From the NCBI RefSeq assembly GCF_030028105.1, contig NC_092375.1, positions 167,027,415 to 167,091,414 of the forward strand: 64,000 nt of DNA, read 5' to 3'. Within the stretch, counting starts at the first letter, position 1. Each line of letters starts with the position of its first letter. The position numbers and the translations under genes are program-made. Below, piece by piece: positions 1 to 64,000 of the stretch. Source of the stretch: Mobula birostris (Eukaryota). The notes beneath the pieces were generated by a model that did no database searches, was not told where the DNA came from, and worked only from the letters and a program-made list of their open reading frames with translations.

Positions 1-339
1 CGGAACAGGAATTAAGCGTGGCCTTTGTTCTCGTCTCGTGTTCAGAGCTTAATGCCCGTTGCCCGCAAATATCTAGCATACTGCAGAACGTTGAAGAATT
101 AGCGTTAATTCCGCTTTACAAGATGTGTTTTTTTAAATATATAGCTTAGGTTTGCATATTATTCTCTTACATGCGACATAAAGCGATATACGAAACGGCA
201 TTGTAGGGCGTTTCTTTTCTTACGCAATTCTTCGAAGCGACAACCTATGGTTTCAGTTCGACGGTCCAGGAAAATAGTCGTCCCAATTTTTTTTCGCATC
301 GCACGGAAAATTAAATATTTCCAAATTGGAAAGCAACAT

Positions 340-720
340 TCATTGGTCAAGCAAAGTACACCGTCAGTGGCATGTTTGGCTTCTGCTCTCCAAAGAGAGA
401 CACTAACTTGACCTTAACTTTGTTATGGCGCCCCCAGTATCTGGAGAACATGTAGAGACACCGTCTGGCAGCTCGACCATAAAAATGAGATGAAAAAGAT
501 ATTCTGAGCATTCTACAGAATGTTGACCAATTTCTCAAAGCTTGGGGTAATACTGCTGAAAATTCCATAACATTGTTATGATAAATGTAGGTGTAAATGC
601 TATTTATCTCAGTTAAATTTATCCAGAAGCTGATTGTAAATAAGCTAGCGGAAATTTGGTTCATATTTAATGGCAATCGAAGGTGTTATGCAGTGGGATA
701 ACTTTCAGAAATTCGGCGCT
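340..720. promoter_or_regulatory. Probable conserved non-coding element on the HoxD11 side of HoxD12
   Basis: Motif-dense, non-repetitive block. It contains a nuclear receptor DR0-like site (409-420), a CTCF-like site (427-444) and Hox13/Cdx-type TTAT/ATAAA motifs. Conservation is inferred, not tested. Confidence 0.45.
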
Positions 721-3700
721 GCGCTCAGGACTGACCATCCTGCATTAGGTAACACTAGTCGATAAATTAGCATGATGACGTTTTTAAATATTATTCTAAT
801 TCAATTTACAAATCAATTCGTAATGTCGAAATGCTAGAATCCCTGCCTTTATTTATTTCCAATTAATATTTTAAGCTAGAATGGCAATAACATTAACAAG
901 TATTTTTAATATTACTGAATTTGTGGTCTCATAGTTTTTACTTCAGGCTCTGGAAAGACCGACATATTTTAATATGTCTGTATATCAAGGTGCAGCCTAT
1001 GATTTAAAATTAATGGAGCTGTGGAAATATTACCGTTATCGCGATTGTATTGGGAGTTCTCCTAACTAATGAACAGCGCATTTGCAAATTACTCTGTGTA
1101 CATTTTTAACGTACTTTATAGTACAACTCACGGAATATTATGCAAATATATACTAATCCTAGTAAAATAGAATTTGATTGAAGCTTTGGCCATTTCGTTA
1201 TATATCTTATATGGCAAGATGATGCAGGAATCTTTACCCGTGTGTCCTAATCTGAAGAATTTCTCCCATAAAACCTGCCTTCCTGGAAAGTAAAAGGCTC
1301 CAGACAATGGCACAGCTTTTCCTTTCATTGCCTAATTCACAGGAACACGGGAGAATGTATGCAACATCTGGGCTACAGGAACCAATTTTTCTTTCATTTA
1401 CTTGCCAGAAACATGAAGCTCGGGAAATAGGACCTGAAAAGTCAGTTTACCACGAAGAAATATTTCAGTCTTGCCCTATGATCACTTTAATTCTGTTAAG
1501 CATGTGGGCGCATTCTTTACAGCGCAATTCTCTATTTGCATGCGTTGTCTGCAACAGAACAGTCGAATTTAATAAGCACGTTGTCAATATCGCGAAATCT
1601 AATTGTTCGCCTTCAATTTTCTCAATATATTGAAATCCGGTGAAACGTTGTTGCCGAATCTCAAAAAGATATGCAACATAAAATAATTGCATTTGATGTA
1701 TGTATATTTCTTTGCGTTGATATGTTCCAATGAATGTTTTAAAGGATTCATGAAGATTGGACGGTGCGTGCTTAATGGGAACCCAGTCTGAAAGTCACTA
1801 GCTGCTTTCTGCCCACCCACTCCCTGATTTGCTAGAAAGAGAAGTAACTCATTTGTTCTCGTTTACATCTTCTGCTAAATGCCTGGACGCAGGCACAGGA
1901 AGTTTCACCAGCAGTCCGCATTCATTGCCAATCATAACTTAATTTCATATTAACATTTCAATGAAAAATCTACCATACTTGAAGCCGTCAATTTAAACAT
2001 TTGTTAGGATCCCGCCGTAATCTTGTCCATAAAAGGAAAGCAAAATGATCCTCATCACCAGAGGTTGCTGTCGTTTGACTCCATTCTTGAAGGTCGATCG
2101 TTATTGCTATGTTTCTCAGGAAACTTTAATTTCTAAAGAGCCTGAGTCGACGTAGTAGTAGTAGTGTTAAAAGTAGGTCGTCGTCAAAAGGTGGGAGATT
2201 AAATGAATTAGAGTATAATTATTGCTTCAAGTGAAGTAGACCGCATCTTTTAACTGATCGAATAAATGCTAATCTACTGGTAGAATAGGTGAATTCATCT
2301 AAATTGTTCCGTGCAAGTTTGCGTTTAATTAATTACTCTTATGATCGTTTATTCTTTCTGCAGATTTGGAAAATGAATAATTTAAAATTAATGGATAACT
2401 CTTACATCGTGGGACACCTAAATATTCCCCTTCAAATCATGGTTAATTGTGCATGAAAACTGAAACTTTGGATAATACCTCCCAAACGGGAGAATTAAGT
2501 AGCTTCAATCCACATCAGAATTCATTAGATTAAAAGTAAAAGGGGAGATCATGGGGCGTGTAAAGTATTATCGGTTTCTACTTGACTCAATTTTCGCTTT
2601 AATATGCTGAGATATATTTGTTTAGTTTAGTCTTCATTTAGCATGCTTACAGTTTCCGCGTAACAAAATATTCCAGCGGCCGGCAGATAGCTTAGATTGA
2701 TCGGTAAAATCAGGAAATGTACTGAGGAGCTTGTGTCGTAACGGAATGACATTGGTACAATAATAATACCATCGTTTGGAAGCGATTGATTTTGAAACTA
2801 CGTAGGATGTAATTTGTCTGTTTGGCATTTGATATTTCCCAGTTCCGTGACTGCTGCACCAAGTTAATATATGTCTGAATTAAAAAAAAACGAGCGTATA
2901 CATACTGAAATATTTAGAAATCGGCCCTTCAATAAGTATGTTGCTGGATTGAAACAACAGCAATAAATCAATTGTATAAAAAAAAGAGGCGTGCTTTTTT
3001 TCTTTTTTTATTATGTTTCGAGTGGGTCTTCACAGGACGCAAGAAAAGTGCAAGTATGTGACTGATTAGCACTTCGCGTATTTTGTTTATTTAATTTCCG
3101 AGTTCCGACGCAGTTGTTTATTTGTGTTATCGCTATTAACAAATTCACCTGTAATCTCAGTGGAGGAACTCCGAATAATGCAGCCGAAATCGGCGCAATC
3201 TTCAAAACAATGTGGCTCCACTTACATTGTAACCTGGCACAGAATGCAAATACTTCGTGCATCTCTTCCTGATTAAACCTCATTGCTATCATATCATACA
3301 TTGCTATCATATATCCCGTAAACGCGCTCCCTTCGAAAGATTTATTTAATTCTCCTGGTCAAATGTACATCCTTATAAGATTTTCAAACATATTAGAATT
3401 AATCGATTATCGGCTCCAATTTTACAAGATAATTAGTAAAGAACATGAAGTATATACAAATGGAAATTTGTTTCGACATACGTTTTATTATTACTCAATT
3501 TACATAGAGTGCATGCATAATAATTATATATTTACCGTTAAAATGCGAATGTTCCATTCTAATTACCTGTTGTACTTACATTCTCCAAATGCAGAATATC
3601 TGTTTGTTACTCAAGTAGACAGTCATGGGGCAATTTAAACAAACCGAAAAAGCGAAATAATTACAAATATCATTGAAACTGGTCAATGCTGATGAGAAGG

Positions 3701-4034
3701 CGTTGGCACGTTATCCACGGACAGCAAGATACAGGCTACAAAAAGTCAACTTTTTGCCTTTTGGCCAAATTCCCACTATAACAAATTTTCACGAGGTATC
3801 CGTAGTTTGCATCTCAATCCCTGTATGCTGCTGAGGTTTAACTAAGCCAACACGCCCTGGACTAGGGGCAGTGGCAATGTAATGGCAGATTGCTGCTTTA
3901 TATGACAGCACGTCAAAAGAGCACCTTTCCATTAAAAATGGATATTCTTGATCTACATGCTTTCTGCGAGCAAGCTTAATTACCATTTTAAAAAGTTCAA
4001 CTCACGACATTAAAACTCACATTTAGACTTTGGT

Positions 4035-4273
4035 CTAAAAGAGCGACAGTGTTTGTTCGCGCATAACAAGTCTTTTCTTTTTCATGCGCCGATTTTGAAA
4101 CCAGATTTTTACTTGCTGGTCGCTCAGATTTAGTCTATCAGACAATTCCTTCCTCTTTTGCCGATTGATAAACTCGTTCGCAAGGAATTCATTTTCAAGT
4201 TCAGCTATCTGTTGCTTCGTGTATGGCTTACGTTTCCTCCGTGACCTCACTTGGGTTGGGCACCATGAAAGCC
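4035..4273 (-). CDS. hoxd12: HoxD12 coding exon 2 (homeodomain)
   Basis: Acceptor tttgcag|GG. Encodes [68 protein letters not shown], a group 12 homeodomain. The spliced CDS is 819 nt (272 aa). Assignment to the D cluster follows from linkage to Evx2 and lnpk. Confidence 0.95.
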
Positions 4274-4993
4274 CTGCAAATCGAAATTGGAAAATAAAAT
4301 GTTGAGGAAAATGTAATACATTACCATAACCTTTCAAAACAAAGCCGCTTAAGTTTTTAGCAACACACTACCAGCATCTGCAGATTTTCTCTTGTTTGCC
4401 AGTTAAAATTTGAGTGTAATTTGTTAGTTCGCACCTTATCGTTGCGAACAATTCAGGATGAATTCTCTAAAACTGGTGGTCTTTAGACTTACAAACGAAA
4501 TTTAATACTATTAAATTACTTAACGATTCCAGAAGCCAGGTAGAATATACACAAATATTTAAATAAGGTATCCGATCACCTTAATATTTTACCGTTATTA
4601 ACGCAGAAAACCCATTAACTTAGATTCGAACTAAGAGATCTACCTGATATTTTGGTTTATAAGTAAAATGTGTTCTCTTCATCTTATAAAAGTTGGCTAA
4701 AATTTAAACAGATGCATTAACGATGTGATTTTGCATGTTAGTATCGTAACTATTTATCACTAATGGACTGACTTCCTTCATGGTTTGAGTTTCATTGTTT
4801 GTTGCTATCTCGTCAGAACGGATTTTCTTTTGTATCTACAATAATTATTTCTCTGGTGGTTTTGGCTGCTTTAAGGATTACTGATGTTCAACAAAAAAGT
4901 AATTCTCGTGAAGATGACAAGTAGCACTTTGAACCCGAAAGGATACCGCATTTTTCAAATGGTCATCGCTTTAATATGGCATTGATACTGTAC

Positions 4994-5573
4994 CATCGGA
5001 GGATCTGTTGCACACTGGCGTTACTGATGACTGTAATGACACATTGAGGCTCACACATTGCTTGACGCCTTCATTTATAGAGGGAGAGTTGGAATTCATT
5101 TCAAAGCCTTGACTATGTAATGACGAGCCATGGAGAGATGTTTCCACATTTGGGTACTCGTACTTGGCAGGGCTAATGTTGACTGAAGAGGGGACACTGG
5201 TATCACTTGGATAGGACTGATTGTGCCTGCATCTCTCCTCCGGTTTTCGGCTGCTGTCTTGGAAGTAGTATTTGCTAGGCTCTTCACTGGCTGCTGCTTT
5301 GTCTGATCCATGCCTATTGATGCTGATGGAGACAGAGTTGCTGAGATAGGACTGAGAGTAGCCGCTGAAGGCGCGGCTCTGCGGCGGCGATGCGCATGGA
5401 CTCGAAGTCCACGGGAGCGAGCACACCTCTCTGCGGGTGTAGGAGAGTGCTGGTGACAGACTTGCGAGTTGAGCCGCATTCGGACGCAGGTTGGGGAAGT
5501 AGAAGGGCTCCGGGCTGGCAAAATTTAACAGGGAGCCGACATAGCCTGAATTTAGCAGATTGTGTTCGCACAT
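4994..5573 (-). CDS. hoxd12: HoxD12 coding exon 1
   Basis: ATG at 5573 gives [18 protein letters not shown]..., the typical Hox12 N-terminus. Donor GATG|gtacag, with the intron starting at 4993. Length 580 nt, phase 1. Confidence 0.93.
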
Positions 5574-5639
5574 TTCCGACAAGCGCAGTCAGATCTTCTC
5601 TGACTCCTATTTAGCTTCCAGACAGAGATAAATGAAAGC

Positions 5640-5790
5640 CGCTTGCCGATTGGCTCCAAGAGGGTCACAAGGCAAGCGGAAGCAGCTTTTTTATTGGCAC
5701 CGCCTACGTCTCAATACAACTCGCGGCTGAAATGCCCAAGTCCACGTCCATGTGTACTTGCTGGTTTATCCACTTACCCGCTGTTAGTGC
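5640..5790 (-). promoter_or_regulatory. HoxD12 proximal promoter
   Basis: Immediately 5' of the HoxD12 ATG, with CCAAT boxes on the minus strand (plus-strand ATTGG at about 5649 and 5693) and a CCAATAAAA Hox13-type motif. Confidence 0.5.
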
Positions 5791-8348
5791 GACGCCGTTC
5801 ACCGGTGAATGGAATGTGTGTATAGTCCAGAAAAACACTTGAAAGTAATAATTTTGAAACACATTTATATTAAAAAATTATACTGAATACCTTCTCTATT
5901 GGATACATTGCACGTTTTATATATTTGATATACATGATTTTTAATCTGTTTTAAAAACGAATTATCCATGTTCTTTTATGTATTTCAAATCAGTTTCAAA
6001 AGATATTTAAAATATAAAACCGGTATGATGCTTTGGCCGACAAAATAAATTATTCTACAATACCATATCTAGTTAGCTCGATTAAATAGCTAACATAAAA
6101 TTTCTGGTCTATTAATATTTGGCACGTTTCTTTTATGTTTCTTTTATTTGTGTATTAGTGAATATGTTTGTGCTGTCCAAATCCACTGGAGATCACAAAT
6201 ACAGTGTGAATAAATTCAGCACGCTGCATATTTGGTTCTGCTTCCATTTTTGTCAAAAGAACGAATAAAGGATGTCTTTATTCAAAAATCAAACACATGA
6301 AAGGCAACTCAAACCTAAAAAGATTAGAAGATGCACTCCGTGCTAAATTAAGTTAAATAAAACGAATATGTTAGGTTAGAAACAATAAGTATAGATCAGT
6401 TTCTGTTGATTAGCAAGAATATACACAATAATAATAAAATTACACAATTCCGCACAATATTATTGTCTTTGCTGTAAAATAATTGGCGATTATACTCTGT
6501 GTCATCGTTAATTACAACACTTAGGACATTTTGATTTTACTTTTAAAAACGACTAGTTTGTTACATTAAGGTTCCAATTCACTTGTAGGTGGAAAATAAA
6601 ATGGCCTTGTTTCCAGTCTGTCCAGATTTGAGTTGGACTATGCAGTACCTAAAATATGCGGCTGAGCTTAAAAAAGCGGAGAATAAATTCGATTATAAAT
6701 TTCTGTTTATTGTGCGTATATGAAGTAGAATTTTGTAAGTTCAATTTGATCTTTCTTTAATTTGAAGGATTTTAGTTGGAAAGAAAATGTCTGAACGTTA
6801 TCATCCGTAAATTAGACAACCCCAGACCCCGATTTTAAATGTTAACGAAAACAAACGTCGAATAAGTCTGCTAGAATAAAATGCAAACAGGTTCTCCAAA
6901 AGTAGTGACAAAATTAAAAGAGCAATGGTCTTTTACGTTTTCCTGTTTTAAAATTTCGATTTGGCTGAATTTTTGCAACAACGAGCACGATTGATCAAAT
7001 CGACAAAGTATTACCCAATTATCGGATTAAAGCTTGCCCGGTTATCAAAACAGCAAAGCAAGTGCAATAACATCAACGGAAATGTGGATATCTTTATCAA
7101 ACTCCATAGTGCATCCTGTTAATTGTGACGTTAGGTAACCAAAAGTCACCCATGCCTCCTAAAGTAGCAGAAACAGCGTTGCATCGACTGCAAAACTACA
7201 GTACCTACTATTTGTTTATTGTTAATATAAATTATTCCAAATATTTAATTTAACAATGTTTTATACTTTGCTATTTATACTTACCTACAGTTTGACAAAA
7301 ACTGTTGTCCTTTCAGTTAAAATCACGAGCAGTAAAATCAAAGCGGACACCACCATCACATCCTCACCGGAAGGAGAAACGACTGTTTGTCCTCTTGTAC
7401 TTTTATGATCTCACGATTCCCTACAAAAATCCCGAAAATGGTTTCTGTACGGAGACATTAAAATCCACGAGCAGTTGCAAACAAAGGCGCTGGACTGAAG
7501 CTGGAGCTCTGCTGAATCTCAAAAAAAAATCTTGAAGTTGCTCTAAAATGAAAATGTGGCCCATTTCAAGGTCAATGTCGAATGAGATCAAATCGCAATT
7601 TTCAACGAGAGTATATACTTGCAATAAGATCAATATGTGTTTCGCCATTTCATTTGTAAGCTGGTGTCAGGTTGCGCACAATGAAATTTTCATTTGATTT
7701 AATGTAACCAGGGAATGCAACTGGGTCGCGATTCCTCACTTTACACTCTCTATAACAAAAGCTGCTTTATTGTTAATGACATTTCTCAAAGCTCTTGTGC
7801 GATCCTGGTTACACTTTAAATTCTGTCTATGATATATATCGCGACACATTGAAAACTACGAAAGAAATATAGAACCAAAAATGTATATGTTATACAATTC
7901 ATCGAAACTAGATTACTTACAAGATAACATCAAAGCCGGGATGTGTTTACTTTTCTGAGACGTGAACACAAAATAGTCTTAAATATATAAATATCAAATT
8001 GTGCATAAATTCGTGCAAACACCCTAAATTTAAATGATGTGACATGTTAAATCACAGTTATTTACGCATTGTACACCGCCCTTCGAAAATTTCACTTAAA
8101 TTGGTTTAGTCAAAGACTTATTTTGTCGTGCTTTATCTCATTTAAATTGGTTTCGTCGAAGGCTTATTTTATCGTATTTTTGTTGAAGCATGAAAACGTT
8201 GCTAAATTATCGAAGCAACCTATCATTAAGACTATGTAGTGAAACCAAACAGTTGACCTAATTCTAATACTGGTCCACAGCCGACCGACCATCTTGAAGC
8301 CCGCTCTTCATTTGTAACAGGGTTGTCTCATGTTTTACATCAGTTTAT

Positions 8349-8361
8349 CCAGCAGATGGCG
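8349..8361 (+). promoter_or_regulatory. CTCF-like site between HoxD13 and HoxD12
   Basis: CCAGCAGATGGCG closely matches the CTCF core consensus CCASYAGRKGGCR. Confidence 0.6.
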
Positions 8362-8969
8362 AACTAGTTCTGTGATCAGCACAGTCTTTATTATTCATGA
8401 TGCTAAATAAAGTCAAGGTCAAAGACTATAACGATAGTCAAGGTCAATGGTAAATAGAAATCTGACATCAGAGGGCTGAACATCCTTCCAAAAAATATGT
8501 TTTAATGCTACAAAGCGCTATCAAATTTAACCGAGTAAAGTCAGCTTGTATGCATATGTCGCATATAACAGAACATAGGGTTGGAATGTAACACGAGAAA
8601 ACATATTATTTTAAATTTGTTTCTATGGTTGACCAACAGAACTCACTACAACGCACTGGAATATAGTTAGCAATTGTTAACAGCTGGTAAATAAAGATGG
8701 CGGGGTCAACAACATTATCACCTACTAAGTTCGTGCTCATGTAAAAGCCATGAATCTTACTTAATTCCAAATTTCATCACATAACGTGCCTATTTTTTAA
8801 AAAAATAAAACAAGCATAAAATATTTATTCCACCTCCAACTTTCTTGCCACTTTAATATTCCCCCATTTTTTTCTTCAAGGAGTGCGTTGAAAATCCAGG
8901 CCATATTTTGATTGCTGTGAACATGTTACTTATATTTTGCAATATTTACGCACGGTCGCAGAAAGAGAA

Positions 8970-9135
8970 TTAAATACTTACATTAAATACATTAAATATT
9001 AAATTTAATTAATATTAAATGTGTAATATTAAAATGCGTAATAATTAATATTAAATGCGTAATAATTAATATTAAATGCGTAATATTAAAATGCGTAATA
9101 ATTAATATTAAATAGTGCGTAAATTAAATGCTTAC
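8970..9135. repeat. AT-rich minisatellite (unit about AATATTAAATGCGTAATAATT)
   Basis: Several imperfect tandem copies of 15-22 nt units are directly visible. Confidence 0.8.
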
Positions 9136-11078
9136 ATTAGACATCTTAGCGGATATCATCTATCCAAATAAACTCAGGAGAAATAAAATTAGGTCGACGG
9201 TTTGCACATTTAATTAGATATGATAGAACGAGATTTAATTGGGAATATTTTGACAAGCTTTAATCTAAAGTAGTTGAATCTAATACTGTATCCACATTGC
9301 AATCCAGTTTACACACCCCCAATAATTATTTGGGACAATCCTTGCACAATATTGGAATGGTTACGTGAATGAAATGTTGCGTTATTGATCTGTAAACGCG
9401 AAAATGAGATGGTGCAATTGAATAAGATTTTGAAGAAATCTCGAAATTGTACTCGAGTGTACTTCCAAGCTACTTTGAATTTCATTCATGTCATGATTAT
9501 CCCCATTCAGTCCTTTTCGTAATTTGTTTAGAAACTCAGCAACCTGGATTACTTCAATATATCGAGTTATTATGTTTACAGAATATCCGGGAAGCAAATG
9601 CTGGATCGGCATACCAGCATTTGTCGTTAAAAATCAAACAATGTTTTAATGTTTTAAATCAAATCAGTTTTAGTTCCTTCCAATTTACGAATACAATGAA
9701 TTTTATTTGAATTTCGCCGATAAATCTCAATATTGCGGTGAATTGCAAAATGTTCATCAAAGTATTGTACAGTTTAATATGTTACATGTCGATGGGGTAA
9801 AAAAAACGAATTAATTTACAAGAAATATAAAACAGTTGAAGAGGGATTTGTTTTAATTTTTTTTACATAGCATAAATCCATGTAAGGAAACAACGCAAGA
9901 TCAAATTTGCTTCGTCCTGGGTAAAGGAAACAAGGGAAATATGAACAAAGGTTATTTTTTAAATGCAGTACATAAAATGAAGTACAAGAATGATTTTCAC
10001 TATTTACTCATATAGAAATTGCGATTACATTAAAGAAGTAATCTAAGTATACAGCGTAACAAGTCATTAGTTAGAAAATAGCCGAAAGAGGTTCAATTAA
10101 TGACGTCGCATTCAAAACTTCAAAGGAGTTTTCAAATATATTAGCACTTGTTTTGAAAATAACAATCCAGAACAAAATATTCAAAAGGCAGAGACACCGC
10201 CTTTCATATTTTAACTCATAACATAAAGATACATTAAGACGTTTAAATTTGACAAATATTTCACTTGAAACCGAAATTTATCTTTAATGATTACATTTGC
10301 TTCTGGAAATATGTTACTGCAGAATTTTCTGGTGTAAATCAACAGAACGTTTTTTTCGGTATAAGGATTAAATAATTGGTTATGAACATGATTGTAAATT
10401 CGCTGCGATTGATATAGCATTGGTATGGCGTCCCGCCGCACACAGTCTGCGCGTATCTCTGTTGCAAATAATCTCTAACGGGCATTGACATAAAATTGAC
10501 TATATCTTCAATCATTAGATGATTGTTGCTAGTATATGCGATTACCATTTGAACCCATTCATAATGCAGTCATGGCACATCTTGCAAAACATGACAAAAC
10601 ATTGAAATGTAAATAAATATCGCCGTACGTCAAGAAAGCTAAGGTCAAACTTTACTTAATGTCAGCTTTTGGGTCTAAACGTGTTATCAGTTGTAGCCGC
10701 CATTTTATCTGTATACCGTGAGACCTCCCGTAATTTATCTGAATTCACTAAACATTCTTCAGACAAAAAATGAGCATTATTTTGCATTTCCTACAATGTC
10801 GCTTGTGAAAACGATCCAGCACGGTAACACAAAACAAATAAGCGAACGTGGAACACTCAAATGAGTGTTCTATTTGATCGCATGTGGTGATGAGTCACAT
10901 CAAGCATTTCAGCAAAGTTTTGCAAAACATCTCATGAAACTTGTCGTTTGAAGATTTTATTTTGGTTATAAATCCGAAGATGTTGCTTTACCGTCTCCCA
11001 CGTTCATTAGCTTCCATTTTAAAAGACCATCATATATAATTTACAATGCGCCATTGTTGGCTAGTAACGTCTGCGCAA

Positions 11079-11329
11079 TTAAGGTATATTTTCTTTGACT
11101 TTGGAAACCACTTTTTTCTCTTTGACTCTTCTGTTCTGAAACCAAATGGTGACTTGTCTTTCCGTAAGGTTGGTAGCTGAAGATATCCTTCTTCTTTTTT
11201 CCTTGGTGATAAATTTGTTAGTGGCATATTCTCGCTCGAGTTCTTTAAGCTGGGTTTTCGTATAAGGAACCCTTTTCTTCCTCCCTCGCCTGTAAATGTT
11301 TATATCAGTTTGATTGTGCATCACATCTC
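11079..11329 (-). CDS. hoxd13: HoxD13 coding exon 2 (homeodomain)
   Basis: Acceptor cccccag|GA. Encodes [60 protein letters not shown], a group 13 homeodomain. Confidence 0.95.
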
Positions 11330-11671
11330 CTGGGGGGTGAAATGCAAACTATGAGAACAAGCTTCAAACAGCTGCAGTTGGAAGGGTGTGGGGAATAAAA
11401 GGGGGACGATAGAGAGAGGGTTAAAAAAGAAGTCAAAATGACAACTCGCAGACCTTTGTCTATTTGGTACACTTGATAATTTTTGAGTCATTTAAACATT
11501 CAGTCCAACACACATCTGAATATATTAATTCTGATATAGGAGTTCCATGCATTGTTCATTCTACATATTACAAAGAAACAAAGCACTAAATGAAAGTTTC
11601 TTCTATATTCTTTGTTTTATACTAAAAATGAGTTTAATATATTTTTTTCCTGTGAAAATATTTCGTGATAC

Positions 11672-12356
11672 CTGAAAGAGGCGATTTCCAAAAATGTGAA
11701 GACTGCGTCTGATCTTTAGGGCAGTACACTTGACCATTCCACCCACTAGCAAATGTCCATGGCTGGTAACCCTCCATGGATAATAAGGCTTCATGCCTAG
11801 GCTCTCCGTGGCCACTTATGGTAGGGACTACTGGAACGTCCAAATAGCTAGAAACCCGTTGGTATGGATTAGGGTAACTTTGATAAAATGCAAATTCTTT
11901 AGCTCGGTTTGCTACCTCGTCAGTTGGGACAGGACTGTTGGTGAAACTCGAAACATCCGTGTATTTGTCCACTGGGTAACCGGCTAGGGATGCATGAGCA
12001 CTAGATTTCAGTCCAGTTTGCTGTATGCCAACATTTCGACAGCTGTAATAGCTGCTTCCAAAATGATAACCGTAGTTGAAGGCTGGGTTTGGAGGGCTAG
12101 TAGGAGCTGGACATGGGTTGCATTGCTTGGCTGATTCAGAAATGACAGAATGCGTACGATCTCCGCCTGAGTAAGCAGGTCCCGAAGATAAAGAGTTGTG
12201 ATGAGCTCCAAATGCAGTGGGAGATAGAAAATTCCTGCATTGATTTGAAGGGACGTTCCCACCCAGTCCTTCCATCTCCGACTTATTCGTGTTGTTTCTG
12301 TTGTGCAGGTATCTGATGGTATCAGTCCTCCAAGGGGCTGACAGAAGAGCTGTCAT
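11672..12356 (-). CDS. hoxd13: HoxD13 coding exon 1 (alternative start at ATG 12275, MEGL...)
   Basis: Hox13 N-terminal motifs [49 protein letters not shown]. Donor TCAG|gtatca, with the intron starting at 11671. Length 685 nt, phase 1. Confidence 0.9.
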
Positions 12357-12385
12357 ATCACGACCCACTGCAAACTAAGTACTGC

Positions 12386-12391
12386 TTTATA
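12386..12391 (-). promoter_or_regulatory. HoxD13 TATA box
   Basis: TATAAA on the minus strand, 30 nt upstream of the first in-frame ATG and embedded in the inverted repeat ACTGCTTT-ATA-AAAGCAGT. Confidence 0.5.
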
Positions 12392-13409
12392 AAAGCAGTC
12401 CTGGGAGTGAGAAGAGGTGCTTATTTTCACTGATTAGAATGTGCTTTGCGCGAGTGAAACGCGATAGGTTGACTCTGACCACGTGATACACTGCAACTGA
12501 GCTGGCTTCAGTACTTAGAGCACTCCTTAAAATCATCGGTATTTTCCCCAAATTAATTCATATTAAATAACCAATGCTGTTGATGTACATTAAAACTAGT
12601 ATTGTGGTTTTTTTCGTCAGTATTGTAACCAATGCAATTTAGTCGAAATTTATATGGGATATTATTGATAAATTGTAAAATATATCCTTTAATTAACGGG
12701 TGTGGTATATGTACAAATATTAAGTACATTAAGAATTCTTTAAGAGAGTTTTCAGTTAAAATGAAGCATTGGAGATTTTTCGGAAAATTGTCATTTCCGT
12801 TTAGAAATCTGAATGTGTTGTCATGGTCATCATGGGATTGACAGAATGGGGAACAACGATGAAGACATCTCGGTAACAACCTTTTTAGCATCAAAGTATG
12901 TTGTTCGTGATAACAGATATCTATCTTAACTATAAAACCTGCAAGAAATAGATTTTAAATTCATATATTCTCTTTCTGTAATTACATCTTTAGGCGACCA
13001 CTTTTAAATTGGCTTACGTTCAGTTATGTAAAATATCATATTTTCAAAATTCTCAGCGGAAGCTACTCAGACCTATACCTTTTTCCCACTCGGAATTGCG
13101 TGTTTTTGTATTATACAATTGCTTATTGGTGTATTTTTTCCCATATGAGGCTAGGTTTGTATCTTGTGTCGACCAAGCAAAGATATTGCAAATTGCCACC
13201 GCCCCGACAGCAATCTGGCCATGTCTGAATTTCCAATTATTTATGTCAAGCAGACGAAAATATTATCTCATGTTGTTTCGCAACAGGTCCTGTTGTTTAG
13301 CAATGACCAGAAAATATCTAGCGTTTAGTGAAGTCTAGCACAATTCCAGTACCCGGTTCGTTTCACTCCATGGTTATCTCACACCTTATGGCCGAAACAC
13401 TTAAATGTA

Positions 13410-13802
13410 CAGTACTGCGCAGAAGTCATAGGCACAAGTAAACAAAAAATTTGCAAAGCGAAGATGCTTTCAAAAATAATGCATTGAAGTTCCTTAATAT
13501 CAGAAATTTATAATAAAAAGCAGTAAATAGTAAAAAAAACTAAATCAAATCAATATTTGGTGTAACGACCCTTTGCCTTTAAAAATGCATCAATCATCTT
13601 AGGCAGTTTTGTAAGAAAATCGTCTGGTAGGTTGTTCCAAGCATCCTAGAGAACTTGCCACAGTTTCTCTGCAGACTTTGGCTGTCTCGCTTGCGCCTGT
13701 TTCTCCAGGTAACCCCAGACTGCCTCGATGATGTTGAGATTAGGACTCTGTGGATGCCATACCATCTGAGACCATATAGGGTGCCTAAGACTTTTGCACA
13801 GT
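13410..13802. mobile_element. Non-autonomous Tc1-like DNA transposon
   Basis: Left end TA|CAGTACTGCGCAGAAGTCATAGGCAC. Right end GTGCCTAAGACTTTTGCACAGT is its imperfect inverted repeat. Confidence 0.7.
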
Positions 13803-16800
13803 GATCAAATAAGTCTTGTTATATGGAATAGAATATCTTAGATGATGGCTATATAACAACAGTAAAGCGTGATGTAAACATCTATATAATTCTCTACCAC
13901 AATTACACCACACATCACGCTGGGAAAACTAAATGTAACATGTACATACGCTCTTTAGATGTTATTTGTGTGCGCCATGAGATTTACATTCACTTCTTGA
14001 CTTACGAAAACGAAGATTGATACAGATATTTAAATAAAAGGTACAAGAAGCAATAAGAATAACACTTAATAAATGCTAAACTGATAATGGCAAGAGATGA
14101 GACTCCGTAACCCAGTTTCAGCAGGAACCCGGTCACCTGACGATTCCAGAGAATGTTTTCCGATCATCTCGGAAGTTAGAATCTGTGCACAAGAAATTCG
14201 TTGATCATGTTACCAAATAAGATTTTTTTTAAATTTTAATTTGAATCCTGGCGTATTTTTCAAAATGCCGAAGGGCAGAATGAAAAATAATATGTTATTA
14301 CTTATTGCTTGGATTTCCAGCATCTGCTGATTTTCTCTTGTTTGTGATAAATTATTACTTCACAGAGACAAAGCAGATTTTCCTTCCTAGATTCCGTGAT
14401 AAGGAAATACAAGTGGAACTCATGGTTTGGCACTAAATTACATGCATTGATTTCAGTAAATCCTTTTGGCTTTCAGTACTTCCTTCTTTACAAAGATACC
14501 CGTTTCCTGTACTGACTATGTTCTTCGCTAATATTTAGAGAAGCAGCCCGAAAAGCGGTTTTAATAATCTGAGAGAAGTATTGCAGAACAGTGAGTTCCA
14601 ATTTATCATAATTTGTACTCAAATACTATGTTAAAAGCGCAACACATTTGTTCAAGAGCGCACGAGACATCTCATCAGAGAAAAGAAAGTATATAAAGTG
14701 AGTTGCTCCTACTTTCATAGTGAAGAAAATGTAAGATAATATTTGCTTTCGGACAGCTGCTGTTATTTAGAATTCCGGGGATTGGATTAAAATAGAAGTC
14801 GCCCTCTCAAGTTGCTCGCATCTCTGGAATGCAGACAAAGGGGTTCTTTCCGGAAGTAGATCAAGGCCAAGGTCAAGGTAGAGAGGGGGTGGGGTAGGGG
14901 GAGACAGAGAGAAAGAAGGAGAGGGATCAAGACGGTAAATAGTGGTTTAAAGCTGTTGAACAGCTCGGTGGGAATCACTCAAGAATCTGAAAATCTGACA
15001 TTAGCTGTGATTTGTAATTGGAAAAACATGTGATATTTTAATATGTCAAATCACTGAAAACAATTATTTGCTTCGAATTATGTAAAATGAAGCTCTAATT
15101 TACTTACAGGGGGTGTGTTAGTTTGCTCACTCAATTCGCTTTAAAACTAAATCCCCATTTTCATAAGCACGTTGAGTGAGATTCATGTTGGATTTCACCC
15201 GAAGGCCCATCATCAAATTTCAGAGCAACGAGAAATCGGAATAAATGTGGCCTTACGGCATCGCCCGCATCTAAAACAGACTAAAAATGCAGAGTCTACT
15301 CATATAAACAATTTGCATTTTATTTAAGCGTTTGGGCAATATTTCCTTGCAATGTGCTGATTGTATTTAGGGAGTAAAGGTAACGTTTAATCGTTCTATA
15401 TAAACATTAAAGGCATTTATTGAACGATATTTTGATCCACAATTATTTTCTTTAATTTTTTCACACTCTTGTGGAAAATTTAACACAAACTTTTCATTGT
15501 TGATTTGTGAACTGTGCTTGGAATCCTAGTTGGGGTTTTTTTTTTCGAAGTATAAAATTTTGTTTATTTTATATTGCATTCGTATTGGTGTTAGGTTTTA
15601 CTTCGGTGTTGGGGTGAGTGAAAATAGAATTAAGAAGTTTTTTGTGTAAAATATTTGCTGTATGTTATTCTGAATGGCAAGATTCATAAGCCTAACGTAT
15701 TAATAATATTTTGGTTCAAAATTATACTTGTGGTAAGTGTAATATGTGCTTAAAAATAGACATCATTCACTATTAAGTGTCAAGAATTCTGATTTGAGAA
15801 TATGTTAGGTATTTCTCTAATTATACTCAGAATTCTTCGGCATGCTAGATTGATTCTGAATTATTTCAGCCTGTCATTAAAGTAATTCGATGCAATTTAA
15901 TGCGTAAGTATGTTAAAACTGATATTAAAATCTAGAAGTACTGTATCTACTTTACGTAGTTACCGATACCAGATACTTGTTTATGAATAACAATCAGTTA
16001 ATAGAATATATATACAGATATGCAGACTAAGAGGTTATATGAGCTCCGTTTGACTTCACATTCTCATAAAATTGTCGTTTTTTGTCAAACACAATGGCTA
16101 ATACTAATACCTGAATAAAACCAGATTACTGAACTTCTTTATTTTCTCAGTAAAAAGTTAAGTATTATCAATGCGTGAGTATCCAGTGTGCAAATTGAAT
16201 TATGCAATATATGTGATTAAAAATAAACTCTGGACAATCCCTGCTATGAAATCCATTTTATTTGCAACATTTCTGTTTTACATCGATAATAACTTACTCA
16301 TATAACGGGCTTACAACTAAACTGGATTTACTCCATCAACAATAATCAAGATAATGAAATATGTCTTTAATCTAATGTCATTAGCAACCAATTAAACGCT
16401 TAAAATGAACACCTCTTGCTTCGACTTCTATGCGTGTGTTCCAGTTAGAACTACGGAAGTAATTTACTACACTGCAAGCTGCAAAACTATACTCTCTGCT
16501 CTGGGTCTACCAAATACTTCAAAGCTTTGTGTCTGTGTATGGGAAGATAATGTGGAAATTGTATAGACCCCAATTATTTAATCAAAAAACACAATTAAAA
16601 ATATTCTTTAAATAGTACACTCTTCCTTCGCACAACAACCACATTCAAATCGCTGTTGTGGGGATCAAACAGGCCAAAACCCAGCTTACAGAATTATTGT
16701 ATTAAAATGCACGCCTGTTTCCAATTCCAGGTCTTCAAATTGAGTTTACAATAATGTATGAGAAGAGTAGATTTTGTAAAGATAATATATTTTGTATAAA

Positions 16801-18218
16801 AGTAAATTTACCTCTACAGGTACCAGCGTAATCTAATCCCAGAACACAATACTGTAGTTTCATTAGGTAGAAAGAAAACTTATCAATAAGCATAATGTCC
16901 CGGGATAGTGCATGGGATTCAAATACATATATAAAATGCAAAATATGTATTCATGTCTCCAAATTAGAATGCTTATTAGTTAAGCAAATGCACGTCCAAT
17001 ATGTATTCTAACGAATTTTAGAATTCTGAAATCAGGTGTTTTATTCTGTATAGTACAAGGAAATATCATTCCTGCCTCCGTTCTATTCGACAGAGGTGTA
17101 GCGAATAAATAAGTAAATTCCACTGCCCACTATTTAAAATTAGTTAACTTGAATGTTCAGGTTGTTTTGGTAATGTTGTATTTAAACATTCATTCTAATG
17201 TACTATTAAGTCTAACAGTATCCTATAGGACATTGCATCCATTAAAACTTTAATAACTAGGAATTTGGTGTCTTCATGAACAGCACTGGCGCGCAGATAT
17301 TTACTTTTGCATTATTCCATGGCCTTCGCAGTGGTAAAACGGGAGCTATGAACGCACGTAGCCTTCAGAAGGTTGTACGTGTCATGGTTAATTGGATCGG
17401 GCTGCAGATCTCATTCGGTACTCATTTTAAAGTAGCCAATGTTTACTCTTTTTTTCTTTTTATAAATGATGGAAAATATAGTTTGTCATAATGTAATTAT
17501 ACAGTGGCGCTACGTGGAGAGCTTGCAAATTGGTCTAATTTCAAGGCGGTAAATCTGATTGTCAGTTTTTAATACGTATAAAGGTCGCCCAGAAAATCTG
17601 TAATAGAAAAAGAAGTTGACAGGATGGGCACAAGAAGTAGGGTTATTATTGTATATTCTTCAATATCTATAAGAATTGCTATTCAGCAATGGGGTGTTTA
17701 TTGCATGAACTATATTCCAAGTATCCTTGAAGGAAGAAGACCTAAAAGTTTTCCACGTCATTAATAGTCTAATAAGGGGTTAAAAAAGGTACAAACGACG
17801 TCAAACAAAATTCTCATACTCCATTCTATGTAATGTGGAAGCCTTCCCATAGTTGACACCTTCTCCCAACACTAACATATAAAGAGTGTCCGAATATTCA
17901 CTTGGCAATACTGTTCAACACTAGGGCCATACTGTTTTTAAATTACCTGCCCTGGACATAAAAGATGACTCCAAAATAGAATTCATTTTGTTAAGGGTGG
18001 TACATAAACGCAATGCTTTGAATCAGACGGTACATTGGCGGCAATATTTGACCTTTGGTATGCAATTGAAAAAGGTATTAACTGACCAGCATTTCATTCG
18101 AATGCTTTTAATTGTAATTACCTAATGAACCGAGTTTTAAACATCAGGTTATTGTATCCTTTACTATGCACGTAAACTATTTCTCTAGATATTCACAGCA
18201 AATATTGGCATGTAACAT

Positions 18219-18490
18219 ACACAAAATTATGGAGGAACTCAGCAGAAACAAGAGAAAATCTGCAGTGCTGGAAATCCAAGAAACACACACAAAATGCTGG
18301 AGGTTCTCAGCTGGCCAGGCAGCATCTATGGGTAATAGTATAGACGACGTTTCGGGAAGAGACCTTTCAGCGGGACTCAAAGAGCCTTGGCCCGAATCAT
18401 CGACCGTTTACTCTTTTCCATAGATCCTGCATCGCCTTCTGAGTTCCTCCCGCATTTTGTGTGAGAAACTCAGAAGGTCACACAGCATCC
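18219..18490. mobile_element. Degenerate Penelope-derived inverted-repeat element, apparently inserted into an older copy
   Basis: Arms at about 18286-18377 and 18380-18463 are inverted copies of the same terminal sequence seen at 19415-19495. The hammerhead cores are decayed. Confidence 0.65.
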
Positions 18491-18491
18491 A

Positions 18492-18795
18492 CGAGGGGTG
18501 ATTGGTAAGTTCTTGGCCTAAGGTAGAAGGAGTCAATTTTAGAAAACCTAGCACATTTATTTTTCAACATAGTCCCCTCCTACATGTACACACCTAGTTC
18601 AGCGGTCATGGAACATACGGATCCCTTCTTTGTAGAAGTTAGCGTCTTGGACCTCCAGTAAGTGGTCCACAGCAGGGGTGATTGATAAGTTCGTGGCCTA
18701 AGGTAGTTGGAGATGAGTTATTAACTTCAAACTTTCCGCATAATCACTCAAAGAGTTGAACTACATGTGCATGTAACGAGAGCTGTATAACTCAG
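18492..18795. mobile_element. Mariner-like DNA transposon remnant
   Basis: Begins CGAGGGGTGATTGGTAAGTT (mariner-type terminus), with an internal direct repeat of about 40 nt at 18674-18713. Confidence 0.5.
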
Positions 18796-19495
18796 GCCCG
18801 CAATCCATCCATCCAGGTGAGGCAACAGCGAATATGTTGGGGTCTTCTGCTGTACCCGGTGCTCCCGATATGGCCTCCTCTACACTGATGAGATCCGAGG
18901 TAGATTGGAGGACGTCTTTACGGAACACCTTCGTTTCATCCGCAAAAAAAAACCGAGAGTTTCCGGTTTTAATTCCAATCCGCATTCTTATTTAGATATG
19001 TCGGCCCATAGGTTCCTCTATCGCCATGATGAGGCCACTCTCAGGTTGGAGTTCCGATACCTCTTGTTCCTTCTGGATAACTTGATGGTATGAATATCGA
19101 TTTCTCTAACTTCTGGTCATTTTCTACCCTCCCCCTTCCTTCTTCTTCAATTCCTCACTCTGCCTCCCTCCTTACCGCTTCTCTTCCCCAGATCTGCCTA
19201 TCATCTCCTCCTTCCCTTTCTCCAATGGTCTCCTATCAGTTGCCTTCTTCTCCAGTCCTTTACCTTTTCCACTTCACCTCCTAGCATCTTGCTTCATCCC
19301 TCCCACACCAACCTAGGTTCGTCAATCACCTTCTAGCGTGTACTCCTTCCCCTTTCCGCACCTGCTTATTCTGGCGTCTCTTCCCCCCCCCCCGCCCACC
19401 CCCCACCTTCCTTTCAGTCCTGAAGAAAGGTCTCGGCCGAAAGATAGTTGCTGTCTGACCTGCTGAGTTCCTCCAGTATTTAGTGTGTGTTGCTA
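18796..19495 (+). mobile_element. Penelope-like retroelement 3' fragment (decayed GIY-YIG endonuclease, pyrimidine-rich UTR, terminal repeat)
   Basis: Translation VGVFCCTRCSRYGLLYTDEIRGRLEDVFTEHLR is a decayed GVIYC..C..CGLLYIGET.RRL..RF.EH motif. The fragment ends with CAGTCCTGAAGA...GAAA and ...GTGTGTGTTGC. Confidence 0.8.
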
Positions 19496-19574
19496 CAGAT
19501 GCGAGACATACATATCTGGACATAAGCAAATTAGGTGTAAAAACACAGATACAAATGAGATCTGATTATTCTCA

Positions 19575-19690
19575 GCGCGGTAGCCTCGTTGGTAGTACCA
19601 GCGACACGGGTTCAATTCTGCCCCTGTTTATAAGGATTTTGCACGTTCTCCCCGAGACTGGGTGCTCCGATTTCCTCCCACATACCAAAA
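19575..19690 (+). mobile_element. tRNA-derived V-SINE (HE1-like) fragment
   Basis: B-box-like GGTTCAATTC followed by a V-domain-like GGGTGCTCCGATTTCCTCCCACATACCAAA. Confidence 0.6.
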
Positions 19691-20064
19691 AATATTCTGC
19701 AGCCAACTTCCTTTCCTCATTAGCTTTAATGATTCTGACAAAGAATAATAAAATTAAATACTAGGAGGGAGGGGAAAACTGACTATAAAAAGTCATTTTC
19801 TAGAGCAGAAAAAGGAAGGCAAGTTTTAAAAACTAAATTGATTATGTTACAGAAACAAAATCCTGTAACCAGCGTCACTTTATGTACATACAATTACATA
19901 TGTATTTAAGCTATCTTATATTTTTTATTTTTATTGCCTTTTCATTATTCTGTTCTTCATCTTACTTTATTGTGCTGCATCCGATGCAGAGTAATAATTG
20001 TTTCCTTCTCCTTTATACTCTTCTACTGGAAATGACATTAAACAATCTTGAATCTTCAGTCTTG

Positions 20065-20142
20065 AAACTCAGCAGGTGAGGAAGCAGCTATGGAGGGGAA
20101 TAAAAACAGTCGTCGCTCCGGGCGTGACCCTTCACCAGGACT
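20065..20142 (-). mobile_element. Decayed Penelope terminal-repeat fragment
   Basis: Similar to the arms at 21878-21980. The hammerhead core is mutated (CTGGTGA...GGAGC). Confidence 0.6.
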
Positions 20143-21701
20143 CTGCATAAATTGATTATGCTCGCCGGATTTGTTTGATCAATTGTCTTTGCAATAACAT
20201 AATGAGATGATTTCCTTTATAATTGTATATAGTATTTGAGATTAATATATCATTGAGTTAAACAATACTGAGCAGAATTGCTATAATGTTATCAACCGAA
20301 CTCCCGCAGGAACACAAATGGAAATTCTACTTTTGTTTACGAAATCAGTGAGAGTATTATAGTGGAACTATATAATTATTAAAATTCAAAACAGGAAGAG
20401 AATAGCAAATACTCAAGGTGGAAATAATCCTGAAGCAAAATTAGGCATTGAACAGATTAACACAGAGATAGATAGGAATACAGATACATACATACATTCA
20501 GGCGGACATACCTGCATGTATATATACATAGATCGATTGATTTGAAGATAATTTGAATATTCATTCGAAAACACTGTTCCGTAATAAGACAGTGCTTTCA
20601 AATTATCTGCTCTACGCAAAAGATGACTCCGTAAAGAATTCATTGTTTTTGAAGTGTCGCTGGAAGCGTTTAAGTCCTTTATAAATGCATAATTCTAATC
20701 AAATGTCGCATTGTCTAGAAGCTTTGGCCTTGATTTGACCTTGAGTTATACATCTGACAATCACTGATTCAAGCGATTCTCTTGTAATTGGTTAGTATCT
20801 AACACTTTTCGAGTACTGCTAAGTTTACCGTGTAGGAATTTTTTCTTTATATGCACAACAGGTATATGTTATTTTGTGTTTTGTATTTCAGAAACTTCGT
20901 CATGAAAAACCTCACAGAAAAATACATTTGATTCTTACGTTTTCCCTGAAATCGAGTACAGGATAGACAGACGGATAAATCGAAATCAATCGATCGATCG
21001 ATCAATCAATCAAGAGATAAGTATATATTGTAATTTAAATAGAACCTGGATTTATTTTGTATTTTTAGAATTTAAATGCGTTATGTAAACGTACATTCGT
21101 CTCCAGCTATTAAATTCTGGCTTATACATATTTCAACGTGTTTTGGAAAAACAAGGTTAAAACTGTTTTGAATGCACACCGAATGCCATGTAGCGCCTTC
21201 ACAAAGTTGCCAGTTTTATTAAAATTCACATGCAGTACAATGAGGTATTTCAAATAATTTCAAACCTGAAAATAAAATCATTCAGCTGAAAAGTCCTATA
21301 CAACCCCTGCCAATATTATCATTTTGTCACTAAAGGTAACGATCAGAAAATCAGTTTCTTCATTCGAAGTAGTCAAGTGTTTGTTACATTTTATGGTTTA
21401 CAGATAATTATTTTAGCAAATCAAACAATATCTCCATTAAGAATTAAATGCAGTGTAACTATTCCTTGTTCCCTACTTTTAGCAAAATCAACCCGTTAAT
21501 ATCACTTAACGCAAACAAAACTAAATCTTACAGTATAGTCAGATCATTTTATCACACAGTTGTTTAAAGAATGAAAATGATCTGTGTTGAATCATCTATG
21601 TCCATGTATATTTGAAGAGACACAATTAGCCATTGCGTCCTAGAAACGATATTTTTGTAACTGATAAAGCCATGCTTCCTTTGAATAAAAGTGTTCCCCT
21701 T

Positions 21702-21791
21702 TCAGACTCGAGAGCAGCTTGGATGCATCGGTTGTTGCACACGAAGAAGCTTTTTTTCTTTTTGTCTCTGGTTTTGGAACCATATTTTTAC
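21702..21791 (-). CDS. hoxd14: HoxD14 coding exon 3 (helix 3 and C-terminus)
   Basis: Acceptor tattttcag|GTA. Encodes VKIWFQNQRQKEKKLLRVQQPMHPSCSRV*. WFQNQR and the intron between Q and V of the homeobox are hallmarks of vertebrate Hox14. The spliced protein is 264-266 aa. Confidence 0.9.
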   Translation of the reverse strand, partial: VKIWFQNQRQKEKKLLRVQQPMHPSCSRV

Positions 21792-21939
21792 CTGAAAATA
21801 GAAGCAAAATTTAATAAAACAAAATATGGCAAATATGAACGGAAACAACAGGAATTCTGCAAATGCTGGAAATTCAAGCAACACACATCAAAGTTGCTGG
21901 TGAATTCAGCAGGCCAGGCAGCATCTCTAGGAAGAGGTG

Positions 21940-21977
21940 CAGTCGACGTTTCAGGCTGAGGCCCTTCGTCAGGACTA
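21940..21977 (-). ncRNA. Minimal type I hammerhead ribozyme motif, sense to the HoxD14 pre-mRNA
   Basis: The minus strand reads UAGUC-CUGACGA-AGGGCCUCAGCCU-GAAAC-GUC^GACUG. Stem I is UAGUC/GACUG, the conserved core is intact, stem II is a hairpin, and a palindromic ACGU replaces helix III. Confidence 0.7.
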
Positions 21978-22027
21978 ACTGAAGGATGAGTGAGTAAGGG
22001 ATTTGAAAGTTGGAGGGGGAGGGGAGT

Positions 22028-22065
22028 TAGTTCTGACGAAGGGTCTCGGCCTGAAACGTCGACTG
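22028..22065 (+). ncRNA. Minimal type I hammerhead ribozyme motif, antisense to HoxD14
   Basis: UAGUU-CUGACGA-AGGGUCUCGGCCU-GAAAC-GUC^GACUG. The core is intact and stem I has G-U wobbles. Confidence 0.68.
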
Positions 22066-22260
22066 CACCTCTTCCTGCAGATGCTGCTTGGCCTGCTGCG
22101 TTCACTAGCAACTTTGACGTGTGTTGCAAATATGAACGGCCTCGGTTTAATGTTCTGTGAGAATAAACACGCCCACCTGTTGACAAACTAAAAGGGAACA
22201 CCGTCGCCCAGGTACTCCACTTTTTTTCGTTTTGTAAAAGCAGAAAAGAGATAGTCTTAC

Positions 22261-22442
22261 CTGCCTTTCTGTCAAACCTAATTTAAAAGAAATATTTAAT
22301 CGGATTTCGGGGGTCAGGAATCGATTTTTTTCGAAAGCTTTTTCCAGTTCAGCAATTTGCTGTTTGCTGTAAGGGATTCGTTTCTTCCTTCGTCTATTTT
22401 CTAGGTTTTGCGACGTTGACCATTGCGATGTAAATCCTAAAG
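22261..22442 (-). CDS. hoxd14: HoxD14 coding exon 2 (homeodomain helices 1-2)
   Basis: Encodes [45 protein letters not shown], then donor CAG|gtaaga. Two in-frame acceptors are possible (exon start 22442 or 22436). Confidence 0.9.
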
Positions 22443-23113
22443 CTGAAGTAACAGACACATCCATGAGCAGGTTTACCATCAATTTAAGGAAATATAATGT
22501 TTTAGCAGGTGGAAGTCTCTGCTAACCATACTACTGATGCCATCCTAACTTATTTTGTTATCTATTTAAATTTTCAGTTCTATTAAAGTCGGATGATGCA
22601 ATCTATGGCAATATGTTTATACGCAAAATTACTAATCTTCAAGAAATACATTTGCATTTAACTTAAAGTGAAATGAATTGTCGTATACCATTTTTTTTCA
22701 AATTTGGCTCCAATCTGTCCTTGTATTTTTCAAAGGGTGGAGACTATATCCAAAGTGTTTGATTTTCAACAAAAGCAGACGTTCGTCTTACCTCGTTAGG
22801 TGAAAATACTTTATTCTCAAGCATAAAAGTTTGGCTTGGCCTCTGAAATGTTTTAATTAAAAATAGATATAAAGAAGCGAAGTTAATAGGAAATAATGGA
22901 TTGTTTTCTTTTGGTGAATTGGTTGAAAAGATGTCACGCGTATCTCGATTTCGTCTACTAAAAGTAATTGCCTTGCGACCAGACTCAAGTTAAAGTAAAC
23001 ACAATCAAACAAGAAAATAGCAACCTTGTTGTTATTTAACATCTATAGAAAATGAACGCAATCTTTAACCACGTCAACCGCCACAGGATATCAATATGCA
23101 TCAACAGACTGAC

Positions 23114-23642
23114 CTAAATGCATTGGGGTGCTGGAACTTGTAGTATGAAATGCTCCTCCTGAAATAGATGCTCCACAGCATTGAGAATAGTTGTAGGCAG
23201 ACGTGTCCGGGTCATTGGGATCGGCCCGGGTCTGGGCAGGTGCAGCTCGGGGGTATTCTAATGCCCAATTCTGATAACTTGTTGAGCTTGTGGGGACTTC
23301 TCCTTTAATGCAAGCATTATGGCGGTAGTTACTAAACAAAGATATATCACTGTCACTTTGAAGCTGGTTGGCAGTGAATGGAACTGCCTCAGGTGAGATG
23401 GCAACAATCCCCCGATCTGGTTTTCCATACGAACCGCAAGCTGAAATGTCTTCTGAATACAATCCGTGGCATCTTCCACTTGGAGTCGTTTTCAAAGCCG
23501 AAGGAAACATAGCAGGCGAAAATCCAACGTTCGTGGAAAGTACTGGTTTCATGTCAATTGGGCGCACTCCATCTTGCAACAATACCGTCCTATCGCTAGA
23601 TGTCTCTAACGTCAGCTTGTACTGCAGCGACGTTGAATCCAT
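23114..23642 (-). CDS. hoxd14: HoxD14 coding exon 1
   Basis: Open frame of 176 codons from the ATG at 23642 to donor TTAG|gtcagt (intron starts 23113). It is phase 1, matching exon 2, and lies between HoxD13 and Evx2. Confidence 0.8.
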
Positions 23643-23984
23643 CTTATAAATTCTCTAAAATTAATGGTTGTCTTCACTCCAAACCCTGCAGATATAATTT
23701 CACATGTACGTTTGTCACAACTTGTAAGTGCAAATATTGAGAATGATATACCCGTGCAGGCAATGAGTACCTCTCAGAAAATGGCACTATTTATTAAGCA
23801 CATACTACACCCTGGTCCAAACTACCTGATCATTTTATTGCAGTAACTCTACCGCAGTTGGCAAATAAAACAGAGTGTGGACTCTTTGCAAATTAAACTC
23901 TGCGAACAAACGTCAAGGACACGAACTACATCACAGAATGACACATCTGTACTGTAGTTGTTGACCCAAGGTCAATGCTGACTT

Positions 23985-24100
23985 TTGTATCTACTTCCTC
24001 TTTCTTTTTTTCTCTGTAAATGCCTGTAAGAAAATTAATCTTAAAGAAGTATATAGTAACAAATACGTACTTTGATAATAAATTTATTTTCAAGTTTGAC
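23985..24100 (+). repeat. 3' tail fragment of a Rex1/Babar-type LINE upstream of HoxD14
   Basis: ...AAGAAAATTAATCT...GTACTTTGATAATAAATTT matches the LINE tails at 52085-52145 and 59960-60016. Confidence 0.5.
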
Positions 24101-24694
24101 GAGTTGGTTGCTGGTTGCCTCGAATGTGTAAATATGTCCTTTTTTACACCGAGTGCCAGAAATGAGTCATAATATAGTAGAATTCTGAACTGTAATCTGA
24201 AATAAACCTTCTTCGTGACAATTCAGCATGCGTCAGACAAAAAGCATTTTAAAGGAGCTTTTATTGCCCGCTATAACCCTTTAAGCTTCAGAATTACACC
24301 TCGCGTACCAGCATTAGACGGAAGAGCAAATATTTACCCTGTTACTGTAAAACCTTCTTTGAGCGAGGTAGAGAGATTACTACTGAACTGCTGTGATCAG
24401 TCTATTTCTTGGGGTTTGGTCAGTTGTATGACTTTACTAACCGATTAAAACTTTCTATTACCATAAATTTAAAGCTAATTACAATATAAAGATTAGAAAC
24501 CAGAATCAGAGAATCGAGGGACCACAGAACAATACAATGGATATTAAATAATGTAACCCATGTTCAATGTGCTTTCTTTGTACTCTATTCATTACACTGC
24601 CAGTTTCATTAATCAGTATTATGGCAATGAAAATCGGCATTATTCTACAGTCTTAAATCAACCACTAATTAATAATCAGTTAATTATAACAAGA

Positions 24695-24825
24695 ACACGA
24701 GGAATTCTGCAGATGCTGGAAATTCAAACAACACATATCAAAGTTGCTGGTGAACGCAGCAGGCCAGGCAGCATCTCTAGGAAGAGGTACAGTCGACGTT
24801 TCAGGCCGAGACCCTTCGTCAGAAC
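24695..24825 (-). mobile_element. Single-arm Penelope terminal repeat with hammerhead core (24790-24825)
   Basis: Near-identical to 21843-21975. The minus strand reads GUU-CUGACGA-AGGGUCUCGGCCU-GAAAC-GUC-GACUG, with a shortened stem I. Confidence 0.8.
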
Positions 24826-24982
24826 GAGATAAGGACGTATAACGAGATTGTGTTTTGACTATTCAGATAGTTGGGCTGTGAAATAGATTTGGACATGTAA
24901 AATTTTGTCCCATCACTTGCTCTCGACAATTACAAACCTTCTACGACATCCACTGTTTGAAAATGGCAGGGCCGCTGTTACT

Positions 24983-24983
<1 letters not shown>

Positions 24984-25034
<51 letters not shown>
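24984..25034. repeat. (CA)n microsatellite
   Basis: About 25 uninterrupted CA units. Confidence 0.97.
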
Positions 25035-25039
<5 letters not shown>

Positions 25040-38787: not shown

Positions 38788-39558
38788 GTGAGTGAGTTGC
38801 TGCAGCGGAGGGATTGCTTTGGCCTGATTAATCAGGCTCGGTAGAATGAATGGTAATTGTTATGGAGTACCAGTATGCGGCTAGCGATTTTATCAGTGAC
38901 GCGTTTGCAGGGAGATAGGCCTGAGCGGGGAGATTCTCCTTTTTGGGTAGGGCCTGGTGCTACTACCGACGCTGCAGGAGAATGTGAACGTTGCTTTGCC
39001 TGAGTATTGGTGTAGAGTGCGAGAGTCTCCAGGCCTGTAGATGCTTTCCGTTAGCATTTATTGTCTTTAAGTCTGCGGCTGGCAAAAATGCTTGAGGCCC
39101 GTTTTGTGCTTGCAGATTGATAAAAGCAGATTTCGAAGTACACTGCACCGTTACATTTTTTTGTTAATGCCTTGTTTAATTGTTTTAAATTTCAGATTCA
39201 TGGCAAATAGATTATAAAGATATATGAAGCCTTCAGGCGATTCTAAGGTAGGAGCGGGTTATTTTTGGCGTTTTCGCCCGATTTTAATCCCTCAGTGAAC
39301 AGTACTACAGTAATATCGTTTATTTCACTGAGGCTTATCTGAGCTTGGTGTGTTTTTTTAATTGCTTGTACTGTTGCTATGCTGGAGAACATATCAAAAG
39401 CACTTAATTAGCTTGAATTAATTTCTGCTGCTTTTAAGTTCAAAAAAGGAGCTATATAAATTCTTACTGGTCTTGGGGAAAAAGGGGTAACCTTAAAGTA
39501 CATCTAGTAAATTTTCCTAACAATAATGAAACTTATGTATTTATATTTGACAGCATTT

Positions 39559-39726
39559 TATTAACTGATTAGAACCTTTTTAAAACAAGCTTTCAGAATG
39601 TGACTAAAACTGAAATGATATGTAGACTCTGTGTATGCATTGTATTAACTGATTAGAACCTTTTTAAAACAAGCTTTCAGAATGTGACTAAAACTGAAAT
39701 GATATGTAGACTCTGTGTATGCATTG
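39559..39726. repeat. Exact 84-bp tandem duplication
   Basis: 39559-39642 and 39643-39726 read as identical copies. Confidence 0.9.
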
Positions 39727-39841
39727 TATTGGATTGTTTTCTTGACAGATGAATTTGGTAATTTTACAGGATTCAAGTTATTTGTGCTATCTGATAAATT
39801 GATCAGATTATCCAAATCACAGTCAATTTGAGTAAACTAAC

Positions 39842-39868
39842 ATGGGAGTGATGTTTTCTTGTTGGAAG
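39842..39868 (+). CDS. lnpk: Lunapark (ER junction factor) first coding exon, 27 coding nt, MGVMFSCWK
   Basis: ATG GGA GTG ATG TTT TCT TGT TGG AAG|gtaagt resembles the human LNPK start MGGLFSRWR. It has a perfect donor, upstream acceptors ending at 39748 and 39769, and the expected synteny and orientation next to Evx2. Later exons were not recognised in this window. Confidence 0.75.
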
Positions 39869-41309
39869 GTAAGTGAGCAATTACATTATGGTTCAAATTA
39901 TAAGATCTATGAATTTTAGAACAAACTGGAGAATGTAATTATCTAAATATCTTAATGATTTTTGAAAAGTGAAAATTACGGCATGTTACTGAATGTCAGG
40001 TAAATTGTGTTTAAAATTTCTTGCCTTATTAAAGCCAATATTGTTACAGTTTTAAAGAAAAAGGTTGTATGTAGCATATGTATTTTGATAAATGTACTTT
40101 GAAGTACTGTAGGTATGGCACACAGGAAAAAAAAACTTCTTGCCAATAACCTCTTGGTGATTACTCTTCTTTGTCAAGAGGAACTAATATTCTTCAATTT
40201 GTTTGGAGAAATAAATTAGCTTTCAAGTTAATCCAGTGAATCCTTTGGAAGCTCAATGCAGTTTCAGACCAACCTGTGGAACAACTGACACGTTCCCATT
40301 TCCTGTTAAATCCAGGAAAATATTAGAAGGGGAAATGGGAGACATTAACACTTTTACATGACTTTCATTGATTGGATGAAGATCTTCCATTCTGTCTATG
40401 TGAGGCCCTGTGGTAGGAGTAAGCCAAGTACAAATGCCCCACAAAATTTGAGGTCTTAAGGTTTCTTCACAATGCATGACTAAAACTATCCCTCTGTATT
40501 GGTTGGAGGGTAGACTACAAATTAGGGTTTATATATATTAAAAAAAAGTGTTGATTTCCCAACTATGTTTCTATCTTCCTAATACTCATTCTTGCCACCA
40601 TTATGTGCTATGTCCCTACTTGAATTGACATCTAAAAAACAGATTAAGACTTTGTAACCAGTTGTCTCTGGACAAAGACTTGACTTTCCAAAGCAAACAT
40701 CACTGATCTTAACAGATTTACATCATTTCATACACTGAAAATGTTCTTCTGTTTACAGTGACCTGTCATAAATAATTATTAAGGAAAGCGTTAATCTCAG
40801 AGGCAATTAGCACTTTGATAGTCATCTTCCACAAAGTTGCAAGCATCAGGTTCAGCATGGGTTTCAATGCGCAAATGCTTCCTCTGGATAAGTGTTCTGT
40901 ATTGTGACTGTGACTTGCAGTAGGAAATCAAGATACAGGTTTACAATGTGATTGTAAAACCTGACTGATCTACTTATTGAGGGTCTGGTGAGGCACCAAA
41001 GTACAATGAATATCGCTGGAATATCCTGTGTAGCACATGAGAAGATTGCCACATTAATGGCAGCATTCTCACCGAATCCAACTATAATCCTCATTAACTT
41101 CACCTGGATTGGACATTTGTTTGTGTGCATCAGGTTTTCATTTCCCTAGAAATACTGTCCACTTCCCGTTTGTCCAGTGTCACTGATCCTAATGGTGGTA
41201 AGCAGGAACGGTAAAAAGATACACTAAATGCATCACGTGAAAGTGTGTGTCGGCACCAAGAACTAAAACTAATCAGACAGAGGGACACTTCAGGAAGACT
41301 TCTGTCTTT

Positions 41310-41880
41310 AAATCTGAAAGAGCATTACAGCACAGAAAGGCTCTTTGGCCCATCTAGTCCATGCCAAATTATTATTCAGCCTAGTTCCATCAAACTGCGC
41401 TTGAGTCATGGCCCTCCACATCTCTTCCATCCATGTCCTTGTCCAAACTTCTCTGGAATGTTCAAATTGAACCCACATCCACCACTTCTACTGCAGCTCA
41501 TTCCACACTCTCACCACATTCAGAATTAAGTTCTCCCTCATGTTCGCCTTAAATATTTTACCTTTCGCCATTAATTTGTAGGCTCTAGTTTTAGTCTCGC
41601 CCAACCTCAGTGGAAAAAGCCTCTTTGCATTTACCCTATCTATACCCCTCACAATTGTGTATACCTCTATCAAATCTCCCCTCATTCTGTTACATTCCAG
41701 AGAATAAAATCTTAACCTGTTCAGCCTTTCCTTGTAACTCAGGTGCTCAAGTCCTAGCAACGTTCTTGTAAATTTTTTCTGTACTCTTTTAGTCTTGTTG
41801 ATATCTATCCTGTGGGTAGGTGACCAGAACTACACAATATTCTAAATTAGGCCTCACCAACCTCTTGTACAACCTCAACA
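41310..41880 (-). mobile_element. CR1 LINE 3' fragment
   Basis: ORF 41488-41760, LSYKERLNRLRFYSLECNRMRGDLIEVY...VVRVWNEL, is the CR1 ORF2 C-terminus. Confidence 0.85.
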
Positions 41881-43342
41881 AGAGAGAAGATAGGACAAGA
41901 ACAAACTCCCAGCCGTTGGGGAACTGGCCTGTGAGGAAATGTCAATAGCTCCTCTTTGTCCGTGCATTACTGTAGCACTAGACACCCAAGTCTTCTCTGA
42001 ACCTATGAGTAAATTTGCATTATAGCAAAATCTGAAGAATAGTTTAAAATTGTATTGCTGCCAAGCACTGAGTATTTGAGAATTTGGTTTATAGATTTTC
42101 TTTTTCAAAAAAAATTCACAGGTGTGGCATTGAGTTTTTATGCTAAAGAACTTCATGTCTCCATAATTGCAGATTTGTGTCAGTATCAATTGTAGACATT
42201 ACTAGGACCAATTGGTTCCCAAATATTAAAAATGGGTTGAGCTTCTGTTCCTTTTGGTAGTAATTTTAACTTGAGCTTACTTTAAAGAAAAAAACCAGGA
42301 ACTTTATTTTAGGAAGAAGATTTGACCCACAATTCAGCATTTTAAGAAAAAATAGCTCCTGTGGAGTTAAAATGAGTCAGAAATCTTAAAAAGACTGAGG
42401 TTTTGTCCAAGTGATTGATTGCCTGAAGAAATACTTTTTGATGCCGGATCTAGGGTAAGTTTTGCAAGCTATCTGAGGTCGAGATCAAATTAAACTTGTC
42501 TACTGGAGGGAGGAGCCTCTTAAGTTGTACACATGTAGAAGCTAATCCATTAAAGGTCAGTACTTTCTTGCACAGTTTATTGAAGTTGCGGCAGTGATTG
42601 TGATTTTTTTTGTTCTAAAGAGTAGCTTGGCTGAAGGTTAAATGGCTGAAACTTCATGATGGCTTGTTTGTAGCTTCCAGCAGTCTTTGCAGATCTGGAG
42701 TCTGAACATAATCTGCATATTGGCTTGATGCAATTGGAATATAGTAGATTTGCATTTCTATGATAGCAGCAGTGAAATAGCTGAACATAAATTGAATCGA
42801 ATACATTACATTAAAACAGAATTGCATACATTTGCAAATCATCAATGTCTACACTGGATTTGAAAAGACAGTGATGTTATCAATCCTGCAAAGCCCTCCT
42901 TGTTAAGAATTTAATGACCAGTTTCTAAATTAGAAGACCTGTCCCAGAGACCATTCAAACAAGCTTGGCACAGTTGTACTCACAAAAAAAAAATTATTTT
43001 AGCAAACAATCCATCCCAGTTCCTTGTGCTATACAGGCCTACTAGCAGCAGCATTAGTAATATACAGATAGAAAAAAAACTACCAGTGCAGCCTTCCAAC
43101 ATTCATGAAGCTTCACAACATTGTTGTGAAGTGTCATTGCATTAGGCCCATTGCAGGTGAAGAAACCTGATTACCACCATAAATTTCCTACCCAAAAGTT
43201 CTCTAAAATGGCCTTTGCTGGGAGATTCACTGCATTTCCAGAAAGCAGCTTGCCCACCAAATCCTGGAAAGTCAAGAGCAGTTAGCTTTTATCATATCCC
43301 TCTTTATATTTAAAAAAAACAATAGATTTCATTTCTCTAGTA

Positions 43343-44093
43343 CAACGGTCCCCAACCACCGGGCCGCAGAGCATGTGATACTGGGCCGTGAGGAAATGAT
43401 ACAAGTCAACTGCACCTTTCCTCATGCCCTGTCACACACTGTTGAACTTGAACATAGGGTTACCAACTGTCCTGTATTAGCCGGGACATCCCGTATATTG
43501 GGCTAAATTGGTTTATCCCATACGGGACTGCCGTTGTCCCGTATTTCCCCCGCTAAGGTAGAGCGTTCCTATGAAACCTTTCGTGCTGAAATGGCGTGAA
43601 GCGAAGAAGCAATTACCATTAATTTATATGGGAAAAATTTTTGAGCGTTCCCAGACCCAAAAAATAACCTACCAAATCATACCAAATAACACATAAAACG
43701 GAAAGTAAATAACTCTAACTTATAGTAAAAGCAGGAATGATATGATAAATACACAGCATATATAAAGTAGAAATAATGTATGTATAGCATAGTCAGGAAG
43801 ATGAAGGCAAAACCGATTTGTGGGGAAAAAATCGGCAGGTACGCGCATGCGCACACAGGTGCTTCATGGTCATTGTAGTCTTTCCTGGGGTAAAGTGCCC
43901 CGGGATTTGACTGCTACTTTTGTCCCTTATTTGGGAGTGAGAAAGTTGGCAACTCTAACTGTAAAAGACATGTTGAGGTGAGTTCAACCCTCCTTGAACA
44001 CCGCACCCCCCCCCCCCCCCCCGGTCAGCCAGTCCGCAAGAATATTGTCAATGTTGAACCGGTCCGCGGTGCAAAAAAGGTTGGGGAACCCTG
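43343..44093. mobile_element. hAT (Charlie-like) non-autonomous element containing a second TIR element (43455-43957)
   Basis: TIRs CAACGGTCCCCAACC / GGTTGGGGAACCCTG with an 8-bp TSD CTCTAGTA / CTTTAGTA. Inner TIRs are TAGGGTTACCAACT / AGTTGGCAACTCTA. Confidence 0.8.
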
Positions 44094-44399
44094 CTTTAGT
44101 ATATCTAAAAGAAGTGTTTTTGCTTTAGAGATTTCAAGCTTTGAGTTAAATGATTTGCTACTATCATAGAAATATTGTCAGTTACAAACTAATGCAACAC
44201 AATCATTTGGTATGTGCTGTCTCTTGCAGAGGGCTTTTCAGTTTTTTCACTTTTGTGACATTGTCGTATATACTATATTTGCCCGCCCCTCCCATTTTCA
44301 GCTGCCTTTCTATGATTCTTCCATCACTCATCTGTCTTTACCAGCATTCACCCTTTGCTATTGCACAGGAAGGTATTGCAGGGGATGCAACAACTGCCC

Positions 44400-44700
44400 T
44401 TTTCCTTTTTTTGTTCTTGCTATGAAGGGCTCCAACACTGCTTGTTGGGGAATGAGCAATTTGCATGCACTTCTAGTTTAGCATATTATATTTGTTGTTT
44501 GCAGTGTGGTCTCCTCTCCATTGGAGAAACCGGGTGTAGATTGGTTGACTGATCTGCTGAACGCCTCCACTGTCTATTCACAAAGATGACCCTGTACTTT
44601 TCTCCTAAATCTTCTTACCCTTTCTAAATTCTGGGTTCATACTTGACTTCAGCATGTCTGGCTGAAATTGACCGACACGTTGAAATTAAATATTTTTACT
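44400..44700 (+). mobile_element. Old Penelope GIY-YIG remnant
   Basis: Translation AYYICCLQCGLLSIGETGCRLVD. Confidence 0.55.
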
Positions 44701-45439
44701 TTTTCTCTTTCTGTATCTCTATTTATATTGGTGTCATTATTGTTAGGCATACATTTCTAGTGTTTAAGTTTAACTGCCCAAAAAATTTAACAATATGTTT
44801 TTCCAGTTTTGGTGATTGATATTTTCCCTGGTCTTTGCAACACTGGCCATTTTGAAAGTCTCATTCATATCCTTTCTTACTGTTGATTGATTCCCATTCT
44901 CCCTCTCCAGTCTGCCTTGTTCTTCACTTTGTAAACTTGGTTTAGACAAGGCCCTGCTGATGTTACCCTAACTTGCACTTTCTATTGTTCACCTATTCAC
45001 TTTATCTATTACGTGAAGTAATGTCTTTACTTAAAATCCTCAACACTTCCAAATTCTTTCGTGGCTTTATGCCAAAAGCACTGTGCTTGTACATTTTGCC
45101 ACGACTAACTCTATCTTTGTAAGTTGCTTTGTTGCCATGCAGAAGCTTGTTAAGTAATTGTGGGTTTGAATTGCTTATTGACACAGAATTGGCCAGCATT
45201 GTAGAAGTTAAGCACATTCAGGTTAGCAGACTAGAGCAAGTGTTGTTTTGAGTTCTAGAATATGTCTTTTGACATTGCATGGGATTTAGGTGAGATGGCA
45301 GCCACGTCGTCCTCACTTTATGCTATTTTGCAGTTGGTACTTAAGGAAGGATATATTTTCTGTGGATGCCATGGGAATGTACGTTTTAACCTGGTTATTT
45401 CTTGTAAGGATTTTGCAGTGTAAGTAAAGATAAAAATTA

Positions 45440-45725
45440 TTTTATTTGTCACATATACATTGAAGCGTAGAGTGATAAGCCTCATTTTGTGTCAGCAACC
45501 AACATAGTTCATGGATTTGTGCAAGTGTCACTATGCTTCTGGTGCATGCCCACAGCTCACTCACCCTAACCATGTGTCTTTGGGTTGTGAGAGGAAACTG
45601 GAGCGGCTGGAGGAATCCCACATGATCAAGTGGAGAACAAATACGCTCCTCGCAGACAGCAGCAGGAATCAAACACCGGTCAGTAATAGTTGGTGCTGGA
45701 AAGCAGTTGAGCGAACCACAATGCT
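45440..45725 (-). mobile_element. V-SINE-like remnant
   Basis: GTCTTTGGGTTGTGAGAGGAAACTGGAGC is the reverse complement of the V-domain-like motif seen at 19660-19690. Confidence 0.5.
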
Positions 45726-46584
45726 GAAGCAGATTGAGTCTAAACTCATCAGACTTGGACGTTGTTTTGTTCGGATATAAACTATTCAGAAGGGAGTGAA
45801 GGGTAGATGTTGAAGGACTACTTTTTTCCAGCCGAAATTCAAAAGTTAAGGAGTGGGGGAAGCAATGGAGGATTTGACGGAACAAGTGGGTCACAGATTC
45901 AATATATAGCATCAGTCATTCTTCATGCTTGGTTATAAATCTTCTTTTGAATTTCTGTGTCCAAGAGGGCTGTGGATGTTTTTATTGAGTAAATTCAAAG
46001 CTGAGATGGCAAAAAATCAAGTGATTGTACAGGAAATAGATAACATAGAGGACCAGGTATGATATTGAATAGAGGAGCTTGTGCAAGGGACTGCTTCTGT
46101 AACTTCTGTCACTTCTGTCTGTCTTTAGAGCTTTCTCTAATACCTCTCTCTGAATCAAATTTTGTATGATAAAGTTCTGCTGCTGCACCATAGGGCATTT
46201 TACTTTGTTAGGATGGCATATGAATATGACACGAAAACACAAGTAGAAGGAGGAGTAGATTATCCAGCCCCTCAGGCCTGTTATGCCATTCAACAAAATC
46301 ATGATTGATCTTTGACTCAGTTCTACTTTTCCTATCTTTTTTTAAAATCAATGAATGACTGAATCTCTGGAGCCTGCAGAAGTAGAAAATTTAAAGGTTC
46401 ACTATTTTAAGTGAATTGTTGTCTCCTGTTTGTGGATTTGAATGGTCTGTCCGTAGTTCCAGATTGACTCCAAGCTCTCAACTTATGTTAAAGTTTATTG
46501 TCGTTCAACTGTACATGGGTGTATGGCTAAGTGAAATAATGTTCCCCTGGGACCAAAGTGCAAAACAAATAAATATATCACATA

Positions 46585-47499
46585 CAGTCGGCCCTCCTTA
46601 TCCACGAGTTCTGCATGCGTGAATTCAACCAACCACGAATCGAGAAAAGCCGGAAGTGCTCTTCCAGCNNNNNNNNNNNNNNNNNNNNNNNNNNNNNNNN
46701 NNNNNNNNNNNNNNNNNNNNNNNNNNNNNNNNNNNNNNNNNNNNNNNNNNNNNNNNNNNNNNNNNNNNNNNNNNNNNNNNNNNNNNNNNNNNNNNNNNNN
46801 NNNNNNNNNNNNNNNNNNNNNNNNNNNNNNNNNNNNNGAAAAAAAACTGGAAGTTCTCTTACCAAGTAAGTCGGAACAGGTACATCTGGTATTATTTAGC
46901 GTCAGTTAGTCAAACATTTGTCTTAGTATATAGTATATATTTTACCTTTCTATACATTTAAAACACTTAAGAAACTTATGTTTCAGCGCCAGGCTTGGGA
47001 ATGGAAGTTCCCGAGTTCGATCCAGTGACAGATTGCTCCCGAGCGCGCTCTCCATCCGTGCCAGGTTGACGTGGAGGATCAAAAACCCAAAACCCAATAC
47101 TGTAATTAAACCACTGTGTTGCTTAGTAATAATCGTAGCTTTCATCAGGGCAGGGCCTTTCTCACTTTATCGTTTAAACTTGTTCTGATCGTTGACCGAC
47201 TGTTGCCTAATGCTTTTCCAATGACAGATGGCATTTCACCTTTTTCCAATTACTTTATTATTTCCACTTTATTTTCAATCGTGATTACTTTCGTGAACGG
47301 AAACGCTGTGGATTCAGAGCTCCGCTGCCGGGTCCTAATGTCTGCTGCATTGAGACAGGTTAAATAAGGTCTGGGGTTCCGCTGGATCCTAAGGTCCACC
47401 GCATTGTGACAGGTTGAATAAGGGACTTGAGCATCCGCGCTTTTTGGTATCTGCGAGGGGTCCCGGAACCAATCCCTCATGGATAAGGAGGGCCGACTG
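46585..47499. mobile_element. Tigger/pogo-like non-autonomous DNA transposon (spans an assembly gap)
   Basis: Perfect TIRs CAGTCGGCCCTCCTTATCC / GGATAAGGAGGGCCGACTG, flanked by TA on both sides. Confidence 0.85.
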
Positions 47500-47934
47500 T
47501 ACAGCACATAAAATAATAACACAATATTAACATAATTAAATTCTGTAGATGTACAAGTTGACATAAAATGCATATACAAAATATAGTTAAATATACAACA
47601 GTGTAATGCAACTGGAGCTGTCATAAATGATATGTACTAGGTGGTAGCAGGCTGCATAACAGCCACTTCTGTCAGCCTGGAAGAAGTGGCTACTACCAGC
47701 CTAACAGTTTCCTCAGCAAGGGGAAATGTACTCCTGTACCCCTGTTGAACTGACCGTGTTGAATTTTGTACGCTTCATGGAACTCATAAGTCCTTTTTAA
47801 CGTGAGAGAGTAGAAGCCCAGCCCCTATTTAAAAGGCAACTCTACAATATTGTGGAATTAACCTGGTAAGTCTTACTGCCCTCTCTACTTTATCAAATAT
47901 TTGGAAAAACTCTCAAAAAGCCCAACATTGCTGG

Positions 47935-49340
47935 ATCAGAATTGGGTTTAATGTCACTTGCATATGTCGTGAAATTGGTTGTTTTGTTGCAGCAGTACAT
48001 TGCAATACATAAAACTATAACTTACAATAAGAAAAAGAGAGCAAAAATAAGGGAAAAAAGTGAGATTGTGTACATGGGTTCGTTGCCGTTCAGAAATCTG
48101 ATGGCAGAGGGAAGGGAGCTGTTCCTGAAGCATTGAGTATACCTTCGGCTCTTGTACCACCACCTTGATGGTAGCAATGAGAAGGGGGCCATATCCTGGA
48201 TGATAGTCCTTAATGATGGATGCCGGCTTTTTGAGGCTTCGTCTTTTGAAGGTGTCTTCGATGCTAGGGAGGCTAGTGCCCATGATGAAGCTGGCTGAGT
48301 TTACAACTTCCTGCAGCTCTTTCCGGTCCTGTGTAGTGGACCCTTCATACCAGATGGTGATGTAACACCTGTAGAAATTTGCGAGTCTTTGACGTACCAA
48401 GTCTCTTCAATTTTCTAATGAAATATGGCTGCTGTCTTGCCTTGTTTGAAATTGTTGGTCCCAGGTTAGACCTTCAGAGATGTTGACACCCAGGAACTTG
48501 AAAGAGCTCACCCTTTTCACTCTTGATCCCTTGGTGTGTGTTCTCCCTTGACTTTCCCTTTCTGAAATCCACAATCATTTCCTTGGTCCTAATGCCTCTG
48601 AGTGCAACGTTATGACCCCACTGAATCAGATGATCTATCTCACACCGGCATGTCTCCTTGTCACCATCTGAAATTCTGCCAACAATGGTTGTCATCGGCA
48701 AATTTATAGATGACATTTGAGCTCTGCCTAGCCATGCAGTCATGGATGCAGAGAGAGTAGAATGGGGCTAAGCACACATCCTGGAGATGTGGGTATTGAT
48801 TGTCAATGAGGAGGAGATGTAATTTCTGATCTGCACTGACTGTGGTCTCCGAAAAAGAAAGTCTGTTGCAGAAGGAGGTGCAAAGGCTCAGGCTTTAGAG
48901 TTTGTTGATTAGTACTGAGGGTGTGATTGCGGTGAATGCTGAGTTCTAATTAATAAACAGCAGCATGACATAGATATTGCTATTATCCAGTGACTTAGGC
49001 AAAGTGGAGAGCCAGTGAGATTGTATCTGCTGTATACATATTGTGGTAATAGGCAGATTGCAGCAGGTCCAGGGTCCTTGCAGCAGGCAGGAGTTTATTT
49101 TGGCAACCTCTCAAAGTACTTCATCACAGTAAATGTGAGTGCAGCTGGGCGAAAGTCATTGTGTCAGCTCACCCTGCTCTTCTTCGGCACGGATATGATT
49201 TTTGTCCTTTTGAAACAGGTGAGAACCTCCGACTAGGGTAATGAGAGATTAAATAATGTCCTTGAACACTCCCGCCTGTTGGTTGGCACAGGTTTTCTGT
49301 GCTGTACCAGGTACACCATCAGGACCTGATGCCTTCCTGT
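47935..49340 (-). mobile_element. Decayed Rex1/Babar-type LINE
   Basis: Frames encode TTIVGRISDGDKETCR..TKEMIVDFRK and STTQDRKELQEVVNSASFIMGTSLPSIED. Confidence 0.75.
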
Positions 49341-49619
49341 TGTAAGAAATCCTTAACCTGTACTAAAATCTTGCAATAAAAGCCAATGTACTATTTACTT
49401 TTCTATCTCATTGCACCTTAAATAGCAACCACTGTTGATGGCTAGAAAAAGGCCCTTTTCACTTCAGCCATACCCAGCTATTCAATATTTAAACAGAAAC
49501 GCTGAGTTTCCCCCAGTGTACAACCCTACAATGTGTCTACCTTGCAGTCAGTCGGCCAAGTTGTTGCCTGCTCACTTCACTATTCATTATCCCTTTTGAA
49601 GCTCTTGATCCATGCTGGT

Positions 49620-52150
49620 TCAAAGTAAATTTATTACTAAAGTATATATATGTTGCCATATACTACCTTGATATTCTTTTTCCAGCAGGCATTTACTGGA
49701 AAAATAAAGAAATATTATAGAATCTATGAAAAAATACGTAATGACTGACAAACAACCAATGTGCAAAAGAAGACAAACTAAAATAAAAAATAATGCTAAG
49801 AACGTAAGTTGTAAAGAGTCCTTGAAAGTGAGTCTGTAGGCTTGAGAATTGGCTCAGAGTAGTGTTGAATAAAGTTATCCATGCCAGTTCAAGAGCTCAG
49901 TGGTTCTACGGTAACAACTATTCCTGAACCATGTGATGTGGGATTTAAGACTTCTGCACCTCCTGCCTGATGGTAGTAGTGAGAAGAGAGCATGGCTTGG
50001 ATGGTAGGGACCTTGATAGTTGCTGCTTTCTTGTGGAGGTGGTCCGTAAAAATATATTCTGTACAAACACAAGAAAATATGCAGTTGCTGGATCTCCAAG
50101 TAACACACACAAAATGCTGGAGGAATGCAGCTGACTGTTGCTCCTGGTGTGGCCTTCTGTATATCAGTAAGATCTGCTGTAGATTGGGAGACTGCCATCT
50201 GACAGAAAAAGCGAGATCTCCCAGTGGCCACCCATTTCAACTCTACTTCCCATTCCCATTCCGACATGTCAGTCCATGGCTGCCTCTACTGATGTGATGA
50301 GGTCCCACTTGGGTTGGAGGAGCAATAGCTTATATTCTCCCTGGGTGGCCTCCAACCTGATGGCATGAACATTGATTTCTCAGACCTCTTGTTATTCCCC
50401 CCATTTCCGTTTTTCCCCCCTCACCTTATCTTCTTGCTCATCACCTCCTTCTCTGCTCCTCTGCCTTCCCTTTCTTCCATGATCTTCTTCCCTCTCCTAT
50501 CAGATTCCCCCTTCTCCAGCCCTTAATCTTTCACCAATCAACTTCCCAGCTCTTTACTTCATCTCTCCCCCCTCCTAATTTTACCTATCATTTACCACCA
50601 CTTTCCTTTCCCCACACCTTCTTGTTCTGATTTCTCATTGTTTGCCCCCGTAGTCCTGATAAAGAGTCTTGACTTGAAATATTGGCTGTTAAGTCTTTTC
50701 CATAGATGCTGCCCAGTCAGCTGAGTTCCTCCAGCTTTTGGTATGTGTTGCTTAAATATATTCTGTGATGGACAGGGTGGTATCCATCACTTTCTGTAGC
50801 CTTTTCTGTTCCTGGGCATTGGTGTTTCCATAATAGGCCATGATATAACGGGTTCGAACACACTCCACTGTGCATCTACAAAAGATTATTGATGAATTCT
50901 ATACTTTCTGTGCTCGCTTTGATTGTCAAAACGTGGAGGAAACATCATTGACTCCCACAACCCCGATGACCCTCCAGTCTCTGAAGTGGGCATGAGATCA
51001 TCCTTCAGTAGTGAGAACCCACGGAAACCATCCAGACCAGATAGGGTACCTCCCTGAGTACTAAAGATCTGTGTTGATTAACTGCCTGGAGTGTTCACTG
51101 AGATCTTTAACCTGTTGCTTTGGCAGTCTGAGGTACCCACCTGTTTCAGGAGCAATTATTACCCCATAACCTTCAGGCTTTTGAACTAGAGGGGATAGCT
51201 TCACTTGCCCCATCACTGAACTGCTCCCACAGCCAATGGACTCACTTTCAAGTACTCCATCTCATGTTCTCGATATTTACTGCTTATTTATTTTTTATTA
51301 TTATTTCTTGAATTGAAATGACTATTTCTTGGACCCTTCACATACATGAGGGGTAAAAATCTTTGTTAGTGTCCACCTGAATGTGCAATTTATAGTAATT
51401 TGTAATAAATAGTATGAACAACAGGACAGTCAGTATAGCATAGAAATACAATTGAATCAGTGTGAATTAATCAGTCTGATGGTCTGGTGGAGGAAGCTGT
51501 CCTGGAGCCTGTTGGTCCTGGCTTTAATGCTGCGGTACTGTTTCCCAGATGGTAGCAGCTGGAACAGTTTGTGATTGGGGTGACTTGGGTCCCCAGTGAT
51601 CCTTTGGACCCTTTTTACACCCGTCTCTATAAGCATCCTGAATAGTGGGAGGTTCACATCTACAGATGCGTTAGGCTGTCTGCACCACTCTCTGTAGAGC
51701 CCTGCGATTGAGGGAAGTACAGTTCCCATACCAAGCAGTGATGCAGCCAGTCAAGATGCTCTCAATTGTGTCCCTGTAGAAAGTCCTAAGGATTTGGGGA
51801 CTCATGCCAAACTTCTTTAACCGTCTGAGGTGAAAAAGGCGCTGTTAATGCTTTTTTCACCCCACAGCTGGTATGTACAGACCACATGAGATCCTCTGTA
51901 ATGTTTATGCTGAGGAATTTAAAGCTGTTCACCCTGTCAACTCCAGATCCATTGATGTCAATAGGGGTTAGCCTGTTTCCATTCCTACTGTTTGCACAGT
52001 TTTGCTTTTGCACTCTGGTTGTCTGCCCTGTTGGTGCGGTCTTTCATCAATTCCATTACGGTTATTGGATTTATTGAGTATGCTTGCAAGAAAATGAATC
52101 TCAGTGTTGTATCTGCTGACATGCATGTACTTTGATAATAAATTTCTAAT
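49620..52150. mobile_element. Cluster of Rex1/Babar-type LINE fragments in both orientations
   Basis: Translations VDRVNSFKFLSINITEDLMWSVHT, DPSHPNHKLFQLLPSGKQYRSIKARTNRL and HPSHALFSLLPSGRR. Confidence 0.75.
50063..50753 (+). mobile_element. Penelope 3' fragment with an inverted 5' end, inserted into a LINE
   Basis: GIY-YIG remnant CSWCGLLYISKICCRLGD, a decayed hammerhead at 50651-50688, and a 13-bp TSD AAATATATTCTGT at 50050-50062 and 50754-50766. Confidence 0.8.
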
Positions 52151-53396
52151 GGGTGTACTTTACTCTTCACAGTATGCTCTAACGTTGTTCACCAGTCTTC
52201 TGTGGGCAATGTTTTCTCTAATTTTTAGTAGTCAGTGTGCGCAAAAATCTTATGTTGTGCAAATTTTTTTCCTGTGACAGAAGTATGTGCACACTGAATG
52301 CGCACATAGCACAGTTTATGTAGGTTTACAAAATATTTAACATAAAACTGCACAGAATAACAACAAAATAACATACATATTTAAGTCACTCAGTTATTTT
52401 TTTCTCTCTGCTGTCTTTGGCATTTACCCATTCTTTGTAAACTCTACCTAGGCTAACAGAACTTCCATTCAGTTGATAGCTTTTGATTCTCATTAACATA
52501 TCCAAATGACATTCGCCTAAACAGTTTCTCAGGTTGTTTTTGAGTTGATTCATTAGGCTAAAACCTTGCTCACAGTCCGCACTAGACGCAAGAAAGGTTC
52601 CCCCAATGTCCATCAACTGTGCAAGGTCGCAAAACTGTTCATTTTGAAGTTCAAATGCCACCATTTGAGCAAAGTTTGAAATCAGTTTAGATTTAATTTT
52701 TTCTTCCATGGAAAATCTGAAATCATTAAACTGTCTAACTATTACAGTATTTTCAGCTAAAAGATCATGAAATTTTAGACATAAGACATTAACTTGTTCA
52801 TCGCCAAATGTGAAGTCACAATCTGTAATTGCGGAGAAATCAAAAGCTGACCATTCTTGTGCCTCATCTTCAGGAAACCTTTTTTTCTAAATGAACACAA
52901 AGACTATATAAAAGTCAACAGCGAACTTGCAATTTACTTGCCAAATGATGCTTCAAAAAGTCAAGTTTCCAAATATCATCCCACTTTCCACTAGCAAATT
53001 CTCCAGCAACTTTCGCATAACGATATGAACAGATAACTCCAGTTTCCGAATCATACATAAATATTTCTCATAGCTGAATGTTCGTGGCCTCATGAGTTTT
53101 CAGTGTAGCAGTTTCCACTATTTTGTTAAGCCATTCAACTTTAAACAAATTTGCAGTTCTTTTGTGCTTCACACCATTTGCTTCTTTTGAATTCGACATA
53201 GTAAATCAATATTTTTTATAATAAAAACTTAGTAAGCTATCTACAGGATTTGAAACAGATCTTTGTAAACTTTAGGATATGAACACTGTCCGCCAAACAT
53301 GGCTGCCGCCGTGATGCAGTTGTACAAACCGGAACAGGAGAGGTGAGGTGACGTAAATTAATGACGTGTATTGTGGTATTTGAAAACCGACTAACT

Positions 53397-56300
53397 GAAA
53401 GCTGTACTGAGAGGGAAAATTATTTCCATTACCACTCACATGAAAAAAATCAATGCACAAAAATTAGCAGACCTTCAAGGAAAATTAAAACAACTTCAAG
53501 TTGTAGAGAGCAACAAAAGTAATTCAAATCGAAAACAGGAAATTAGGAAATTGCAAAGTGAAATTGATGATATTTATACGTTGGAAACTCAAAGAAGTTT
53601 TCTTTACCTGAGACAAAAGAATTATGAAGTAGGAGGTAAATCAGCTAGATTATTAGCATATAAATTACGAAAACAACAAGCAGACAATACAATTCATAAA
53701 ATAAAGAATCCAAAGACAAAGCTTGTGGAGAGTACAATAGGGAAAATTCAAGAGAGTTTTGAAACATATTATCGAGAGCTGTACTCCCAACCCCGGGCCC
53801 CCAATGAGCCCTATATAGACAGTGTATTGAATTTTTTAGATCTACCTAAATTTACAGATTTACAAAATGAAAGTTTATTAGAACCAGTAACTGTCAAAGA
53901 ACTGAACGTGGCCATCTCTAGGTTAAAGGCTGGAAAGTCCCCGGGTTCTGATGGGTTTACCTCAGAGTGGTACAAGTCCCTGAAGACACAGTTAGCCCCA
54001 TTACTACTTAACACCTTTAATTGGATCTTGCAGAGAGGAGAAACTCCACCTTCCTGGAGAGAAGCGATTATTTCAGTTATTCCTAAAGAGGGTAAAGATA
54101 AACTAGAATGTTGCAATTATTGGCCAATTAGTGTTCTTAACTTAGATTACAAACTATTTACATCTATATTAGCGCGCAGATTGGAAAAGCTTTTACCTGG
54201 CCTAATCCACTTAGACCAGACTGGATTTATTCAACAAAGACAAACACAGGACAACATAAGGAGAACTCTGCACATATTAGAACAGGTTAATAAGAACGAG
54301 ACAGAGACAATGGTAGTAGGATTGGACGCTGAGAAAGCTTTTGATTCGGTTAGTTGGGCATTCCTATACAGAGTGTTAGGAAGATTCGGCTTTCAAGAAA
54401 AGTTTATTAAAGTAATTCAGACTCTATATGACAGCCCTACAGCCCGAATTAAGATAAATGGGGACCTCTCTGACTCCTTCATCTTAGAGAGAGGCACTAG
54501 ACAGGGATGCCCAATTTCTCCTCTCCTTTTTGCGCTATATATTGAACTGCTTGCCCAACTAATAAGACAGAGCGAAATCGTAAAAGGTATCAAGGTGGCA
54601 GGGATTGAACAGAAAGTGGCGTTATTCGCAGATGATGTTTTGGTCTATCTGAGTGAACCAGAAAAATCATTTATAGGATTGTTTACACTGTTGGATGACT
54701 TTGGGAAAGTATCAGGTTATAAAATAAATGTAAAGAAAACGCAGGTTATGTCCCTAAATTATACACCATCCAAAAAATTGCAGGATACATATGATCTTAA
54801 GAGAAGCTAAATCATTAAAATATTTAGGAATAACCCTGCCGAAGGATCTTTCAACACTGTCACAGGTAAATTATGGGCCATTAATCTCAGAGATAAAAGC
54901 AGATATGCATAGATGGAATCTTATCCCCTTTTTAAGTTTAAATTCAAGGATAAATACTATAAAAATGAATATTCTTCCTCGGTTATTGTATCTTTTCCGT
55001 ACTTTACCGGTGGAGGTGGATGATAATCAATTCAGGGAATGGGACAAATGGATTTCCTGCTTCATTTGGCAAGGAAAGAAACCTAGAATTCGATATAACA
55101 CCTTACAGTTAGGGAAGGAAGGAGGAGGTATGGTTCTTCCTTGCCTGAGAAATTATTTTTATGCCTCACAGATAACCCCTCTGTTATATTGGTGTAATAG
55201 GGAATATAAGGCTAGATGGAAGGAAATAGAATTTGGATTAGTTGACAGTTTTCCTCTTCAGGCCTCAATAGCTGACAAAGGATTGATGGCCCAGTTGGAA
55301 AAATCTAAAAACGCTTGGATAAATCTTACATTAAAAGTATGGCAGAAGGTGGTTAATTCATGTGGAATTAATAACATGTTAAAACTCTTTAGATGGTGTG
55401 CATATGATACCGAATTCCTTCCCAACAGAGGAGATAAAAGATTTGAGCTATGGATAAAGAAAGGTCTTACAACCTACCTCTCATTTATAGATAAAAGGGT
55501 ATTACAAAGTTTCCAAATCCTGCAGGACAAACATGGCCTAGAACATAATGACTTTTTTAGGTACCTTCAAATATGAAACTATGTTAACCAGAGTTGTAGA
55601 TATACAGACATATCAACAGTAGAATTAGAATTTTTCAAGATTCTGAATTCGGCTTGCAGTTCAATACCTAGTAAATCAGTTTCTGGATTATATAATGCAC
55701 TCTCCCATGCTAAAAATGTAAATACACTGTATATTAAAGAGAAGTGGGAGAAAGAAGCGGGGTTGGTACTTTCAGAGGAGGCTTGGGGGAAAATCTGCAG
55801 CTTTCAATGGTCCTCGACTAATTCTTTGACTTGGAGAGAACATTGTTGGAATAACATTATAAGATACTTCAAGACCCCATATCAGGAAAAATATAAAGAT
55901 ACAAATGTGATGTGTTGGAGAAGGTGCGGCTCCAAGGAGGTAAATCATTTTCATATTTTTTGGGATTGCCCTAAATTAAGTCTATTTTGGGAAGGTATTC
56001 ATTGAACATTAGTTAAGGTACTTAGGTCCCAGATACCTCTGAACTTTGAGATGCTCTATTTGGGGCATGTATTGTTTCTTGAACAGAAGGAAGATATAAA
56101 GTTGCTGCAGGCCCTCTTAGCGGCAAGTAAGAAATCAATCACTAGAAAATGGCTATATCCAATACCACCTACATTAGAAGATTGGTACGAAATTATCTTG
56201 GAAATATTTAAAATGGAAAAGTTGACTTACTCCCTGAGAACTCAAAAAGAAAAATTTTATCAAATCTGGAATAAATGGATTGAATATATAACCCCAATGC

Positions 56301-57032
56301 GAGCAGACTTTAGATGACTCTCCTAATGATTTATACTGCTCTTCTCATCAACACAGTAATATTGCTAACGTAAGCACCCCTAGTCTAAATGTTTGTTTTT
56401 TTTGTTTTGTTTTGGAAAATAGAGAATTAACACAAGTAAAGGGAAAGATTTGGGAAAGGGATTAAAAAAAATGAAAAAATTAAGTAAATAAGTACATAGG
56501 GATTGGATAATTATGTCTGTGGGCAGGAGCAAGCATGAACAAATTAGGATATAAACACCTACAATGGTTGATACGTAGGCTTATATACAACATTTTGGAC
56601 CAGTGGAAATGGTCCGGAAGGGTTATATGGAAACTATTATTACCATTTTTCTTAACAACTAATTCCATTACTTAGCCTAATAGGTTAGATTTACCACAGT
56701 ACATAATTACCTATTTAAATGTTTATTGTCCTTTTATATCATCTCAATGTGTACTTAAGAATGTATAAATAATTGTAGTTTTACACATATAAAAAAATGG
56801 AAAAGGTAAAAGGTAAAAAAAAAAAGAGATTGGACAATGCTTTGCTAATTTTTGAACACAATTTCTACTTTAGCTTTGATTATATAATTCACTTCATAAG
56901 GATCAAAAACAGGTTATATCACTGTCTCATATGATGTAAAATTTGTTGTTTTGCAGCAGCTGTACAGTGGAAAGAAATACATTCCTATAAATTGTGAAAT
57001 AAGTAAATACTGCTGATCTGGCAAAGAAAAAA
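53397..57032 (+). mobile_element. 5'-truncated L1-clade LINE with a disrupted ORF2 (reverse transcriptase)
   Basis: ORFs 53440-54810, 54791-55576, 55763-56005 and 56051-56317 carry PGSDGF, LDAEKAFD, GTRQGCPISPLLF, FADD and a C-terminal CWRRC..HIFWDCP. A-rich tail at about 56790-56825. A 15-bp TSD GAAAACCGACTAACT lies at 53382-53396 and 57033-57047. Confidence 0.92.
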
Positions 57033-57056
57033 GAAAACCGACTAACTAGTTAACAG

Positions 57057-57229
57057 CAACACACATAGAAGTTGCTGGTAAACGCAGCAGGCCAGGCAGC
57101 ATTTCTAGGAAGAGGTACAGTTGACGTTTCGGGCCGAGCTCCTTCGTCAGGACTGCCTGGCCTGCTGCGTTCACCAGCAACTTTTATGTGTGTTGCTTGA
57201 AATTCCAGCATCTGCAGATTTCCTTGTGT
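57057..57229. mobile_element. Penelope-derived short inverted-repeat element with a hammerhead motif (57118-57155, minus strand)
   Basis: Inverted arms and a one-sided tail of about 33 nt, with a 14-bp TSD TAACTAGTTAACAG (57043-57056 and 57230-57243). The minus strand reads CAGUC-CUGACGA-...-GAAAC-GUC-AACUG. Confidence 0.85.
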
Positions 57230-57789
57230 TAACTAGTTAACAGAAACAGTTAGCTAAAAGATTATTTTCAATAAGTATAATTATTAATTATTAATTACTA
57301 TATTATTTTAGTAACCTTTTGTGTGCACATTAATTTCCTTTGTGTGCTGGTTGAAAAATGTGTGCACACTTGCACAGCTTAGAGAGAACATGGTCTGTGG
57401 GACTTTTTAAAAAAACAACAAATTCTTCAAGTACAAGCAGCATCACATATATCAATTCCATTTCATTTACTCTATTAGGTGCATAGTCAACAAACTAAGA
57501 TAGATGACCCACTGATAGCTGAAATCATGTTTGTGCTGTTAAATTTCAGCTGGCTTAGTAGGTCGAGTACCATAATGTGTTTCCGTAAGTGTTTTTATTT
57601 CAGATTTTCAGCATCCGCCATGTTTTTCTTGTGTTCTGTTAGTGGTGACTAGTTTTCAACAAACATTTAAAAAAATAATTTCATATGACAGTGTTTTAAT
57701 AAAGGATGACATAAGTGTTTTTTTTAAAAAAAAACATTCTTGAGAGATCACCTAATGAGCCCATTTGGATAGAACTTAGAAATCAGAAG

Positions 57790-60700
57790 AGGATGGTTAT
57801 CTTGGTAAAGCTATATCAGCAAGAGTTGGAGGAGCAGATGTATTGAGAAATTACATATATTTGTGTAAATAGTAGGGTAGTACTAGCAGGAGATTTCAAT
57901 TTTCTCAGTATTGACTGGACCATCCAAAGTGCAAAGAAACTTGATGGTATGGAATTGTGTGGTGCATCCAAGAAAGCATGCAGGCAGTGTCAAGAGGTTC
58001 AGTTGTTGTTCAGACCAAATATCAGAAATGTGATCCAAGTGACTTTGACTATGAAATAATTGTTAGTGACATATGGGCTAGTTTGAGTATCTCTGAAACT
58101 GCTGATTTCCTGGGATTTTCACACACAGTGTCTAGAGTTTACAGAAAGTGGTGCAAAAAACAAACAATACCCAGTGAGCAGCAGTTCTGTGGGCGAAAAC
58201 TCCTTGTTAACAAGAGAGATCAGAGGAGAATGGCTAACGTGTCACAACAGTGGTGTGCAGAAGAGAATCTCTGAATGCACAATATGTCACACCTTGAAGT
58301 GGATGGGCTACGATAACAGAAGACCGTGAACATACAGTCAATTGCCACTTTATTAGGTAACTTATGTAACTAATAGCATGTCCACTGAGTGTGTAGAGGA
58401 ACCTACTTGTGTTTAGGCAGCTGGGTACAATTTAATCCCTCAACAAAGATAGAATTTTAAGACCAGCCTTGAGTGGAAATCAGGAGGGCAAAAAGACGAT
58501 ATGAAATGGATTTGACAGGCAGGGTTAAAGGTTATGTTAACAGTAAAAGGGTGACTTAGCTTCAGGAGTTTTTTGTTTTAAATATCTCTCTCCAACTAAG
58601 GAGAATATCATGAGTGCTAAAGAAGTGAGGGTAATGCATTGTGAGGTCTCTGATATGCATATTGCAAAGGAGGAGGCATTTGCAACCTGGAAGCACATTA
58701 ACATGGGCAAATACTCAGACAGACCAAGGGCACTCCCAGATCTTATAGGAAGTCAGGGAAGAAATCGTGGAAGCCCTTTTAGATATGTGTGGTTTGCAAT
58801 TAGGCACTCAGGAAGTTCCAGAAGACTGGAAGGTAGCTAATGTTCTTCCATTGTTCAAGAAGGGTAGTAAGGACAAACTAGAGAACTATAAACCAATGAG
58901 CCTAATTTCTGTTTAGGGAAGTTACTGGCAGGAATTCTGAGAGACAAGATCTACCATTGTAGTTGCACCACAAGGCTGTGTGCTTAGCTCCCTGCTCTAC
59001 TCACTTCACACATGACTGTCTGGCTAAGTACAGCTCTAATGCCTTTTTCAAGTCTGACAGCAGCACTGTCATAGGCCAAATCAAAGGCGATGGAACGGTA
59101 TATATGAGGAAGATTGAAAATCTGGCTAAGTGGTGCCACGACAACAACCTCTTACTCAATGTCAGCAAGACCAAGAAGCTGTTTTTGACTTCAGGAGGAG
59201 GAAACCAGAAATCCATGAGCCAGTACTCATTAGGGGCATCAAGTTGGAGAGGGTCACGGCAAATTTAAATTCCTCTGTGTTGTCATTTAGAAAGACCTCC
59301 CCGGGTCCCAGCACAAGTGTAATTACGAAGAAAGCAAGGCAGTGCCTATATTTGCTTAGGAGTTTGCGAAGATTTGGTTTGACATCTATAGAAGCTTGTC
59401 AAAGACTTGGATGTGTGGAGGAGGGTATATTGAACTGGCTGCATCATAGCCTGGTATGAAAACATCAATGCCCTTGAATGGAAAACCCTACAAAAAATAG
59501 TGGACGCCCCCTAGTTTATCAAGGGTAATGCCTTCCCCCACCTTTGAGCACATCTACATGAAGCATTGTAGCAAGAAAGCAGCATCCATCATCAGGGGCT
59601 CCCACTGACCAGGTCATGCTCCCTTCTCACTGTTACCTTCAAAAAGAAGGTATAGGAGCTTCAGGGCTCACACCACTAGGTTCAGGAATAGTTATTACCC
59701 CTCAGCCATCAGACTCTTGAGCCAATGGTGATAACTTCACTCCTCCCATCATTGAAATGTTCCCACAACATAGGCATTCACTTCTAATGACTCTTCATCT
59801 CATGTTCTCTATATTTATTGCTCCTATATCTATTTTTTTTTTCTATTTGTATTTTCACAGTTCGTTGTCTTTTGCATACTGGCTGAATGCCCAAGTTGGT
59901 GTGGTCTTTCATTGGTTCTATTATGGTTATAACTCTATTAAGGATTTATTGAGTTGACCAGCAAGAAAATGAATCTGAAATGAAAATGAATGGTGACATT
60001 GATAATAAATTTATTTGTCTAGGCTTGATCAAGATTAGCTAGCATGTTTTTGTGGGGCGTCACATCTGAAAAATCTTTAGAAGAAGTGGCTGAGGGGATT
60101 TCGAAAGGCGGGATAGAAGATGGTGTCTGTTTGGACTTAAGTAAGACCTTTGACAAGGTCTGCATGACAGGCTGATCTGGAAGGTTGGTTGCATGGGATT
60201 CCGGGGCAGCTAGCATGCTGAATTCAGAATTGCCTCCATGATGGGTAGCAGAGGGTGATGGTGGAAGGTTGATTCTCCAACTGGAGGCCTGTAATTAGTG
60301 GGGTGGTTCAGGAGTCAGTGTAGGGACCTCTGTTATTTGTGGATGTAAATGACTTGGATGTGAATGTGCATGGAATAATTAACAAGTTAGCTGATGGCAC
60401 TAAATTAGGGAAGTCTTGTTGAAGTGAAGCAGGTTGCAATGAACTGCAAAGAGAGTTTTTGAGTTATAGAGAATGGCTGAGGAATGGCAAACAGATAAGT
60501 TTGAGGGGATACATTTTTGATACTCAAATCAGGATAGGACTGGTACATTGGTAGGGAAAGGGTACTGATAAGTGTTGTGGAACAGGAACTGTTGTGGAAC
60601 TGAAAGTGGCTACACAACTCAACAGGGTCTTGAAGGCGGTTAGCATGCTGGCCTTCATCAGTCACAGCATCGAATTTAGGAGTAGGGGGTGTTACGTTAC

Positions 60701-61125
60701 AGTCATATTTATCATTGGTGAGACTACACTTGGAGTATTATGTATCGTTTTGGTCACCTTGTTATAGGAAAGATATTGTCAAGCTGGAGAGGGTGCAAAA
60801 GAGATTTACGAGGAGCGAGGATGCTGCCTGGTCTAGAGGGCTTGAGTTATAGAGGAAGAGGTTGGCTACATTGGATCTTTATTCTCTGGAGTTAAGGAGA
60901 ATGAGAGGTGACCTCATAAGTTAATAGAATTGTAAGAGGTAGACAGTCATAGTCCTTCCCCATGGCTTGGGAGTCCATAACTAGAGGATATAGATAGAAA
61001 AGGGGAAAGGTTTCTAAAGGAATCTAATAGAGGTAACTTCCTTACACAGGGTAGAGAATACCTGGAATGAACCACTAGAGGAAGTGGTTGAGGCAGGTAC
61101 AATCACAATTCTTTAAAGGCATTTG
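57790..61125 (+). mobile_element. Decayed CR1 LINE interrupted by a Tc1 fragment (about 57985-58392) and a Rex1/Babar LINE (about 58963-60016)
   Basis: CR1 motifs (PEDWKVANVLPLFKKG..ENYKPMSL, DLSKTFDKV, CR1 3' end) lie on either side of a Rex1-like segment (LAKWCHDNNLLLNVSKTK, KKARQCLYLLRSLRRF). Confidence 0.75.
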
Positions 61126-64000
61126 TCAGTCCTGGGTATGACTCTAAACTGCAACTGGTGATGAGGCTCTGATTGGGGAGTTTCAGAGCTTTGGGGAAAG
61201 TGGAGTTACCCCTTAGTCATTCATTGCTCCCAGGGCCACTCTGACCCGGAACGGTAACACCTGCAAGGGTTCCTGCTCAGGATACGAGCGAAGTCCAATG
61301 GCAGATCCAGCAGGTTCAGTAACTGAACTTATAACGGAGAAGGCGGATGAGCTATGACCTCAAGTATCAACGGCTATAATATAGGCGGATGAACATTTGG
61401 GAAGAGAAATGGTGATTTCTTTAGTTCGCCCAATGGTAGGCAATAGCAAACCACCGTTGCAATTTGCTAAGAAAACCATGGTCAAACTCACAAAATATAT
61501 CACACAACAACAGCGTCAAGAGGATCTTCAAGACAACTCTGAAGATGTTTCGCTTGGTAGGGTTGATTCTGGCCAGCAGGGGATCGCCGACTGTCATCAA
61601 GCTACTGTTCATGAAATTAAAGTAACACAAAAGAAAATTATTGCCACTTGAAATGTAAGAACCCTATATTAAGCAGGAAGATTGGACAATGTGATAAATG
61701 AAATGGAAAGACTAAAGATTAACATCACGGGAATTAACAAAGTTCCTTGGGTAGGTGCTGGAACGTGTCAGATTAGAAATAAAACACTGGTTTATTCTTG
61801 TGGAACTTCCCATACTAATGGAGTAGGAATTCTTATGGATGAAAACATGCAAAAAGTCTTTTAGGACATTGGGCAATATCAGAAAGAATACTCCTTGTTT
61901 GATTCAGAGGACAACCATTTGATTTAGCAATTATACAGGTATATGCACCAACAACAGATCGAACAAATGAAGATATAGATAAATTCTATGAAGAGCTTGA
62001 ACAAGCAAAGAATGGATGCAAATCTCAAGATATTGTTATTGTCATGGGAGATCTAAACATGAAAGTAGGACAAGGTGCTGATGGAAATACCACAGGAAAA
62101 TTTGGACTAGGGGAAAGAAATGAAAGAGGTGAGAAATGGGCAGAATGGTGCAAGATGAATAATCAGGTCATTATGAATACCTGCTTTAAAAACCATCCAA
62201 GACGCTTATGGACCTGGAAAAATCCAGGTGATAACACTAGAAATCAAATTGACTTTATTACTATAAACCAAAGATTTAGAAACTCAGTAACTCAATGCAA
62301 AACATATCCAGGTGCAGACCGTAATAGTGACCATAACCCAGCAGTATGTCATATAAAAGTAAAACTTAAAAAGCTAAAGAAGCAAATACCTGTACAATCC
62401 CTTGACTACTTGCAATTAATTAAAGAAGAAAACTTAAGACAAAAATTGACAATTGAGGTGAAGAAAAGATTTCAAAGTCTAGAAATAGAATCTGTTGAAG
62501 ATGATAGCAATCATGTAGAAATGAAATTTAACTTTCTAAAGGATGCCTTGGTAGAATCAGCAAAGTCAGTGATTCCTAAAAAAGAAAAAAGCACAAAGAA
62601 TAAATGGATGACAGATGAAATTTAAAAAAATCTAATGGAAGAAAGCAAATCCTATAGAGTACAAGTCTTTAGATAAAAAAAAGTTAAAAGCCCATGTCAA
62701 AAAGCCAAAGAAGAATGGTTAAACCAGGAATGTGAGCAAATAGAAAGAATCCCTATTACTGATTCAAAAAGGTTACATCAACAAATCAAGAATATCACTG
62801 GTAAAAAGCTCCTCTGTTCTTCAGGTGGATGTTTGAAAGCAAAGGACGGTACCATTATCATGGAAAAAGATGAGATTATGAACAGATGGACTGAGTATAT
62901 TCAGGAATTATTTGAAGACGATCGAGGTGAAAAACCAGAAATTAAGATAAACATTGAAGGTCCAAGTATTTTAAAATATGAAGTTCGTAATGCAATAAAT
63001 AAGATGAAGAAAGGAAAGGCAGCAGGTCCTGATGAATTAGTAATAGAACAAATTGTTGCCCTTGAAGATTATGGAATTGAAAAATTTACTGATTTAATCA
63101 GTGACATTTATGAGACTGGAATAATACCAGAAGAGATGAACAAATCAGTATTTATCACTCTTCCTAAGAAAGCTGGAGCAATAGAATGTGAATTACATAG
63201 GACCATAAGTTTAATGAGTCATATCACCAAGATACTTGTAAGAATTTTGATGACGAGCTAAAAGTAAGATAGAAGCTGAAATAGACGAAGAACAATGTGG
63301 TTTTGTGAAAGACAATGGTACAAGAAACGCAATATTGATGTTAAAGGCTGATTTATACTTGTGCGTATCAGCTTACGCTGTAGCCTACACAAGTGGGCTA
63401 CGCTGTTGTGAGCATTTATACTTGTACGTTGCTGTGCCTGCATTGCTCTGCAATTCACACACGTCACGCATGTGCACACACCTGCCCGTGCAAGGCTTCA
63501 TGGTCATGGTAGTCTTTTTCGGGGTAAACAAGTTTAAAGTGAGCGTCTTTTTTCGTAGAAGCAAAATGTGTTCTCCATCATTTCGGAGGTCTGTAAAGCT
63601 TTATGGAAAGCATTGCAGTCAGAGTTCCTTCCCTGCCCTTCAGTTGCCCAATGGGAAGCTATTGCAGCGTAGGAGGAAATGCGATGCTACCAAGCCGACC
63701 AATCACAGTTTTTGTAGTCTGCATTGCCGCAATGTGCAGTTACATTTTGGGAGAGGTGCGTGTCAGGCATAAAGATCAGCGTAGGCACTGCGTAGGGTTC
63801 GTGGCTGCGCCGTACCTATACAACATCAATTTAACGCACAAGTATAAATCAGTCTTAAGGATACTATCAGAATGAGCTATTCAAGTGCAAAAAAAATTTG
63901 TTTGTTTTATCGACTACACAAAAGCATTTGATGAAGTGAAGCACTAAGTTATTTGAAATATTACGGAAAGCTCTAGATCTAGATTCGAAAGACTTCCGCC
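61126..64000 (+). mobile_element. RTE-clade (BovB-like) LINE with a disrupted APE-RT ORF, running off the window
   Basis: Motifs MGDLNMKVG, WTWKNPGDNTRNQIDFI, GADRNSDH, GKAAGPDEL and CELHRTISLMSHITK, with several stops and frameshifts. Confidence 0.88.
63345..63855. mobile_element. PIF/Harbinger-type MITE inserted in the RTE element
   Basis: 22-bp TIRs AGGCTGATTTATACTTGTGCGT / ACGCACAAGTATAAATCAGTCT with a TAA TSD. Removing the element restores the RT frame AILMLRILSE. Confidence 0.85.

Follow-up and report, generated by a model that had tools for sequence, protein, structure and literature searches.

Insertions of EN+ Penelope-like elements (PLEs) have been described as units in which a copy lies next to an inverted truncated copy and a 30–40-bp tail is present on one side only (PMC8557442, PMC3846280). 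The tail is reported to correspond to two RT start sites (PMC11167929). Minimal hammerhead ribozyme motifs (min-HHRs) in the pLTRs, including pairs on opposite strands 100–700 bp apart, have already been described as well (PMC4209133). According to the same source, a single min-HHR of S. mansoni showed no detectable cleavage in vitro, and dimers had low activity. The PLE hammerhead of the anole was cleaved in vitro in reactions with the PAc protein and 5 mM Mg; as described for this element, insertion did not require cleavage, and the cut site was not matched by any RNA-seq ends (PMC11167929). On the host side, a second intron that divides the homeobox is given as a known state of vertebrate Hox14 genes (PMC3707753), and shark HoxD14 has been reported to be expressed in the hindgut and to be decoupled from the Hox code (PMC5054437).

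Here we describe a hammerhead-bearing insertion in intron 2 of HoxD14, located in a 64,000-nt stretch of Mobula birostris DNA (the window). We consider it very probable that a recent head-to-head pair of truncated Penelope ends, flanked by a target-site duplication (TSD), occupies this intron, that its hairpin buries the hammerhead and that it is spliced out as a near-neutral passenger, neutrality being judged here from sequence.

The locus resembles the described EN+ PLE units (PMC8557442; Adineta Pen2a_Av, PMC3846280) in its head-to-head pLTRs, in a tail on one arm (35 nt here), in the TSD and, at the level of the family, in an ORF with RT followed by GIY-YIG. It differs from them in that the HoxD14 copy has no ORF and consists of just 182 + 103 nt of terminal repeat; in the length of the TSD, 14 nt versus 8–10 nt in the rotifer examples given there; and in its host, a Hox intron. 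With the metazoan min-HHRs characterized in PMC4209133 the motifs share the type I topology lacking helix III and loop 3, the palindromic ACGU, a stem I of 5 bp and the additional nucleotide that precedes stem II, whereas stem II here is 4 bp long and has G.U, not G-C, as its first pair. Cartilaginous fishes are not named among the min-HHR hosts in the part of PMC4209133 drawn on here, the supplement of which may list chondrichthyan motifs. The likeness to the Poseidon element PAc of the anole, as far as described in PMC11167929, lies in the two RT starts separated by the tail (putative at our locus) and in the HHR within the pLTR; the core here is CUGACGA, and hence there is no ATG within it. 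A literature search for a Penelope hammerhead in a Hox intron found no related report.

HoxD14 and the anatomy of the insertion

The identity of the gene as HoxD14 holds by synteny, since Evx lies on one side and Hox13/Hox12-type homeoboxes on the other; the neighbouring homeoboxes are read as Hox13, Hox12 and on down to Hox1, with labels taken from their sequences. Exon 2 has a match to the Pfam Homeodomain model (E 1.7e-10), intron 2 interrupts the homeobox between ERQ and VKIWFQN, and the ORF is intact across all three exons (Table 1). In the window together with loci L150–L163, 12 Hox homeoboxes were read as D1–D5 and D8–D14, plus Evx2; given these paralogue labels, the set is an ancestral-type HoxD cluster.

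An earlier reading of the same DNA, made from the letters only (the sequence-only reading), had described an intron 2 of 469 nt with a TSD-flanked insert with inverted arms, and we recovered the same anatomy in an intron of the GT-AG type. The limits it gave for the arms, 21878–21980 and 22025–22127, stand; its start of the insertion at 21831 had to be moved, as the TSD begins 2 nt further left. The arms are 103 nt each and 90% complementary (arm-to-arm identity 90.3%), enclose a 44-nt loop and have ~2 nt (AG) in common at their junction. The distance to the intron 2 acceptor is 86 nt from the end of the duplex and 51 nt from the end of the element. The host branch region, pyrimidine tract and acceptor AG are all outside the insertion, and the last 37 bases of the intron are untouched.

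Table 1. Features of HoxD14 and of the insertion in its intron 2 (positions in the window)
Feature	Position	Strand	Comment
HoxD14 exon 1, coding part	23114..23642	-	ORF intact
HoxD14 exon 2	22261..22442	-	homeodomain residues 1-43 matched; joint 22442/23114 seen in organism C
HoxD14 intron 2	21792..22260	-	469 nt, GTAAGA...TTTTCAG; 172 nt in empty allele; splits homeobox
HoxD14 exon 3	from 21791	-	ORF intact
Target-site duplication, left copy	21829..21842	.	14 nt; single copy in organism C
Target-site duplication, right copy	22126..22139	.	14 nt
Insert proper	21843..22125		283 nt
5'-truncated pLTR	21843..22024	-	182 nt; sense to HoxD14; terminates at full family 3' end
Penelope 'tail'	21843..21877	-	35 nt; on sense arm only
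Inverted tail-less pLTR arm	22025..22127	+	103 nt; antisense to HoxD14; transcribed first
Hairpin loop	21979..22024	-	44 nt; pyrimidine tract and branch-point-like CUUAC/CUCAC, then AG 21980-21979 at stem base
Minimal type I hammerhead motif, HoxD14 strand	21940..21977	-	predicted cut 21945^21944; predicted sequestered in duplex
Second minimal hammerhead motif, opposite strand	22028..22065	+	

The Penelope-like family and its insertion form

Exact matches to the 33-nt core number 23,789 in the 4.0-Gb genome, versus 0 for the reversed pattern used as a control in the same genome; the hammerhead feature is therefore not a product of chance. To sample the family, 133 stretches of 10 kb, spaced evenly over large contigs, were examined (1,319,800 non-N bases). 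Among the 156 copies in this sample, 33 head-to-head pairs within 1.5 kb were found versus 7 tail-to-tail pairs; extrapolated roughly to the whole genome, this corresponds to ~470,000 copies and 80,000–100,000 insertions of the hairpin type. Within the window, the family has another head-to-head hairpin at 57055–57230.

Long copies of the family carry an ORF with RVT_1 followed by GIY-YIG (L139:516-2192, E 5.9e-6 and 1.9e-4), both Pfam matches falling just below the curated cut-offs (26.6 vs 29.6 bits and 22.1 vs 22.6). The terminal repeat of the family, to which the ORF-less HoxD14 copy belongs, begins ~250 nt past the stop of this ORF. The linked RT and GIY-YIG domains agree with the Penelope-like origin that the sequence-only reading had assigned to the insertion.

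What we find at HoxD14 is an inverted 5'-truncated pLTR, a tail within the 30–40-nt range at one end, and a TSD with an empty pre-insertion site; together these features read as the standard head-to-head inverted-pLTR-plus-tail form of an EN+ PLE. Elsewhere in the family the same traits recur. A one-sided tail is present in 28 of 40 hairpins, that of HoxD14 included, where the sense arm reaches the 3' end of the family and the other arm is 35 nt short of it. TSD-like repeats of 12–14 nt, often 13–14 nt, were detected in 15 of the 29 short hairpins scanned. The arms of the same hairpin agree at 128 of 140 comparisons made in family-polymorphic columns, pointing to one template species per insertion; an origin of the arms from different templates was rejected on this concordance. 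We also rejected the idea that the hairpin is itself a non-autonomous family that moves as one unit, given that junctions and loops differ among the hairpin copies. The insertion is probably an ordinary new instance of a known form and, as most likely read, has little import in itself, being one of ~10^5 similar hairpins by a rough extrapolation.

The HoxD14 insertion could have arisen in the following way. The endonuclease of the element would have nicked the two strands 14 nt apart, and two cDNAs, with priming sites ~35 nt from each other on one RNA species, would have produced the tailed and the tail-less arms, which may then have been joined by short microhomology. The templates were presumably uncleaved, because both arms run through the cut site; this is consistent with PAc, for which the uncleaved RNA is described as the insertion template (PMC11167929). 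The hammerhead would then be a relic of the replication cycle of the element.

Young copies tend to start at the 5' edge of the hammerhead: of 50 such 5' ends, 15 lie within −10..+10 of the core (loci L057–L149 and L170–L209, some hairpins counting with both arms), and none of the 50 begins at the cut site (+24..+32). The cluster may mark the 5' end of the element RNA, reached after internal RT initiation.

Age, distribution and neutrality

The insertion is present in two species, M. birostris and organism B. Contigs of organism B run into both ends of the element, with 25 substitutions in ~2,260 flank bases. A contig of organism C, a close relative, matches 22126–22284 with 0 differences and then continues directly with 21799–21828, i.e. 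the site is empty; this allele has one copy of the TSD and an intron 2 of 172 nt. In the same run of organism C exon 1 is joined to exon 2 (a skip of 671, with 14 differences in 681, ~2% in exon 1). Since the element is present in organism B and the site is empty in organism C, the insertion is likely to be recent and lineage-restricted, and because organism C splices intron 1, HoxD14 is transcribed without the element. For organism E an absence of the insertion is only suggested: a contig stops exactly at 21842 and no contig bridges the site. Dataset X9, whose RNA status is a guess, passes unspliced through intron 1 and may be DNA; a single 161-nt piece came from X17 and nothing from X11, and none of the three is informative on expression in carriers. 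The presence or absence of the insertion can serve as a marker to distinguish close relatives, and alleles with and without it form a clean pair in which to ask if host splicing is affected by PLE hairpins or minimal hammerheads.

Divergence from the column majority of young copies is 10/182 (5.5%) in the sense arm and 7/103 (6.8%) in the inverted arm, compared with a family median of 4.6% (quartiles 3.0–5.9%, n = 53). Neutral-looking divergence, which the sequence-only reading had named among the marks of an inert insertion, is what the two arms display. The core is intact in 25 of the 37 young copies that span the motif and in 15 of 21 at 3–7% divergence. Across the family the core positions vary less than the others (1.9% vs 3.7% at non-CpG sites), a difference that we read as selection on source elements and from which subfamily polymorphism is not separated.

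Signs of duplex preservation were sought in the divergence and mismatches of both arms and none was found; if anything, the duplex is eroding. In RNA of the HoxD14 sense, base pairing is lost at nine of the 10 sites where the arms do not match. The 13 young hairpins that were sampled systematically (median 95.3%) all exceed the HoxD14 copy in arm-to-arm identity, and values as low or lower occur in 3 of 24 search-derived hairpins. The mismatches comprise 7 A.C to 1 G.U, against 93:73 pooled over 39 other hairpins (two-sided p 0.07); among 15 comparable hairpins, one equals this 7:1 bias. The low identity and the A.C excess hint, though weakly, at a duplex that is not neutral. As to an exapted intronic regulatory RNA, we found the element absent in organism C, its divergence ordinary and 9/10 mismatches pair-breaking, a profile that does not fit that class.

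The distribution of the family within the cluster is uneven. Between HoxD13 and HoxD1, a span of 90 kb, there is one copy where 8.4 are expected (P 0.002), while four insertions (14305, 18246, 21843 and 24694) fall in the ~17 kb between HoxD13 and Evx2 (region 11147–28000; binomial P 0.003, with boundaries chosen after seeing the map). Given four insertions in this interval versus one in the 90-kb cluster core, the presence of the HoxD14 copy is better explained by an interval that tolerates the family repeat than by masking of the ribozyme. Such tolerance fits the decoupling of shark HoxD14 from the Hox code reported in PMC5054437. The insertion would have persisted as the HoxD13–Evx2 interval is under weak constraint against repeats; its persistence in two species is allowed but not demanded by neutrality. 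It also illustrates that the neighbourhood of HoxD14 lies outside the repeat-poor core of the cluster.

Splicing, the hammerhead and the duplex

It is unlikely, in our estimate, that the insertion mildly perturbs the splicing of a possibly slow intron 2 through the loop tract and the AGs at 21979 and 21975, with selection perhaps eroding the duplex. In the folding predictions the loop is fully unpaired (1.00), and its tract has 17/20 pyrimidines vs 15/20 at the true acceptor; the tract with AG 21980–21979 is a candidate cryptic acceptor. Both AGs lie beyond the loop tract, and splicing to either, as read from the sequence, would bring a stop codon of the element into frame and cost the protein its recognition helix. 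The AG at 21979, however, is predicted to be paired (unpaired 0.06), whereas the native acceptor is intact and mostly unpaired. Nor did we find spliced-like genomic copies at the cryptic AG: of 21 copies starting near it none qualified, and upstream no GT donor matched the pattern used.

The contigs of organism C bear on the same question. In one of them exon 1 is joined to exon 2; a second extends from exon 2 across the whole of intron 2 to exon 3, while intron 1 is not covered by any. Where the contigs end is exactly as expected for a bubble formed by spliced and retained versions of intron 2: one breaks off at 22257, just past the GTAA common to both, and the 64 unattached letters consist of 37 from the intron and 27 from exon 3. 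This geometry suggests that spliced and retained forms of intron 2 coexist in organism C, and gives a hint that the homeobox-splitting intron is slow to splice; the retention signal, however, comes from an organism without the element. The A.C bias, rare as it is among comparable hairpins, is not significant. A further suggestion of the sequence-only reading, that the duplex draws the splice sites closer, found no support, as the folded span of 219 nt exceeds the ancestral 172 nt. We find it equally improbable that the Penelope hairpin alters the rate of removal of a partly retained HoxD14 intron 2 in a few related species while selection erodes the duplex. If a splicing effect were true, a scrap of a transposon would be adjusting how much of a relict Hox protein is made, and carrier and non-carrier species would be a natural experiment on PLE hairpins and splicing.

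Turning to the hammerhead, a CUGANGA...GAAA-CG-UC core with a 5-bp stem I and a 4-bp stem II is present in both arms. The sequence-only reading had placed a minimal type I hammerhead without helix III in each arm; on a pattern and stem check both cores are intact, the CUGANGA, GAAA and UH core elements, stems I and II and the palindromic 15.1–16.1 were found in both, and its predicted sense-strand cleavage position, 21945/21944, was reproduced. The MFE fold of the 38-mer has stems I and II (z −2.17). Stem II begins with a G.U pair and not with the G10.1-C11.1 pair of min-HHRs, which is described as highly conserved, not absolute (PMC4209133); family counts at this position are T 41, C 14 and G 1, G.U being the majority state. 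The stem II variant of the sense arm has 26 exact genomic matches, including the HoxD14 copy. A canonical Rfam-type hammerhead was rejected, there being no helix III and 0 matches in an Rfam scan of the 64-kb window at gathering thresholds. A non-LTR retrozyme with head-to-tail tandem HHRs was also rejected, as the two motifs are head-to-head on opposite strands.

The sequence-only reading went further and proposed that the element could influence whether a complete Hox14 homeodomain is made. A model along these lines, in which a cleavage-competent ribozyme, protected or switched by the antisense arm, regulates full-length Hox14, we regard as very improbable. The core is indeed intact and sense to HoxD14, and the anole PLE hammerhead was cleaved in vitro with the PAc protein at 5 mM Mg (PMC11167929). 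The idea that the antisense arm, being transcribed first, masks the ribozyme is also upheld by folding predictions, with P(stem I) ~1e-33 and an arm duplex of −178.7 kcal/mol; whether the intron is complete or still growing, the hammerhead stems have nearly zero probability, and the motif is completely masked in the predicted duplex. A duplex of −179 kcal/mol, though, is not switchable, and even in isolation the sense motif takes an active-like monomer fold with a probability of 0.0007. Against the model also stand the inactive monomer and the low activity of dimers reported for S. mansoni (PMC4209133), the 0/50 young copies starting at the cut site, and a relative, organism C, that expresses HoxD14 while missing the element.

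A second sense hammerhead was looked for in the predicted HoxD14 pre-mRNA and none was found. The nearest copy, at 24694–24825, was rejected as a dimer partner: its place is not in intron 1 but ~1 kb upstream of the ATG of HoxD14, and it would matter only if the 5' UTR reaches there. It is a solo young pLTR copy, 94.7% identical to the reference copy, with an intact core and a truncated stem I. Because a single min-HHR is described as inactive (PMC4209133) and the predicted transcript has no sense partner, masking is probably not needed; with the three other HoxD13–Evx2 insertions taken into account, it finds no support as the reason why the insertion is tolerated. The hammerhead is likely to be inert in the HoxD14 intron, in keeping with the reading of the insertion as a near-neutral passenger.

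ADAR editing of long intronic duplexes is established, and some editing of this one is plausible. That the duplex (103 bp, 7 A.C mismatches, longest uninterrupted run of 28 pairs) serves as an ADAR or Dicer substrate whose edits or small RNAs matter for HoxD14 is nevertheless the least probable of the explanations considered, since the tens of thousands of equivalent hairpins extrapolated genome-wide leave nothing locus-specific and intronic edits leave the coding sequence unchanged.
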